Assembly: GCA_965207885.1 (NCBI GenBank)
Contig: OZ242311.1
Span: forward strand, 2,176,001-2,240,000
DNA length: 64,000 nt
Source of the DNA: Candidatus Latescibacterota bacterium
GTDB taxonomy: Bacteria; Latescibacterota; UBA2968
Direction: 5' to 3'
Shown here in pieces: positions 1 to 64,000 of the stretch (within the stretch, counting starts at the first letter, position 1; every line of letters starts with the position of its first letter). Made by a program: the position numbers and the translations under genes. Under the pieces are notes generated by a model. The model did no database searches, was not told the DNA's origin, and worked only from the letters and a program-made list of their open reading frames with translations.

Positions 1-225
1 AGACCCGTGCTTGGCAACCAATTCTACTTCAAGATAATTTTTGTATTCGTTTAAAAGGCCAACCATTTCCTCAATTTTCTGTTTACCGTTCGAATTTAGG
101 GCTCTCATACTTGAAATCCAATACTCGTAGGCACTATAAGCTTCTTCCAGTATTGATTTATCATCAATACATTTTGGATTTCTCAATGCCGCCAACAATT
201 TTTCTCTATGGGGTGTTTTTGCCAT
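1..225 (-). CDS. Restriction endonuclease, Bpu10I-family-like (N-terminal 75 aa; runs off window start)
   Basis: Not in the ORF track. Manual translation from ATG at 225 gives MAKTPHREKLLAALRNPKCIDDKSILEEAYSAYEYWISSMRALNSNGKQKIEEMVGLLNEYKNYLEVELVAKHGS, open to the window edge. It overlaps the 3' end of the methyltransferase gene. The PHxEKL...Y..W...LLNEYK pattern recalls Bpu10I-family N-termini. Confidence 0.6.
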   Translation of the reverse strand, partial: MAKTPHREKLLAALRNPKCIDDKSILEEAYSAYEYWISSMRALNSNGKQKIEEMVGLLNEYKNYLEVELVAKHGS

Positions 226-1435
226 TCTGAAACACTTCCTGTAAAAAAAATAAGGGAGATGGATGAACACTGTAAATGTCAGAAAGGACATCTTGAATTT
301 CGGGTTTTATACCGTCTTCAGCCTGTGAAATAGACGCTTTCAGGTGCTTGCGTGCTATCTTTCGCGCTTCAATTTCCTCAGGTGGGCTTTGATCCTTTTT
401 TGCTACAATAATGTCCTCTTTAATTTTAGCACCAAATCTGTTGATGAAATGTCTTTCGTAAGTCGCAATATCACAGAAGCCACCGGCTTTCAACAAGAGG
501 TCCTTTATGATTAAACCGTTGTAGAATGGCACACGCCGTACGCGGGATTCGCGTCCCACGACTAATACGATTATTCCATTTCTTTCTAATGTGTGCCAAA
601 AATTATGAAGACTTCGATTCATCTCCAGGCAATATTGTACGACAGTTCTAAACCGGTTGCTTCGATTCTTCCTGTTGGAACCAATTTCACTGTGTGCAAC
701 TTTTAGGAGATTCCAACCGAGAATTTCCATTACAGCCCTGTGATTCTGGTGATAGTTAAATACGTTGATATAAGGCGGGCTGGTTAAAATCAAATTGGCT
801 TTGGTTGGAGAATTTTCGGATAAGCATCTTGCATCTCCTAAAAATGCCCGTATCGGTGCATCTGTAAATGGCAGGCTCAGTGTCGCCTGCTTAATAGAGT
901 TAAAAGACGACACGATGGCCGAATTTAAGTCTTTGTGTTTTCTATTTTCAGCAGAAAAAATGACGTTTAAGGCAATCACCATTTCATCCTTATCTGAGAT
1001 CGAAGCGAGCAACTCTTTTGAAAAGTCAATTAAATTCTCGTAGCGGCTTCTGTATTCACGACAATTTTTGAAAAGTGGCAGCCCTCCAAAATTGTGAAGC
1101 AGATCGTGAATTTTCTCCTGTAAATCACTGACGATCACTTCGCGGTCTTTCATACATTTATTTGACAGAGAGAAAAACTTTGACATCGCATAAGCCGCTG
1201 GATTGATTTCATAGCCATACCCACTCAGGCCCTTGCATGCACAGGCCTGAAGCACCGTTCCACTGCCCGAAAATGGATCAATGACAGTGAATCCCTTTCC
1301 TGAGAATCTATCTATAATATAATCAACGAATTGAGGCGTAAATTGTCCGCGCCAGGCAAATAAATTCGTCCGTTGTTTTTCTTTTACATTCAGTTTATCT
1401 TGTTCTAAGATAATTTTGCTTTTTGTACTATTCAT
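206..1435 (-). CDS. Amino-DNA methyltransferase (N4-cytosine/N6-adenine, alpha motif order)
   Basis: Motif I DPFSGSGT precedes catalytic motif IV TSPPY; AT-rich; coupled to the downstream endonuclease-like ORF. Confidence 0.88.
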   Translation of the reverse strand: MNSTKSKIILEQDKLNVKEKQRTNLFAWRGQFTPQFVDYIIDRFSGKGFTVIDPFSGSGTVLQACACKGLSGYGYEINPAAYAMSKFFSLSNKCMKDREVIVSDLQEKIHDLLHNFGGLPLFKNCREYRSRYENLIDFSKELLASISDKDEMVIALNVIFSAENRKHKDLNSAIVSSFNSIKQATLSLPFTDAPIRAFLGDARCLSENSPTKANLILTSPPYINVFNYHQNHRAVMEILGWNLLKVAHSEIGSNRKNRSNRFRTVVQYCLEMNRSLHNFWHTLERNGIIVLVVGRESRVRRVPFYNGLIIKDLLLKAGGFCDIATYERHFINRFGAKIKEDIIVAKKDQSPPEEIEARKIARKHLKASISQAEDGIKPEIQDVLSDIYSVHPSPLFFLQEVFQNGKNTP

Positions 1436-1528
1436 CTTCTTCTCCTATGCTTTGCGTCGTATGTGGAAATCACCAATAAATATAGTATCCATTTGTTTAC
1501 TGATCAAGGGAGAATTTATTCCTATTTT

Positions 1529-1705
1529 AAGGCGGCACGCAATACGTTTAACAAAGCCCGACGTGTGAATTTGCGCTTGACCGAATACGATTTTGAACAG
1601 GCACATGTCAGGGCACTTGAAGAAGGTCTGCCCTACCAGACCCTGCTATCGAGCATTATTCATAAATACTTAACGGGAAGATTGGTAGAGCGAACTGATA
1701 GATGA
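1529..1705 (+). pseudogene. CopG/RHH-type antitoxin, probably N-terminally truncated
   Basis: KAARNTFNKARRVNLRLTEYDFEQAHVRALEEGLPYQTLLSSIIHKYLTGRL matches the RVNIRL...ALEEGxPYQTLxSSIxHKY antitoxin pattern. The upstream part of ORF 1463-1705 lacks the usual acidic N-terminus and an RBS, and no toxin gene is adjacent. Confidence 0.6.
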
Positions 1706-1737
1706 TCAATGGCGTTTTAATACCGCTTCTCAGGCGA

Positions 1738-1771
1738 ATCCCCCGATAGTTCAAAGCTATCGGGGATTTTT
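1738..1771. terminator. Intrinsic terminator between convergent genes
   Basis: Stem-loop CCCCGATAG-ttcaaag-CTATCGGGG followed by ATTTTT. Confidence 0.7.
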
Positions 1772-1775
1772 CTAT

Positions 1776-2675
1776 CTACAACGCATCTGTGCGGAATAGA
1801 GGGCGAAGTTTTGTGAGGATGGCGTCGAGTTCGCGGTGGTCATCTTCATCCATTTTTGTGCTGCCGGGCGCACGCATGCCGCTCGTTTTGAAGATGCCCC
1901 GGCGAATGAGTACTTCTTTGACCAGGCGGAGACCGAGGATTTGGATCAGGTTGGTGAGTGGAAGGAGTTGATCGAAGAGATCGCGTGCCCTGTCTTCGTC
2001 GCCTGATTGAAAGGCATCCCAGATATCAACGTGAATATCGACAACCGGGGCGCCGGGCATAAAGCCACTGGCGCCTCGTCGCATTTCTGAGATCATCCAG
2101 CGGCACCATGCCCCGCCAAAAACGCCCTGACAGTGATCACCTGCTTCGGCGACAATGGCACTGATGTGATGTGCGCTGGGATTGGCTTCTTCTTTGACGT
2201 AGATGAGATGCTCGACTTCGGTGAGCAGGCGAACGAGTGCGGGAGGTTGCAGGCCAGTACCTGCGTTCTGGATGAAAATGGGCAATTGTCCCGCGTTGGA
2301 AATGGCCTCGAAGTAGCGGAGATTTTCGTCGGGTCCTCCGCTGCCCATATAGGGTGGCATGGCGATGACAGCGTCGGCTCCTGCACGCCCGGCGTGGGCG
2401 GCGTGTTCGGTGGCTGTGGAGATATTGGTGCCGGCCACACCGGTGATGACGGGGATGCGTTTGTCGGTTTTTTTGACGACGATTTCGACCAGGGTTTGCC
2501 GCTCTCGATCGGAGAGATATTGAAATTCACCTCCGAGCACGGGAAAGACCATGCCACCTGCACCGGCGGCGATGCAGAAGTCGATTTGCCGTTCAAGGCT
2601 TTCGATGTCGAAGTCGCCGGATTCGGCAACGGGTGTTTGTAATACGGGCAAGATACCGCGGATGGGATCGCTCAC
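1776..2675 (-). CDS. DapA/NanA-like class I aldolase/dehydratase family protein
   Basis: GILPVLQTP, GGEFQYLSDRER, PVITGV, AVIAMPPY and Schiff-base Lys in YVKEE. Confidence 0.85.
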   Translation of the reverse strand: MSDPIRGILPVLQTPVAESGDFDIESLERQIDFCIAAGAGGMVFPVLGGEFQYLSDRERQTLVEIVVKKTDKRIPVITGVAGTNISTATEHAAHAGRAGADAVIAMPPYMGSGGPDENLRYFEAISNAGQLPIFIQNAGTGLQPPALVRLLTEVEHLIYVKEEANPSAHHISAIVAEAGDHCQGVFGGAWCRWMISEMRRGASGFMPGAPVVDIHVDIWDAFQSGDEDRARDLFDQLLPLTNLIQILGLRLVKEVLIRRGIFKTSGMRAPGSTKMDEDDHRELDAILTKLRPLFRTDAL

Positions 2676-2705
2676 GGAGGTCTCCTGTGTTAGAATTGCT
2701 GGCTG

Positions 2706-5375
2706 CTAATAATCGTACGATAGTGAAATATTCCAGCGGCGCAATAGGCCGAGGAATACGCGGGCACTTGCTGCGTCGTGATTATTGCCGTCGTCTGCAT
2801 CGGATATATAGCGTTCGTCGAGCAAATTGAAGACGTGTAATTGCAGTTTCACTTTGCCATTGCCAAATGTATTGCCGGGCAAGGTGTAGCCCGCATGCAG
2901 GTTTATCAGGTTGTAATTCGGGAGTTGCCAGGACTGTTTTCGGTCGCTGGCATCTGTTCGGTTGGCGGGGTCAAATTTGGCATAGTGATCCATAAATCGC
3001 CGCAGATTCAGCGAGGCGTAGAGGCCGCGTGTGGGAAATATTGTGCCGCTCAGTGCAAGGGTTTTTTGCGCCGAGTCGCCCACTTTTAGTCCTTTGGCAT
3101 AGACTTGAAAGTTGCCGATGGCCGATGGGTCTTCTTCAGGGGAAAATGTGACATTGGCATCGTTGAGCCATTCCCAATTGCCCAGCGATAACATGCCGCG
3201 CACTTCCAGCATGGAATGGGGACGCGCTTTCAGGTCGAACTCTATACCCGTATGCCGCGCGTCAATGCCGTTTAGCAAAAACCGGAAGCGCTGGTCGAGT
3301 TTTTCGCTGTAAATGCTCTTGGGCCACGAACGGTCTATCCATCTGGTGTAATAGAAATTTGTGTTTGCTGTCACTACGCCGCGTTTGAAATACCCGGTGC
3401 CCAACTCAAAGGAGGCGACTTTTTCATTGAAGGTGGGGTCGTAAAGGCTGTTGTCGTAGTGATAAACGGAGTCGAATTTGGGGGCTGTTGAAAGCCAGCC
3501 GATGTTGGCATACATATTGACTACGGGGGTTGCATTGTAGTTGCCGCCCACTTTTACGGTGTAGCCTTTGAAGTTTTCCCAGTCTGTCTGGTCCCAGTCG
3601 CCGTTGACCTTTGCGCGGAAATAGTCAATGCGTTTATAACCTGTTATGGACGCAGATGTGCTCAAAAATGCCGTAAAGTCGTTGAACCGACCTTCGAGTT
3701 GTGCAAAACCACCCCCCCAGCGCGTGAGACCATCGTTGTGGTAGGAGACTTTGTCGCCGAGTCGCTTGACGGAGGTCGTGGCATTGTTATCCCAGGGGAA
3801 GACGTAATAATCGGCACCGAGCAGATTGCGTACTTCGCGCCAGTGCTGCCCTCTGTAATAGCGCAAATCTATACCAAAAGCCAGCGTATAAATATCGCTC
3901 AAACGGTGTTCAGCTGTGCCCAAATATCCATACCAGAAGTGCTGGTTGACCGAGTTTCGGATGACGGTTCTCGCCGCAATTTCATTGGCACCTACTTCGC
4001 CTGCACCTACCAGGTCGAGATGGGCTTCCGATGCTGTTTGGGTGTTCAATTCATCGGCAACGCGTTGCCAGTTGATGCTGCCGTCGGATAGCGAGCGCGG
4101 GTTGGTGCCCAAACGCCCTGTGCCGCCGCCTTTGCCGCGCGAAAAATAAAATACGTTGGACAGGATGAACTGCTCGTTGGGTGTCCAGTACCAGTTCAAA
4201 TTGATCTGGGGTTTGTGGTAAAAATTCTCGCGTTCCATGATGATTTCGCTATCGCGCGCATCGTGTACCTGGCCGTTGTAGTACTCCTGATAGGATGAGA
4301 ATGGCGAGCGTCCCCAGTTGGGGTTGTAGTCGATGCCGTAGTTTCTCGCATCCGAAACATCAATGCCCAGAGATCGGGCGTAATCGGCATCAAAGGTTGC
4401 GATGGATTGCTTGTAGAGGCGGTGTCCGTGGCGTTGTGGCGCGCCTACGACAAACAGGTCAATTTTGTGTGTCTCAGACGCGAAAAAGCTCAGTGCGCCA
4501 AAATAGGACCACGCCGATGTCCAGGCCTGATCGGGCAGGCCATCGCCGATTTTGCGCGTGAGGCCCAGGGTGAAAGCGGTTTTGCCGTTCATCAAACCCG
4601 ATGAAAAATTGACTGTGGTTTTGTAAAAGGCGTTGTTTCCCGCTTCCTGTTTGATTTTGAACCCGCGCTGTTGGCGGGCGATGTCGGTGACAATGTTCAT
4701 GGTGCCGCCCACTGAGGCTATTGCCAAATTTGAGGCGCCCAATCCGCGCTGTACCTGGATTGACGATGTGACATCGCTCAGGCCATCCCAGTTGGACCAA
4801 TAGACCCAGCCGTTTTCCATATCGTTGACTGGCACGCCATTGATCATGACGGCGACGTTGCGCTGGTCGAATCCCCTCACATTGATGCGAGAATCGCCAG
4901 GGCCTCCACCTTGCTCGGTTGCATAAACGCCCGGCGTATCATTCAAAATCATCGGGAGATCGCGCGAGCCGAGTTTGCGCTCCATATCGGCTTTTGGAAC
5001 GTCTGAGAAGGCAACGGGTGTTTCGCGCAATTTGGCGCGGTCGGCAACGACGGTGACTTCTTTGCCTCGAAATGCTTCGGGCATGAGTTCTATAAATAAC
5101 TCGGCAGCATCCGCTTTTACAACGATGGCGTTGCGATATTCTTTGTATCCTACAAAACTTATGACGAGTGTATAGTTGCCTTCGCCGATTCGGGTAATCT
5201 CAAATTGTCCATCGAGATCGGTAGCAGTTCCTCGCCCAGCACCTTCTAAATACACGTTTGCGCCCGGCAGGGCTTCACCGGTTTCGGCATCGCGCACTTT
5301 GCCTTTTAATTCGGCGGCAGACAGGATTGAGAGGGATAAAAAGAATAGAGCAAGAAACATAATCAGTTGCTTCAT
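2706..5375 (-). CDS. TonB-dependent receptor with N-terminal carboxypeptidase-regulatory-like domain
   Basis: RBS GAGGAG then MKQLIMF signal peptide; GKVRDAETGEALPGANV domain; plug INVRGFDQRNVAVMINGVPVND; C-terminal aromatic (SYDY). Confidence 0.92.
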   Translation of the reverse strand: MKQLIMFLALFFLSLSILSAAELKGKVRDAETGEALPGANVYLEGAGRGTATDLDGQFEITRIGEGNYTLVISFVGYKEYRNAIVVKADAAELFIELMPEAFRGKEVTVVADRAKLRETPVAFSDVPKADMERKLGSRDLPMILNDTPGVYATEQGGGPGDSRINVRGFDQRNVAVMINGVPVNDMENGWVYWSNWDGLSDVTSSIQVQRGLGASNLAIASVGGTMNIVTDIARQQRGFKIKQEAGNNAFYKTTVNFSSGLMNGKTAFTLGLTRKIGDGLPDQAWTSAWSYFGALSFFASETHKIDLFVVGAPQRHGHRLYKQSIATFDADYARSLGIDVSDARNYGIDYNPNWGRSPFSSYQEYYNGQVHDARDSEIIMERENFYHKPQINLNWYWTPNEQFILSNVFYFSRGKGGGTGRLGTNPRSLSDGSINWQRVADELNTQTASEAHLDLVGAGEVGANEIAARTVIRNSVNQHFWYGYLGTAEHRLSDIYTLAFGIDLRYYRGQHWREVRNLLGADYYVFPWDNNATTSVKRLGDKVSYHNDGLTRWGGGFAQLEGRFNDFTAFLSTSASITGYKRIDYFRAKVNGDWDQTDWENFKGYTVKVGGNYNATPVVNMYANIGWLSTAPKFDSVYHYDNSLYDPTFNEKVASFELGTGYFKRGVVTANTNFYYTRWIDRSWPKSIYSEKLDQRFRFLLNGIDARHTGIEFDLKARPHSMLEVRGMLSLGNWEWLNDANVTFSPEEDPSAIGNFQVYAKGLKVGDSAQKTLALSGTIFPTRGLYASLNLRRFMDHYAKFDPANRTDASDRKQSWQLPNYNLINLHAGYTLPGNTFGNGKVKLQLHVFNLLDERYISDADDGNNHDAASARVFLGLLRRWNISLSYDY

Positions 5376-5513
5376 ATTGTATCTCCTCAGTAAAAAATGG
5401 GTCAACATACGCTATGCGTGGCGTATTGGACGATGTTATTACGATAAATCTAAATATATACAATGTTCGGTTGACAACAAGTGTGATCGGGTAAAACAAC
5501 TCTGCAATGAGAT

Positions 5514-5546
5514 ACGGCCTGCATTGGCAATGCAGGCCGTTTTATT
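5514..5546. terminator. Perfect 13-bp inverted repeat just downstream of the creatininase gene
   Basis: ACGGCCTGCATTG-g-CAATGCAGGCCGT; the T-run lies on the + strand side only. Confidence 0.5.
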
Positions 5547-6446
5547 TTACCATTCGCGGTCTGGTACTTTCCAGTTGGCGTACCAGACAGAGTCTTCCGG
5601 GAGCGTGGCGTCGTCCGACCACGCTGTTTGCATCGTGCGGAAGTTGGGGAGTTCAGGGCGGATAACGGTTTCCCAGATGTGTTCGACCTGGTCGAAGGTG
5701 CGAAGTTTTTGTATGGGTTTTTCCGATTCATACGCGGCGAGTAATTCTCTAACTTTGTTGCCGAGCCACTCGATTTCGTCATTGACCATGCGCTCGCCAA
5801 TTTGGCGATTGGATTCGCGGACATTTTGGCCCATGGCAAAGTGTGGACCGGGTTCACTTTTGGGCGGCAAACGCGAGATATCGACACAGTCGGGTTCCAT
5901 GGCCCAAAGAAGCGAGGTTTCGACTTTTCCCGCGTGGTCGCCACCGCTGTTGTTGTCATTGTCAAAGCCGGGTTGGTTGGCTTCAAAGTCGGGTAGGCTA
6001 TACAGGCGCGTGCCCACATGGGGCTGGATGAGTTCACACAGGGTTTTCAGGTCTTGCCAGTTGGGGCCGTAGTGCCCAGTGAGGAAGATGGCCGCTTGAA
6101 AGCCGAGGGTGTCGGCCTGGCGGATGTGATAGCAGATGTTTTTGAAGTGTTGCCAGGGCGGCATACAGGTTAGCCAGGATCGATCGGATTTGCCAACCGA
6201 GCGTTCTGACCAGAGGGCATAGCCTCCAATTTCGTGGATATGCCAGTAGTCGGGCGGGGCGACAATGCCGCCGTGTTTGTGCGCGGTGCGAACGGCAATG
6301 CCGTGGGCTTTGAGAGCGTCGAGTCCCACAGCATTTTGTGGGCCGTGTGGTTCGCACAGGCCATAGGAAAAATAGACGACTGGACAGGCTTTGAATGCGG
6401 CTTCGAGTTCATCGGGGAACATGCGCTCCCAGCGTACGTCTCTCAC
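5547..6446 (-). CDS. Creatininase/MftE family amidohydrolase
   Basis: GLCEPHGP...GLD, TGHYG and DHAGKVETS metal-binding motifs. Confidence 0.88.
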   Translation of the reverse strand: MRDVRWERMFPDELEAAFKACPVVYFSYGLCEPHGPQNAVGLDALKAHGIAVRTAHKHGGIVAPPDYWHIHEIGGYALWSERSVGKSDRSWLTCMPPWQHFKNICYHIRQADTLGFQAAIFLTGHYGPNWQDLKTLCELIQPHVGTRLYSLPDFEANQPGFDNDNNSGGDHAGKVETSLLWAMEPDCVDISRLPPKSEPGPHFAMGQNVRESNRQIGERMVNDEIEWLGNKVRELLAAYESEKPIQKLRTFDQVEHIWETVIRPELPNFRTMQTAWSDDATLPEDSVWYANWKVPDREW

Positions 6447-6480
6447 GGCGGAGTACTCCTTTTGAAAAATTGGAATGAAG

Positions 6481-8844
6481 CTATGATTCCAAATCGTGGT
6501 GCAGTTTTAGTTTGGTGATAAATTCTGGTGTGAGTGTGGTTCCCGAGTTTTTGAGATGGTCTATGACATCATTCCCAAGTGCTGTATTGAGATGGTAGTG
6601 TTGTACAGATTCGTTGATTTTGATGAAGCCCAGGCGGTCTATCAGGTCCGGGTTCATTGTGCCGTTGACGATGGGCGCGTGAAGGGTGCAGTTGGTGAAG
6701 CGCGTGCCCAGTGTGCTTTGTAAAATGTAAAATTGCTCTGGTACTTTTTTGACGTCGGGCTGGAGATGGCACTCGGTAAATACGAGTTCGCCCCGTAAAT
6801 TGGGTGCGGTTATGGTGTTCAGGCTGCACCGTTCAAAAGTCGCACTGGCAATGCAGTTGCCCAGGTACGCACTGATATTTTCACAGTCGGTAAATCGCAT
6901 TTTGGGATAGAGGGCGAGTGCATCGGCATAGTCGGTCGCTGATTCTCCACCGATCAGGATATGTACCTGTTCGTCATCGTCGGCAATTTCCTGAGTGAAT
7001 TTTTCGAGTTGTATATTGTCGCAGATGAGGGTGCTGTTGGCGTGGAGTTGCGTGCCATCGTAGCCGCCATTGCGGCGCAGGTCGTAGTAGTGTGGATTGG
7101 GTATGCGGATGAGGCGAACGCCTTGCTTTCTACCTTCGATGGTGATGTTGCGAAATTCAATGCGATGGGGAAAGAAGAGGCGGGCATTGTTTTTGGTTTT
7201 GGAAAAGGGGACAGTGTCCATTAGCCAGCACGGTGCAGTTGATGCAGGTGCAGCACTGTAATCGATGAGCAGGTCTTCGATTGTGACCGTGCGTGCAAAT
7301 CCTATGGGATACTGGTAGTCGAAATCGGCCGGACGACAGGATAGGACAGAAACGCGGCCATTGCTACTGGGTATTAACCGACAGCCGCGGATGCGTATGT
7401 GCCCGTCCCATTTGGCCCCATAGTCGCGTCGGAAATTGACAAATTGGTTGCCGTGGCGCGTGGTGTTTTCGATTACCAATTCACCGCCACCTGTAAGGGC
7501 GATGCCTTTGAAGCCAATGGTGCAGTTGCTAATGTAGAGGTTCCAGCAGTGGAAATGCACGTCGATGCGGTTGAGGCGGCAGTTTTCAACGCGGAAGTTT
7601 TTGTTGAGGTTGGTGCCAAAAACACCCCAGGCTACCCAGCCGCCTTCTGCTGTGATGTTGCGAAAGGTGCAATTGAGCATCCGCGCACCGCCAATACCAT
7701 AGGTGCCCGCGCCGAGCACTCTGTCTTTTTCTTCGCGATTTTTCTCCCAGGGCATTGCGCGGATATTTTCCAGTGTGACATCGTAAACACCGCTGAATAC
7801 GTAAAAGCCGCGACGGGGGTGCATGGATATATCGCGTTTCCCCTTTTCCAGGCCCATCCATTGTTCGCGAATGATGGTGCGGCTGCGCCTGATGGAGATA
7901 CCGTGATGGTGATATCTCCAGGAACTACCGCTTCCACTGTCGCCAGAAAAGTAAAATCCTCCGCCTTCGACGATGAGGTAATTGTCGTTGCAGGGTATGG
8001 CGGTGATGTCAGTGAAGTTTTTGAATTCCCAGGCTATATCGCCAATGATGCGGCCCTCTTCTTCAACATAGAATAGTTCTTCGCGCCCCCATCCCGCCTT
8101 TGAATAATTGCCTGCCCGAATGCCAATGCGGTCATCGTCATCTTCAGCGATGATAAGATGTCCCGCATATTGCGCCAGTTCGGGAATGAGTTGTACGCCG
8201 GGTTTTAGCTTTTCCAATAAAGCGGCTTTGATGGTTTTGTCTCGCATGAGTTTTTTTGACGGGTGATCGTTGAGAATTTCAAAGCGCGGCTCCCTTCGGC
8301 TGTTGTACTGTTCATTGATGTGAAAAATTGTTTGACCCCAGGAGACGTTGGTTTTGATGGGTATGTCATTGGTTTGCAAGATCCAATATTCGCCGCTTAA
8401 ATTCACAATTGGGACTTTGTGTGCGTTGGCGTATTTATGCGCCAGGGTTATTCGTACGCCATCGTCGTTTTTACCGTCGCCAATCGCGCCAAACATTTTG
8501 TAGTTCACTGCTTCGTTTTCGTGTAAGGTAGCGACGAATCCATTGTCCAATGCGATGATGTCGGCATCATTTGGCTGGATATTTGCATCTGTTTTTTCGA
8601 TGTGGTACAGGGCTGCGCCTCCGTCGCCGGGAGTGTAAAAACCCACAGTTTCTACCCAGTCGCCTTCGCGGGTTTCGGACGAGGATTTCATAGCTTGAAC
8701 GGTGGCGTAGCGCGTTATGGTTGCACTGTTAGTTGTGTTCACGTCGGTCTCCTGAGACAATGCGCGCTGTGTGAGGGCAATACCACTGATGCCAATGCCA
8801 GCGAGTGCTTTGCGTCTGGATAATTTATGTGGTTGTTTGGACAT
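6481..8844 (-). CDS. Tat-exported right-handed beta-helix protein (pectate-lyase-like / tailspike-like)
   Basis: Twin-arginine signal SRRKALAGIG; TVGFYTPGDGGAALY and VNYKMFGAIGDGKNDD motifs; repeated VTLENI/CTFRNI/FRVENC/LYISNC beta-helix rungs. Confidence 0.7.
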   Translation of the reverse strand: MSKQPHKLSRRKALAGIGISGIALTQRALSQETDVNTTNSATITRYATVQAMKSSSETREGDWVETVGFYTPGDGGAALYHIEKTDANIQPNDADIIALDNGFVATLHENEAVNYKMFGAIGDGKNDDGVRITLAHKYANAHKVPIVNLSGEYWILQTNDIPIKTNVSWGQTIFHINEQYNSRREPRFEILNDHPSKKLMRDKTIKAALLEKLKPGVQLIPELAQYAGHLIIAEDDDDRIGIRAGNYSKAGWGREELFYVEEEGRIIGDIAWEFKNFTDITAIPCNDNYLIVEGGGFYFSGDSGSGSSWRYHHHGISIRRSRTIIREQWMGLEKGKRDISMHPRRGFYVFSGVYDVTLENIRAMPWEKNREEKDRVLGAGTYGIGGARMLNCTFRNITAEGGWVAWGVFGTNLNKNFRVENCRLNRIDVHFHCWNLYISNCTIGFKGIALTGGGELVIENTTRHGNQFVNFRRDYGAKWDGHIRIRGCRLIPSSNGRVSVLSCRPADFDYQYPIGFARTVTIEDLLIDYSAAPASTAPCWLMDTVPFSKTKNNARLFFPHRIEFRNITIEGRKQGVRLIRIPNPHYYDLRRNGGYDGTQLHANSTLICDNIQLEKFTQEIADDDEQVHILIGGESATDYADALALYPKMRFTDCENISAYLGNCIASATFERCSLNTITAPNLRGELVFTECHLQPDVKKVPEQFYILQSTLGTRFTNCTLHAPIVNGTMNPDLIDRLGFIKINESVQHYHLNTALGNDVIDHLKNSGTTLTPEFITKLKLHHDLES

Positions 8845-8867
8845 GGCTTTTTTTGAATGTCAAATTT

Positions 8868-9914
8868 TTACTGTACTTTTCCGCGTCCGGCAACTTCCCA
8901 TATATGTTCTACATTGCCATTTCGCACGGCATAGACTTTATCGTGTAGATTGGTGGTCATACCCTGATGCAGGGGAATGACAGAGAGGCGGTCGCCTACG
9001 GTGAAGGTGTGGTTGCATTCTGAGATATCGACGTGACCGTGTTCGACAGACATGCCGTAGATTTTGGCATTGGGGTGTTCAACGATGTGTCCATAAGGGG
9101 TGGGGGCATAACTGGTGAATGTTTTTTGCCCGCCATCGATGATGACGCGGTCGGGTGTAGGTGTGCTGACGATGGTGACTATCATGCGCTCGGCACAGGT
9201 GATGGGGTTGGGCGGGTTGTTTTCGCGGTTGATGCGGCGGAGACCTTCAAAGACGTAGGATCCAATGCGGGTTTCAGTGCAGCCAATGGCTTTGGAGACT
9301 TCGGCAGAGCCCGTGCCTCCTCCGCTGATGGTGTTGACCGCGATGCCCGCGCTTTGAAGCAGGTCGCGCGTTTGGTCAATGAAGGCTTTGGCGCGTTCGT
9401 GACTGGGATAGGTCATGATGCCCTGGAACTGAAGGCCGGGCATGTTTGTAACTTTTTGCGCGAGTTCAAGCGCGGCTTTGGGCGATTGTACACCGCAGCG
9501 ATTGCCACCGGTGTCGCATTCGATTAGGATGTTGATGGTAACATCGTTTTTTGTTGCACCATCGGATAGACCGCGCGCGGTGATTTCCGAATCGACGGCG
9601 ACGGTCATGGTGGCGCGTTTGCACAGTTCGGCGAGGCGTTTGACTTTGATGGGGCCGACGATATTATAGGGGATGAGGATGTTGGGAATGCCCGCTTTGA
9701 CCATGGCTTCGGCCTCGCCCACTTTTTGACAGACAATGCCAATGGCTCCCGCAGCGAGTTGCATTCTGGCGATTTCGGGGATTTTGTGCGTTTTGGTGTG
9801 TACGCGCAGGGGAATGTCGAATTTGTCGCATGCCTCTTGGGTTTCCCAAATATTTTTTTCGAGGATATCGAGGTCGATGGTGAGCGCGGGTGTGTCGAGG
9901 TCGTGTATGGTCAT
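8868..9914 (-). CDS. DSD1/D-threonine aldolase family PLP enzyme (alanine-racemase fold)
   Basis: DTPALTIDL, RVHTKTHK (PLP Lys), ECDTGGNRCGV, IDGGQK, SVEHG. Start placed at MTIHDLDTP. Confidence 0.88.
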   Translation of the reverse strand: MTIHDLDTPALTIDLDILEKNIWETQEACDKFDIPLRVHTKTHKIPEIARMQLAAGAIGIVCQKVGEAEAMVKAGIPNILIPYNIVGPIKVKRLAELCKRATMTVAVDSEITARGLSDGATKNDVTINILIECDTGGNRCGVQSPKAALELAQKVTNMPGLQFQGIMTYPSHERAKAFIDQTRDLLQSAGIAVNTISGGGTGSAEVSKAIGCTETRIGSYVFEGLRRINRENNPPNPITCAERMIVTIVSTPTPDRVIIDGGQKTFTSYAPTPYGHIVEHPNAKIYGMSVEHGHVDISECNHTFTVGDRLSVIPLHQGMTTNLHDKVYAVRNGNVEHIWEVAGRGKVQ

Positions 9915-10128
9915 GGCAATATCTGTTATTAAAAGGTGGAGATGGTGCTGTGCAGGAATAGGTAATGTACGTTGGTAGGGGGAGGGCGTCAAGCGGTTGT
10001 AAATAGGTTAATCTCATCGATAGGAAAGACGGTCTGCATTGACAATGTGCAGGTTGTTTTGTTATTTGAGAGGCGAAGGCTGGGGAGGGTAGGCTGACCG
10101 CTGATAGCTATTTAACTGAGGAGGCAAA

Positions 10129-11208
10129 ATGGCAGATAAATTGAAGGTGGGTATTGTCGGGGTGGGAGGTATTGCGAGGACGCATATTCCGGGGTGGCAG
10201 GCTTCAGAACACGCCGAATTGGTGGCTGGAAGCGATATTAGCGAAGATGTATTGAATACGTGGGGCGAGCAATACGGGGTGAAAAAGCTGTATGTGAATC
10301 CTGAAGATTTATTTGCAGATCCAGAGATCGATATTGTAGATGTTTGTACACCAAATAATTATCACGCGCCTTTATCCATCGGTGCGCTGGATGCGGGCAA
10401 ACACGTGATTTGTGAAAAACCACTGGCACCAAGTCCCCAGTTGGTGAAAGATATGATTGCAGCGCGAGACCGGTCGGGTAAGTTGTTGATGTGCGCGCAA
10501 TCGTCGCGGTTTGCAGGCGCGTCTTTGGCGATGAAGAAAGAATTGGATACGGGGGTTTTGGGAAATGTGTATCACGCGCGATGCTGGATGTTGCGGCGGT
10601 CAGGGGTGCCCGCGCGACCGGGTTTTATTATGAAAAAGCACAGCGGTGGCGGGCCGTGTATCGATATTGGTGTTCACGTTTTGGATTTGACTTTGTGGTT
10701 GATGGGCAATCCCAATCCCGTAGCTGTAACAGGTGTGGCAAAGGCGGAATTGGCACATCAGGAAGGCGCGTTCAGTACGATGGGGCGCAGCGGTGGTGCG
10801 ATTCCCGAAGAATTTGATGTGGAGGATTTTGCAGCGGCTTTTGTGCGGTTTGAAAATGGGGCTTCGCTTATTCTGGAGACGAGCTGGATGTTGCATCAAG
10901 GTCCCCCGTCAGAACGGCAGATATGGCTTTACGGCACGAAGGGTGGGGCGCATTTGCCGAGTTGTGAGATTTATTATTCGGATTCCGGGACGCAGCAACA
11001 TCACAAATACGCATTGCAAGATACGGGCGATATCGCCAAAGCACACGCGCTGGAATGCATGACGTTTGCCAGGGCGATTGCAGAGGGCAATCCATCGCCA
11101 GTACCGGCTGAGCAGTCGCTGCAGGTGATGGCAATTTTGGATGGGATTTATCGCAGTGAGGAGGAAGGGCGTGAAGTGGATATAGCGCGAGATGCAACCG
11201 TTGATTAA
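10129..11208 (+). CDS. Gfo/Idh/MocA family oxidoreductase
   Basis: GIVGVGGIA, HVICEKP, GGGPCIDIGVH; RBS GAGGAGG. Confidence 0.92.
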   Translation: MADKLKVGIVGVGGIARTHIPGWQASEHAELVAGSDISEDVLNTWGEQYGVKKLYVNPEDLFADPEIDIVDVCTPNNYHAPLSIGALDAGKHVICEKPLAPSPQLVKDMIAARDRSGKLLMCAQSSRFAGASLAMKKELDTGVLGNVYHARCWMLRRSGVPARPGFIMKKHSGGGPCIDIGVHVLDLTLWLMGNPNPVAVTGVAKAELAHQEGAFSTMGRSGGAIPEEFDVEDFAAAFVRFENGASLILETSWMLHQGPPSERQIWLYGTKGGAHLPSCEIYYSDSGTQQHHKYALQDTGDIAKAHALECMTFARAIAEGNPSPVPAEQSLQVMAILDGIYRSEEEGREVDIARDATVD

Positions 11209-12524
11209 AAAACTTTGTCGTCTTTGTTTTTCTTTTCGAGGGTATTGTCCCATCGGCGTTCGGGAGATTGAGGCGCGCGATCGATGAGTTTGTTGGGTCT
11301 GCCCATCTGTTTGATCAGATCAAAAGCATCATAGAGTTCGCCTACAGCGGTCATTGCTCGGTAGTGCAGCGTGTCGCCCGAGATAGTAATGACCTGATAA
11401 AGCTGTGTGTTTTCCCCACCGCGCGTCATCCAGCGATCTTTTCTGAGTTTGAGTTGTTTGGGACCGCTCACCGATACGACATAAACTGTACCTTTGGTTG
11501 TGTCGCGCACGGTTACGCCGTTGCCGATGTTGTGTCCCCTGGCATACGTGTGATTGTGACCTTGAAGCACCATATCGACAGCGTATTTGTCAAAGATGGG
11601 TTTCCACGCTTCGCGCTGGTCTTTATTGGCGAGACCTCCAGATGCCGCATAGACCGGATGATGGAATGTGACAAAGGTCCATTTATTGGGGTTGTTTTTG
11701 AGCACTTGTTCCAACCAGGGAGCCTGTTCTTTGTGGCGTTCATTGGAATTGAGCGAGATGATGCGTGCGCCCTGATAGTCCGTGTAATAGGTGGTTTCCG
11801 CAAAGCCTTCGGGACCATTTTCGGGCAGGGTGAATTGCGGACGCCATAGAACAGATAGGCGACGTTTGCTCACATCTTGATAGTTAGAGTATTCGTTATT
11901 TCCCGGCGTAGGAATGCTGGGGATTTTTGCATGGATCCAGTTACCAGATTCAAACCATTCATGCCAGTCGCTATCTTTGTTGGGATAATCGACGAGGTCG
12001 CCTGCGTGGATGATAAAGTCGGCGTGGGGCGCGTCGAGGACAGCGGTTCGGATGGCACGTGCCCACAGAGCGAGCAGGTTGTTTTGTGCATCGCCAAGGT
12101 AGATGAAGGTGAATTCATCCGGTTCGGCAGAGGCCGTGCGAAATTGATACCAGGAACTCCAGATTTTATCGCTGCCCACGCGATAGGCATAGAGGGTGTT
12201 GGGTTTGAGACCCTTGAATGTGACCGAATGGAAATGGGCGGCAAGTCTATTGCGTTTCCACTTTTCTGTGCGCGCTGTCTCGTTTCTGGCCCATGTAGTA
12301 AAATTGGCCGAGGCATTGGCTTCTGCGATTTGTCCTTCTGCCTGTGAGATGCTCGTGTCGGTGCGCCAGGTGACGGATGCTGTGGTGGTGGGATCTCCCG
12401 ACCAGGTGAGTACTATGCGGTCGGGGATTTTCTTAGGCGCGCGATCTACGGCAGCACGGTGATATTCGTTTGCATAAGCAGGGATTGTGAACTGGAGCAG
12501 CAAGGTGAGACAGATTAGACGCAT
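11205..12524 (-). CDS. Secreted metallophosphoesterase (purple-acid-phosphatase-like, FN3 + calcineurin-like), copy 1
   Basis: Signal peptide MRLICLTLLL; motifs GDAQ, GDLVD, GNNE, FHHP, GHNH. Confidence 0.85.
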   Translation of the reverse strand: MRLICLTLLLQFTIPAYANEYHRAAVDRAPKKIPDRIVLTWSGDPTTTASVTWRTDTSISQAEGQIAEANASANFTTWARNETARTEKWKRNRLAAHFHSVTFKGLKPNTLYAYRVGSDKIWSSWYQFRTASAEPDEFTFIYLGDAQNNLLALWARAIRTAVLDAPHADFIIHAGDLVDYPNKDSDWHEWFESGNWIHAKIPSIPTPGNNEYSNYQDVSKRRLSVLWRPQFTLPENGPEGFAETTYYTDYQGARIISLNSNERHKEQAPWLEQVLKNNPNKWTFVTFHHPVYAASGGLANKDQREAWKPIFDKYAVDMVLQGHNHTYARGHNIGNGVTVRDTTKGTVYVVSVSGPKQLKLRKDRWMTRGGENTQLYQVITISGDTLHYRAMTAVGELYDAFDLIKQMGRPNKLIDRAPQSPERRWDNTLEKKNKDDKVF

Positions 12525-12552
12525 AGGGTTCTCTAAGTGATTTAAAATACCA

Positions 12553-13866
12553 CTAATAAACTTTGTCGTCTTTGTCTTTCTTTTCAAGGGTATTTTCCCA
12601 ACGGCGTTCGGGAGATTGAGGCGCGCGATCGATGAGTTTGTTGGGTTTGCCCATCTGTTTGACCAGATCAAAAGCGTCGTAGAGTTCACCCACTGCGGTC
12701 ATTGCGCGGTAGCTCAGGGTGTCACCCGAGACAGTGATGACCTGGTAAAGCTGTGTGTTTTCCGCACCGCGCGTCATCCAGCGGTCTTTTCTGAGTTTGT
12801 ATTGTTTGGGTCCGCTGACCGATACGACGTACACAGTGCCTTTTGTTGAGTCGCGCACGGTTGCGCCGCTGCCGATGTTATTTCCTCTGGCATACGAGTG
12901 GTCGTGACCCTGGAGCACCATATCGACGGCGTATTTGTCAAAGATGGGTTTCCACGCTTCGCGCAGGTCTTTATTGTCGCGACCTTCAGACGCCGAATAG
13001 ACGGGATGATGGAATGTGACAAAGGTCCATTTATTCGGGTTATCTTTGAGTACTTGTTCCAACCAGGATGCCTGTTCTTCACGACCTTCATTGGAATTGA
13101 GGGAGATGATGCGCGCACCCTGATAGTCTGTGTAATAGGTCGTTTCCGTAAAGCCCTCTGGCCCATTTTCTGGCAGGGTGAAATGCGGACGCCATAGAAC
13201 AGATAGATGGCGTTTGTCTCCATTTTTATAGTATTCGTGATTCCCCGGCGTAGAAATGCTGGGGATTTTTGCATGGATCCAGTCGCCAGATTCAAACCAT
13301 TCCTCCCATTCGCTGTCCCTGTTGGCGCGATTGACGAGGTCGCCTGCGTGGAGAATAAAATCTGCATGGGGCGCGTCGAGTACGGCGGTCCGGATGGTGC
13401 GCGCCCACAGAGCGAGCAGGTTGTTTTGTGCATCGCCAAAATAGATGAAGGTGAATTCATCAGGTTCGGCTGAGGCCGTGCGAAATTGATACCAGGAGCT
13501 CCAAATATCGCCACTGCCCACGCGATAGGCATAGAGGGTATTGGGTTTGAGACCCTTGAATGTGACCGAATGGAAATGTGCAGTATTTCCATTGTGTTCC
13601 CATTTTTCAGTGCGCGCGTTTTTGCTCCAGGACCATGTGGTAAAATTGGCCGAGGCATTGGCTTTTGCGATCTGGCCTTCGGCTTGTGTGATGCTCGTGT
13701 CGGTGCGCCATGTGACCGATGCTGTGGTGGTGGGGTCTTCCGACCAGTTGAGTACTATGCGGTCGGGAATTTGCGAGGGAAGAGAATCTACGGCAGCACG
13801 GTAATGCTCGTTCGCATAAGCCGGGGCTGTGAATAGGAACAGAAGGATGAGGCAAATCGGGCGCAT
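12553..13866 (-). CDS. Secreted metallophosphoesterase (purple-acid-phosphatase-like), copy 2
   Basis: RBS AGGAG, signal peptide MRPICLILLF; canonical motifs GDAQ, GDLVN, GNHE, FHHP, GHDH. Confidence 0.9.
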   Translation of the reverse strand: MRPICLILLFLFTAPAYANEHYRAAVDSLPSQIPDRIVLNWSEDPTTTASVTWRTDTSITQAEGQIAKANASANFTTWSWSKNARTEKWEHNGNTAHFHSVTFKGLKPNTLYAYRVGSGDIWSSWYQFRTASAEPDEFTFIYFGDAQNNLLALWARTIRTAVLDAPHADFILHAGDLVNRANRDSEWEEWFESGDWIHAKIPSISTPGNHEYYKNGDKRHLSVLWRPHFTLPENGPEGFTETTYYTDYQGARIISLNSNEGREEQASWLEQVLKDNPNKWTFVTFHHPVYSASEGRDNKDLREAWKPIFDKYAVDMVLQGHDHSYARGNNIGSGATVRDSTKGTVYVVSVSGPKQYKLRKDRWMTRGAENTQLYQVITVSGDTLSYRAMTAVGELYDAFDLVKQMGKPNKLIDRAPQSPERRWENTLEKKDKDDKVY

Positions 13867-13957
13867 GGTGGTCTCCTGGTGAGGATGTGGGATTGACGTT
13901 TCTCTTACAAAGATATACAATGCGTTCCAAATTAAAAAGGCGAAACGCAACTTTTAT

Positions 13958-14707
13958 TCAATCAATTTCAAGAGAGATTTCGTTGTTGAGTTGTTCGCGT
14001 TCAGAGCGAGAATCGGTTGTGGCATAGTGGAGGATGAGCGCTTTACGCCATGTGTTTGTGTGATTTGTTTCGCTGTGGTGCAGGGTGCAGCCGTGGTGAA
14101 ATATGACAGATCCTGCTGGCACGGGACAGGCGACGGATTCGGGAAGGTCGATATTTTTTGTATCGGGTATGTGATGCACGGGGCGGTCCGGGTCATGGGT
14201 GATGTCAAAGATGCCGTGTCTGTGTGAACTGGGCACATAACGCATACAGCCATTGGTATCTGTGGCCTCGTCTAAGGCGATCCAGGCGGTGATGAGACCG
14301 TTGATGGGTTGTACGCGAAAATAGCTCTGGTCCTGATGCGCTGGTTTGGCCTGGCCACCCGGTGGTTTGAGCAGCATCTGATCGCGAAAAACGCGAATGC
14401 GCGGTCCGATTAAGCCGCGCACGAGTGCGAGTAATTTGGAGTGTCTGGCGATAGGACGATAGGCGGGGTCAAAGCGCACGACAAATGCGAGAACGCGCAC
14501 ACTGTGATTTTGCGCTTCTGGATTTGATTTGTCTGTTATGGTATTGCCTTCAAGGCCAATTGAGATGCCTTCGGGTGCTCGATCCGGGTTGGCTACAATC
14601 TCGTCGGTGCGATGAATAACGTCGGCGAGTTCTTCTTTTTGAAAGAGGTTTTTTACGACGAGATAGCCGTGGGTGTCGTAAAATATTTTCATACTGGGTT
14701 CAAACAC
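13958..14707 (-). CDS. Phytanoyl-CoA dioxygenase (PhyH) family Fe(II)/2OG dioxygenase
   Basis: HQD...H facial triad (AHQDQSY, TLHHS); WIALDEATDTNGCM; GTG start after AAAGGAG. Confidence 0.88.
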   Translation of the reverse strand: MFEPSMKIFYDTHGYLVVKNLFQKEELADVIHRTDEIVANPDRAPEGISIGLEGNTITDKSNPEAQNHSVRVLAFVVRFDPAYRPIARHSKLLALVRGLIGPRIRVFRDQMLLKPPGGQAKPAHQDQSYFRVQPINGLITAWIALDEATDTNGCMRYVPSSHRHGIFDITHDPDRPVHHIPDTKNIDLPESVACPVPAGSVIFHHGCTLHHSETNHTNTWRKALILHYATTDSRSEREQLNNEISLEID

Positions 14708-14791
14708 GGTGTTCTCCTTTGACGCGAAAAATACAGGTTTAAACACAGGATGTCAAGCGTGTGAATTGATGGCAGACTATCACCTCTGCTA

Positions 14792-17197
14792 TTACTCATA
14801 CCGCAAGGCTTCCACTGGATTTGCCCGCGCAGCTTTGATGGCTTGATAGCTGACGGTCAGAAGTGCGATGAACAGGGCGATGAGGCCGCTCAGGATAAAT
14901 GTGCCGATGCTTAGATTGATGCGGTAAGCGAAGCTCTGTAGCCACTGGTTCATCGCGTAGTATGCAATTGGCCAGGCTATGAGATTGGCGATGAGGACGA
15001 GTTTGAGAAAGTCTTTGGAGAGTAAGCATACAATGCCTGAGACAGAGGCTCCGAGGATTTTGCGAATGCCGATTTCCTTAGTGCGTTGTTGAGTGGTAAA
15101 CGCAGCCAGACCAAAGAGGCCGAGGCAGGCGATGAGGATGGCGAGGCCAGAAAAGATTTGGAAGACGTGAGACATTTGTTGCTCCCGGTTGTAGAGCCTG
15201 GCGTAATCCTGGTCTAAAAATGTGTAGCTAAACGGCTGGTTTGGGGCGAGTTTTTTCCAGGTTTCTTCAACCGCAGAAATAGCTTCTGCGACATTGCCGG
15301 GATGGAGACGAATGGCAAGGTACATTGGCATTCGGCGCAGGTAGGGCAATACGAGCGGTTTGATTTCCTGTTTGAGCGAGCCGATGTGGAAATCCGATAC
15401 CACACCGATGATTGTTCCTTCGAATTTGCCGAAGTTGTTTGTTTTGAGTTTTTTCCCGAGTGCGGTTTGCCACCCCAGTGCTTTGACGGCGGATTGATTG
15501 ACGAGAAATGCAGAGACATCTGTTGCATGTTCTGCGGGGGAAAAGTTTCGGCCTTCTACAATTTCTATATTCAGTGCCTTGACGTATTTTTCATCTACCA
15601 ATGTGTATGTGAGAGATGTTTCTTCGTAATTTGCCGGTTGTTCGGGCATGAAGCGCACGGAATCAAAAGCTCGTCCTGGTACGCCCGTATTGAATGAGGC
15701 GGTAGCGACCTGTGGCAGTGTTTCAAATTGGTTTCTGAATGTCATGACGAATGTCATGGCTTGTCTGGGAGAGGTCAGATTACGCGGTATGGGTATCCCC
15801 TGGAGAACAAGGACGTGTTCTTTGTCGAATCCGAGGTGTTTATTTTGCGCGAAATGAAGCTGGTTGCGAACGACGAGGGTGCCGACCAATAGACTGATGG
15901 AAATGCAAAACTGTGCGATGACCAGCCCATTGCGAAGATAGGCTTTGCCCGATGGTATATATCCTCTGAGTGCCGTAACAGGCCAAAATGAGGAGAGGTA
16001 AAGTGCCGGATACATGCCGGCTGAGAAGCCGACTGCGATGATGAGGGCAAATAATCCAATGAGCACAGGGGGCGCGATCAGGCTGCCCATTGTGAGGTGT
16101 TTGTTGGCAAGACCGTTGAGGAGTGGTAGTCCCAGCTCGCACAATCCAATTGCCAGAATACTTGAGAAGGCGACGCAGATGGTGGATTCGGAGAAGAATT
16201 GGCGAATGAGTTGCGAGCGGTGGGAGCCGAGGACTTTTCGAACGCCGACTTCGCGGGCGCGGGTTGATGAACGCGCTGTGGAGAGGTTGATGAAGTTAAT
16301 GCAGGCGAGTAGCAGGACAAAAATTGCGATTAGTGAAAAGATATAGACATACATGATGTTGCTATTTGCTGTGATTTCATATCTGAGGTTCGAATATAGA
16401 TGGATGTCTGTGAGGGGTTGAATAAGGTAATTGGTGTAGTCGCCTGGCTGAGAAGATCTTTCGCTCAAGATGTGTTCGCGAACATAAGTGGTAAATTTGG
16501 TTTGCAATTCAGAGGCAGATGCCCCGGTTTTTAACATGAGGTACGTATAAACAGTGGCCGATCCCCAGTCCGATTTTCTGCGCTCGATAATGGGGAGGGT
16601 TTTGAGGGGTGCGAGAAAATCGAAGTGAAAGTGGGACTGGGGTGGGAATGCTTTGACCACGCCCGTGACTTGATGCGATTTGCCATCGTTGAGTTCAAGG
16701 GTTTGCCCCATTGGGTCGCGATTGGGAAAGTAACGCTGCGCGCTTTGTTCTGTGAGGATGACGGCGTTGGGTGCGTTGAGTGCTGTTGCGGGATCTCCCG
16801 CGATGAAGGGAACGGTAAAGACATCGAAAAAGCTGCTTTCTGCGTAGTAGAAATTTTTCTCGGTGACATAATTCGATTCTCGGCGGATGGTTTGGCTTCC
16901 GCGTCTTAATCGCGTACTGTGGATGACCTCTGGAAATTGTTCTTTCAGCGTTTCAGATATGGGTACCGATACAACGGGAATGGTCCATTCGTTGTTGCCG
17001 TATCGGGCGTTCCACAAAACGCGATGGATTTGATCGGCATTTTTGTGAAATCTATCGTAGCTCAGTTCGTCCTGTACAAATAGCATGATCAACATGCAGC
17101 ACGCAATACCCACGGCGAGTCCAGAGATGTTGACAAAAGAATAGACTTTGTGACGCAAGAGCGTGCGGATGGCGACGGTGATGTGATTTTTGAACAT
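14792..17197 (-). CDS. ABC transporter permease, double MacB/FtsX-type
   Basis: MFKNHITVAIRTL, INFINLSTARSSTRAREVGVRKVLG, RTKEIGIRKILGAS, ANPVEALRYE. Confidence 0.92.
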   Translation of the reverse strand: MFKNHITVAIRTLLRHKVYSFVNISGLAVGIACCMLIMLFVQDELSYDRFHKNADQIHRVLWNARYGNNEWTIPVVSVPISETLKEQFPEVIHSTRLRRGSQTIRRESNYVTEKNFYYAESSFFDVFTVPFIAGDPATALNAPNAVILTEQSAQRYFPNRDPMGQTLELNDGKSHQVTGVVKAFPPQSHFHFDFLAPLKTLPIIERRKSDWGSATVYTYLMLKTGASASELQTKFTTYVREHILSERSSQPGDYTNYLIQPLTDIHLYSNLRYEITANSNIMYVYIFSLIAIFVLLLACINFINLSTARSSTRAREVGVRKVLGSHRSQLIRQFFSESTICVAFSSILAIGLCELGLPLLNGLANKHLTMGSLIAPPVLIGLFALIIAVGFSAGMYPALYLSSFWPVTALRGYIPSGKAYLRNGLVIAQFCISISLLVGTLVVRNQLHFAQNKHLGFDKEHVLVLQGIPIPRNLTSPRQAMTFVMTFRNQFETLPQVATASFNTGVPGRAFDSVRFMPEQPANYEETSLTYTLVDEKYVKALNIEIVEGRNFSPAEHATDVSAFLVNQSAVKALGWQTALGKKLKTNNFGKFEGTIIGVVSDFHIGSLKQEIKPLVLPYLRRMPMYLAIRLHPGNVAEAISAVEETWKKLAPNQPFSYTFLDQDYARLYNREQQMSHVFQIFSGLAILIACLGLFGLAAFTTQQRTKEIGIRKILGASVSGIVCLLSKDFLKLVLIANLIAWPIAYYAMNQWLQSFAYRINLSIGTFILSGLIALFIALLTVSYQAIKAARANPVEALRYE

Positions 17198-17250
17198 GGC
17201 TCCCCCTGTAAAAAAATAAGATAGGCTATCAAGTGTTATTTTTTGATTAA

Positions 17251-17266
17251 AGCAATAACCGTGCCA
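17251..17266 (-). promoter_or_regulatory. Sigma54 (-24/-12) promoter of the ABC permease
   Basis: Minus strand reads TGGCACGGTTATTGCT, matching TGGCAC-N5-TTGCW exactly, about 55 bp upstream of the ATG. Confidence 0.8.
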
Positions 17267-17330
17267 AAAATTCTTTATGTATATTTTCCAATAGGTTAAG
17301 TAAAAATGGGAAATTGGCATCCCCACATAA

Positions 17331-17370
17331 GTGTCCGATAATGATACAGTGGTGTCCGTTTTCGGACACT
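17331..17370. promoter_or_regulatory. Tandem palindromic upstream activator (enhancer) sites
   Basis: Perfect GTGTCCG-tttt-CGGACAC (17352-17369) plus imperfect TGTCCGataatGATACA (17332-17348), 65-105 bp upstream of the -24 box. Confidence 0.65.
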
Positions 17371-17494
17371 TGGTACATAAATAATCTATGCCTTGAAACT
17401 GAACTATTTAGGAGGATAGCTCCAAATTAGTTCAACTATTTTGTAGCAAGTTCCAAAATGGTACACTTTTTTCGGCGTTTAAGAATCGATTTGT

Positions 17495-18856
17495 CTAACT
17501 GTCAGATCTGTGGCGGTGGCGCAGGCTACCCAGTTGAAACCGGCGGGGATCGCCGAGGCGTTTGTCCAGAGCCTCGGGTGTCCAGTTGGTGTGGGTGAGT
17601 GCCCAGTCGATTTCGCTGGCGAGCGGGCTGTCGAAGATGCCGGGGTCGTCTGCGCCGATGACGAGGTTGACGTTTGATTCGAGGAATGTGTGGATGGGGT
17701 GATGAGCGGGATCGGGCACGCCGCCTATGCGGAGATTGGAGGTGGGGCATGTTTCGATGACTGTGCCGAGTTTTGTGAGGTGGTTGAGAACAAATTGCTG
17801 GCGGTTGCGGATTTCTTCGAGGCGTTGGGGATTATAGGGGCGCTCGACTATTTCTTCGGGTGTTCGATTTTTCAGGGTTTGTCGTTCGGTTTGGAGTGCG
17901 CTGGCGTTCACTTCGATATCGAAGGCCGAAAGTTCAGAGGCGCGCGTGAGATCGTAGGCGATCTGGTCGAGGCGTTCGCTGACCCGTTCTTTTGTGTGGG
18001 CATCGGGGCGGCGCGCAATCGCGACTGCCGGGTCGAGGCCGAGCGCCGTGGCATGGCCCAATCGCCTGGCGCCCATTTCGGCGGCTTCGTGACACCAGCG
18101 TATCGCGCTTTCGAGGGATTTGTCGAAATAGCTTTCGCCCACGTGATAGGTGATTTCGAGGGCGCGTTCGGGGCGTTGCTGGTTGTCTATGTGTACATGT
18201 TGGAAGAGTGCGCGGTTGTCTTTGGGAGGGTAGCCTTCTTCGATATCGGCAAAGTCAATGCCGACGATGGTGGGTGTGAGTTCGGGGTTTTCATCTATGA
18301 GTTCTTGTACCCATTCGTAGTCTTGTTGCGCGGTCTGGCGGCGCAGGGTGACGATGTAGCGCGCGGTTGTGTTGTTTTGCGATGCGTTTGAGAGAATTTG
18401 GGCGTTTGTGCGGTGAAAGTCGATGAATCCCTCTCGCGTTTCCCCACCGCCGCTGCAACGGTATTCGATAAAGGTGATACCTTCTTTGCGATGCCGGTCA
18501 TGTGCTTTGAAAAACGCCTTGATCAGGAGTTCCTGTCTTTCGGGTGGATGCCTCAAAAGGCTGCTGATGAGGTTGAATTTGGCTTTAAACCGGCCAAAGT
18601 CGCCCCCATCTTTTTCGGTGTAGATGTAGTGTTCTTTAAATTTGGCAAGTCCCACGGTTGGATTGGAGATGGCATCGCGATAGAGTGCGATGGGATCCGG
18701 GCGAATGCCATAAGCTTCTTCGTAGGCGTCGGTAAAGAGCGTCCAGTCAATGTCTTCGTAAAGGTCTTTGCCGAGTTCTATGAGGTCTTCGGCGGTCAAG
18801 CATCCGCCGGGGTGGACGTGGAGTTCGCAAGTTTTGGCTAAGTGGAGTGGGGACAT
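17495..18856 (-). CDS. Adenosine/AMP deaminase-family metallohydrolase
   Basis: ELHVH, YHVGES, RLGHAT, ETCPTSN, GADDPG. Confidence 0.85.
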   Translation of the reverse strand: MSPLHLAKTCELHVHPGGCLTAEDLIELGKDLYEDIDWTLFTDAYEEAYGIRPDPIALYRDAISNPTVGLAKFKEHYIYTEKDGGDFGRFKAKFNLISSLLRHPPERQELLIKAFFKAHDRHRKEGITFIEYRCSGGGETREGFIDFHRTNAQILSNASQNNTTARYIVTLRRQTAQQDYEWVQELIDENPELTPTIVGIDFADIEEGYPPKDNRALFQHVHIDNQQRPERALEITYHVGESYFDKSLESAIRWCHEAAEMGARRLGHATALGLDPAVAIARRPDAHTKERVSERLDQIAYDLTRASELSAFDIEVNASALQTERQTLKNRTPEEIVERPYNPQRLEEIRNRQQFVLNHLTKLGTVIETCPTSNLRIGGVPDPAHHPIHTFLESNVNLVIGADDPGIFDSPLASEIDWALTHTNWTPEALDKRLGDPRRFQLGSLRHRHRSDS

Positions 18857-19043
18857 GTATTATTCCTTTGGGTTCGCGCGTTTTGAGCCTGTTGCGTCTA
18901 AAAAAGTTAAGAGAATTTATAGAGTGAGACAAGCCCCTATTTGCAAAATAAAAAATGTCTCAAATTAGGCAATTCACCGCTTGACGCGGCTTATTATTTA
19001 TGATATTTTATGAAGTGAAATAATCGCGCAAATGGAGGCTTAC

Positions 19044-19274
19044 ATGACCGCACAGTTGTTGATTTTTATCGCTGCAATGATTTATCTGTGTTGGGTATCC
19101 GTTCGGTATTGGAAACGTCGCAATCGCAAAGATGGTCCGTTTATTGAAGTGGTTGAAGATAAGCCCGTGAGTAAGCCGTATAGGCAGAGACGTGTGCAAA
19201 AGAAAAAAGAATCCGATGCCGACCGCGAGTGGCGCAAGCGCGTGCAGGACGAAATTGAAGATATGACAAAATAA
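19044..19274 (+). CDS. Small single-pass membrane protein, hypothetical
   Basis: RBS GGAGG before ATG 19044; N-terminal hydrophobic helix then charged tail; TTGACG-17-TATTTT upstream; terminator downstream. Confidence 0.6.
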   Translation: MTAQLLIFIAAMIYLCWVSVRYWKRRNRKDGPFIEVVEDKPVSKPYRQRRVQKKKESDADREWRKRVQDEIEDMTK

Positions 19275-19334
19275 AGTCGAGGGTCGAAAGCCATTTGTTC
19301 ACGACAAGCGCGGTCTCTTGACGCACTACAAGAA

Positions 19335-19366
19335 AAAACCCCCATCCAATTAAGATGGGGGTTTTA
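19335..19366 (+). terminator. Intrinsic terminator
   Basis: AAAACCCCCATC-caattaa-GATGGGGGTTTT. Confidence 0.75.
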
Positions 19367-19440
19367 TTATGCTTGCACTTGAGCGATTTGCGTGCTACGT
19401 TACTCGTGAGCGAGCAAACCTTTGAATTGGGATATTGGAT

Positions 19441-20568
19441 ATGCGCGAATATTTAATTATTGATGGACATCTCGATATGGCGTTTAATGCACTGTTTTAT
19501 CGCCGGGATCTCACGCAGTCTGTATATGTGTTGCGCGAGCGCGAAGACAGTATGGTGGGGGGATTGTCAAACCATCCAGATTCGCTGGAGAAACGCCTGG
19601 GGCCACAGCCCAAACGGTTTACGCCAACTGTTTGTTTGCCCGAGATGCGAAAAGGGCGCGTGGGGATTATGCTTTCGACCATTATGTGTCGCGTGCAAAA
19701 TCCACAGGATAATACGCACAATGCGGTGCGCACACAGGATGTGGCTTATGCGAGAGGCCAATCTCATCTGGCGTATTATCGGGCGCTGGAACGGTGTGGC
19801 GAAATTCGGTTTATCAAGTCTGTTGCAGATCTCAATGCCTGTGTTTCTGACTGGGAGAACCCATCGGATGATACGCCCGTGGGGCTTATTTTGTCGATGG
19901 AAAGTGCCGATCCGATTCTGGGGCCCGATCAGGTGGGCGAATGGTATGAAGCGGGACTGCGCTCGGTGTCTTTGACTCATTTTGGCGCCAATACGTATGG
20001 GCATGGCACGGGTACGGTGGGTGGGCTATATCCACCGGCTTACGCGCTGATGGATGCGCTGGCTGAGACCGATATTGCGCTGGATTTGACGCATGCGGCA
20101 GACCTGACCTTCTGGCATATTCTCGATTATTGGAAGGGGCCAGTGCATGCCAGCCATTGCAATTGTCGCGCTTTGGTGCCGGGGCAGCGGCATTTGTCGG
20201 ACGATATGATCCGTGCGATTACGGACCGGGGCGGCGTAATCGGGATGGTTTTTGCCGAGCAGATGTTGTCTCCGGCATGGAATTGGGACGATCAGAGTAC
20301 GCATTATACCACGGCAACCCGACCAATGAAGGCAGTACTCGAACACATCGATCACATCTGCGAACTGACAGGTAGCACAGATCACGTGGCTTATGGCACA
20401 GATCTGGACGGTGGATTTGGTCTGGAGCTTTCGCCCACAGATTATCATACGATTGACGATTTGCAGCGGTTTCTAAATCTGATGCGCGATCACGGCTATG
20501 GAGAAGACGACGTGAAGGGGTTTGCGCATGGGAATTTGGTTCAATTTTTTAATACAGCCTGGGGATGA
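19441..20568 (+). CDS. Membrane dipeptidase (peptidase M19) family, paralogue 1
   Basis: IDGHLD, SMESAD, DLTH, ASHCN, GTDLDGG. Confidence 0.9.
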   Translation: MREYLIIDGHLDMAFNALFYRRDLTQSVYVLREREDSMVGGLSNHPDSLEKRLGPQPKRFTPTVCLPEMRKGRVGIMLSTIMCRVQNPQDNTHNAVRTQDVAYARGQSHLAYYRALERCGEIRFIKSVADLNACVSDWENPSDDTPVGLILSMESADPILGPDQVGEWYEAGLRSVSLTHFGANTYGHGTGTVGGLYPPAYALMDALAETDIALDLTHAADLTFWHILDYWKGPVHASHCNCRALVPGQRHLSDDMIRAITDRGGVIGMVFAEQMLSPAWNWDDQSTHYTTATRPMKAVLEHIDHICELTGSTDHVAYGTDLDGGFGLELSPTDYHTIDDLQRFLNLMRDHGYGEDDVKGFAHGNLVQFFNTAWG

Positions 20569-20569
20569 C

Positions 20570-21655
20570 ATGTCCGATCATACTTACTTTATTGTCGATA
20601 GCCACTTAGATCTTGCCTTTTGCGCCATTCAGGTCAATCGCGATCTCACGCAACCCGCGGCAACTGTGCGGGTACACGATTCGGAACTGACTACGCGCAG
20701 TTTTGGGTCGTGTACAACCACGTTTCCCGAGTTGCACAAGGGGCGTGTGGGGATTGTGTTTGGCACAGTGATGTCGCGTATTGATACCAATGATCGCTGG
20801 ACGCGCACGGGGATGTGGGATCAGACGCAGTGTTACGGTGTCGGGAGGGGGCATTACGCCTTTTATAAGGCAATGGAGCGACGGGGGATTATCCGACAGA
20901 TTCACACAGTTGAGGATCTGGACGCGTGCGTTGCGGCGTGGGCGCAGCCTTCGGCAGATACTCCTATCGGGTTGGTGCTGGCGATGGAAAGTGCCGATCC
21001 GATTCTGGATCCCGACCAGGTGTCCGAATGGCGCGATCTGGGCTTGAAAATGGTGAGTATTTCGCATTATGGCGTGAGTTCTTATTGCCACGGAACGGGG
21101 ACGGAAGGGGGATTGCTGGATCGGGGCAGGCCATTGCTGGACGCGCTCAAAGCCGCGGGGATTATTGTGGATTTGACACATACGACTGATCAGGCTTTCT
21201 GGGAAATTCTCGATTATTACGATGGGCCGGTGGCTGCAAGCCATCACAATTGTCGGGCATTGACGCCAGGGCAGAGGCAGTTGACAGATGATATGATCCG
21301 CGCGATTGTTGAACGCGGTGGGGTTATTGGCGCGGCTTTTGATGCGTGGATGCTCGATCCAGAGTGGAAGCGGGGCGTGCCGTGTTATGAGCAGACCACA
21401 AAGGCGACGCTTGATACAATAGTTGATCACATCGATCATGTGTGTCAGCTTGCTGGCAATGCGAATCATTCGGGTATTGGGACGGATCTGGATGGGGGGT
21501 ATGGCCAGGAACAGTCGCCGCGAGATTTAAATACAATTGCCGATTTGCAGAATCTGGTGCCCATTTTTGAACGGCGCGGATATTCAGAAGAGGATATTCA
21601 AAAGGTGTTGTCGGGAAATTGGGTGCGGTTGTTGAAGTCGGTGTGGGAAAGGTGA
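20570..21655 (+). CDS. Membrane dipeptidase (peptidase M19) family, paralogue 2
   Basis: VDSHLD, AMESAD, DLTH, ASHHN, GTDLDGG; ATG 1 nt after the paralogue 1 stop. Confidence 0.9.
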   Translation: MSDHTYFIVDSHLDLAFCAIQVNRDLTQPAATVRVHDSELTTRSFGSCTTTFPELHKGRVGIVFGTVMSRIDTNDRWTRTGMWDQTQCYGVGRGHYAFYKAMERRGIIRQIHTVEDLDACVAAWAQPSADTPIGLVLAMESADPILDPDQVSEWRDLGLKMVSISHYGVSSYCHGTGTEGGLLDRGRPLLDALKAAGIIVDLTHTTDQAFWEILDYYDGPVAASHHNCRALTPGQRQLTDDMIRAIVERGGVIGAAFDAWMLDPEWKRGVPCYEQTTKATLDTIVDHIDHVCQLAGNANHSGIGTDLDGGYGQEQSPRDLNTIADLQNLVPIFERRGYSEEDIQKVLSGNWVRLLKSVWER

Positions 21656-21667
21656 GAGGATACAAAT

Positions 21668-23125
21668 ATGTCAGAGCGACCAAATTTGCTGTTGATTACA
21701 ACAGATCAACAGCGTGGAGATTGCCTCGGGTGCGATGGGCATCCGGCACTGGAGACGCCGTATCTCGATGAATTGGCCGAGCGGGGGGCGCATTTCCCCC
21801 ACGCATATACATCGGTGCCGTCGTGTACGCCTGCACGCGCGGGGATTATCACGGGAATGGATCAATGGAATCACGGGCGGTTGACAATGACGGGAAGCCA
21901 TCCGCTGGAATATCCGGCGACATTGCCGGGGGAACTCGCAGCGGTGGGATATCACACGCAGGCTGTGGGTAAGATGCATCATGCCCCGCAGCGCAGGTTG
22001 TATGGCTTTCATCACATGGTGCTGGATGAAAGTGGACGGCGGGCGGGAAATTTCATCAGCGATTATCATCTGTTTTTTGATCAGCACAAGGAAGGTGCTT
22101 ACGGGTATCGGGATCACAGTATCGATTGGAATTCATGGATGGCGCGTCCCAGCCATTTGCCCGAGCATTTGCATCCGACGCACTGGACAGCGAGTGAGGG
22201 AATTAAATTTTTGCAGCAACGCGATCCGACCAAACCGTTTTTTATGTGGCTTTCATTTGCGCGTCCTCATTCGCCTTATGATGCGCCCCAGGCGTATTGG
22301 GATATGTATATCGACAATGACAATATCCCCAAAGCCGCTGTGGGAGACTGGGCTGCAGAGTTCGACAAAAAAATCGCAGATGTCAATGCACCGCGTTCGC
22401 ACCGTTCCGATGCGGAAACGCACAGGGGGCGGGCGGGATATTACGGCAATATCACGTTTATCGATCACCAGATTGGGCGCGTGCTATACGAGTTGCGCCA
22501 TCGGGACCCACAAGCATACAGTAATACCCTGATTATTTTTACATCTGATCACGGCGATATGATGGGCGACCACCACCACTGGCGGAAGACGTATGCATAC
22601 GAAGGGTCTGCGCGCATTCCATTTATTGTGAAGTATCCCGATACATGGCGGGATGTGGAGCGAGGGATGAAGTACGATCATCCGGTGGAGTTGCGCGATG
22701 TGATGCCCACATTGCTCGATGCTGCCGAGGTCGATATACCGGCGTCTGTAGATGGACGGTCTCTTCTGGATATTGCGCGGGGGGATGATGAAGGATGGCG
22801 TGCGTTTGTGCAGGGCGAGCATACGACGTGTTATACGAGAGAACACGGCATGCAATATGTGACCGATGGGCACGAGAAGTATATCTGGTTTCATCACACG
22901 GGAGAAGAGCAGTTTTTTAATCTGGATGACGATCCATTGGAATGCTGCGAGTTGTCCAAAGACCCGGCGTATGAAACGCGCATTGCGATGTGGCGCAGAC
23001 GATTGGCAGAGGTGAATGAAAATCGGGGCGATCCGAGGGGGCAAAATGGAGAACTCGTGCCGCAGCCCGATGGCGCGCTGAGCCTGTCGCCAAATTATCA
23101 GAAATGGAAAGAAGCCGCACAATAA
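21668..23125 (+). CDS. Sulfatase (Cys-type, choline/arylsulfatase-like)
   Basis: PNLLLITTDQ, CTPAR formylglycine motif, GKMH, SDHG. Confidence 0.92.
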   Translation: MSERPNLLLITTDQQRGDCLGCDGHPALETPYLDELAERGAHFPHAYTSVPSCTPARAGIITGMDQWNHGRLTMTGSHPLEYPATLPGELAAVGYHTQAVGKMHHAPQRRLYGFHHMVLDESGRRAGNFISDYHLFFDQHKEGAYGYRDHSIDWNSWMARPSHLPEHLHPTHWTASEGIKFLQQRDPTKPFFMWLSFARPHSPYDAPQAYWDMYIDNDNIPKAAVGDWAAEFDKKIADVNAPRSHRSDAETHRGRAGYYGNITFIDHQIGRVLYELRHRDPQAYSNTLIIFTSDHGDMMGDHHHWRKTYAYEGSARIPFIVKYPDTWRDVERGMKYDHPVELRDVMPTLLDAAEVDIPASVDGRSLLDIARGDDEGWRAFVQGEHTTCYTREHGMQYVTDGHEKYIWFHHTGEEQFFNLDDDPLECCELSKDPAYETRIAMWRRRLAEVNENRGDPRGQNGELVPQPDGALSLSPNYQKWKEAAQ

Positions 23126-23139
23126 AATGCGAGGATGCT

Positions 23140-23619
23140 ATGGCCCAAAAATACTGGCTTGTAAAGTGTGAGTACGATGTGTGCTCTTTTGAAGAATTGA
23201 GCAATCGGCCCAGTGGGATTGGGTACTGGCGAGGGGTGCGCAATTATCAGGCGCGCAATTTTATCCGCGACGAAATGCAAAAAGGCGATCAGGCACTTTT
23301 CTATCAGTCGAATTGTAAAAATCCCGGTGTTGCCGGTATTGCGAATATTGTGCGTGCGGGATATCCCGATCCATCGCAATTCGATGCCCGTCATCAGTAC
23401 TACGACGAGAAGGCCTTGAAAGAAGATCCGCGCTGGTTTTCTTTTGATGTGCAATGGTCAAAAGCATTTGAGCCGTATATTAGCCTACAAGACCTCAAGA
23501 ACAATCCTCTGCTCAAAGATATGAAGGTGGTTCAGCGCGGACAGCGGTTGTCAATTCTGCCGGTCACAAAGGAGGAGTTTGAGATTGTGTGCGAGATGGG
23601 GGGGCATCTGGCGAGATGA
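23140..23619 (+). CDS. EVE domain protein (THYN1-like)
   Basis: YWLVKCE, WRGVRNYQARNFIRDEMQKGD, RGQRLSILPVT. Confidence 0.9.
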   Translation: MAQKYWLVKCEYDVCSFEELSNRPSGIGYWRGVRNYQARNFIRDEMQKGDQALFYQSNCKNPGVAGIANIVRAGYPDPSQFDARHQYYDEKALKEDPRWFSFDVQWSKAFEPYISLQDLKNNPLLKDMKVVQRGQRLSILPVTKEEFEIVCEMGGHLAR

Positions 23620-23682
23620 GAAGGCCAAAGTATAGAAAATGAAATTCTTCAAAGACAGTTCGTTGCAGAGAAAAGGTACATA

Positions 23683-24276
23683 ATGCCGCGTAAAAACAGG
23701 GTTCTCAGCATTGGTGATATTGCCCCCTTATTTACCCTCCCTTCGCATCAACGACAAGACGTATCGCTCGTATCGTATCGAGGTAAAGAACATGTCATTC
23801 TGACGTTTTTTCGGGGAACCTGGTGAAAAAGAAGCCGTCGTCAGTTGGCGATAGTGCAAGAACATATAGATGTTTATACCGAACGCAATGCGACATCTAT
23901 CGCTATCGCAGCAGGACAGCAACTCTGTGAACTGCGCGAATACGCCGAATGGAGTGGTATCACCTATCCGCTTCTGGCGGACGAAGATCGAAGTGCCATC
24001 AAAAGTTATGGGGTCTATCACTGGTACGGCCTGGCGTTTGCTCACAATCTCATTTACAACATTTTGCGTCCAGCGGGATTTTTTATCGACAAACTCGGCT
24101 ATTCGTTATATAACTGGCTCGGTCTGCCAGATCACAGCCTCGTTCACAGTATTGCCCGTCCAGCGACGTTTATCATCGATAAACTCGGCATTATTAGATA
24201 TATGTATATTGGTTCAAATCAGTTTGATTTAGCCGAACAGGAAGAAATTCTCGAGCACTTGAAATTGCTACCATAA
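23683..24276 (+). CDS. AhpC/TSA peroxiredoxin-like protein, probable selenoprotein (UGA at codon 48)
   Basis: ATG 23683 gives MPRKNRVLSIGDIAPLFTLP...VILTFFRGTW*KRSRRQL, in frame with track ORF 23845-24276 (YPLLAD, RPATFIIDKLGIIRY). TGA 23824-23826 occupies the first Cys of the family WCPxC motif. Confidence 0.75.
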
Positions 24277-24400
24277 TTTAAATGAAAAAATAAATAAGAC
24301 TTGACAAAAAATTGGTGATGTTCAAATATTTTTATTGTAAAACCTAAACAGATGTTCCGCTGCCTGACCTCGATAATTTGGGTTAAAATGAGGTGATAGA

Positions 24401-25576
24401 GTGCAGATACCTTCTTCATATCAACCCGGGTATGAAAAAGCACTTCTGACCGATCCCGATCTCGCTAAAACGTACATTCAACACACGCTCATTGGCGATT
24501 CCGATGCCGATGCCCTGATCAATGGATTAGCCGGTATTGACGAGAAGCAACAGAGCGAATTTATCAGGGCTGGAATGGATCTGGATGAGGAAAAACTGCG
24601 TGATGCGCCTCAAGCATTACGGGCGTTTTTTGAGAAGGTCGGGACGCCGCCCGCGTGGTTTGATCCCGAGTCAGTATATCCCGGATGCCGTGGCTTCCAA
24701 GCCTATTCAGATCTGTTTCTTACCTCGTTTGTCGTGGATATTATTGTACAGGGTTTCACTACACTGATCAGCCAATCGTTTTTCACCACAGGAAGGCTGA
24801 CCGATCAGGGGGTGCGGCGGCTAAAGCAAAATATACTTCACCTCCTGGAAATTATGTTGCCGGGTGGCCTGGAGCGATATGGCGAGGGCTGGAAACTGTC
24901 TGTCCGTCTGCGGCTGGTGCATGCACAGGTCAGGCGGCATCTTCTCGCTTCTGAGGTGTGGGACCATGAAGCCCACGGCATGCCGATCAGTGCTGCCCAC
25001 ATCGCGCTCGCGTCCTGTAATTTCTCCGGGATGCTGTTGCGGTCAGCCACGCGAATTGGCGCACGTCTAAACGATGAAGAACGCGACAGTTTTATGCAGA
25101 TATGGCGCTATACCGCTCATCTGATGGGTGTGCCCGAGGCACTCTTGTTCAGCAATGAGACCGAAGCCTGTGAAACATACCGCGTGGGTTATATCTGCGA
25201 GCCGTTCCCCGGTCTGGAAGCTATTGCTATGGCAAACTCGGTGATTGCCTCGGCTCCTTACGTGATCGGTATTAAAGACGAGAAAGAGCGAGATAATCTA
25301 TCTGGTTTTGGGTACCGCCTTTCCCGAGCGTTGATTGGAGACGAACTCGCCGATCAACTCATGTTCCCCAAAAGTCGGACATCTGGGCCCGGGACACTGG
25401 TATATTTGCGGCTGAGGCGCAGAATTCAGGATATCCTCGATGTCCTGCTATGGTGGAGACCGGGTCATCGTACCCAAAGCTTCATGGCCTTGCTCGACGT
25501 ATCTACGCTCGGAGAACATAAAAACAGTTACCGATTACCCGACAAGCTACACGCAGACGAGGCGAAGCCGTGGTGA
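24401..25576 (+). CDS. Oxygenase of the MpaB'/DUF2236/Lcp (rubber oxygenase) family
   Basis: VRLRLVHAQVRRHL heme-ligand motif; W...HGMPIS; WRYTAHLMGVP; GTG start after GAGGTG. Confidence 0.82.
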   Translation: MQIPSSYQPGYEKALLTDPDLAKTYIQHTLIGDSDADALINGLAGIDEKQQSEFIRAGMDLDEEKLRDAPQALRAFFEKVGTPPAWFDPESVYPGCRGFQAYSDLFLTSFVVDIIVQGFTTLISQSFFTTGRLTDQGVRRLKQNILHLLEIMLPGGLERYGEGWKLSVRLRLVHAQVRRHLLASEVWDHEAHGMPISAAHIALASCNFSGMLLRSATRIGARLNDEERDSFMQIWRYTAHLMGVPEALLFSNETEACETYRVGYICEPFPGLEAIAMANSVIASAPYVIGIKDEKERDNLSGFGYRLSRALIGDELADQLMFPKSRTSGPGTLVYLRLRRRIQDILDVLLWWRPGHRTQSFMALLDVSTLGEHKNSYRLPDKLHADEAKPW

Positions 25577-25655
25577 GGTATGACGGTCTTTATCCACCAA
25601 TATATAAATGAGGAAATCATTCGCTTGGTGAACTCGTCGCCGCACTTAATCCGAA

Positions 25656-27959
25656 ATGGTCGAAGGAGTGTTTCTTTTGCGATTAGAACGCTACACCGCT
25701 GTCATTTTGCGCTATCGATGGTTGGTCGTTGCGCTCGCAACGCTGGTCATGCTGGCATTGACGGCAGGTGTTCGCTTCATTACTGTCACGAACGATTACC
25801 GCATTCTGTTTGGTGAAGACAATCCGCAACTCCTCGCTTTCGACGCTCTGGAGAACACGTATTCGGCCTCCAATACGGCACTGATTGCCATTGCGCCCCG
25901 AGATGGCTCGGTGTTCACCCGCGAGGCGCTTGGCGCGGTTGAAGAATTGACCGAAGCCGCGTGGCGTGCGCCTTATTCCAGTCGCGTCAATTCCCTTACC
26001 AATTATACCCATAGCGAAGCACTCGATGACGATTTGGTGGTCGCTCCGCTCGTTGACGATGCATCTTCTCTGAGCGATGCCGATGTGGTACGTATCGAGA
26101 AGATCGCGTTGGACGCAATCGAAATTGCCGGGCGTCTGGTGTCTCATGATAGGCGTACGGCCGGGGTGGCTATTAATTTTATCCTGCCCGAAAATCACGA
26201 TCAGGCAGTAATCGAAATTACCGATTATCTCAATTCGGTCCTGAGTCAAGCCCGCACGAGCCATCCGAATATCGATTATTACATGACCGGCGATGTCGTC
26301 ATGCATCAGACTTTTGCCGATGTAACGAAGAGCGACATGGAGACTCTGACACCTATTGTATTTCTCATCATTGTAGGTGCCACAATTATTCTCTTGCGTT
26401 CGATTCTCTGCACTTTGGCCATTGTCGCCGTGATCGTGTTTGTCATCAATACGACTATGGGATTCGCCGGCTGGAATGGCGTGGTGTTCAGCCCCACCAA
26501 TGCCGGCGTGCCGATTATTGTCATGGTGATCGCCATCGCGGATTCGATCCATGTTGTCACGAGTGTTTTATTGGGTATGAGGCGCGGCCTGGACAGAAAT
26601 GCGGCGATTGTCGAATCGATCCGCATCAATGCCTATCCGATATTTATTACCTCGGTCACGACGGCGATTGGATTCCTCAGCCTGAATGCCTCAGATTCAC
26701 CGCCTTTTCACATTTTGGGCAATTACGTGGCATTTGGCGTCTTGTGCGCGCTTGTGTACACTATGACGCTATTGCCGGCATTGCTTTCGATTCTGCCATT
26801 GCGCGCGTCTCTTGTGCAATCTCAGAGGACGGCCTTTTTCGACCGCTTTGCTGACTTTGTCATCGCTCGGCGCAATTTTTTGCTCTGGTTCGTCACTGCG
26901 GTTGTCGTCGTTTTGATACTCGGTGTCTCCCGCATTGAGTTGAGCGATAATATGGCGCAGTATTTTGATGATCGCTACGAGTTCCGGCGCGATACGGATT
27001 ATATTATTGATAATCTGACTGGTCTGGATAAGCTGGAATATTCGCTGAGTGCAGGGCGCGAAGGTGGTATTACTGATCCGGAGTATCTGCGCCAGGTCGA
27101 TGCTTTTGCCGAGTGGTACCGGGCGCAACCCGAAGTGACCCATGTCCAGGCATTTTCGGATATTATGAAACGTCTCAATAAAAATATGCACGGCGACGAT
27201 CCAGCTTTTTATCGCTTGCCCAAAGACCCGGACCTCGCGGCGCAGTACCTGTTGCTCTACGAGTTTTCGCTTCCGTTCGGTAGCGATCTCAACGACCGCA
27301 TAGATGTCGCCAAATCCGCTACGCGTCTGAGTGTCGTGACCAGGAATGCGTGGTCTCGAGATTTGCGTGAACTCGATAAGCGTGCGCAGGTGTGGCTCCA
27401 GGCCAATGCACCCGCTTTTGCACACGAAGCATCGGGTCTGAGCATTGTTTTTGCCCACCTTTCCCTGCGAAATATCAATAGTATGTTGCGCGGTACGATC
27501 ACTGCGATGGCACTCATTTCATTCATCCTGATCTGGATTTTCAAAAGTGTTCGGGTGGGTCTCCTCAGCTTGTTGCCCAATTTTATCCCCGCGATTATGA
27601 GTTTTGGCCTGTGGGGCTATCTCGTCGGCCATGTGGGGATTGCCTCTTCGGTGGTGATCGCCGTTGTTTTTGGAATTGTTGTGGATGATACGATTCATTT
27701 TCTGAGCAAATATCTGAAGGCCCGGCGCGATGGCCTTCCCGCACCCGAAGCTGTGCGCTATACCTTTAACACGGTGGGCCATGCATTATGGACGACGACC
27801 GCAGTGTTGTCAGTGGGCTTTCTGGTGTTCGCCACATCGGGATTTGAGGTGAGTTGGGCACTCGGTCTTTTGGTCACGGTTACGATTGTCTTTGCGCTTG
27901 TTGCCGACTTTCTACTTTTGCCAACTCTGCTGATTGCTATTGACCGGAGAAATTCATGA
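25656..27959 (+). CDS. MMPL/RND-family inner-membrane transporter
   Basis: Two TM repeats with IAIADSIH and GIVVDDTIHFL acidic pairs; TSVTTAIGFLSL. Confidence 0.9.
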   Translation: MVEGVFLLRLERYTAVILRYRWLVVALATLVMLALTAGVRFITVTNDYRILFGEDNPQLLAFDALENTYSASNTALIAIAPRDGSVFTREALGAVEELTEAAWRAPYSSRVNSLTNYTHSEALDDDLVVAPLVDDASSLSDADVVRIEKIALDAIEIAGRLVSHDRRTAGVAINFILPENHDQAVIEITDYLNSVLSQARTSHPNIDYYMTGDVVMHQTFADVTKSDMETLTPIVFLIIVGATIILLRSILCTLAIVAVIVFVINTTMGFAGWNGVVFSPTNAGVPIIVMVIAIADSIHVVTSVLLGMRRGLDRNAAIVESIRINAYPIFITSVTTAIGFLSLNASDSPPFHILGNYVAFGVLCALVYTMTLLPALLSILPLRASLVQSQRTAFFDRFADFVIARRNFLLWFVTAVVVVLILGVSRIELSDNMAQYFDDRYEFRRDTDYIIDNLTGLDKLEYSLSAGREGGITDPEYLRQVDAFAEWYRAQPEVTHVQAFSDIMKRLNKNMHGDDPAFYRLPKDPDLAAQYLLLYEFSLPFGSDLNDRIDVAKSATRLSVVTRNAWSRDLRELDKRAQVWLQANAPAFAHEASGLSIVFAHLSLRNINSMLRGTITAMALISFILIWIFKSVRVGLLSLLPNFIPAIMSFGLWGYLVGHVGIASSVVIAVVFGIVVDDTIHFLSKYLKARRDGLPAPEAVRYTFNTVGHALWTTTAVLSVGFLVFATSGFEVSWALGLLVTVTIVFALVADFLLLPTLLIAIDRRNS

Positions 27960-28765
27960 TACCAATACGACCAATACACCTATTTTTCGCGCTTTGTCCA
28001 ATTCTTTTGATTTATCTCGGTGTGCCAATACCCGCTCGTTCCGAAAGTGCAGAGGAAACCGGGTTGAAAATCGCTCAAGATTCCCAGGATCGCGAGAAGG
28101 GTTTTGGTAATTTTACGGCTCAGCAAACCATGGTGTTGCGCAACAAACACGGGCAAGAGAGCCGGCGCCAACTCCGGGTAAAGGTTCTCGAAGTCTCCGA
28201 AGATGGCGACAAAAGTCTGTTTGTGTTCGATGAACCGCGCGATGTCAAGGGAACGGCGTTGCTTATTCACGCTCATCGGGAAAGCGCGGACGACCAATGG
28301 CTTTATTTGCCCGCTCTGAAACGCGTCAAACGCATTAGTTCGTCCAACCAGTCCGGCTCTTTTATGGGGAGTGAATTTGCTTATGAGGACCTGACCCCTC
28401 AGGCTGTGGAGAAATTTACCTATCGTTACCTGCGCGACGAGGCATATGGCGATTTGACATGCACGGTTACAGAACGCTTTCCCGTGGATAAGAAATCGGG
28501 CTACAGCCGGCAGGTGGTCTGGCGCGATAAGGATGAGTTGCGCGTCTGGAAAGTAGAGTATTACGACCGCAAGGATGCCCATCTGAAGACACTCACTCTG
28601 GGGAATTATGCGCAGTATCTGGAGCGTTATTGGCGTGCTGGTGAGATGACGATGGTCAATCATTTAACCGGGAAAAGTACCGTTCTGACCTGGACGGATT
28701 TTGAGTTTCAGGCTGATCTCAACGATCGCGATTTCACACAAACTGGGCTGAAACGGGTGCGTTGA
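27956..28765 (+). CDS. Outer-membrane lipoprotein-sorting protein (LolA-like)
   Basis: FDEPRDVKGTALL, DDQWLYLPALKRVKRISS, SFMGSEFAYED; ATGA overlap with the MMPL gene. Confidence 0.88.
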   Translation: MIPIRPIHLFFALCPILLIYLGVPIPARSESAEETGLKIAQDSQDREKGFGNFTAQQTMVLRNKHGQESRRQLRVKVLEVSEDGDKSLFVFDEPRDVKGTALLIHAHRESADDQWLYLPALKRVKRISSSNQSGSFMGSEFAYEDLTPQAVEKFTYRYLRDEAYGDLTCTVTERFPVDKKSGYSRQVVWRDKDELRVWKVEYYDRKDAHLKTLTLGNYAQYLERYWRAGEMTMVNHLTGKSTVLTWTDFEFQADLNDRDFTQTGLKRVR

Positions 28766-30033
28766 TGTTACGTCGTACCGCTCTTCATATTTTACCTTTC
28801 GGCGCTGTCTGGATTTTGGTTCTGGTCTTTGCTGTTGGCGCACATGCCGAAATTGGGATTGACCGCGATTTTTCCGGGCGCGTGAATGTCGAAAGCCGAT
28901 GGTTTCCCCGGGCCGGTGCTTTTTCCGGTCAGGGGGCACAGGCCATCGGTTTTGTTGTAGTACCCAACCTCTATCTCGCAGACGCTGAGGGTAGGAGTTT
29001 CACGCTATCGCCATTTTTTCGCTATGACAACGCGGATCCACGCCGCACCCATGCCGATCTGCGAGAAGCCTATTTTCTGGTATTCGGCGAGATCGGCGAT
29101 GGCGAATGGGAGTTGCGCGTGGGTATTGATCAGGTCTTCTGGGGCGTTACGGAATCGCAACATCTGGTCGATGTTGTCAATCAGATCGATCTGGTGGAAC
29201 ATCCAAATGGAGAGGCTAAGCTGGGGCAGCCGATGGTCAATATTACCTGGTCCAGCGATTGGGGAGTAGTGGAATTTTTTGTTTTGCCGTATCACAGGGT
29301 GCGCACGTTTCCGGGCGAATCCGGCCGCCTGCGCCTTCCGCTCGTGGTGGAAGATGAACGCGTCGAGTATGAGAGCGAGGGGGAGGAGTGGCATCTGGAT
29401 TTTGCCGCGCGGTACAGTCAGAGTTTTGGCACTTTCGATGTTGGCCTGAGTGTGTTCAACGGCACCAGCCGGGAGCCTTTTTTGATGCCGGGCGTGAGTA
29501 GTAATGGAGCACCGGTATTGGTACAGCACTACGATCAGATTCGTCAGTTTGGACTGGATGCGCAACTCACTGTCGGATCCTGGTTGTTTAAGTTCGAGGC
29601 TATTCAGCGCGCGGGTGCTCGAAATTTGCTGGGTATGGAAGAGGATTATGTGGCTTCCGTTTTTGGGGGAGAATACACGTTTTATTCCGTATTTGGTTCG
29701 GCCTTTGATGTCAGTTTGCTCGGCGAATGGAATTACGATGGGCGGGGGCGTAATGCGACTCCGAGTCGCTCGCCCAATACGCTCGAAAACGACTTCTTTT
29801 TTGCTACGCGCCTTGCATTCAACGATGTTCAGAGTACTGAAATTGTCGCGAGTTTTTTGGGGGATGCGGGTCGTTCTACACGCGCACTATCTGTCGAATT
29901 GGACCGGCGCATCTCTGATCAGTTGTCTCTGAATATAGAGGCGATTCATCTTCTCTCTATTGACAAAGCAGATATCCACTACGATACGCGCCGCGATAGT
30001 TTTATTGATGTGAGTCTGATGTACAATTTTTAG
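28762..30033 (+). CDS. Outer-membrane beta-barrel protein, hypothetical (partner of MMPL/LolA-like pair)
   Basis: Signal peptide, DLREAY, VFWGVTESQHLVDVVNQ, alternating beta strands, C-terminal YNF. Confidence 0.75.
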   Translation: MMLRRTALHILPFGAVWILVLVFAVGAHAEIGIDRDFSGRVNVESRWFPRAGAFSGQGAQAIGFVVVPNLYLADAEGRSFTLSPFFRYDNADPRRTHADLREAYFLVFGEIGDGEWELRVGIDQVFWGVTESQHLVDVVNQIDLVEHPNGEAKLGQPMVNITWSSDWGVVEFFVLPYHRVRTFPGESGRLRLPLVVEDERVEYESEGEEWHLDFAARYSQSFGTFDVGLSVFNGTSREPFLMPGVSSNGAPVLVQHYDQIRQFGLDAQLTVGSWLFKFEAIQRAGARNLLGMEEDYVASVFGGEYTFYSVFGSAFDVSLLGEWNYDGRGRNATPSRSPNTLENDFFFATRLAFNDVQSTEIVASFLGDAGRSTRALSVELDRRISDQLSLNIEAIHLLSIDKADIHYDTRRDSFIDVSLMYNF

Positions 30034-30056
30034 TTGCTGCACAATCTCTAATTAAA

Positions 30057-30095
30057 AAACAACCCCCGCCCGGAATGACCTGGCGGGGGTTGTTT
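30057..30095. terminator. Bidirectional intrinsic terminator
   Basis: AAACAACCCCCGCC...GGCGGGGGTTGTTT between convergent genes. Confidence 0.8.
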
Positions 30096-30113
30096 GGTTG
30101 TATGAAGAAGCGA

Positions 30114-31433
30114 TTACATTACGCCAGGTTCCATACCCGGTTCGCCCGCGTGGTATGACGCCAGGCACCAGGGGTCTCGGGTTTCTTTGCGGAAGGTGCG
30201 AATTTTTTGTCGCATGACTTCGGCGATGTCCTGAACTGCGGGATCGTCGATGATGTTGGTGGATTCCATGGGGTCGTTTTCAATGTCGAAGAGGGCTTCG
30301 GCATCCTGGTGTAGAAATTTTTCCGTGCGGCGTTTGCCCATTTCCAGATTTTCTCTGCGAATGGCCTGCCAGGTTGGTGATGCCCACAGGTCACTGGGCA
30401 AAGGGGTGGTGATTTCGGGATAGAGATTGCGCACGTATTTGTATTTGCGTCCGCGCAGAACGCGGTAGGGATAGTAGTTGGTGACTTCGTGGAAGGTGTG
30501 GGAAAAGAAGGTTTCGTCAAATCCCTCGGGATGTGTTTCGTCGAGGATGGGGACGAGGGATTTTTCGGGCAAACCTTCAGGGGGTTCAACGCCGCACCAT
30601 TCATAGACGGTCGGGGCGATGTTGTTCCAGTTGACGAGGGCGTCGCTGACAACGGCTTCGGCATCTGGACGCGCAATGATGAGCGGGCAGTGATGGCCCG
30701 TGTCAAAAGAAGAGGCTTTGCCGCCGGGAAAGGGCATGCCGTGGTCGCTCATGACAATGATCATGGTGTCATCGGCTCGGCCAGCGTCCTGGAGTGCCTG
30801 CACGGCCATGCCAATGCCGGCGTCGAGGCGAGAGACGGATTGGTAGTATTCGGCAAATTCCCGTCGGACATCTGGATGATCGGGCAGAAAATCGGGGACG
30901 ATGACTTCTTCGGATGAATACATGACTTCGGGGACGCCGGGATAGGTTTGTTTGTTGCCAAAGTCCCGATGGGGGTCGGAATAACCGACGTGCAGATAGA
31001 ATGGCTGATCGCTATCAATGGTTTCAAAGAATTTTGCGATGTTGTCTGCAATACCGCGCACATTGCGCCCTCCGCCAGCTTCGTAGTTCCAGGGATAGAC
31101 AGATTCGGGTTGTACATGGAGTTTGCCGACAACGCCGGTTGTGAATCCGGCGGATTGCAGTGTTTTGGGAATTGACGGCATGTTGAGTTGCGTGTGGAAG
31201 TTGTGGATGCTGTGCGAGTGGCCGTATTGTCCGTGTGTGTGGCTGTAGTGCCCAGTGAGCAGGTTGGCGCGGCTGGCCGCGCACGATGGGGTGGTGCAAA
31301 AGGCGTGCTTAAATAAGGTGCCTCGCGCGGCAAGTGCATCTACGCTGGGCATTTTGATGACGTCATTGCCATAACATCCGGCAATGGGGCTCCAATCGTC
31401 GGCAATGAGTAAGAGGACGTTGCGGTAGGACAT
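30114..31433 (-). CDS. Sulfatase (N-sulfoglucosamine sulfohydrolase-like)
   Basis: NVLLLIADD, CAASR, GKLHV, DPHR, SDHGMPFPGGK. Confidence 0.9.
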   Translation of the reverse strand: MSYRNVLLLIADDWSPIAGCYGNDVIKMPSVDALAARGTLFKHAFCTTPSCAASRANLLTGHYSHTHGQYGHSHSIHNFHTQLNMPSIPKTLQSAGFTTGVVGKLHVQPESVYPWNYEAGGGRNVRGIADNIAKFFETIDSDQPFYLHVGYSDPHRDFGNKQTYPGVPEVMYSSEEVIVPDFLPDHPDVRREFAEYYQSVSRLDAGIGMAVQALQDAGRADDTMIIVMSDHGMPFPGGKASSFDTGHHCPLIIARPDAEAVVSDALVNWNNIAPTVYEWCGVEPPEGLPEKSLVPILDETHPEGFDETFFSHTFHEVTNYYPYRVLRGRKYKYVRNLYPEITTPLPSDLWASPTWQAIRRENLEMGKRRTEKFLHQDAEALFDIENDPMESTNIIDDPAVQDIAEVMRQKIRTFRKETRDPWCLASYHAGEPGMEPGVM

Positions 31434-31509
31434 AATATCTCCTTGTTGTGATTGCACCCTTTGGGCGCTTCAATGCGGGTGGTTATGTGGTTTTCCATTC
31501 GGTTTAATA

Positions 31510-33327
31510 TCATACTTTGTCTAACCAGATCGGGCTGGTCCACGCCCGGTGGCCATCGTGCTGGTAGATGCGAAGGTAGCAGTAGTGAACACCTGAGGGT
31601 GAAAAGGTGAGATGGACGGTATCTCCCAGGATAATGTGCTGTTTTTTGGGTGTAAAGGTTTGGGATATGTCCCCGTTGACCATCAATTCGATGCGGTCTA
31701 TGTCTGCTGTGCCCAGAACTTCAGCGGTAAATTCGTAGCGATGTGCCCTGACAGTGCTGCCCATGGGATGGGAATTGATCTGAAAATCGATATAGATCCG
31801 GGCGCCAGTGGTGGCGTAGCACCGGCGCTTTGAGAATGCATCGAAGATGGTGGGGCGGTCAAGCCGTTCCGCCCACAGGCCGGTAAGTCCCGCGGGTTTG
31901 CCAGGTCCCGGTTCCGGATAAGGGTTTGCCGGACGGGAGTCGTGGGTGTCGCTGCCGCTGACAATACCGAGTTTGAGACCCTGAAACTGGATGGCCCGGT
32001 TGATTTTGGCTTCTTCAAGATCCACGTTGACATTCTGCTTCTGGTAGATTTCTGCGAGGCATTCCCGTTCGTAAAAGGCGGTGTGAAAGTGCCCTTGAGT
32101 GAATCCGCCCCGGGCATGGACGGCGTCGTAGAGTTCTCGGTAATCCTTGCAGAAGACGGTTTCCGGATGGTAGCGCGCTTGGAGTTTGGGGTCGTGGGCT
32201 TCGGGTCGATCTTCGCAGAAGATGGGAGAAAGACCGTCCAGATCGGGAAAGAATCCGAGACGGTGACTGCCGTCGGGCGGTGTGGCGAATTCAATGGAGG
32301 GAAGAGCAATAAATTCTCCGGGCAGTGTGAAGGAACGCCAGGCATCTATAAGCTGTTCCCAGACTTCGGCGATGCAGGCGCTATACGAAAAAAGCTGTCC
32401 GCCCGAGAAGCTCAGATGGGCGATGTCTCTGGCCCAGATAAAATAGTCTGTCAGAGGGCGCTGGTTGAACAGCATGCCGTGGATATCACCCCAGTACAGA
32501 GTTAAATCAGAGGGTGTAGTAGTGACTCGCGTGGGATTGCTCTGAGCGTTCAGCTTTCCACGCCTGGCAGAGACCTGGTCCCAGGGGGCCTTCGCAGAGA
32601 GGTGGGTACGCGTGGTGTGGGAATTGTCCAGAAATACGCTGATGCTTTCCGCTGCAGTAGCAAGGGTGAGTTCGTCTTTAGAAAAGACGGGATTGCCGTA
32701 TGTGTCGATGGGGGTGACCTGCGCTGCGATACGCCCTGTGCTCAGCGCGTGCGCTGTCACCCGGAGCGTTTCCACAGATCCGGGCGCAATGGTGAGGGGA
32801 TTGCTCTTGAGAATGGAGAGGTCTGTATCTCTGGGCAAAAAAAAGTGATACTTACCTCCTGGATGATGAAAAGAAAGGACACCGTCCAGATCTTCGACAA
32901 GCCAGAAGTGAAAGGCGTCAATGGCGTTCTGTGGGAGCAGAAACCCGTCCGGATGGGTGTGAAGCGCAATGGTGACGCGTTCTCCGGGTGCAACCCGACC
33001 TTTTTTGCACCTGATGTGAACGGCGTGGAGAAACTCGGGCGTCAACGGGTGCGTGTCAAAGGTGCGCACAACGCCGCCTCCCACAAGGGGGACGCCTTCC
33101 CAGTCCGTGTCTGGTGGGCCTGTGATCTCGATGCCGTCGTGGGGTTGAAATGCCTGATCCCTGTTGAGGTACTGGCGGATGTCGTAGAAGATCCACAGGT
33201 TTCCACCGGCCCGAAATCCGCCGTCCGGTGCCCGGTAGTGGAGCCGGAGATCCACGGGACAGCAGACCTGAAGCCTGCCGGCTGCGGTTGCCCAAAATCG
33301 GCTGTCGGGCATGTGAATGTCTCGCAT
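31510..33327 (-). CDS. DUF3604/CehA-McbA-like PHP-domain metallohydrolase
   Basis: LYWGDIHG, GIVSGSDTH, GLTGLWAERLDR, RCYATTGARI, AWTSPIW. Start placed at ATG 33327, 1 nt after the sulfatase stop. Confidence 0.7.
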   Translation of the reverse strand: MRDIHMPDSRFWATAAGRLQVCCPVDLRLHYRAPDGGFRAGGNLWIFYDIRQYLNRDQAFQPHDGIEITGPPDTDWEGVPLVGGGVVRTFDTHPLTPEFLHAVHIRCKKGRVAPGERVTIALHTHPDGFLLPQNAIDAFHFWLVEDLDGVLSFHHPGGKYHFFLPRDTDLSILKSNPLTIAPGSVETLRVTAHALSTGRIAAQVTPIDTYGNPVFSKDELTLATAAESISVFLDNSHTTRTHLSAKAPWDQVSARRGKLNAQSNPTRVTTTPSDLTLYWGDIHGMLFNQRPLTDYFIWARDIAHLSFSGGQLFSYSACIAEVWEQLIDAWRSFTLPGEFIALPSIEFATPPDGSHRLGFFPDLDGLSPIFCEDRPEAHDPKLQARYHPETVFCKDYRELYDAVHARGGFTQGHFHTAFYERECLAEIYQKQNVNVDLEEAKINRAIQFQGLKLGIVSGSDTHDSRPANPYPEPGPGKPAGLTGLWAERLDRPTIFDAFSKRRCYATTGARIYIDFQINSHPMGSTVRAHRYEFTAEVLGTADIDRIELMVNGDISQTFTPKKQHIILGDTVHLTFSPSGVHYCYLRIYQHDGHRAWTSPIWLDKV

Positions 33328-33328
33328 C

Positions 33329-34642
33329 TTACCTTTTTGAACTGTTATCGCGTTTTCGCTCATTGGCTATGTGTTCGAGCATGCGATGCACGCGGTCGAT
33401 TTGTTTAGAGGTAATATTTGTTGTTTCAAAGGGGTCGGAACCGATGTGAAAGAGTTGGGTTTCTTCCGGGGTTTGGCCTTCTTCGTAGATCAATTTCCAA
33501 TTGCCCATTCGCATGCCCAAAGACGATCCCCTGAAGTTCCAGAAGATAGACCGTTCTTCGGGTACGGTGATGTCGCCTGTGAGCAGGGGCCAGATGTCCT
33601 GACCATCCCATTGGGGGTCGCTGTTGGGCGTGTACCCGATGAGGTTGGTCAGGGTTGGCATCCAGTCGGTTATGTGCAGGGGGTGAAAGCATTTGCCGGG
33701 TTGGAGATGAAAAGGCCAATTGATCAGGGACGGCGTGCGTATGCCGCCTTCGTAGAGTTGAGATTTTTGACCTCGCAGGGGCAGGTTGCTGCCCAGGCGT
33801 GGCATTTCTTCGTGGCGTCCCGGATATTTATCCGTGTCGTGAAGGGGACCGGCAGGGATGGCGCCGTTGTCCGATGAGAAGATGATGATGGTGTTTTCGC
33901 GCTGGCATATACGGGCAAGGGTTTCGACGAGTTGACCGATGGCGTGATCCATCTGGCTGGCGTACGCGGCATAGGTCTTGAATGAGCGGTCTTTGTTGTC
34001 GTCGGGATCGTAGCGCCGGTCTGAATAGCGGTCTATCCAGTGCTGCGGTGCTTTTATCGGGGTGTGTACAGCGGTAAATGGGACATAGCAGAACCAGGGG
34101 CCTGTTTGTTCTTCGATCCATTGGATGGCTTCCCGAGCGATGAGGTCGGTGACGTGGCCGCGCTCTTCTACGAGTTCGCCATTGCGGTGCCAGGTGACGC
34201 TGAATGGCCCCGATTTGTAGCGATGGTTATACGGGTCAACGCCGCCGGCCAGGCTCCCATAAGCTGTATTGAAACCAAATTGGTTGGGGCCGTATTCGGG
34301 GGAGGATCCCAGATGCCATTTTCCAAAGAGGCCGGTTTCGTAGCCCGCATTGCGGAAGGATGAGGCGAGTGTTTCATATCCATCTGGGAGTACGGGGGCA
34401 TTGGATGGGACGGTGGCGTGGCGTCCAAAGCGACCGGGATGGCGGCCCGTCAGCAGACAGGTGCGGGTGGGGGTACACATGGGACAGACGTAGTGCTGGT
34501 CGAGTTCGATTCCCGTGGCTGCGAGGCGGTCGATATTGGGCGTGCGAATGTGTGAGCCGTGATAGCTGACGTCACCCCAGCCCATGTCGTCGGCGAGGAT
34601 GAAGAGGATGTTGGGTTTTTCAATTTTTCCGGATTTGGTCAT
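33329..34642 (-). CDS. Arylsulfatase (ARSB-like)
   Basis: PNILFILADDMGWGD, CTPTR, GKWHLG, SSDNG, YEGGIRTP. Confidence 0.92.
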   Translation of the reverse strand: MTKSGKIEKPNILFILADDMGWGDVSYHGSHIRTPNIDRLAATGIELDQHYVCPMCTPTRTCLLTGRHPGRFGRHATVPSNAPVLPDGYETLASSFRNAGYETGLFGKWHLGSSPEYGPNQFGFNTAYGSLAGGVDPYNHRYKSGPFSVTWHRNGELVEERGHVTDLIAREAIQWIEEQTGPWFCYVPFTAVHTPIKAPQHWIDRYSDRRYDPDDNKDRSFKTYAAYASQMDHAIGQLVETLARICQRENTIIIFSSDNGAIPAGPLHDTDKYPGRHEEMPRLGSNLPLRGQKSQLYEGGIRTPSLINWPFHLQPGKCFHPLHITDWMPTLTNLIGYTPNSDPQWDGQDIWPLLTGDITVPEERSIFWNFRGSSLGMRMGNWKLIYEEGQTPEETQLFHIGSDPFETTNITSKQIDRVHRMLEHIANERKRDNSSKR

Positions 34643-34664
34643 GTCAGGTGTCCTGTTAAAAAGT

Positions 34665-35072
34665 CTATAAAATCCACTGTCTGATTTTACCGTTTTCCCT
34701 GTGTTTCGCATACCACAATAATAGGATTATGATTGCGACACCTATGCCATCCCATACCACATCGGTCCAGACGCCAGTGCGACTGGGTACAAAGGATTGA
34801 TGGTATTCGTCCAATATCGCATAGAGAATAGATATCAGGACGCTCCAAAATACACAGGAGGTAAATCGGTTCTTTGTCCATAGAGATCGGAAACACAAAT
34901 AGGTCAGAATAGCATATTCTGCTATGTGTGCGAATTCGCGCGCCGCATGGTGTATTCGTTCACTAAAAAAGAAAAATTTTTCTGTATTTCCGAACGATAA
35001 CAGGCCACTTGAACCAATAAAAATTAAGAGTAGCCAGACAAACAGGGCGATGCGCCAATGCGTTGTTGTCAT
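34665..35072 (-). CDS. VanZ family membrane protein
   Basis: AHIAEYAIL, YAILDEYHQSFVPSRTG...D. Confidence 0.85.
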   Translation of the reverse strand: MTTTHWRIALFVWLLLIFIGSSGLLSFGNTEKFFFFSERIHHAAREFAHIAEYAILTYLCFRSLWTKNRFTSCVFWSVLISILYAILDEYHQSFVPSRTGVWTDVVWDGIGVAIIILLLWYAKHRENGKIRQWIL

Positions 35073-35085
35073 GAGTTTTTCCACC

Positions 35086-35826
35086 CTACTGTGCAGTTTT
35101 GAGGGCTTGTATCGCGTCGTCGGTGGCGTCAATAACATGGGCACCCGCGGGTACGATAAATTCAAACCATTTGTCTTTCAAATCTGGATTGATGGTCAAA
35201 TTGTGAAAGGTCTGCGTGATGATCTCATTGTTTTCGGCATCAAAAAAGCCAATCCGGCGCAACAAGCCATCTTCGGAATTGATGAGTAATTGTGCTTTGA
35301 CAGGGGGGGTAGGCAGTTGTGCGTGCAAGAGATTGACTTTGATCTTTGCTTCAAAGACGCGGTGGGAGCGTTCCTCAAATATTTCGTCTGCGGTGTAGCG
35401 AATGCTCGTCCATTCCAGACCTCTAAAGGGACGCAAAGGGTCGGCCTGGTCTGCATCGGCTTCGAGGTTGGTGATGCGATAGACACGCCCCAGGTTCACT
35501 TTGGAGACAATTTTTTCTTCGCGGTCATAAGTCCACATCAATCCGCCATCAGACAAACGTTGTGAAATAATTACTTGATCTTGCACGGTGTCGAGACGCA
35601 TCAGGTTGGGGCGCTTAAAGGTTGCGCTGGCATTGAGTGCCAGTTCTTGATCCATAACGCGAATGACGGTCGTTTGTTCGGCCTTGCAGGTGACGATTTC
35701 TCTGGCGTTTTTTTGGATTTCGACCATTATTTTATCGGTCTTACCATCTCCTGTTGACATTTTGTTTTCGTTTTCCGCGCTGACCTGGGCTGTGAGGATC
35801 AGCATTGCGATCACCCAGCGTTTCAT
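35086..35826 (-). CDS. LolA-like periplasmic lipoprotein carrier
   Basis: Signal peptide; FKRPNLMRLD, SDGGLMWTYD, FEFIVPAGAHVID. Confidence 0.72.
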   Translation of the reverse strand: MKRWVIAMLILTAQVSAENENKMSTGDGKTDKIMVEIQKNAREIVTCKAEQTTVIRVMDQELALNASATFKRPNLMRLDTVQDQVIISQRLSDGGLMWTYDREEKIVSKVNLGRVYRITNLEADADQADPLRPFRGLEWTSIRYTADEIFEERSHRVFEAKIKVNLLHAQLPTPPVKAQLLINSEDGLLRRIGFFDAENNEIITQTFHNLTINPDLKDKWFEFIVPAGAHVIDATDDAIQALKTAQ

Positions 35827-35838
35827 GACTGGCTCCTT

Positions 35839-36435
35839 ATGAGAAATTTTATTCTTCGCGCTCGCAAAGGTCCCACCACACCCGATTTTTCACTGGATAA
35901 TCTGAGCCGGGTTGGACGATTGGAGATTGTGGCGCATTGTTTGGTCAATGCGCTTTTTTATTCTCAAAATATACGAACGAATACTGTTGTACATCTCGTC
36001 TTTGATGGGCCTTCGGACCCACCGAAAACCGTGCGCTTTGAAAGCGATCATCTGACCTATTTGGGTGGGTTTGATGAACGCACGCTGGCAGGGGCTGTAC
36101 AAAAAGCACTATCTGCTGGCAAGGGTTTGTCACTGGGCGAAGAGCGGCAGGTTGATGACGGCCTGTTTGTGGCAAAAAAGGGATTTGAACGCGCTGTGCA
36201 AGATCGCACAGAATCGCTCTATGTACTCGAGCGCCGAGGTGTTGACATTCGCACGGTGACATTTCCCCAGGATGTAACTTTTGTTTTTTCAGATCATCTC
36301 ACAATGCCAAAAAAAACGGCTAAGTATTTGCGCCGCCTCGGTGCCAAGCCGATTTGCGTAGGTCCCAGGATGTTGTTTGCCTCTCAGTGTATCGTGTTGC
36401 TACACAATGAGTTGGACCGACAGGATATTTGGTAA
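35839..36435 (+). CDS. trmY: tRNA (pseudouridine54-N1)-methyltransferase, SPOUT family
   Basis: MRNFILRARKGPT, GRLEIVAHC, FDER, FVFSDH, VGPRMLFASQCIVLLHNELD. Confidence 0.85.
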   Translation: MRNFILRARKGPTTPDFSLDNLSRVGRLEIVAHCLVNALFYSQNIRTNTVVHLVFDGPSDPPKTVRFESDHLTYLGGFDERTLAGAVQKALSAGKGLSLGEERQVDDGLFVAKKGFERAVQDRTESLYVLERRGVDIRTVTFPQDVTFVFSDHLTMPKKTAKYLRRLGAKPICVGPRMLFASQCIVLLHNELDRQDIW

Positions 36436-36441
36436 AGTGAT

Positions 36442-36939
36442 TTACTGGAAGAGTTTGAATGTCGCGCCGATGTGTCCGGAAAATCCGCTGACGACATCGT
36501 TTTGATCTTCGACAAATTTGATTCTGACAAATATCCCGAGTTTTTCACCTATTGGAAATTTATATCCCAATTCTCCACCTATAAAACGCTCAGAAACACC
36601 ATCGGATAACACAATTCCAATACTCGGTCCCAAAAATAGCTTGTGGGTTTCAAAATCGCGCATGCCAATCGCATAATTGAGACTCGTGCCCAGGGTCTGC
36701 ATCATCGGGCTGGCAAAACTTATGTCGTAAAACGGCGCAAATATGAATGGACCAGGCAGGTTGACATGGACAGAGGCGTGCAGGGCGATTCCACCAGCTG
36801 ATTCAAAACGCTGACGGACACTGTCATTCCACATAAAGCCCCCACCGAGATTTACGCCGTCGATAAATGCCGCATGGGCAGTGCCTATATTAGCAGACAA
36901 CACACATAGCGCGAGACAAAAACTTTTTAGAATCTTCAT
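36442..36939 (-). CDS. Small outer-membrane beta-barrel protein
   Basis: Signal peptide ending AHA; about 8 amphipathic strands; C-terminal IGATFKLF. Confidence 0.6.
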   Translation of the reverse strand: MKILKSFCLALCVLSANIGTAHAAFIDGVNLGGGFMWNDSVRQRFESAGGIALHASVHVNLPGPFIFAPFYDISFASPMMQTLGTSLNYAIGMRDFETHKLFLGPSIGIVLSDGVSERFIGGELGYKFPIGEKLGIFVRIKFVEDQNDVVSGFSGHIGATFKLFQ

Positions 36940-36950
36940 AAACTCTCCTT

Positions 36951-38030
36951 TTAAAGATACCGTTCACTATCTGATCGCTCGCCCAATGCCGCGACCACAT
37001 CTTTTACGCGCTGAGAGCTATCGCGGGGCAAAATAAGCAGGGCATCGCCCGTATCGACTACGATTAAGTTCTCGACATCGACCAGCGCGATTACTTTTTT
37101 TTTGTTGCCATAAACTGTTGTGTTTTTTGCATTGAGCGATAGCACATTGCCACGCAGCACATTGCCATTTTCATCTGTGGGCAAGACATCTGTCAAAGCA
37201 CCCCACGCGCCGATATCGCTCCACTCAATATCTGCTTGTAGGGTCGCAATATCTGACGTGCGTTCGATAATCGCATGATCAATCGCGATGTTTTTCATCT
37301 GTGGATAGATTTCGGTAATGACGTCTGCTTCTCGTCCCTCTTTGGCAGCGGTGCCAATTTGTTCGAGCAGGGCATACATTTCGGGTTCAAATTTTGCAAA
37401 AAGATCCAGCATTGTTCTGGCTTTCCACACAAACATATTGCTATTCCACAGATATTGACCGCTCTCCAGATATGTTTTTGCAGCTTCCGCATCGGGTTTT
37501 TCTGTAAATGACTCTACGGCATAAACCGGCTCGTTGTTTATCTTTGCAATCACATCGCCTTTTTGTATATATCCAAAGCCAGTGTCTGCGCGCGTTGGTT
37601 TTACACCGAGTACAAACAGGGTCTCGGCGCGACCTTTCAGCGCGTCTTCCGCTACTTTGAGCAACCGACAAAATTCCTCTGGTTTGCCAATGTGATGATC
37701 AGAACCCAAACTCGCAATTGTACATCCGGGAAAACGAGCTTCCAACAAGGCGCACTCAAGCCCGACCGCAGGCCCTGTGTTGCGGAGTGCTGGTTCTACA
37801 ATCGCGTTTTCAGCAGATAATTCGGGCAATTGTTCTCGAATGCTATGCAATAATTTAACGCCGATAGATACATAAAGGTCATCTATTTTGGCCAGTGAAT
37901 TGAGGCGATCTACCGCCTCCTGCAACATTGTGCGTTCACCCGTCAAAGCGTGAAATTGTTTGGGCCTGTTCTTGCGACTCAAAGGCCATAGCCGCGTACC
38001 AACACCACCCGCGCGAATTACAAATTTCAT
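36951..38030 (-). CDS. manC: Mannose-1-phosphate guanylyltransferase
   Basis: AGGVGTRLWPLSRKNRPKQF, EPALRNTGPA, FTEKPD, WSDIGAW. Confidence 0.9.
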   Translation of the reverse strand: MKFVIRAGGVGTRLWPLSRKNRPKQFHALTGERTMLQEAVDRLNSLAKIDDLYVSIGVKLLHSIREQLPELSAENAIVEPALRNTGPAVGLECALLEARFPGCTIASLGSDHHIGKPEEFCRLLKVAEDALKGRAETLFVLGVKPTRADTGFGYIQKGDVIAKINNEPVYAVESFTEKPDAEAAKTYLESGQYLWNSNMFVWKARTMLDLFAKFEPEMYALLEQIGTAAKEGREADVITEIYPQMKNIAIDHAIIERTSDIATLQADIEWSDIGAWGALTDVLPTDENGNVLRGNVLSLNAKNTTVYGNKKKVIALVDVENLIVVDTGDALLILPRDSSQRVKDVVAALGERSDSERYL

Positions 38031-38177
38031 ATCCCGTATCCAGCTATCACAACACCAGGAGTAATATCCCTTGCAAGAGGTCGCAACCGAAACCTTGCAG
38101 CAAAGGCCGTCTTTTTATATCTTTATTCAAATACGCGTGAAATATCCCTCAGGGGGATTGCTCCCCCGCAACAGGAG

Positions 38178-39236
38178 TTGACTGTTATGGCACTGACTGC
38201 CACTACTTTGGAAGAGACCTATCAACAGATGGCCGAGCGATTAGAGGGCATTGTCCCCGATATCGAATTGCGCTACAAAGCCGAATTGGCTTACGAAATC
38301 AATAAGCTAAAAAAAGAGCGCGGGGCCATTATCCTCGGGCATAATTACATGGAGCCAGCACTTTATCACTCTGTGCCAGATGTCGTGGGCGATTCGCTCG
38401 AGTTATCGCGTAAAGCCGCAGAAACCGACGCCGATCCCATTGTTTTTTGCGGCGTGCGCTTTATGGCCGAGACCGCAAAAATTCTCAATCCCGACAAAAC
38501 CGTGCTCTTACCTGCGCGCGTTGCGGGCTGTTCACTCGCCGCGAGCATTACCGCAGAAGATGTTCGCAATCTGCGCGAACAATATCCGGGCGTTCCCATT
38601 GTCACGTATATCAACACTTATGCCGATGTCAAAGCCGAATGCGATATTTGCTGTACATCGGGCAATGCCCACAAAGTCGTCGAATCGCTCGATTCGGATA
38701 CCGTGATCTTTTTGCCCGACGAATATTTAGCCGCCAATGTGGCGCAAGAGACCGATAAGCGCATTATTTTTCCCACAATAACGGGATTTTCCGATCCCAA
38801 ACCCGGTCTTGAATACGAAATGATCGGCTGGCATGGCAGGTGTGAGGTGCACGAGCAATTTACCGTTCAAGATATTGAAGATGTGCGCGTGCAGTTTCCA
38901 GATGTCGTTGTTCTCTCCCACCCGGAATGCAGTCCTGAAGTGGTCGCTGCGTCCGATTTTTCGGGCAGTACCTCTCGCATGGTCGATTATGTGCGCGAAA
39001 TGGATGCCGAGCGGTATTTGCTGCTCACAGAATGCAGCATGGGCGACAATATCGCAGCGGAAAACCCGGATAAAGAAATGGTTGGCCTGTGCAGCATTCG
39101 CTGTCCACATATGAACGAAATTACACTTGAAGATACGCTCAATGCACTCGAATATAACGAGCAAATCATCGAAGTGCCCGAAGATATCCGCGTGCGCGCA
39201 TTAAAGGCTGTGGAACGCATGCTGGAGATTGTATGA
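38178..39236 (+). CDS. nadA: Quinolinate synthase
   Basis: ILGHNYM, FCGVRFMAETAKILNP, GCSLA, CEVH, HPEC, CPHM; RBS AGGAG (start may be ATG 38187). Confidence 0.96.
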   Translation: MTVMALTATTLEETYQQMAERLEGIVPDIELRYKAELAYEINKLKKERGAIILGHNYMEPALYHSVPDVVGDSLELSRKAAETDADPIVFCGVRFMAETAKILNPDKTVLLPARVAGCSLAASITAEDVRNLREQYPGVPIVTYINTYADVKAECDICCTSGNAHKVVESLDSDTVIFLPDEYLAANVAQETDKRIIFPTITGFSDPKPGLEYEMIGWHGRCEVHEQFTVQDIEDVRVQFPDVVVLSHPECSPEVVAASDFSGSTSRMVDYVREMDAERYLLLTECSMGDNIAAENPDKEMVGLCSIRCPHMNEITLEDTLNALEYNEQIIEVPEDIRVRALKAVERMLEIV

Positions 39237-39265
39237 TCGCTTTAAAAACACAGTTACGCGATACC

Positions 39266-39293
39266 AAAGGCCCGGTAGATTCCGGGCCTTTTT
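39266..39293. terminator. Bidirectional intrinsic terminator
   Basis: AAAGGCCCGG-tagatt-CCGGGCCTTTTT. Confidence 0.8.
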
Positions 39294-39344
39294 GCATTTC
39301 GATATTGAGTATCAGACCTGTGTGTTTTTGGTCAATGTCCAATC

Positions 39345-40676
39345 TCACTCACCATCGTAAACTTCTGCTTGGAACAGATTGTTTTGAAAATCGAGGTACT
39401 GATCTTTTGTCATCTCTGGTTTGTAATTTGCAAGCACGGCTTTTGCCTCTGTAGCGCGGTCGTAAAGCAGATCTACTGCTATCATAGACAGTGATTTTGC
39501 CGGTTCTACATATCCCATCTCTTTATCGGAAATATGCCACTCGACGCTGTGTCCCGGTCCCGAAGCCCCCGACATATAGGGATGAATCGCGGGCATAATG
39601 CAGGATATATCGCCCATATCAGTTGAGCCGGTTCTGTGGCCAACTGTACAAAATTCATCTTCTCCAAAACGCGCTCTGGCATTTTTTCCATAGAGTGCCT
39701 GCAAATCCGCATTGTTTTTTAATGGCATATATCCCGGTAGTGTTTCTATTTCTACTGTTGCGCCAAGTGCCATTGCGCCGGCTCGAAGTGCGCGATCTAC
39801 TTTCATACTGGCATCGAGAATCGCTTCTGCGGTGCGTCCTCGAACATAAGTTTCCATACAAACTTCGTCGGGGATGACATTGACCAACTCTCCGCCTTTG
39901 GTGATGATGGGATGCACTCGAACAGAATCGTGATCCTGGAATGTTTCGCGCTGTGCATTGATGGCATTCAGTGCAATTTGAGCGGCATTCAGTGCATTGA
40001 TGCCCCGATGAGGTGCGCCTCCCGCATGCGCGGCTTTGCCCACAAACCGAATCATCTTTGCTACAAATCCGTTAGACGAGGCGGAAGCCGCGGCTTTGGT
40101 CAATGATTCATCGCTATGTGTATGAATCATAATCGCCATATCGATATCGTCAAAATGCCCGTGCTTGATCAATTCGGGTTTGCCACCCAGAAAGCTCAAT
40201 TTCCCAGATTTCACCAGATTCAAACGGTATTCAACCTCTACAAATTCCTCTGCGGGCACGGCGAAAAAGACGACTCTTCCCGCCAAATCATCAACTACGC
40301 GCGCATCTACCATGCCCATCATTGCGCCCATTAATCCCGCGATCTGTGCATTGTGACCACAAGCATGTGCCGCTCCCGTATCGAGATTGGCATTGGGATG
40401 TCCGGAAACCAGGAGCGAGTCGAGTTCGCCAATTAGTGCAACGGTTGGCCCCGGCTTACTTCCCTGCAACACGCCTTTTACACCTGTAATTGCCAGCTCG
40501 GTTTCACACGGTACGCCAAATTCGTCCATTGTTTGCGATACCAACTTTGCTGTCTCAAATTCTTTAAATCCCAACTCGGGATTTAACATAATGTGATCGC
40601 CAATGCGACAAATCTGATCTCGACGTCGATCAATGGCTTCACAAACGCGCTTCTTGAGTTCGGCTTTTGTGGGCAT
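39345..40676 (-). CDS. Peptidase M20D-family amidohydrolase
   Basis: NPELGFKE, HACGHN, PAEE, GKAAHAG, GSTDMGD. Confidence 0.9.
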   Translation of the reverse strand: MPTKAELKKRVCEAIDRRRDQICRIGDHIMLNPELGFKEFETAKLVSQTMDEFGVPCETELAITGVKGVLQGSKPGPTVALIGELDSLLVSGHPNANLDTGAAHACGHNAQIAGLMGAMMGMVDARVVDDLAGRVVFFAVPAEEFVEVEYRLNLVKSGKLSFLGGKPELIKHGHFDDIDMAIMIHTHSDESLTKAAASASSNGFVAKMIRFVGKAAHAGGAPHRGINALNAAQIALNAINAQRETFQDHDSVRVHPIITKGGELVNVIPDEVCMETYVRGRTAEAILDASMKVDRALRAGAMALGATVEIETLPGYMPLKNNADLQALYGKNARARFGEDEFCTVGHRTGSTDMGDISCIMPAIHPYMSGASGPGHSVEWHISDKEMGYVEPAKSLSMIAVDLLYDRATEAKAVLANYKPEMTKDQYLDFQNNLFQAEVYDGE

Positions 40677-40703
40677 AAATTCCTCCGATTATTTTTTATT
40701 TTT

Positions 40704-41747
40704 TTACCTGATTTTTAATAATAATATCAGCAAAAGAGGCGTTACAATGGCTTGTAAAAGTGTAAATCTGACCAGTACCTGTGTATTGGACCAGCCCCAT
40801 TTTTGACGGACGTGATCGTGCAGGGGATAACGCACTTGTTTGAAAATGCCGATTTTAAAAAAGCGCAATAAAGCGACTTTCAGAAGGCCTGTTGCGCCAT
40901 TGACCAGCACGACTCCGGCTACTACAATAATCAAAAACGGATTCCCACACGCCAGGACCAGCATGCCGAGTAATAAGCCCAGAGGGCGAGATCCGGCATC
41001 GCCCATCAACACGGCACTCGGATTGGCATTGTGCCATAAATAGCCCACCAGACAACCCGTCATGACAAAAGCCATTACCGCCCAATTGGCCGCCTCTTTG
41101 TAGTGCGGTACAAGTAGATATTGGGCGATATCCCTATGTCCTACAATAACGTACAGCGCGCCACCCAAAAAAATGAATGCCAGCATGCACAAACTGCCCG
41201 ATAGGCCATCCACACCGTCTGTGCAGTTTGTGGCGTTAATAGTCATCCACAACAAGCATGTAGCAATGGGGATATAAATCCAGGGTGGCACAATAACCGA
41301 CGTCTTAATTAGCGGTAGCCACACTTCGACTGCTGCCATCTGGCACACGACCATAGCACCTAAAATGGAGATGACCAGATCGAACAACCCCATGCGGTAT
41401 TCACTCCATTCATAGCGGTCATCGAAAAATCCCACCAGCATTGCCAGGAATAGGCATCCCAAAGCAGCCAGATATCGCGTTCCAAGTGGTACAAATAAAA
41501 ATCCGACAATAATAAAAACAGAAATGAAAATAACGCCTGCCCCTGCGGGCTTGCCCTTATTTTGTGCGGCGCCAACAGCGTGAGCACGCCCCTGGTCACG
41601 CGGTAATCGGTGCCACAATTTGGGTAAAATTCTCCAGGTTAACACGCAGGCGAGTGCGGTACCTGCACCAACCAAAAATAGATAAGAAGTGAAGAGGCGA
41701 AATGGCCCATAGATGTCCAACAATTGCTCACCCAGCCAGTAGAGCAC
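40704..41747 (-). CDS. mraY: MraY-like phospho-N-acetylmuramoyl-pentapeptide transferase (stand-alone paralogue)
   Basis: MLYWL N-terminus, GFFDD, NATNCTDGVDGL, MGDAGS, PLHDH; many TM helices. Confidence 0.75.
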   Translation of the reverse strand: MLYWLGEQLLDIYGPFRLFTSYLFLVGAGTALACVLTWRILPKLWHRLPRDQGRAHAVGAAQNKGKPAGAGVIFISVFIIVGFLFVPLGTRYLAALGCLFLAMLVGFFDDRYEWSEYRMGLFDLVISILGAMVVCQMAAVEVWLPLIKTSVIVPPWIYIPIATCLLWMTINATNCTDGVDGLSGSLCMLAFIFLGGALYVIVGHRDIAQYLLVPHYKEAANWAVMAFVMTGCLVGYLWHNANPSAVLMGDAGSRPLGLLLGMLVLACGNPFLIIVVAGVVLVNGATGLLKVALLRFFKIGIFKQVRYPLHDHVRQKWGWSNTQVLVRFTLLQAIVTPLLLILLLKIR

Positions 41748-41886
41748 AGCGCAAACTCCCGTGTGATATGATTTGAAAAATGAAACAAATCAGGACCAAT
41801 GTAAGGTCTCTATCATTAAAGGGCAAGTCTGAACTCATAGCCGATTCCTTTGTGGGCGGTCATTTACTTATTTTAAAAGAAAAACC

Positions 41887-41915
41887 TTGACGCGAAAACA
41901 CAGACTTTCTATTTT
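41887..41915 (+). promoter_or_regulatory. Sigma70-like promoter for the His-leader transcript
   Basis: TTGACG-17 bp-TATTTT, 9 bp before the leader ATG. Confidence 0.55.
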
Positions 41916-41924
41916 GTAATTACT

Positions 41925-42074
41925 ATGAACGCATTGATCAACAACCCGGTTACTTTTACTAATCCAAACACAGTTTTGGCCGGGAATGCGTTTGCCCGTA
42001 CCGCTCAGCACCATACTCATCATGCTACGTCTGCGACTTTTTGCACGATGCGCTCGGCGGTGGATATGTCATAA
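41925..42074 (+). CDS. Histidine attenuator leader peptide (49 aa)
   Basis: MNALINNPVTFTNPNTVLAGNAFARTAQHHTHHATSATFCTMRSAVDMS; His codons CAC CAT act CAT CAT at 42009-42023; upstream of a terminator and of hisI. Confidence 0.8.
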   Translation: MNALINNPVTFTNPNTVLAGNAFARTAQHHTHHATSATFCTMRSAVDMS

Positions 42075-42130
42075 TAGTTGTCCAATGAAATGAACAAGCC
42101 CGCTGTCGAGAGACAGTGGGCTTTTTTTTT
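42053..42130 (+). terminator. Attenuator: antiterminator/terminator pair
   Basis: Terminator GCCCGCTGTC-gaga-GACAGTGGGC-T9 (42098-42130). CTCGGCGGTGG (42053-42063) can pair over 11 nt (with G-U) with CCGCTGTCGAG (42100-42110), which excludes the terminator. Confidence 0.85.
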
Positions 42131-42136
42131 AGGAGA

Positions 42137-42865
42137 ATGACCGTGACACACAATGACGATGCTTATGGACGCATGATGTGGGACTATCATCGCGGCATGC
42201 CCGCAGAGGAAATATCAGAACGAGAAGATGGATATATAACTTCCGGTACTTCCAGTGCTTATTTCAATCCACATAGCGACTGGCCCCTGCATCAACGGGA
42301 ATCGATGAATTATGTTCGTGGACGCGTTCTCGACATTGGTTGCGGTCCCGGGCGTCATGCCATCTACCTTCAGGAAGAAGGTTTTGATGTTTTGGGCATT
42401 GACACTTCTCCTCTTGCGATCAAGGTGGCGAAAGAACGCGGTCTTAAAAAAGCCAGGGTTTTGAGTGTAACACAAATTTCATCGCGGCTCGGTCAGTTTG
42501 ATACCCTGCTCATGATGGGCAATAATTTCGGTCTTTTTGGCAATCTGAAACGCGCCCGATGGCTTTTGCGAAAGATGCGTAATATGACATCTTCCGATGC
42601 GAGGATTATCGCTGAATCCGCAGATCCTTATAGCACGACGAGAAAAGCACATCTGGATTATCACAAATTGAATCGCGAGCGAGGCAAGTTCTCGTGTCAG
42701 CTCAAAATTCGCATTCGATATGAACACTATATCGGCGCTTGGTTTGAATACCTCAAAGTATCTCGAAAAGAGATGGCATTTATTCTCGAAGGCACTGGTT
42801 GGCAAATTTCGCGATTTATTCCGGAAACGGGGAGTGTTTATGTCGCGGTTATTGAGAAAAATTGA
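42137..42865 (+). CDS. Class I SAM-dependent methyltransferase
   Basis: [27 protein letters not shown]; RBS AGGAG right after the terminator U-run (start ATG 42137 or GTG 42143). Confidence 0.88.
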
Positions 42866-42886
42866 AGGCAAGCGGAGGAAATAGTT

Positions 42887-43315
42887 ATGTCTATTGATTA
42901 TCAACTCGAAGAAGGGACGGATATCCATCTCGATTTTGAAAAGCTTCGAAAGGTTGCACAGGCCGATCATCCCGTCATTCCCGTTGCTGTGCAGGATGTG
43001 GATAGCAAAGCCGTTCTCTTGATCGGCTATGTCAATAAACAGGCGCTTGACTACGCGCTTGAACACCGCGTGGCAACATTCTGGAGTACATCGCGCAATG
43101 AACTCTGGATTAAAGGGGCTACGTCTGGCGATATGCTCGAACTGGTCGATGTGCGCATCAACTGCGAGCAAAATTCACTGCTTTATCTCGTGCGTCTCAA
43201 AGGCGATGGATCGTGTCATACGAAAGAAGATGGACGAGCGCGTTACGGCTGTTATTACCGCAGTATCGACAGTGGGAAATTGGTATTTGTAAACCCCAAA
43301 ACTATACCGGAGTAA
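42887..43315 (+). CDS. hisI: Phosphoribosyl-AMP cyclohydrolase
   Basis: FWSTSRNELWIKGATSG, INCEQNSL, SCHT, CYYR. Confidence 0.93.
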   Translation: MSIDYQLEEGTDIHLDFEKLRKVAQADHPVIPVAVQDVDSKAVLLIGYVNKQALDYALEHRVATFWSTSRNELWIKGATSGDMLELVDVRINCEQNSLLYLVRLKGDGSCHTKEDGRARYGCYYRSIDSGKLVFVNPKTIPE

Positions 43316-43321
43316 TGAGTT

Positions 43322-43822
43322 ATGTCATTACAGGTTGTAAATCGAATCCACGCAGATCAATGGCGAATACTCAGGGATGTGCGTCTTCGCGCACTTGAAG
43401 AAGCGCCTTACGCTTTTAGTACAACCTTGGCAGAAGGCGAAAAAAGAACTAATAGAGACTGGCAGGATATGGCGAGGGACCATGCTACTCTGTCGGATCG
43501 CGCATATTTTATGGCTTATGTTGGGGATAATCCCTGTGGAATGGCGGGGTGTTATCGCAGGGCATCAGACGCAGTAGTGCTCACCGCGATGTGGGTCGCA
43601 CCCGAATTTAGGGGACAAAATATCGGTGAGCAGATTGTGGGCGCTGTCATAGAATGGGCGCGAGAGGGTGGAGCCACCCTGCTCGAAGCCTGGGTCAGTG
43701 AAGATAATCCTGCGCGATTTTTTTATCAAAAAATCGGGTTTGAAGAGACCCGTTTAACCGAACCGCTTCGCTCAGATTCCAAAATTCAGATCATTTTGAT
43801 CAGGCGCAATATTGCACCCTGA
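43322..43822 (+). CDS. GNAT N-acetyltransferase
   Basis: RLRALEEAPYAF, MWVAPEFRGQNIG, FYQKIGF. Confidence 0.9.
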   Translation: MSLQVVNRIHADQWRILRDVRLRALEEAPYAFSTTLAEGEKRTNRDWQDMARDHATLSDRAYFMAYVGDNPCGMAGCYRRASDAVVLTAMWVAPEFRGQNIGEQIVGAVIEWAREGGATLLEAWVSEDNPARFFYQKIGFEETRLTEPLRSDSKIQIILIRRNIAP

Positions 43823-43830
43823 AATCCGGG

Positions 43831-43859
43831 TTGATTCACAATCTACTCAATACTATATT
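43831..43859 (+). promoter_or_regulatory. Sigma70-like promoter upstream of prs
   Basis: TTGATT-17 bp-TATATT. Confidence 0.5.
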
Positions 43860-43934
43860 GCTCACATGATAAATGGTGTACAAATGCGATTGATTAAGAT
43901 AAATCAGAGCACTCGACGACAGGAGGGAGAAAAC

Positions 43935-44909
43935 GTGGGTTACGATCTCAAAGTTTTTTCGGGTAATACCAATCGACCATTGGCCGAAGATATTTGCAAT
44001 ATTCTCGACACTCGGCTTGCCGAAGCCACTGTGAGCCGTTTTTCCGGCGGCGAAACACATGTGCAAATTGATGAAAACGTGCGCGGTTGCGATGTTTTTA
44101 TTGTTCAACCTATTTGTGAAAATGAAGAAGAAGGCATCTCGCCCAATGACGCCTTGATGGAACTGCTCATTTTGGTCGATGCTGCGCGACGCGCCTCTGC
44201 CCGACGCATCACGGCGGTTGTGCCCTATTATGGCTATGCACGGCAGGATCGCAAAGACCGCCCCCGCGTGCCTATCACAGCCAAACTGGTCGCCAATATG
44301 ATTTATACCGCTGGGGCGCGGCGGGTTTTAACCCTGGACTTGCACGCCAATCAGATCCAGGGGTTTTTTGACATACCCGTTGACCACCTCTATTCCATTA
44401 ACATTTTAGGTGAGTACTTCAGGCTGAAAAATCTCAAAAATCTCGTTGTTATCGCCCCCGATGTCGGCGGCATAAAAATGGCACGCGCGTATGCCGAACT
44501 GCTCGGTGCGTCGTTAGCTATTGTAGATAAACGCCGCTGGAGCGGTCAAAAAACCGAAGTCCTGAACGTTATTGGTGAGGTGAAAGACAAAAATATCGTC
44601 ATTGTTGATGACATTATCTCTACGGGGAGTTCCCTCATCGAAGCTGCCTCTGCACTCAAAGACAAAGGCGCGCGCGATATATGTGCCACCATTGTCCACC
44701 CGGTGCTGGCAGATCCCGCCGTTGAGCGCGTGCAAAATTCTGTGCTTACAGAGCTTGTCGTTTCCAATTCCATTCCCGTGCCCAAACGCGCCCAAAATGG
44801 CAAGATCAAAATTTTATCAGTCGCTCCCATTCTCGCCGAATCCATCCGCCGCATCAACAACGATGAATCCGTCAGCAATCTCTTTGCCAATGCGAGAGTT
44901 GAAGGGTGA
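43935..44909 (+). CDS. prs: Ribose-phosphate pyrophosphokinase
   Basis: PYYGYARQDRK, DLHANQIQGFF, PDVGG, IVDDIISTG; GTG start after AGGAGGGAG. Confidence 0.96.
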   Translation: MGYDLKVFSGNTNRPLAEDICNILDTRLAEATVSRFSGGETHVQIDENVRGCDVFIVQPICENEEEGISPNDALMELLILVDAARRASARRITAVVPYYGYARQDRKDRPRVPITAKLVANMIYTAGARRVLTLDLHANQIQGFFDIPVDHLYSINILGEYFRLKNLKNLVVIAPDVGGIKMARAYAELLGASLAIVDKRRWSGQKTEVLNVIGEVKDKNIVIVDDIISTGSSLIEAASALKDKGARDICATIVHPVLADPAVERVQNSVLTELVVSNSIPVPKRAQNGKIKILSVAPILAESIRRINNDESVSNLFANARVEG

Positions 44910-44944
44910 AATGTACGCGCTGTAAAGGGGTTTGATTTATATAA

Positions 44945-44985
44945 TAAAAACCGACCTGATGATGAGGCCGGTTTTTATTTTTTTT
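44945..44985. terminator. Bidirectional intrinsic terminator
   Basis: TAAAAACCGACCT...AGGCCGGTTTTTA followed by a T-run. Confidence 0.7.
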
Positions 44986-45013
44986 ACGTTACAGTTCTGC
45001 ACTGAAAACGGCG

Positions 45014-45550
45014 TCACGGTTTGCCGATGTTAAAGCCAATCCCCACGGCTGTGCGCAGGGCACTTGCGTCTTCTTGCTCGCCAATGACCCAGCGTACCTC
45101 AAACAAAATTTCCATTCTGCGGTTCAACAATTGTTTTTCCATGCCGACCAGAATAAAGTGAAGCGCAGCCTGGTATTCGTTTTGAAATTCGTTGATGATC
45201 AACCGCTCGCGCCGCACCCGGTTCACTCCCAATCCACCGCCCATATACGCATACGCGGTTCCCGATTTATGCGGCCACAAGTACTTTAGAAAAGCCCCAC
45301 CACCTCTTGCTTGAATCTCGGTACCGTCAAGATCAGATCCGCTGCCCGTTTCAGCACCTATCTCGAGGCGGAGATTGGGCGAAAAGACGGTTGCAATATC
45401 TGCTTGAAGCACAAAGAAATGCCGTGTGTCGTTTGCCTGTACAACGTCTAAACCAACCTTGGTTGCCAGATTGTAGAGCTTAAAACCGGCCTGGGCACTC
45501 GTTGTAAAAAAAATTAAGACCAAAAGTCCGACACCAGCAAAGACCCTCAT
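45014..45550 (-). CDS. Small outer-membrane beta-barrel protein
   Basis: Signal peptide ending AQA; AYMGGGLG and IGFNI terminal strands. Confidence 0.65.
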   Translation of the reverse strand: MRVFAGVGLLVLIFFTTSAQAGFKLYNLATKVGLDVVQANDTRHFFVLQADIATVFSPNLRLEIGAETGSGSDLDGTEIQARGGGAFLKYLWPHKSGTAYAYMGGGLGVNRVRRERLIINEFQNEYQAALHFILVGMEKQLLNRRMEILFEVRWVIGEQEDASALRTAVGIGFNIGKP

Positions 45551-45594
45551 AATAAACTCCTGACAGCACTTTTTGACGGTGCCGGATAAATTTT

Positions 45595-45912
45595 CTATCT
45601 ACACGACGCCAGTGCTAATTGTTTGAGATAAGAATAGGTATAAATTCCCGTATCGTGTCCATCTGTCCACCGAATTTGGATGGCATAATTTCCGACTGGA
45701 ATGACATCCGACAGATCTGCCGATGGCGTTTGATCCACGGTAATCATCTGCAATTGCTCGTCTTGCTTTGTCCGTACGTCTTCACACAATGCACACGGGC
45801 AGGCTTTCCGCACGTCGGATAATCTCACGCGCAAAATTCCATCGTCTGCCCAATCCATTTCGAGCCATCCCCCTGCGCGGTCAACGCGAATACGTTTGGG
45901 TTTTTCTGCCAC
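45595..45912 (-). CDS. DUF971 / GBBH N-terminal-like Zn-binding protein
   Basis: CPCALC, VGNYAIQIRWTDGHDTGIYTYSYL. Confidence 0.88.
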   Translation of the reverse strand: MAEKPKRIRVDRAGGWLEMDWADDGILRVRLSDVRKACPCALCEDVRTKQDEQLQMITVDQTPSADLSDVIPVGNYAIQIRWTDGHDTGIYTYSYLKQLALASCR

Positions 45913-45922
45913 AACCAGCCCC

Positions 45923-46585
45923 CTAACGCTTCAACTGATGCCTTAATCCCAATTCCTGAAGCAAAATACCGTATTGCTCGCGCAGATCGTTTTGCAGAGC
46001 AAAGGCGCGGTTATAGGCGATTGCCGCATCTTCAAAAAAACCCTGGGCTGTCAGGGCACGCCCCATTAAAATATAATTGAGCGCGTAATGGGGCATGCGT
46101 TCTGTGGTCTCACTGGCCATGTCGAGTGCCTGCTCTAATTGTCCCGTTTTTAAGTAAATCCAGCCCAAACCCTGATAGGCTGCGATGACATCGGGATTCA
46201 GGGCAAGCCCCTGCTGATAATATTGCTCTGATAGAATTATATCGCCTATTCGCTGATATAAATATCCAAGCGTGACCAGAGCGCTTGCGTCAGTCGAGTC
46301 CTGGACAGCCAATAGCTGACAGGCGTCAATTGCGCGATCAAAATCTTCCATCCGCAAATAAGCTGATATGAGGAGGCGCAATGCTTGTGTGTGTGCGGAG
46401 TTTTTTTCCAAAATATCGCGCAAGGCGACAGCAGCAGCACCGGTATTGCCAGCTTCCAGCGAATCGACAACACTTTTCAATGCGGGGTCGAGAACCATCG
46501 ATTCACTGCTTTCAAACACCTCTTGAGCACTGGAAATCTCTGCACCCAAAAGCATAACGACGATTATTCCCAGTCGCAATATCAT
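45923..46585 (-). CDS. Exported tetratricopeptide repeat protein
   Basis: Signal peptide; repeated LG.LY...G...A...Y..AL...P units. Confidence 0.85.
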   Translation of the reverse strand: MILRLGIIVVMLLGAEISSAQEVFESSESMVLDPALKSVVDSLEAGNTGAAAVALRDILEKNSAHTQALRLLISAYLRMEDFDRAIDACQLLAVQDSTDASALVTLGYLYQRIGDIILSEQYYQQGLALNPDVIAAYQGLGWIYLKTGQLEQALDMASETTERMPHYALNYILMGRALTAQGFFEDAAIAYNRAFALQNDLREQYGILLQELGLRHQLKR

Positions 46586-46607
46586 ATATTTTTCCTGACA
46601 ATACCCT

Positions 46608-46901
46608 CTATAAATACAAGGGGCGTCCTGTGTAGGGCCATTGATCGGATGACTTTGGCAAACTCAGTCGAGTCGTCGAAGTTGCATCCCATACAAGGGG
46701 ATCGACTATGGGGTAATCAGTAGAGGCGTGTGGCAAAATTGCACGATGTAATCGCTGGCTTTGGCGTATAGAAAGGCCCGGCTCGTAAATTTCAATGGCC
46801 GGGCGATTGCACCACATCACAAGAACAAGGTCCGGATCAATCTCTATTCGCTGACAAATCAATTTGAGTATCAGATAAGCACCTGCCATAAATTTGGTCA
46901 T
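46608..46901 (-). CDS. Hypothetical protein or gene remnant
   Basis: AAAAGGA RBS before the ATG, co-oriented and fills the gap; no motif recognised. Confidence 0.3.
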   Translation of the reverse strand: MTKFMAGAYLILKLICQRIEIDPDLVLVMWCNRPAIEIYEPGLSIRQSQRLHRAILPHASTDYPIVDPLVWDATSTTRLSLPKSSDQWPYTGRPLYL

Positions 46902-46931
46902 AGAGTCCTTTTCTATTTTTTGCTTTGATCG

Positions 46932-47819
46932 CTAACCGCTCTTGCTGCCAAACGCGGCGACAAAGAGGAGAAAGTCTGGAAAATCAATTGTCCCGCTGCT
47001 ATCCAGATCCATACTGGCATTAAAACCGTCATCAGATGAAGACTTGCCAAATTGTGCGACAAAGAGGAGAAAGTCTGGAAATTCAACTGTGCCGTTGCCA
47101 TCAAAATCACCAGTTAGCATAGTCGGTGGTGGTGGTGTTGGTGTTGGTGGTGTTGGTGGTGGTGGTGGTGTTGGTGGTGGTGGTGGTGTTGGTGTTGGTG
47201 GTCCCGTATCCTTCATTTTCGCGAAAGTAATTACGATCCTGATTGGATCATCTGGCGGTACGTGCTGAGAAAGTGCGCTCATAGCCAGGGGTCTTACAGC
47301 TTCGGATAATGACTGCAATAATTCATCTAACAGAAGCGGGCGTATAATATGCAGTGAATCCGCCGTAGCCGTGTACGTATAATTGAGCGGGTCTTCATTT
47401 TCGCGGGCTATGGTGAGTGCATGAGTATCGGACGCGACTGTGTAATTTCCTTCATATCGACTCGTATCGTGTACAGCGACCGTAAGCGGAACCAATAATA
47501 CCGCAGAGACATTGGTCAATGTTGTGTAGTCAGATTTGACACTGCCATCTGAACCAAAAGTTATTGTGCCGTTGATCTCACCTTCAACTGTAAGAGGCGA
47601 TACAGCCTGCACGAGCCCGGCTGGAACATAAGCATCCAGCCCGACCTTCTCAGCTACCCAGGAGCCGGCGATCTCGCCACCCTGAGGCTTGGGAGTTTCT
47701 GGTATCAGTCCCGCATCTGCCTGTCCAAATGTTATGAACGCCGTTATAAGTAAAACGCAACTTCTCAATACCTTAAACTGCCATTTTTTGACCGCGACGC
47801 CAAAATTTGATCCGTTCAT
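46932..47819 (-). CDS. Exported protein with Pro/Thr linker and C-terminal dockerin-like double EF-hand domain
   Basis: RBS GGAGGAGG; signal peptide; PPTPTPPPP linker; DFDGNGTVEFPDFLLF and DLDSSGTIDFPDFLLF. Confidence 0.8.
   Translation of the reverse strand: MNGSNFGVAVKKWQFKVLRSCVLLITAFITFGQADAGLIPETPKPQGGEIAGSWVAEKVGLDAYVPAGLVQAVSPLTVEGEINGTITFGSDGSVKSDYTTLTNVSAVLLVPLTVAVHDTSRYEGNYTVASDTHALTIARENEDPLNYTYTATADSLHIIRPLLLDELLQSLSEAVRPLAMSALSQHVPPDDPIRIVITFAKMKDTGPPTPTPPPPPTPPPPPTPPTPTPPPPTMLTGDFDGNGTVEFPDFLLFVAQFGKSSSDDGFNASMDLDSSGTIDFPDFLLFVAAFGSKSG
47125..47202. repeat. GGT/TGT trinucleotide low-complexity tract encoding the Pro/Thr linker
   Basis: ggtggtggtggtgttggtgttggt... (almost entirely CCA/ACA codons on the minus strand). 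Confidence 0.9.
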
Positions 47820-47981
47820 ATCCCTCCTCCAGTGTTTATTCGGTTCTTCCAAAACACACGATCACTTTTCAATTTACGCAATTCGCGTGTCCTCTGCAAT
47901 ACTTAAACGCTTGTTGTCAAATCTTTCATCGCGTGCTATTTTGAAGTATTCTGCAAAATGATACCTGCGAAAGGAGTGTGT

Positions 47982-48926
47982 ATGCAATATCGAGTTCTCG
48001 TCGATGTCGATCTTCCCGATGAAATTCCAGAGATGATAAATAACCGTTGCGAACTCTACATTTTGGCGCACGACAATGTTTCAGATGATAAAGTCGCGTC
48101 TGCACAAGGGCTGCTCACTTACGGACACCCGATTATCGGTGGTGATTTTATGGATCGCATGCCCCATTTGAAGGTTATCAGCAATTTTGGTGTTGGTGTA
48201 GATCACATTGATCTCTCAGCAGCCAAACAGCGCGGGATTCCAGTGGGCAATACGCCCAATATGCTCGATGGCGCGACAGCCGATATGACTTTTGCAATGC
48301 TCATGGCCGCCGCCCGCAATATCGTTATTGGTGACCGCTTTGCTCGCAGTGCGGCGTTTACGCACTACGATCCACGCATTTTGATCGGTCACGAAATTCA
48401 CGGTACAACACTGGGTATTATTGGTATGGGCAATATCGGCAAGCAGGTCGCACGACGGGCAAAGGGATTTGACATGAATGTGCTTTATCACAACCGAAAG
48501 CCCGATCCCAAAGCCGAGGTCGAGTTGGGCGCGACTTATGTATCCCTCAACGATTTGCTCGAACAATCGGATTTTGTCACTTTGAATGTGCCGCTGACTG
48601 AGGAAACGCGAAATATGATTGGTCGAGATCAACTCAGGCGAATGAAAAGAACCGCCATACTGGTCAATCTGGCGCGAGGAGGTGTTATCGATCACGATGC
48701 ACTCGTAGAAGCTCTTGATAATAATTGGATCGCAGTTGCCGCGCTCGATGTGACCGAGCCAGAACCTCTTCCACGCGATCATCCCCTCCTGTCTATGGAC
48801 AATGTAGTTATAGTTCCCCACCTGGGCAGTGCCACACGCCAGACGCGTATAGCAATGGCCCAGCGCACGGTAGATAATCTTATAGCTGGACTCACGGATC
48901 AGCCATTGATTACTTATGTCGTGTAA
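47982..48926 (+). CDS. D-2-hydroxyacid dehydrogenase (glyoxylate/glycerate reductase-like)
   Basis: GVGVDHID, GIIGMGNIG, VNLARG, LDVTEPEP, PHLGSAT. Confidence 0.92.
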   Translation: MQYRVLVDVDLPDEIPEMINNRCELYILAHDNVSDDKVASAQGLLTYGHPIIGGDFMDRMPHLKVISNFGVGVDHIDLSAAKQRGIPVGNTPNMLDGATADMTFAMLMAAARNIVIGDRFARSAAFTHYDPRILIGHEIHGTTLGIIGMGNIGKQVARRAKGFDMNVLYHNRKPDPKAEVELGATYVSLNDLLEQSDFVTLNVPLTEETRNMIGRDQLRRMKRTAILVNLARGGVIDHDALVEALDNNWIAVAALDVTEPEPLPRDHPLLSMDNVVIVPHLGSATRQTRIAMAQRTVDNLIAGLTDQPLITYVV

Positions 48927-48934
48927 GATAGGTG

Positions 48935-50284
48935 CTAAGCGCATTCAGCGCTCATTTTGTCACATCGTCTTCTCAGTCGTTTGAGTTGATTTGAGAATCT
49001 GTGATCTCCCGCGAGATTGAAGGATTCGTGGGGATCTTTGCAAAGGTCGTAAAGTTCCTCATAGACGGGCTGTTGCTCGTAGTAGCGAATGTATTTCCAG
49101 TGTTTTGTGCGTATGCCTTCGCTCTTGGGGATGTCGGCGCGGTGGAACCGGTGTTCGCAGAAGAACGCTTTTCGCCAGTCAACTTTCTTTTTTTCCAATA
49201 ATGGAACAAGAGATTTGCCCTGCATTTTGTCCGAAACGTTCAGATTCGCCAGTTCGAGGATGGTTGGCGCAATATCGATGTTTAGTGCCAATTCTTCGCG
49301 AATGAGACCTCGATTGTTTTCATCAGCCCGTGGATCGAGGATAATAAGGGGTATGCGGATCGACTGTTCGTTCAACTGCCAGCAGTCGCTGAGTCCGCGA
49401 TCCCCGTAGTACATCCCGTGGTCGGATGCAAAGATCACGACTGTGTTGTCGGATAATGACAGTTGATCCATGGTCCCGAGAATCCTGCCTATGTTCCGAT
49501 CCACACCGCTCACCATTCGGTACAGCCCTCGCATGTTTCTCTGGTAGTCCTCAGATGTCGCATAGCGTTTTTGCCATCGTACGCGACTTTCTGTTTCGCG
49601 CAAAAATTTTGGCAACTGTCGGAAAAAGTCGGGATGGGCGTTGAATGGTTCCGGTATCTGCGTCTCTGTGTAGAGGTGATCTTCAGTAGCGGGCCAGATG
49701 TAGCAGCGCGGATCATTGTCCTGCGCGTGCGGCGCATTGAAACTGATGGAGAGACAAAATGGCTGGCCGGGATGATCTGATTGATGCGTGCGCAAGAAGT
49801 TGATCGTTTTGTCCCCGGTGATGTCGGTCAGGTGGCGCACACTGCCATCGGGCTGTCTGATTTCATACCCTTCTTCGGTCCAGTGTTCGTAGTTGTCAAA
49901 TACGTCAAACATCTTTCCTACTGCATCCTCGTCCTGCAGAGAAGGGACGATTCCGTTGGTGGCTATGCCGAATTTGCCGATTAGCCCCGTGCGATAACCC
50001 GCCATTTTGAGGGCCGATGGGTAGGAAATGTCGGTGTATGCGCTTTGGAGGGGGGGAGTGAGGAAGGTGAATCGGTGGCGTCTTTCATAGGTGCCCGTGA
50101 GATAACTGGCCCGGCTTGCGGCGCAGATTGGACTTGTGCAGAACGCGTTTTCGAACCGCACACCGCTTGCGGCGAGCCGATCGATGTTTGGGGTTTTGAT
50201 GATTGGATTGCCAGCGCAGCCGAGCAGATCATTGCGCTGGTTGTCGGTCAGGAAAAAGAGGATGTTCGGGGGAGGTGCTTTCAC
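48935..50284 (-). CDS. Sulfatase (acetylglucosamine-6-sulfatase-like)
   Basis: PNILFFLTDNQR, CAASR, FNAPHA, ASDHG. Confidence 0.9.
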   Translation of the reverse strand: MKAPPPNILFFLTDNQRNDLLGCAGNPIIKTPNIDRLAASGVRFENAFCTSPICAASRASYLTGTYERRHRFTFLTPPLQSAYTDISYPSALKMAGYRTGLIGKFGIATNGIVPSLQDEDAVGKMFDVFDNYEHWTEEGYEIRQPDGSVRHLTDITGDKTINFLRTHQSDHPGQPFCLSISFNAPHAQDNDPRCYIWPATEDHLYTETQIPEPFNAHPDFFRQLPKFLRETESRVRWQKRYATSEDYQRNMRGLYRMVSGVDRNIGRILGTMDQLSLSDNTVVIFASDHGMYYGDRGLSDCWQLNEQSIRIPLIILDPRADENNRGLIREELALNIDIAPTILELANLNVSDKMQGKSLVPLLEKKKVDWRKAFFCEHRFHRADIPKSEGIRTKHWKYIRYYEQQPVYEELYDLCKDPHESFNLAGDHRFSNQLKRLRRRCDKMSAECA

Positions 50285-51351
50285 ATCTCATCCAATTCAA
50301 TGCGTTGACCGGTGTCATTTGACCTGTATGCCGCTTCAATGATTCTGGCGACTTTTAAGGCATCTTCTCCAGAGGTTGGGGCCGTACCTTTACCCGCAGT
50401 AGATCGAATAAAGTCATCCAAAAAAGCGATTCCATAAGTACCGCCATAAGCATCGACTTCGGGTAGCGTATAATCAAAGGTTCGCTGAGATGCCGTGTGC
50501 CAGCCTTCTGCAACGCTTTCGAGATACAATTCTGATGGACCGCCCGAAGGCGTCCAGAACACGCGGCCTTCGCTGCCGCGAAATCCCATATACGTGTCGT
50601 AATTCGGTCCCATATAACCCGCGCCACTTATTGATAGTTGATAACCGGCCTGCATGCTGCCCAGCGCGCCATTGGAAAACCGGAAGGATAGAGACGCCAC
50701 GTCTTCAACATCAATGTCTTCGCCGCTGAGCGTATCGACAATTGCAGAAACGGAGATGATGTCTGCGTCCATTACATAGCACAGCAGATCGATATAATGA
50801 CACCCCAACCACGATAAGATACCGCCGCCGGAGATTGACCGATCAAATAGCCAGTGTTTGGGATCGCGAAATTTTACCTGTGATGTGACCATCCGCGACT
50901 CACAAGATGTCACAGGACCTATTGCGCCGCCTTGCACGAGTCTTCGCGCTTCACAAGCGGTGGGGTGATAGCGATTCTGATACATGACGCCCAGTTGGAC
51001 ACCCGCTTTTGCCGCGCCATCCACGACCCGAGAAACAGTGGCAACCGAAGCACCGATGGGTTTTTCGCTGATGACATGGATACCTTGCTCGAATAAGCGC
51101 AGGCAAAGGTCTGGGTTCCGGTCGTTTTGGGCGCAAGCCACACCAAAGACTATATTTTCAGAGCCCAAAAGTACGCTGAGATCGGAATAAGTACCCGCGA
51201 CTTTATCTGTTGAATTAAAGCTGTTCAGCGCCGAGGGATCGGCGTCATACAGAATGATCTCATCTACGAGTGAAGAAGCATGCAGGGTTTTGAAATGGGC
51301 TTCTGAATGGGGGTGTGTCAGGCCAAATAAGCCAGCGCGAACGGGTTGCAT
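50281..51351 (-). CDS. Gfo/Idh/MocA family oxidoreductase
   Basis: HVISEKP, GGGILSWLGCH. Confidence 0.88.
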   Translation of the reverse strand: MQPVRAGLFGLTHPHSEAHFKTLHASSLVDEIILYDADPSALNSFNSTDKVAGTYSDLSVLLGSENIVFGVACAQNDRNPDLCLRLFEQGIHVISEKPIGASVATVSRVVDGAAKAGVQLGVMYQNRYHPTACEARRLVQGGAIGPVTSCESRMVTSQVKFRDPKHWLFDRSISGGGILSWLGCHYIDLLCYVMDADIISVSAIVDTLSGEDIDVEDVASLSFRFSNGALGSMQAGYQLSISGAGYMGPNYDTYMGFRGSEGRVFWTPSGGPSELYLESVAEGWHTASQRTFDYTLPEVDAYGGTYGIAFLDDFIRSTAGKGTAPTSGEDALKVARIIEAAYRSNDTGQRIELDEM

Positions 51352-51373
51352 TAGATTATCCTCATGGATAGGG

Positions 51374-52183
51374 CTATAAATACGGCAGTACTTCGCGCTT
51401 GAGCGCGTTGAGATATGTCCATTCTTCGCCGGGATCCTGGAAGATCAATGTGTAATATCCCGAGAAATTGGCTTTGCGCGTCAAGTCCAAACAGGTCAGG
51501 AATTGGTCCCGCAACATGATCCCATCTTCGTAATCCGCTTTGGTGTGAATCGTATCTGCAAATGGCAACACCTCTGCGAGGTCGCCCAGCCTGTGTTCCC
51601 CTTTGAAGTTGCCAAAATCAGTACACAATCCAATTTTTCCATCGCATCTGTTCAAAATATCCAGTAGAGGGGCTGCGCGCTGGGTTAGTCGCTTGAAGTT
51701 CTCGGTCATGACACGTACGCCACAATCGCGTGCATAGTCCGACAATTGCAGGAGGTTTTGCGCGCTGAGTGCGATGGATTCCGCGCCTGGCTCTGCTTCG
51801 CCGGCGATTACGCGTACATTCTCCGCGCCACAGGTGGATGCGATGTCGATCCATCTTCGAATTTCCGCGAGGTCCTTTTCTCTTTGTTCGAGATCGGGAT
51901 GCGTAATATCCCAGGCGTCGATTAAAATGCTGTAAAGCGATACGCCGTGTCTGTCCAGTTCTGCGCGCAGGTCTGCGATAAACGCATCATCTGTTGTGGG
52001 GAAATGAAAATGGCAGATTTCCAAATGCCCGATGCCGTGTGATGCTATTTCGCGGGGGACATCGAGCAGTTTTATGCGCCCTCCATCGCCATTTCGGTTC
52101 ACAAATCCATCGGGCGTGCGATCGTACCACGACTTGCCCAAAGCGCGGTGTAAGCTCCAGGTGGAAATAGATAGTTCTGGCAT
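51374..52183 (-). CDS. Sugar phosphate isomerase/epimerase (xylose-isomerase-like TIM barrel)
   Basis: SISTWSLH, MTEN, CTDFGN, IHTK. Confidence 0.85.
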   Translation of the reverse strand: MPELSISTWSLHRALGKSWYDRTPDGFVNRNGDGGRIKLLDVPREIASHGIGHLEICHFHFPTTDDAFIADLRAELDRHGVSLYSILIDAWDITHPDLEQREKDLAEIRRWIDIASTCGAENVRVIAGEAEPGAESIALSAQNLLQLSDYARDCGVRVMTENFKRLTQRAAPLLDILNRCDGKIGLCTDFGNFKGEHRLGDLAEVLPFADTIHTKADYEDGIMLRDQFLTCLDLTRKANFSGYYTLIFQDPGEEWTYLNALKREVLPYL

Positions 52184-52230
52184 ATTACAACCTCCAGTGA
52201 TCGGTCGAAAAGAAGACTATTTCTCACATT

Positions 52231-53289
52231 TTACGTCTTACAGCCCACTTTTTCAGCCAACTGACAGATCGCCTGTGCAGCTTCGTCAACATCGGATTTG
52301 GAGATGCCGATGTGTGGGATCAATCTTATCAGGTGTGTGCCGATGACGCTTACGCGTATGCCGTATTCGGCGAGTAATCGGTCGCCAAAATCGCGGCCGG
52401 AAATGCCCAATTGAGCCACGTCAAAGCGCACCATGTTGGTCTCTACGCCTTCGACATTGATTCCAATTCCGGGTGCTTTTGCAATGCCTTTTGCCAGGCG
52501 TTTTGCATTGGCGTGATCTTCTGCCATCCGTTCGACGTTGTGTTCTAACGCGTAAATACCCGCAGCGGCAATGATGCCAGCCTGCCGCATGGCGCCTCCG
52601 ATACGCTGTTTCCACTGCCAGGCATTGAGAATAAAATCTGAAGGTCCCGCCAGCACAGCCCCCACAGGCGCGCCCAGGCCCTTGCTCAGATCGATCCACA
52701 GGGTGTCAAAAGACTCGGCGTACGCTTTTGGTGCAATGCCAGTTGCAACTGTTGCATTTAGCAGTCGTGCGCCATCCATGTGCGTTAAAGCACCTTTTTC
52801 GTGCGCAATATCGCATACTGCGCGTATCTGTTCGAGGGACCATATACGTCCCCCCGGCATATTTGTGGTCTGTTCGGCACAGACGAGGCGGAAGGGCGGT
52901 CTGTATCGCGTTGACGGTACCATAACCTCTGCCATTTGCTCGGGTGTAAACATGCCATTTTTCCCATCAATGGGATACAGTGTTGCGCGAGCGAGCACCG
53001 CTGCGCCACCGGCTTCTGATATGAGCGGGTGTGCGGTGCGATCCACCAAAATGAGATCTCCTGCGCGGCAGTGAACCGCATAAGAAATCTGGTTGCACAT
53101 CGTTCCCGATGGCAAAAAAAGGGCCGCCTCTTTGCCCAGCATCTCGGCGACCATATCCTGTAGGGCATTCACCGACGGGTCTTCGCCCTTTTGCTCATCA
53201 CCCACTTCTGCCCGACACATAAACTCGCGCATCGCTTGCGTTGGCACGGTGGATGTATCGCTGTAAAGATCAATTTTAATGTCAGTCAT
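52231..53289 (-). CDS. ltaE: Low-specificity L-threonine aldolase
   Basis: [36 protein letters not shown]. Confidence 0.9.
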
Positions 53290-54249
53290 TTATCTGCTTT
53301 CTCCTGGGCCAGATTTGAAAAGATTCAGAAACCGATCTTCGTAAAATGGATAGAGGTTCCAACGGTCGAGTTCTGCTTTGAGTTCATTGGCTTTTTTGTG
53401 AAACTGATCATTTTTTTTCACTTCGCGAAACATCTTTTCAATGCGTTCCATAACGGACTGCGGCACTTTATCCTCTTCGATCTTTCCGCCTGGAAATTCG
53501 TTTTCTGGAATATCGTCCATGTGGGAAAATGTCTTTTGGATCTGCATCTCAATATCTTCCATTGTGCCTTCCATCTTTTCGGCAGCGTCGTCAATTTCCG
53601 ACATATCGACCGAAAAATTTAACAAATGTGCCAAAGCCAGCACAATCTCTTTTGAAGCTTTGGGGTTTGGGATGGGTGCTGCGTATTGCGGCATGGTTCC
53701 CAAAAAACAGGCTGCATTGAGATCGCGTTTTTGAGCAAAGCCCAGCAATAGACCATTAAGCCCTGAGACCATCCCCTCTTTCAAGATCTCCACACCATGT
53801 GATGCCAGTAAATCTCGAAATTCAGTGTTGTTCGCCACTCCCAGCACCTGTGCATCTTCTTTGTGACTGGACTGTGTGAGATAGGCCGCTCCTGTGAGAA
53901 CGGTATCGATGCCGACCCGTTGTCCCACATCCAGAATTTTGTCCAATAATTCATCGCCGGGTACTCCGCCTATTTGCGCTTCACTTTGAAAAATAATCAA
54001 ATCGTGTTCTTCCACTGCATAAAATACATGGGCAGGCGGATCGGGAAAGGTCGCGAGCCCATCTTCTACGATCATGGCTTCGGGCGTGAAGTGGGATTGC
54101 ATGTCTATTTCTGCAAATGCGACGGCATCGAGTTTGCGCCGGATATAGTCAATCGCACCAATTCCTACACTGCCCATACCGGGCCATCCGGCAAGTAATA
54201 CGGATGCCTGAAAGGAACGGGGCAATTCTTTCAATACGTTTAGTTTCAT
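53290..54249 (-). CDS. PAC2 family (proteasome assembly chaperone-like) protein
   Basis: LAGWPGMGSVG, TGAA, SGLNGLLLG, ACFLGT, PNPKAS. Confidence 0.8.
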   Translation of the reverse strand: MKLNVLKELPRSFQASVLLAGWPGMGSVGIGAIDYIRRKLDAVAFAEIDMQSHFTPEAMIVEDGLATFPDPPAHVFYAVEEHDLIIFQSEAQIGGVPGDELLDKILDVGQRVGIDTVLTGAAYLTQSSHKEDAQVLGVANNTEFRDLLASHGVEILKEGMVSGLNGLLLGFAQKRDLNAACFLGTMPQYAAPIPNPKASKEIVLALAHLLNFSVDMSEIDDAAEKMEGTMEDIEMQIQKTFSHMDDIPENEFPGGKIEEDKVPQSVMERIEKMFREVKKNDQFHKKANELKAELDRWNLYPFYEDRFLNLFKSGPGESR

Positions 54250-54320
54250 TTTGTGACCTTTCCACAGGGGACAGAGCGTTTTAGAAATAATATCAAATTA
54301 CAGACCTGGACACAACCATG

Positions 54321-55412
54321 TCAATGCCCAGAGTGCCATTTCTCGAGCGGATGAGAACGATCGGGGTTTGGAAAAACAACGCGCTGTCCAGAAATTTGGG
54401 ATGCGTACGCTCCGTGAATCATTTCCAATGCCCAACGTGCATCTCGATCACTGGAAATGGGTGCGCGGTCGCGTTCTATGGCGTCAATCAGGTCGATAAT
54501 GGCGCGATAATTTCCCGTCTCCTGCAAGTGATCACCCGCAAGGTCGAGCGCCTGCCACTCACGACCACCTCTCCAGGGTGCCCACAGTCCATCTTCGTAA
54601 ATGGATATTGCTTCTGCTCCTCCGCTTATGGCTATCCGTCCAGATTCTCCGACCAGCACCAGCCCATAGCCCTGTCCTTTTCCCGATTGATTGGCCCGCG
54701 AGACAAATGAGCCATCCACGCCATCGCCAAAGGAAAACAGGCTGACCACGCCATCGCCCGCAATCGCGCCAATTGGCTCTGTGGCTTCTCGCACATCCTC
54801 GGGCGCAATTTCGCGGTCTCCAACTGTTACGCGCGCTGTCATCCACAGGGGATCACCACCCAAAAAGCGCATCATGTTGAAGAGATGTGTTCCCAAGACC
54901 AGCATGTCTTCGCCGCCTCCCCGATGGTCTTGTTTGCCATACCCATGCATGGATAGGAGCTTTCCAATTTGATTTTCCCGTATTAAATCGCGCACTTGAT
55001 GTAATTGCCTGAGGTAAACAGCCTGATGCGCTACGGCAATTTTGCGGTTGTGCTGTTCGGCGGCAGCCACGATGCGGTCTGCGGTCGCGAGGTCTCCTGC
55101 AAGTGGTTTTTCCGCATAGACATGGCAACCAGCTTCGATACACGCCACGATCATTTCTTCGTGACAATCGACCCACCGGGGACACACGCTGACAATATCG
55201 AGGTCTTCTTTCGCCAGCATGTCGCGATAGTCCGCATACCCTCGCTGTGCTCCGGCATCTGCGATAGCCTTTTCCCGTCCGGCAGTATTCGGATCGGACA
55301 CAGCAATCATATCCACGCAGTCGTTTTTTTGGTAGGGCACATGCAGGCCATGTCCAAAATTGCCCTGTCCGGTCCGACCGATAGCACCGGCGCGATAGCG
55401 TTTTTCTGCCAT
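54321..55412 (-). CDS. Gfo/Idh/MocA family oxidoreductase
   Basis: GRTGQGNFGHGLH, HVYAEKP, GGEDMLVLGTH. Confidence 0.9.
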   Translation of the reverse strand: MAEKRYRAGAIGRTGQGNFGHGLHVPYQKNDCVDMIAVSDPNTAGREKAIADAGAQRGYADYRDMLAKEDLDIVSVCPRWVDCHEEMIVACIEAGCHVYAEKPLAGDLATADRIVAAAEQHNRKIAVAHQAVYLRQLHQVRDLIRENQIGKLLSMHGYGKQDHRGGGEDMLVLGTHLFNMMRFLGGDPLWMTARVTVGDREIAPEDVREATEPIGAIAGDGVVSLFSFGDGVDGSFVSRANQSGKGQGYGLVLVGESGRIAISGGAEAISIYEDGLWAPWRGGREWQALDLAGDHLQETGNYRAIIDLIDAIERDRAPISSDRDARWALEMIHGAYASQISGQRVVFPNPDRSHPLEKWHSGH

Positions 55413-55424
55413 TGTGACTCCTTA

Positions 55425-56465
55425 TTAGGGTAAAAACACGACTCCTAACGCGCTATTGGGATTTTGAATCAACTCCTCACATGCTTCAGGTGCGTCATCC
55501 AATGCAACCCGATGGGTGATGAGGGGAGCTACTTTTAAGTGTCCGGAATCCATGAAGCGCAAGCATTCTTCTAAATTTCGCCTCGTTGTCCATTGCATAA
55601 AAACGGGGGGATAATCCGCACCGTGTTCCCATTCCTCGTCGTGATAGCCCGGTCCTGTGCGTGCGGCACTGCGGACATCCAGATTGCCCAGTGCGGATGC
55701 AAAACCGTGTTCAATTCGGGCACCGCCCACAATGACAATGCGCCCCATCAAGTGCGTGTCGGGTGCTTTTTTGATCATTTTGCTAAGCGTGATAAAAGCT
55801 GGCGTGCCATCGCCACCAAAGGCAATTACACCGCCATCGATACCATAACCGCGCGTAAAAGTACGGGATACTTCTACCGGGTCTTCCTCTGTGATATTGA
55901 CCCCGCGCAGCAAGCCACAGGTAGCGGCTTTTTTAAGACGCATGGGCAATTGGTCCAGGCCCATTACATAACATCCCGAAATGCGTGCCCACTGACAGGT
56001 AAATTGTCCCACAAGTCCCAGACCTGCCACGGCAATGTGTTCGCTGAGTTGGAATGCGCCGCGCCGCACGGCATTTAAGGCGGTTGCAACCAGATGAATA
56101 GACGAGGCGTCTTCATCGCTGACGCCATCGGGAATGGGTACTGCCATATTGCGCGGCACACAGGCATGGGTCGCATGTTGGGCATATCCGCCTCCCATAC
56201 AGGCCACGCGCGTCCCAAGCGGTATGTCTTCACACCCCGCGCCTTGCGCCACGACCACGCCAGCATTGGAATATCCAAACGGGCGCGGTGCGGCATCCGA
56301 CGGGTTTTCTCGCCGCCTTTTCACCCCACCCAGCTCTGTGCCGGGACTGACCATGCTCGCCGTGACTTCTATTTGGACCTGGCCTGGCTTTGGGTCTGCA
56401 ACCGGTTCTTCGATGACCGAAATTCCGCCTTGACCGTCAATTGCCGCTACTTTTCGCATTGCCAT
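55425..56465 (-). CDS. Medium-chain (MDR) dehydrogenase/reductase
   Basis: SMVSPGTE, FGYSNAG, GLGLVG, LITHR. Confidence 0.85.
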   Translation of the reverse strand: MAMRKVAAIDGQGGISVIEEPVADPKPGQVQIEVTASMVSPGTELGGVKRRRENPSDAAPRPFGYSNAGVVVAQGAGCEDIPLGTRVACMGGGYAQHATHACVPRNMAVPIPDGVSDEDASSIHLVATALNAVRRGAFQLSEHIAVAGLGLVGQFTCQWARISGCYVMGLDQLPMRLKKAATCGLLRGVNITEEDPVEVSRTFTRGYGIDGGVIAFGGDGTPAFITLSKMIKKAPDTHLMGRIVIVGGARIEHGFASALGNLDVRSAARTGPGYHDEEWEHGADYPPVFMQWTTRRNLEECLRFMDSGHLKVAPLITHRVALDDAPEACEELIQNPNSALGVVFLP

Positions 56466-56473
56466 TAGTGTCC

Positions 56474-57265
56474 TCACATTGCCACAATTTGTTTCATGCG
56501 TTTTGCCATCTCAATTTGCACGTCTCGATCGCCACCTACTTCGTGGATGACATATCGGTCATAGCCAATATTCCGCAATCCTTTCATGACTTCTGCCCAA
56601 TCCGTATCCCCATCCATCAGCGGTACGAAATTGCGTTGCTGACGAACAAAGTCCTTAAAATGTACCCGCTTAATGCGGTGTTGAAGCCCGCGAATCCAGT
56701 GCTCTGGATAGCCGTAAAACATCATATTGGCTGTGTCGAGATAAATTCCGACCCAATCGTTGCCCACGGCATCGACAAACTCGCGTGCTTCTTTCGGGTT
56801 GAGCAAAAATTTATTCCACACATTCTCTATGCCAACTGCAACGCCTTTTTCCTCGGCATAAGGGGCGATTTCTTTCATCGAGACCAGAAAATCATCCCAG
56901 GCGTCTTCATAGGTACCATCAACCGGGAGTTGACCTGGATGGAGTAAGACCGCGTCGGTTTCGACCAGATGCGCCACGTCAATGGCGCGGCGCAAGCTCT
57001 TCATGCCGGCTTCGCGCTCTGCCGGGTCTCGGCTGAGGAAGTTGCCCCGGTCATCATATCTGGCAATCGCACTGCTGATTTCAATGCCCGCGTTATCACA
57101 CCGTTTTTTGACACCGCGCACCTCATCGTCACTCATATCGACATTTGGATCACCTTCTGGTGAAAATACCAGTTCGAGTGCCTCGTAACCCGCATCACGG
57201 CACAATTGCAATGTTTCATCCAGTGTCAGTTTGCCCAGGATAATTTGTGTCACACCTATTTTCAT
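56474..57265 (-). CDS. Sugar phosphate isomerase/epimerase
   Basis: IENVWNKFL, YLDTAN, VHFKDF. Confidence 0.88.
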   Translation of the reverse strand: MKIGVTQIILGKLTLDETLQLCRDAGYEALELVFSPEGDPNVDMSDDEVRGVKKRCDNAGIEISSAIARYDDRGNFLSRDPAEREAGMKSLRRAIDVAHLVETDAVLLHPGQLPVDGTYEDAWDDFLVSMKEIAPYAEEKGVAVGIENVWNKFLLNPKEAREFVDAVGNDWVGIYLDTANMMFYGYPEHWIRGLQHRIKRVHFKDFVRQQRNFVPLMDGDTDWAEVMKGLRNIGYDRYVIHEVGGDRDVQIEMAKRMKQIVAM

Positions 57266-58959
57266 CGCGTGTCTCCACTAGATTGGGTTGTGTGTTTCGG
57301 AGTATTTTCGCTTCTCTTTTCCAATTCTTCGGCAATTTCGTCCATCAGGACAGCCAGTTGCAGGATATTGTCGCTCGTGACTGAGCCAAGAAATACACCT
57401 GTGTCTCCATCTGTGATTGGGATTACGGACAACGAATGATCCGTCATGCGCTTGAGCACGTCTTCAATTGGCTCATCGGGCTGAGCCTGCGGCAAATCTG
57501 TGCGCAACACAGTGCTCAGGCGCAGGTTTGCCCGCAAACGCGAGGACATTGCCTGCAGGCGGGGAAGCGAGACGATTCCTACAACCTCGCCGCGATCAAC
57601 CACGAGATAATCCCGTTGATTTGGCACGGGCCAGTCATTGATAAAATCCTCTGCCGAGAGCGCAGAATTGGGATATGTGCGCGTGCTGTCCATGACGTGG
57701 TTGACAGTAATATCCTGCATTGCGCGGCGGGCATAAGAAACCGGTATGGCGGTGGGTAGCTTGGCGCGATGCGTTTTTTTGGCTCCGGTAATTGCCAGGT
57801 CAATGGCTTGCGGCATCAGCACAATATAGCCGAACATCATAAGCACGAATAGCGAGAAGACATCCTTACCGATCACGCCGCTCTCGAAGAGAACGAGGAG
57901 GAGCGCGATCTCCGCCACGCCCTTTGCCATTAGTCCCGTGGCCTGGGCAAGGGGATTATCCAGACGTGCCACATAAGTGCCGATGAAGGCACCGGCGAAT
58001 TTGCCTAACGATGGGAATACGACCAATGCGACGATGGTCGCGATTGGCAGGGTCGTAAAGGACAGGTCCAGATGCAGGCCAGCCGAGGCAAAGAAGAGCG
58101 GGACAAACAAGCCCTCTGCTGCGCTTCGCAGGCCGGGCATAACGTCTGCATGCACTTGACGGGGCAGACCCGATAGGGCAGCGCCAAAAAGCAGTGCGCC
58201 AATGGAGCCGTGCAGGTGGATTTTTTCGGCACCTACCACCATCAAGAAAAGTCCACCAATTAGCAGTCCAAACGACAGTTCGGGTACATTCAAAATGCGC
58301 TGCAAGAAGACAATTGCATGTGGCAGAACCCTCGCCGATAGGAACCACACCAATATTGCGAAACCCGCTATTTGCATCAGCAGAATAATTACGCTGGCAA
58401 CACTCAGTTCGTATTCATGCGCGCCAATTTCGCTGATGGAGAACCCGACCACGAGCAGGGCGATCACTTCGGCGATAATTACGGTGGTGAATATTTCGAG
58501 GCCGATGGGTTCTTTAAAATGTCCTTTGTCGGCGAACACCTTTGCAACAAGACCCAGACTGGACAGCGACAAGATGCCAGCCAGAGCCAGCCCCTCTGTG
58601 AAACCGAGATTAAGGGAGAATTCCCCGATTTCGAAGAGGCTGGATGTGAAGGCGATGGAGATGAGCAGTGAGATGAGCACAGACACAATCGCTGCGACAA
58701 AAAACCGCCCGCGAATAGTCGCTACAAAACTCGGTATATCAATCTCGTCAAGGCCAACCAGAAAAAAGAAGACAAAGATACCGATACCCAGGAAGGTTTG
58801 CAGTTCGCTCGTTAGTTCAATTATATTTAAGACGGGACCAAGCAGGGTGCCGGTTATGGTATAGGCGACGATTGAATTTAAGCCAAAACGCTTAAAAACG
58901 CCCTCGAAGATCTTACCTAAGACGATAAGCAGACCGAGGGGTAGTAAGGCGTCAATCAT
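57262..58959 (-). CDS. Cation:proton antiporter (CPA2-like) with C-terminal CBS pair
   Basis: FLVGLDE, LSLSSLGLV, FVPLFFASAG, AKGVAE; CBS-like C-terminus. Confidence 0.85.
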   Translation of the reverse strand: MIDALLPLGLLIVLGKIFEGVFKRFGLNSIVAYTITGTLLGPVLNIIELTSELQTFLGIGIFVFFFLVGLDEIDIPSFVATIRGRFFVAAIVSVLISLLISIAFTSSLFEIGEFSLNLGFTEGLALAGILSLSSLGLVAKVFADKGHFKEPIGLEIFTTVIIAEVIALLVVGFSISEIGAHEYELSVASVIILLMQIAGFAILVWFLSARVLPHAIVFLQRILNVPELSFGLLIGGLFLMVVGAEKIHLHGSIGALLFGAALSGLPRQVHADVMPGLRSAAEGLFVPLFFASAGLHLDLSFTTLPIATIVALVVFPSLGKFAGAFIGTYVARLDNPLAQATGLMAKGVAEIALLLVLFESGVIGKDVFSLFVLMMFGYIVLMPQAIDLAITGAKKTHRAKLPTAIPVSYARRAMQDITVNHVMDSTRTYPNSALSAEDFINDWPVPNQRDYLVVDRGEVVGIVSLPRLQAMSSRLRANLRLSTVLRTDLPQAQPDEPIEDVLKRMTDHSLSVIPITDGDTGVFLGSVTSDNILQLAVLMDEIAEELEKRSENTPKHTTQSSGDTR

Positions 58960-59192
58960 AGGTAGGGTCTCATCAATTGTTGGAGATTTAACCAGTCAAG
59001 GTGGGGTGAATTATACGCGTATTTGATATGAAAAATAAACCGACCCCCAAAAAAAGCAAGCCTTTCTCACGCCCTTTGCCCAGCGTTTATATAATGCTTG
59101 ACAAGGTGCGATTTTTTCCCTATCACATCGCTTTGTTCATGCTGTTCGCAAACCGTCATCACATACAACACAGTAACTCTGGAGATTGCGCT

Positions 59193-60503
59193 ATGAGGCA
59201 CACATGTATTCTATTTGGCCTGATATTTCTCGTTGTGGGCTGTAAACCCGCTGAGTCGCCGACACCTGTGGAGCGCGCTATAACAATATGGTGGGCGCAG
59301 TGGGATCCCGCGGATGGGCTTCAGGAATTGGGCGATAAATTCGAACAGGAAACGGGTATTGCCGTTAAAGTCCACCAGATTCCCTGGCCGTCTTATCAGG
59401 ATCAGGTCTTTCTCAATTTTGGGAATAATAAAACGGATTTTGACATTGTAATTGGCGATAGTCAGTGGATTGGACGAGGCGCAACGCGCGGTCTTTACGT
59501 CGATCTGACCGACTGGTTGCCCACGGCAATTGATATAGACAAAATTCATCCCCGCGCCGCGCGTTATTTGTGCGAATATCCGCCCGGTGGTGGCAAATTC
59601 TACGCCGCGCCATGCGAGACCGATGCCATCGGATTTGTCTATCGCAAAGACTGGTTTGAAGACCCTGCCGAGCAAGCGCCATTCAAAGAAAAATATGGGC
59701 GGGATCTGACGATTCCCGACAATTGGGATGAATTCCGCGATCTGGCTGAATTTTTCCATCGTCCAGATCAAAAACAATACGGCTGTGCTTTGCTCACCGG
59801 CCGAGGGTATGATTCGATGACGATGGGCTTTCAGATGTTTATGTGGGGTTTTGGAGGCTCGTGGGGTGAGTTTGGCGACTTTGCGGTGAATGGGTATGTC
59901 AATAAACCGGAAGTGGCAGAAGCCCTTGCGTATCTGAAGGAGTTGTTACAATACGGTCCCAATGGCGCGACCAATTTCGACTATGGCAAAACCTTCGAGG
60001 CCTTTATCAATGGTTCGACGGCTATGAGCATGAATTATTTCGCCTTTTATCCCGGTATTGTGAAACAGATGGGGGACAAGGCGGGGTTTTTCATGGTGCC
60101 CAAAGCCGGCGACAAGCGCGTGGTGAGTCTGGGGGGACAGGGGTTCAGTATTTCGACCAAAACGTCCGCAGAGCAACAAGAACTGGCCAAGCAATTCATC
60201 GCGTGGTTCTTGCAAACGGATATTCAAAAAGAATGGATTACCAAAGACGCCGGATTTACCGCCAATACGGATATTCTCAATAGCGATGAATTTCGAAATG
60301 CATCGCCGTATAACCGCGCTTTTGCAGAATCGCTCGATTATCTCCAGGACTTTTGGAATGCGCCTGTTTACAACGAGTTGCTCGCGGTCTCACAGCGTTA
60401 TTTGGGCGAAGCGATTGACGGGGTTACGCCCGCGCAGGAAGCCCTTGACAAAATCGCTGCTGAACACGAGCAGATTTTCAAAGATGCCGGTTTGTTGAAG
60501 TAA
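59193..60503 (+). CDS. Sugar ABC transporter substrate-binding lipoprotein
   Basis: Lipobox VVGC; FDIVIGDSQW, YRKDWF, PDNWDEF, LGGQG. Confidence 0.9.
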   Translation: MRHTCILFGLIFLVVGCKPAESPTPVERAITIWWAQWDPADGLQELGDKFEQETGIAVKVHQIPWPSYQDQVFLNFGNNKTDFDIVIGDSQWIGRGATRGLYVDLTDWLPTAIDIDKIHPRAARYLCEYPPGGGKFYAAPCETDAIGFVYRKDWFEDPAEQAPFKEKYGRDLTIPDNWDEFRDLAEFFHRPDQKQYGCALLTGRGYDSMTMGFQMFMWGFGGSWGEFGDFAVNGYVNKPEVAEALAYLKELLQYGPNGATNFDYGKTFEAFINGSTAMSMNYFAFYPGIVKQMGDKAGFFMVPKAGDKRVVSLGGQGFSISTKTSAEQQELAKQFIAWFLQTDIQKEWITKDAGFTANTDILNSDEFRNASPYNRAFAESLDYLQDFWNAPVYNELLAVSQRYLGEAIDGVTPAQEALDKIAAEHEQIFKDAGLLK

Positions 60504-60532
60504 TCATAACTCAAAAAGGAAAGTACAACTCT

Positions 60533-61567
60533 ATGTCCTCTTTTAAAACGCCAGAAGACATCAAAGTGGGTGTTATAGGCTATGGCGGCGCATTCAATAT
60601 GGGCCGCCAGCATCTCACGTTTATGAAAAAGGCGGGTATGACGCCTGTTGCGGTTGCAGAACTCGACGAAACGCGCTTGAAAGTCGCGCGCGAAGAATTT
60701 CCCGGTATCGAGACCTATACATCTGTGTCTGATATGCTGGAAAAATCCGGTGTCAATCTCGTTGTGATCATCACCCCGCACAATACCCATGCCGATCTGG
60801 CATTGCAATGTCTGCGCGCGGGGCGCCACGTTATCAGCGAAAAGCCACTGGCGATTACGACTGAGGAATGCGATGCGATGATCCGCGAAGCCGAAAAGCA
60901 AAACCTCCTTCTTTCCACCTATCACAACCGCCATTGGGATGGGTGTATCCTGAAAGCTCTTGAACAAATTCACCAGCGCAAGGTTATTGGGGAGGTCTAT
61001 CGCATTGAAGCCCACATGGGAGGATACAATCGACCGGGCGACTGGTGGCGCAGTAGCAAGAGCATTTCTGGGGGGATCCTCTACGATTGGGGTGTTCACC
61101 TTCTCGAATATTCGCTCCAAATTCTGCAATCGGATATTGTGGAGGTTACCGGGTTCGCGCACACCGGTTTCTGGGCTGATGAGACCCGCTGGCAGGACGA
61201 TACCAATGAAGATGAGGCCACAGCTATTGTGCGTTTCAAAAACGGAACGTGGATCAATCTCACGATGTCGAGTATCGCATCTGCACCCCGCAAGGGCTGG
61301 CTCGAGATTACCGGTACGGCCGGTACTTATATTTTTGATGGTGGGACGTACGAAATTTTACAGATAAAAGATGGAGAAAAGATTGTCTCCTCTGGCAAAA
61401 ATCCCAGCCATCAATACGATAAATACTACGATAATATTGCCGCACATCTCTCGACGGGTGAAGACCTGATTATCACGCCCGAATGGTCTCGCCGCCCCAT
61501 TCACATCCTGGACCTTGCCTGTAAAAGCGCAGCGATGGGGCAGGCGCTCAAGGCGAAGTACGCATAG
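60533..61567 (+). CDS. Gfo/Idh/MocA family oxidoreductase
   Basis: GVIGYGGAFNMG, HVISEKP, GGILYDWGVH. Confidence 0.92.
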   Translation: MSSFKTPEDIKVGVIGYGGAFNMGRQHLTFMKKAGMTPVAVAELDETRLKVAREEFPGIETYTSVSDMLEKSGVNLVVIITPHNTHADLALQCLRAGRHVISEKPLAITTEECDAMIREAEKQNLLLSTYHNRHWDGCILKALEQIHQRKVIGEVYRIEAHMGGYNRPGDWWRSSKSISGGILYDWGVHLLEYSLQILQSDIVEVTGFAHTGFWADETRWQDDTNEDEATAIVRFKNGTWINLTMSSIASAPRKGWLEITGTAGTYIFDGGTYEILQIKDGEKIVSSGKNPSHQYDKYYDNIAAHLSTGEDLIITPEWSRRPIHILDLACKSAAMGQALKAKYA

Positions 61568-61585
61568 GTGTTGGCAAATACACAG

Positions 61586-61630
61586 AAAAAGCGACCAATG
61601 TCTCTCGACAAAGGCCGCTTTTTTTATTTT
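61586..61630 (+). terminator. Intrinsic terminator at the core/island boundary
   Basis: AAAAAGCGACC..TGTC-tctc-GACA..GGCCGCTTTTTTT. Confidence 0.65.
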
Positions 61631-61870
61631 AATTTTGGCAATTAGCTTTATAAAGCCTTCCTTGTAACTGATTTTCCCGTAATGTGTTACAAGAATATAT
61701 ACTGAAAGATAGTCAGAAACAAGCTTGATTGTTAGTTGGTTGTAGGCTTATCCACGTAAGCCTGAATTCGCTACCCGAAATTCAATCAAAATATAGCCAG
61801 GAATGGCTTTGGACTGGCAATGAAGAAGGGCACGCTCTTGTGGAACGTGCCCTCTCGACCAACCTGTATT

Positions 61871-61945
61871 TTACAGGTCGATCCGTATAGCTATGACGAT
61901 CTTCCAGACTCGGATAGCCATTGCGACAATGATTGTACGTCTCAT
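61871..61945 (-). CDS. 24-aa hydrophobic/basic peptide, candidate type I toxin
   Basis: AAAAGGAGaactggcaATG then MRRTIIVAMAIRVWKIVIAIRIDL*; own promoter upstream and a structured 3' region. Confidence 0.55.
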   Translation of the reverse strand: MRRTIIVAMAIRVWKIVIAIRIDL

Positions 61946-62034
61946 TGCCAGTTCTCCTTTTCTCCCTCGCGGGATTCGGAGTGATAAACAACAACTGGCT
62001 ATTATGTAATCTCAGAGCTATTATATCTGATTCA

Positions 62035-62063
62035 AATATACATAGGTTTGTGAGGCTTGACAA
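62035..62063 (-). promoter_or_regulatory. Sigma70-like promoter for the small peptide gene
   Basis: Minus strand TTGTCA-17 bp-TATATT. Confidence 0.5.
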
Positions 62064-62080
62064 GCAATCAAAATAGGGCA

Positions 62081-62359
62081 TCATCTCCTTTCACGATGAT
62101 CTTTGCCCATCTTGTATGCTGTTGCTACTGATATTAACCACACGATAGTCCAGATTACATTGTCTTCGCCAAACACATCACATAACGCACCAAATATATC
62201 TAGATAAAACCAAAAGAACACGCTTATATGAGTCACAACATTCCATAGAATTTTCTTTGCTCTTTTCGACGGGTCTGAAGCAAAAACAAGTATTGCACTG
62301 AGAAAGAAAAGTGGCAGATTTATAGAAAACAATATGATAAGTATTTCACTCGTATCCAT
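62081..62359 (-). CDS. Small multi-pass membrane protein, hypothetical
   Basis: RBS AAGGA; three hydrophobic segments. Confidence 0.6.
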   Translation of the reverse strand: MDTSEILIILFSINLPLFFLSAILVFASDPSKRAKKILWNVVTHISVFFWFYLDIFGALCDVFGEDNVIWTIVWLISVATAYKMGKDHRERR

Positions 62360-62408
62360 AAATAAAGTCCTTACTAAATACCCAAACGTTCTTCACAAGT
62401 CAATCGGT

Positions 62409-63218
62409 TTAATCGTTCCCCCATCCGTGATACGAAAGATGCTTATATACAACGTCTGCCCATACTTCAAAATGAGCCGCTTTCTGATACTGATATAAAT
62501 TGGGCGGTCTCGTATGTGGATGATAAGTGTTTAGCCAAATAATCTCCATCTCTCCAACCGTTATTAGATAAACATAGCACTCATCTACGCAGGTTTCAAG
62601 TCTCTCTGCTGATCCGTAGCAGTCCTGCTCGCCATTGTAAATTCCACTTTCAACGACTGCTTGTGCCATTCTACCTTGCGTTACAAGTATATCAGGAGAC
62701 AAGATTTCAATTTCTTTAGGTAGAAACTTCCTGCAATTATTAAACATCGTTATTGATGCCATTGCGTTTCCCTTGTTATTCTGACAGCACTTTGCACTGT
62801 TGGTATGTGCGAAGTAAGAACCAACTTTCTTGAATTGCAGGCTTGGTCGAAATCTCCTTAGAAGCATCCAAGCAAGTATATGTGTTTCTTGCCAATGATC
62901 GCCTTTTGGTAGCGATAACGGATCATCTCCTACAACTTCAATGTTGTCTATCACAGTTAATGCCCTTTTGTATGGGTCTTTGTCTGCTGACCCAGGATCG
63001 AGGGAGACAAATAAGACTCTCGGTAATTTATTCTTGATATAATCCGCTCCAATAGTTGGTTCAGTTGGTCCTACAAAGTCAGGATTCCCGCCTTTGCATT
63101 CTTTACAATGGACACAGTTGAACCTATTGGCAGATATACCTTTTGATTCATAATAAAATCTTAGTCTCCTAATCATTCTATCACAAAACCATTGTCTTAT
63201 TCTATCTACATTGTTCAT
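62409..63218 (-). CDS. Uracil-DNA glycosylase superfamily protein (divergent)
   Basis: LFVSLDPG, HTNSAKC, NCRKFLPKEIEILSPDILVTQG, TYHP; N-terminal CxxCxxC; RBS AGGAG. Confidence 0.7.
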   Translation of the reverse strand: MNNVDRIRQWFCDRMIRRLRFYYESKGISANRFNCVHCKECKGGNPDFVGPTEPTIGADYIKNKLPRVLFVSLDPGSADKDPYKRALTVIDNIEVVGDDPLSLPKGDHWQETHILAWMLLRRFRPSLQFKKVGSYFAHTNSAKCCQNNKGNAMASITMFNNCRKFLPKEIEILSPDILVTQGRMAQAVVESGIYNGEQDCYGSAERLETCVDECYVYLITVGEMEIIWLNTYHPHTRPPNLYQYQKAAHFEVWADVVYKHLSYHGWGND

Positions 63219-63228
63219 CTTGATGCTC

Positions 63229-63756
63229 CTATCTGTGAAGTTTCCAAACATAGTCAGTCGAGAATGTCCAACCAAACGATTGAGGATTGCTTGACAACCT
63301 GTAATAATTCCAGAGTATCCTTGCCGCTTCATCAGTGACAGTATTCAAATGTTGCTTGAACAAATACGTCCTCGTCTCATTAGAAGGAATTGTATCCGTA
63401 ATAGCAACATTAAAAGACTTCAATCCTCGACTGCTAAAAGTTGCTGGTTCATCCATTTCTACACTCAATCTGGCAAGGATAAGTCTCAACGGTTCCCTAC
63501 CCGTTTTGACTACACAACGAATTAGAAGGAATTGCAAATTGTTTCTGTCCAATCCACCAGCGGTAACGTAACCGTGTATAAGCGCGTTAGGGCGGTCTTT
63601 CTCATATACCCGAAAAGCGTCACGGGATATAACTGTATCGCGCTTAGACGCCTTAACTTGCGCCCCTTCAGCGTATAGCACGTTGTTGTGTCGGACTTGA
63701 GCAAAGGCATTGCTCGACAACAATAGCAACAAGCCTGACAATGCTAAAACTTTCAT
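63229..63756 (-). CDS. Exported hypothetical protein
   Basis: Signal peptide MKVLALSGLLLLLSSNAFA; RBS GAGGAG. Confidence 0.65.
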   Translation of the reverse strand: MKVLALSGLLLLLSSNAFAQVRHNNVLYAEGAQVKASKRDTVISRDAFRVYEKDRPNALIHGYVTAGGLDRNNLQFLLIRCVVKTGREPLRLILARLSVEMDEPATFSSRGLKSFNVAITDTIPSNETRTYLFKQHLNTVTDEAARILWNYYRLSSNPQSFGWTFSTDYVWKLHR

Positions 63757-63760
63757 TTAA

Positions 63761-64000
63761 TTACTCCTCTATGAAGTGTATCCCTTCTAACGACCAAGTA
63801 CCAGTATCCGTATTGTGATCGAATGCAACACTTACGTCTATATCCATTTCGGCACCTACTCCGATTTCAACATAGGTAATAGGGTATCTAATGAGGACTC
63901 GACATATAAACGCATTGCCTTTCCTTGAAACTGCTGTTGTTCTACTGCTCCCACTCCAAGCAGGCCAGTAGCTCGGAAAGTCTGTTAATCGACGATTTAT
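63761..64000 (-). CDS. Hypothetical protein, C-terminal part (starts beyond the window)
   Basis: Frame open from the window end: INRRLTDFPSYWPAW...TWSLEGIHFIEE*; its last codons contain the RBS of the next gene. Confidence 0.55.
   Translation of the reverse strand: MNRRLTDFPSYWPAWSGSSRTTAVSRKGNAFICRVLIRYPITYVEIGVGAEMDIDVSVAFDHNTDTGTWSLEGIHFIEE

Follow-up and report, generated by a model that had tools for sequence, protein, structure and literature searches.

Type I toxin mRNAs share a set of hallmarks, namely a length of 150–400 nt, a protein of 20–60 aa, an SD trapped by a nearby anti-SD, a 5'–3' long-distance interaction, 5' and 3' stem-loops, and metastable hairpins that form sequentially, as they are described in PMC8594479 and PMC6733600. 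By the definition given in PMC8594479, the primary transcript is inert by means of an SD trap and/or a 5'–3' long-distance interaction, and the antitoxin is an antisense RNA of 60–200 nt that base-pairs with the toxin mRNA. In the account of PMC6733600, aapA3-FL measures 225 nt, 90 nt of which are ORF, and the aapA1 peptide has 30 residues. The aapA primary transcript is inert via its 5'–3' long-distance interaction, the active form is without the last ~35 nt, and a hairpin upstream of the SD and another within the ORF form sequentially during transcription and trap the SD (PMC6733600). For hok, a conserved folding pathway with coupled covariations was reported (Gultyaev et al. 1997, as cited in PMC6733600). 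In the TisB/IstR-1, ShoB/OhsC, Zor/Orz and DinQ/AgrB pairs, PMC8594479 places the antitoxin 5' of the mRNA. T1TAdb, as presented in PMC8594479, comprises 24 literature-reported type I families from 218 species. Type I modules have been catalogued almost solely from well-studied organisms, and, judged by titles and abstract openings, none of the literature naming both 'Latescibacterota' and 'toxin-antitoxin' is on type I systems.

Here, we compare these systems with a locus in a 64,000-nucleotide window from the genome of a Candidatus Latescibacterota bacterium (G000). In our models, this small-peptide unit of ~270 bases is a stand-alone gene with a self-masking mRNA, kept in two species of one uncultured marine genus, the second of which is represented by genome G015. 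We assign a probability of about 0.5 to the reading that it is a self-contained gene of ~240 nt, of which the translationally silent, type I-toxin-like mRNA would encode a very hydrophobic, cationic peptide of 24 residues. The unit probably represents a new type I-toxin-like family from Latescibacterota, with the peptide as the putative toxin. An earlier note on this DNA had listed a promoter, a ribosome site with a 24-codon ORF, a hairpin across the stop codon, an 11-bp hairpin and an exact 11-nt complement, and all of them lie on the minus strand just where it had placed them. The anti-SD hairpin, the outer 8-bp helix and the terminator-like hairpin are additions to its list. The features, given in the direction of the predicted transcript and followed by the end of the carrier element, are:

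62065–62075, unstranded: upstream copy of an 11-bp direct repeat, CAATCAAAATA on the plus strand, part of a perfect repeat that brackets the module.
62035–62063, minus strand: sigma-70-like promoter TTGTCA-17-TATATT, 10/12 consensus matches, with a predicted start near 62028.
62012–62030, minus strand: 5' terminal hairpin UCAGA-loop-UCUGA, in the MFE fold.
61995–62002, minus strand: 5' strand of the outer helix, AUAGCCAG, an exact 8-nt inverted repeat with 61793–61800.
61954–61981, minus strand: anti-SD/SD hairpin, in which CUCC (61981–61978) pairs with GGAG (61957–61954) and encloses UCCC-GCGA-GGGA.
61954–61961, minus strand: putative ribosome site AAAAGGAG.
61942–61952, minus strand: long-distance 5' arm ACUGGCAAUGA, covering spacer and AUG, the exact complement of 61813–61823.
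61871–61945, minus strand: 24-codon ORF MRRTIIVAMAIRVWKIVIAIRIDL plus TAA, with the stop in the loop of the hairpin at 61883–61857.
61926–61932, minus strand: ORF-internal UCAUUGU, temporary partner of the AUG, invariant in both species.
61887–61921, minus strand: inner hairpin in the ORF, AUGGCUAU...AUAGCUAU, with 14 pairs, 1 compensatory, and 89% of cells paired.
61857–61883, minus strand: 12-bp hairpin across the stop codon, with 4/12 pairs changed on both sides in G015.
61827–61853, minus strand: GC-rich hairpin of 11/12 bp next to the fold-back arm on its 5' side, one G.U pair included, with 3/12 pairs compensatory and 100% of cells paired.
61813–61823, minus strand: long-distance 3' arm UCAUUGCCAGU, in which CAUUGCC is invariant and the flanks match each species' own 5' arm.
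61785–61808, minus strand: terminator-like hairpin AGCCAUUCCUGGCU plus T-run AUAUUUUGAU, with a predicted 3' end near 61787.
61783–61793, unstranded: downstream copy of the 11-bp direct repeat, a perfect match to 62065–62075.
61637–61700, unstranded: left terminus of an IS1595-type transposon, GGCAATTAGC..., then a CTTGTAAC/GTTACAAG hairpin; contigs of runs X5 and X10 end at 61636.
61629–61636, unstranded: 8-bp duplication TTAATTTT, by junction reading.

With its predicted ends, the transcript would span ~240 nt (62028 to ~61787) and carry an ORF of 24 aa (25 aa in G015), which is within the mRNA and protein sizes that PMC8594479 gives for type I systems. On this predicted transcript, the earlier view of a unit that is self-contained in transcription and carries a small ORF, its start region masked by long-range pairing, holds. 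The G015 counterpart of the promoter, TTGTAA-17-TAAATT, occupies identical alignment columns, and the block TTGCTTGT at the promoter is invariant between the two genomes. Promoter-like and SD-plus-ATG matches are frequent by chance, and the 4 promoter-like sites in the 1-kb region are not above the 2.7 ± 1.6 seen in shuffles. The terminator-like hairpin is the sole site of its kind within 61500–62500; it also contains the 3' strand of the outer helix (61800–61793). An SD precedes 1735 of 3832 long ORFs in the host genome versus 8% of random positions, and the host 16S tail carries CCUCC. The ORF is Ile/Val-rich and alternative pairings are present, both attenuator-like traits, but a leader-peptide attenuator of the ilv/leu type was rejected because no same-strand gene follows in G000 or G015 and both SD and AUG are occluded. 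Likewise, an overlapping ORF of 100 aa (61782–62084) was rejected as a gene, since it is without a homologue among 5.8 billion proteins, is absent from the protein collection and meets a stop in the G015 frame.

The earlier note had asked for a fold of the minus-strand RNA, and this yielded an MFE of −95.6 kcal/mol, far better than shuffles (−60.2 ± 4.5; z = −7.85; 0/200 as good). After adjustment for GC, none of 1500 random 241-nt windows of the same genome was lower, and none of 365 GC-matched windows reached this value (minimum −94.6), although in raw energy 16 of the 1500 were lower. The plus strand folds less well (−80.9 kcal/mol, z = −4.66), a disadvantage of 15 kcal/mol relative to the minus strand. 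Taken by itself, the fold-back is not significant, because by our own arithmetic ~3 exact 11-nt inverted pairs within 200 nt are expected per 64 kb. In the G000 fold, SD and AUG are hardly ever unpaired, with probabilities of 0.005 and 0.001, respectively. The anti-SD hairpin, in which 8/8 pairs are invariant in both species, has an energy of −12.4 kcal/mol in G000 and −11.7 kcal/mol in G015, and the long-distance duplex one of −19.0 kcal/mol in G000. The outer 8-bp helix is present in the MFE of an RNA starting at 62030 or 62012; when the RNA is folded from the predicted start at 62028, positions 61808–61795 form the local terminator hairpin instead. An alternative partner of AUAGCCAG is UGGCUAU inside the ORF, in 3'-truncated folds. 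In G015, the outer helix is built from other letters, and the hairpin at the equivalent 5' terminal place has different stem letters.

In folds of growing transcripts, the AUG of both species passes at ~220 nt from its ORF-internal partner to the 3' tail. Before this, UCAUUGU is its MFE partner at transcript lengths of ~110–210 nt in G000 and ~100–210 nt in G015. Such a predicted hand-over resembles the one in aapA and hok mRNAs, and the architecture of the unit fits the published type I toxin mRNA hallmarks; an inert primary transcript in the sense of PMC8594479, by SD trap and long-distance interaction, is what we find in silico. Like aapA/IsoA of Helicobacter, the unit combines ~240 nt and 24 codons with an upstream anti-SD hairpin and an ORF-internal AUG partner, and its 3' clamp immediately follows a stable hairpin, ~37 nt before the predicted 3' end. 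Unlike aapA/IsoA, it belongs to a different phylum, no sequence similarity was seen, its long-range helix covers AUG and spacer (the SD only in G015) and is thus not purely a 5'-end/3'-end contact, and no IsoA-like antisense RNA was found for it. Its SD also stays trapped in the predicted truncated form; equilibrium folds still pair the SD after 3' truncation, and therefore no activated form is predicted. As in hok/sok of plasmid R1 and its chromosomal homologues, the unit is found on mobile DNA and would be silenced by a 3'-end fold-back. In contrast to hok/sok, its peptide has no Pfam match, Hok/Gef included, there is no overlapping mok-like frame, and the Rfam search gave no Sok-like RNA. 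The hok mRNA is roughly twice the size of the one predicted here.

A diverged homologue is present in one other species of the genus (G015:C1:6453872-6454068, 56.4 bits, E = 3e-13), where a single-sequence covariance model found it and BLAST missed it. Its promoter is in register and is followed by an AAGGAG ribosome site and the AUG. The anti-SD hairpin upstream is kept, the 3' tail again folds back over the start region, and three inner hairpins are preserved through compensatory changes. Folded on its own, the copy adopts an architecture like that of G000 (−91.2 kcal/mol, z = −6.18), and its plus strand also beats shuffles (z = −4.91). In an alignment fitted to the covariance model, 13/78 pairs are changed on both sides and 93.8% of 145 cells are paired; 0/500 shuffles scored as high, and slid controls gave 0–1. 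Unguided MAFFT plus RNAalifold yielded 36 pairs, 8 of them compensatory, and recovered the long-range core as well as the inner ORF hairpin. Judged from these two sequences, the conservation in G015 means that the arrangement is selected. The earlier note had named a lack of conservation of ORF plus pairing in homologous loci among the results that would refute it, and both are kept. It had also called for a covariation check of the 11-nt pairing, and here the core GGCAAUG/CAUUGCC is invariant, with flanks that differ by species and are complementary within each (ACUGGCAAUGA/UCAUUGCCAGU in G000; GGAGAGGCAAUG paired with CAUUGCCUCUCC in G015).

The search for other copies was successful in part, giving this one homologue but zero paralogues in G000, which sets the unit apart from the many type I families that are multicopy. 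A BLAST-type DNA search with the 301-nt unit returned only itself in its own genome and only 29–30-nt chance matches in 61 relatives, G015 being missed; a tblastn search with the peptide found no paralogue in its own genome. Covariance model R1 gave no further copy in the same genome and 36 loci, and model R2, run on 151 phylum genomes and 31 family genomes, returned G000 and G015 only, with a runner-up (E = 0.157) that matched a single hairpin. A weak match in G016 (17.8 bits) looks unrelated on inspection. The unit was not found in the plasmids and phages searched. Zero relatives came from two pattern scans of viral contigs, from the 100-aa overlapping frame used as a proxy in metagenome and genome contigs, or from metagenome and viral contigs scanned for a conserved-block pattern. 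The candidate family hence has two members only, present in 2/31 genomes of the family and only in low-GC mobile islands. Because the two copies sit in different islands of this kind, we regard the unit as self-contained.

The G015 ORF, of 25 codons, differs by a 3-nt (one-codon) indel that leaves the frame intact, and 14/22 residues of the two peptides are identical. The differences fall 7/3/9 on the codon positions (P = 0.017 versus random placement of differences, for two sequences), and no other frame is open in both species, as the remaining two carry stops. As we read the alignment, seven conserved residues use different synonymous codons; replacements are mostly hydrophobic-for-hydrophobic. 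The coding signal is modest (P ~0.02, two sequences) and confounded by structural constraint. Both peptides are hydrophobic and cationic, with GRAVY values of 1.25 in G000 and 1.47 in G015 and net charges of +4 and +3, and they share a pattern of two mostly hydrophobic 8-residue runs (7–8 in G000), split by an Arg or Arg/Lys site and followed by R-I-D. The peptide is not a clean transmembrane helix because of the conserved Arg in the middle of the hydrophobic stretch. The beta-hairpin-like alternation seen in the earlier note is not conserved, as the hydrophobic moment at 170 degrees amounts to 0.43 for the G000 peptide but only 0.07 for that of G015. Its view that no known family is matched was borne out for both peptide and RNA. 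Known type I toxin peptide families with Pfam or NCBIfam models include Hok/Gef, Ldr, TisB, Ibs and Fst; peptide profiles matched 0 families at E ≤ 10 in Pfam, E ≤ 1 in NCBIfam and E ≤ 0.01 in PHROGs, in searches to which short queries give little power. Among 4227 Rfam models, the best matches over the unit were far below gathering (e.g., Atu_C9, 14.5 bits versus 40), and over the G015 copy there were zero overlapping matches.

These data also bear on a reading that we consider unlikely, in which the unit is a structured non-coding small RNA, carried as mobile-island cargo, and both the ORF and the SD-like purine run are side effects of keeping its helices. Such an RNA would account for the very stable multi-stem fold with its GNRA tetraloop, the 13 compensatory pairs and the strand asymmetry, and it would agree with an SD and AUG exposed in no predicted form and with a codon pattern that is only mildly periodic in one sequence pair. 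It would leave unexplained, however, why the frame is kept over the indel, why AAGGAG and AUG are kept at working spacing, and why the sole frame open in both species exchanges mostly one hydrophobic residue for another; moreover, zero Rfam matches and zero complementary targets among the start regions of island genes were found. A small RNA regulating the transposase or island genes was rejected, complementarity being not above background.

Under the preferred reading of a type I-toxin-like mRNA, the anti-SD ~20 nt upstream would capture the SD once it is made, in a hairpin of ~−12 kcal/mol, and the ORF-internal UCAUUGU would be the first partner of the AUG region. Once transcription has reached the 3' tail, the AUG (in G015 the SD too) would move to a long-distance helix of 12 bp, by which a multi-stem junction is closed. 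We propose that the hairpin at 61853–61827 may act as a stop for 3' exonuclease trimming, or as a leaky terminator; 3'-to-5' processing up to this point would cut away the fold-back arm, leaving an RNA that is more readily translated. The peptide, once translated, might enter the membrane and be harmful, thereby stabilising the mobile DNA that carries it. If this is true, RNA logic of one kind (SD trap, metastable hairpin, 3' clamp) has arisen in, or reached, lineages far removed from the well-studied organisms. The unit would then represent a new family from an uncultured genus associated with sponges, offer a small system of two species in which to follow co-transcriptional RNA folding, and add a candidate addiction or stabilisation cargo to an IS1595-type transposon.

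Of the earlier proposal of a type I toxin or regulatory peptide, the mRNA architecture and its conservation stand, whereas promoter, repeat and Rfam searches yielded no antitoxin RNA. With no antisense or antitoxin RNA identified, one component that defines type I systems is lacking among the parts identified. Within 61640–62050, no plus-strand promoter of at least 9/12 was present, and conserved antisense promoter candidates are weak (7–8/12; GACAAT/AACAAT). A divergent TATTAT/TATAAT site, conserved beside the toxin promoter, reads away from the ORF; overall, conserved antisense or divergent candidates reach only 7–9/12. A nearby trans-encoded antitoxin was rejected, as duplex energies were within background, no repeated segment able to supply a trans-pairing RNA was found nearby, and Rfam antitoxin families had no match in G000 or G015. 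The divergent site is a likeness to the divergent-antitoxin families, and some of their toxins are, like the peptide described here, small and hydrophobic with charged residues inside the hydrophobic stretch. Unlike TisB/IstR-1-type families, the unit has no upstream segment complementary to its mRNA and no Rfam match to IstR, OhsC or similar, and an SOS-type context was not seen.

With no antitoxin found, and with structural and coding evidence that fits equally, the unit could encode a harmless small membrane protein, its mRNA self-throttled by an icaR-type 5'–3' clamp without toxin–antitoxin logic; we think this rather improbable. In Staphylococcus aureus, the 3' region of the icaR mRNA reportedly pairs with its own ribosome-binding region and limits translation, but icaR is a normal-sized chromosomal regulator gene, whereas the unit is a 24-codon mobile-island module with extra co-transcriptional traps. 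Its confinement, as a stand-alone module, to low-GC mobile islands in two of the 31 family genomes argues against a harmless protein, as does a triple-layer silencing by anti-SD, internal partner and 3' clamp, which is linked to toxic products in the account of PMC6733600. Another improbable reading is a self-locking toxin cassette that does without an antitoxin. This ~270-bp cassette, which in G000 is bracketed by the 11-bp repeat, would move between mobile islands, its lethal peptide being restrained solely by the RNA folding pathway (anti-SD, ORF-internal trap, 3' clamp) and freed by RNA decay or processing. If an antitoxin is absent, the unit would be an example of toxin control via RNA folding alone.

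The earlier note had placed the locus at an island edge, rightly, as GC falls from ~0.50 to 0.36–0.45 at ~61600 and contigs of other runs depart at 61636; its location on accessory or mobile DNA is likewise supported. In G000, the unit lies ~150 bp inside the end of an 8.9-kb transposon, which is an IS1595-family element by its transposase (PF12762, DDE_Tnp_IS1595, E = 8.3e-28, plus zinc ribbon PF12760), its imperfect termini (GGCAATTAGC/GGAAATAAGC) and its target duplication, 8 bp being typical of this family. The far flank is at genome position 2246555, and the empty site is present in other sequencing runs. A related terminus occurs at genome positions 4102142–4102217 and in G020. Neighbours of the unit are a UDG-like gene and a 92-aa membrane gene within the transposon in G000, and restriction-modification genes and a Mutator-type transposase within an island in G015. 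It is very improbable that the unit is not a gene but consists of terminator or stabiliser hairpins at the end of the UDG-like/92-aa operon, belongs to the transposon end or is a small insertion of the non-autonomous kind. Although it starts 4 bp past the stop of the 92-aa gene and close to the transposon terminus, is bracketed by a perfect direct repeat and has a plus strand that is above shuffles in both genomes, the related G020 transposon is without it, that operon and that transposon are both absent from the G015 copy, the promoter is conserved in register, there are no terminal inverted repeats and no second genome copy, and the overlapping 100-aa ORF lacks homologues and is broken by a stop in G015. 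A MITE, for the same lack of repeats and copies, and a conserved part of the transposon end, for the absence of the unit from the G020 element, were rejected.

Contigs of X8 and X9 contain parts of the unit with 0 differences and an X5 contig has 1 difference in 391 nt, which speaks for presence only; a variant contig of run X5 diverges at 62077. Zero loci related to the UDG-like protein were found in genome contigs, and UDG-like relatives of 74–86% identity exist in ENA/Logan contigs.

The small-peptide locus of about 240 nt is a real, conserved and self-contained element, combining a small hydrophobic ORF with an mRNA whose fold conceals the start of that ORF. On re-inspection of the minus strand, all coordinates and motifs given for it in the earlier note were correct; its layout in the source genome is as follows (SD, ribosome-binding site).

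62063-62035, minus: promoter-like TTGTCA-17-TATATT, 10/12 consensus matches
62030-62012, minus: small 5' hairpin
62002-61995, minus: AUAGCCAG, complemented by CUGGCUAU at 61800-61793
61981-61978 and 61957-61954, minus: anti-SD/SD hairpin, CUCC paired to GGAG, enclosing a UCCC-GCGA-GGGA tetraloop hairpin
ATG at 61945, stop 61873-61871, minus: 24-codon ORF MRRTIIVAMAIRVWKIVIAIRIDL
61921-61887, minus: hairpin
61883-61857, minus: hairpin spanning the stop codon
61853-61827, minus: GC-rich hairpin
61823-61813, minus: fold-back arm UCAUUGCCAGU, exact complement of ACUGGCAAUGA at 61952-61942
61800-61793, minus: CUGGCUAU, pairing with the 5' AUAGCCAG
61808-61785, minus: terminator-like hairpin and T-run

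Chance alone would place two exactly complementary 11-nt stretches within 200 nt of each other about three times in 64 kb (an arithmetic estimate), and an SD followed by ATG and 24 open codons is also common. Folding of the 241-nt minus-strand RNA, as proposed in the earlier note, gave -95.6 kcal/mol compared with -60.2 +/- 4.5 for shuffled sequences (z -7.85; 0/200 shuffles as good). By raw energy, 16 of 1500 random genome windows were lower; after GC adjustment none of 1500 was, and none of 365 GC-matched windows reached this value (nearest -94.6 kcal/mol). The plus strand folds 15 kcal/mol more weakly (z -4.66), and this predicted strand asymmetry suggests minus-strand transcription.

BLAST-type searches with the unit returned no homologue. 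With a covariance model derived from this one sequence, a single clear match emerged in the 151 genomes of the phylum (G015:C1:6453872-6454068, 56.4 bits, E 3e-13), and this diverged copy in another species of the same genus is what the suggested search for further copies yielded. A model built from both sequences found no additional member in the 151 phylum and 31 family genomes, pattern scans of metagenome and viral collections found no relative, and the source genome holds no paralogue; the family has two known members, in 2 of the 31 family genomes.

Between the two species, homology extends from the -35 region to just beyond the 3' fold-back arm (unguided alignment, mean column identity 74%), with the promoter hexamers in the same columns (TTGTCA-17-TATATT versus TTGTAA-17-TAAATT in G015). 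All eight pairs of the anti-SD hairpin are invariant (-12.4 kcal/mol, and -11.7 in G015). Folded alone, the G015 RNA (-91.2 kcal/mol, z -6.18) repeats the architecture of a 5' hairpin, an outer helix and a long-range helix closing three hairpins. Covariation, a check that had also been put forward earlier, bore the pairing out: in a model-fitted alignment, which leans towards structure, both sides had changed in 13 of 78 pairs, and 93.8% of cells were paired, a level attained in 0/500 shuffles (slid controls, 0-1). Unguided MAFFT alignment with RNAalifold gave 36 pairs, eight of them compensatory, and recovered the long-range core GGCAAUG/CAUUGCC. Outside this invariant core the long-range arms differ between species and match within each (ACUGGCAAUGA/UCAUUGCCAGU, -19.0 kcal/mol, in the source genome; GGAGAGGCAAUG/CAUUGCCUCUCC, -23.9 kcal/mol, in G015, where the clamp, the 3' arm pairing back on the start region, covers the SD too).

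Such a conserved fold could also belong to a structured non-coding RNA, which we consider unlikely. In G015 the AAGGAG and the AUG are retained, followed by 25 open codons (MRILIVLLAIRVCNICLAIRIDYMR) whose frame survives a 3-nt gap; the aligned part of the two peptides covers 22 residues, 14 of them identical (BLOSUM62 sum 63). Codon positions one, two and three account for 7, 3 and 9 of the 19 nucleotide differences; when these were placed at random, 1.7% of trials kept as much identity with no stop, and the remaining two frames carry stops. In the source genome, SD sites precede 45% of long ORFs versus 8% of random positions, and the 16S tail has CCUCC. Judged from these comparisons, the coding signal is real but modest, and entangled with structural constraint.

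Both predicted peptides are very hydrophobic and cationic (GRAVY 1.25 and 1.47, charge +4 and +3 in the source genome and G015, respectively). They have a common layout of M-R, an 8-residue hydrophobic run, Arg, a mostly hydrophobic run of 7-8 residues and R-I-D; Lys15 breaks the second run in the source genome. Neither peptide matches a Pfam, NCBIfam or PHROG family, in line with the earlier note, which recognised none.

Folds of the growing transcript predict that both species pass through the same order of events. The SD of G015 is paired to the upstream anti-SD from the shortest length folded (89 nt); in the source genome the SD is still about 30% unpaired over lengths of 88-100 nt, with trapping setting in at about 110 nt. 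UCAUUGU, 15 nt downstream and within the ORF, is the first partner of the AUG, which from about 220 nt onward moves to the 3' arm, as does the SD in G015. In the full-length RNA, the SD and the AUG have unpaired probabilities of 0.005 and 0.001, respectively. This predicted order equals the logic described for type I toxin mRNAs: an anti-SD lies within about 11 nt or acts from far downstream by long-distance interaction, and in aapA3 two metastable hairpins form in sequence before a third anti-SD locks the mRNA, whose active form is without the last 35 nt (PMC6733600). By analogy, the clamp would be lost if trimming from the 3' end ran up to the GC-rich hairpin 61853-61827. Equilibrium folding leaves activation unexplained, since in the predicted 3'-truncated form the SD stays trapped and the AUG pairs anew.

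We give a probability of about 0.5 to the unit working like a type I toxin mRNA. T1TAdb describes its entries by SD/anti-SD pairs, by stem-loops at the 5' and 3' ends and by 5'-3' long-distance interactions, and defines the class by an mRNA of 150-400 nt, a toxin of 20-60 aa and an antisense RNA of 60-200 nt (PMC8594479). No plus-strand promoter of at least 9/12 overlaps the unit, no nearby repeat could supply a trans-pairing RNA, and no Rfam antitoxin family matched. At a looser threshold two antisense promoter-like sites are common to both species, one (-10 GACAAT/AACAAT, 7-8/12) that would initiate an RNA complementary to the 5' UTR, SD and AUG, the other (TATTAT/TATAAT, 8-9/12) divergent and reading away from the unit; their conservation proves nothing, because the sequence is already constrained by the ORF or the helices. 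Of the type I toxin-like reading in the earlier note, the self-masking fold and the ORF stand, both being conserved in G015; class membership is not established because the antisense partner was not found. A small membrane protein that does no harm, its mRNA throttling its own translation, would share the hydrophobic ORF and the fold, and we regard it as quite unlikely. The toxin-like unit belongs to no known family and would be a new family of a known kind.

The source genome is a single contig of 6.23 Mb, and GC falls at about 61600. Its sequence occurs in metagenomes of sponge and marine origin; these and the small phylum sample of 168 genomes fit an assignment to marine Latescibacterota. 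Contigs of two sequencing runs, X5 and X10, track a core gene to 61636 and then switch to DNA found at genome position 2246555; they show the empty site. The junctions delimit a low-GC insertion of 8,902 bp, from 61637 to window-equivalent 70538 (8538 in L004, the onward DNA), flanked by an 8-bp target duplication TTAATTTT and with imperfect termini (GGCAATTAGC.../GGAAATAAGC...). It encodes an IS1595-family transposase (PF12762, E 8.3e-28) and about nine cargo genes, including a superinfection-immunity protein and several of no assigned function, and looks like a cargo-carrying IS1595-type transposon. From these junctions, the unit sits about 150 bp inside the left transposon end, with predicted transcription towards that end; both species known to have it carry it on mobile islands. 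Its position would suit a terminator stack, transposon end or insertion feature, a very improbable reading, as the element of a relative, G020, has the same terminus motif at its end but no unit. That element, colinear over several cargo genes, is the closest relative (transposase 67% identical), and a role of the unit as transposon machinery was rejected on its account. The unit is part neither of this machinery nor of the neighbouring operon:

62081-62359, minus: 92-aa three-helix membrane protein, downstream of the UDG-like gene
62409-63332, minus: UDG-superfamily protein (PF03167, E 1e-5), weak match to family-4 UDG, Cys-rich N-terminal part

Relatives of the UDG-like protein reach 86% identity among metagenome proteins and 38-42% in six other phylum genomes; defence-system models did not match the pair. 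In X5, a variant contig that matches the 92-aa gene at about 90% identity departs from the reference at 62077, the upstream edge of the unit, and a perfect 11-bp direct repeat CAATCAAAATA at 61783-61793 and 62065-62075 brackets the unit from promoter to terminator. The unit may thus be an inserted mini-cassette, or the arrangement may be chance; as a mark of the unit the repeat is suggestive only, since about 0.1-0.3 are expected by chance in the region (an estimate). A 100-codon minus-strand ORF over the whole unit (61782-62084) resembles a coupled gene, its ATGATG start overlapping the 92-aa stop codon; it was rejected, having no homologue, no gene call and a stop in G015.

The palindrome CTTGTCAAG (62057-62084, plus strand) contains the -35 of the unit and also yields a plus-strand promoter-like site, TTGACA-16-CATCAT (10/12), antisense into the 92-aa gene. 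The G015 copy lies inside a low-GC island (L059 3500-15500, G015:C1:6447500-6459500) with a HaeIII-type restriction enzyme and D12 methyltransferase, a second D12 methyltransferase operon, a DUF4238 protein and a Mutator-family transposase. Just downstream of the IS1595 transposase gene, a nested IS3-family element of 1,253 bp (OrfA HTH_Tnp_1, OrfB rve; window-equivalent 65286-66538, L004 3286-4538) has nine other 100%-identical copies in the genome. The G020 transposon holds a different IS3-type insertion, and just outside its end (L035 12982-13239) lies an 85-aa ORF, DUF433-type antitoxin-like by eye. At 4102142-4102217 the source genome carries a second copy of the terminal 60-70 bp of the transposon (78% similar), including the CTTGTAAC/GTTACAAG hairpin; it adjoins the same T-rich target and, judged by eye, a tRNA gene at its apparent 3' end. 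This copy may be a relic, or the transposon family may have a second element here.
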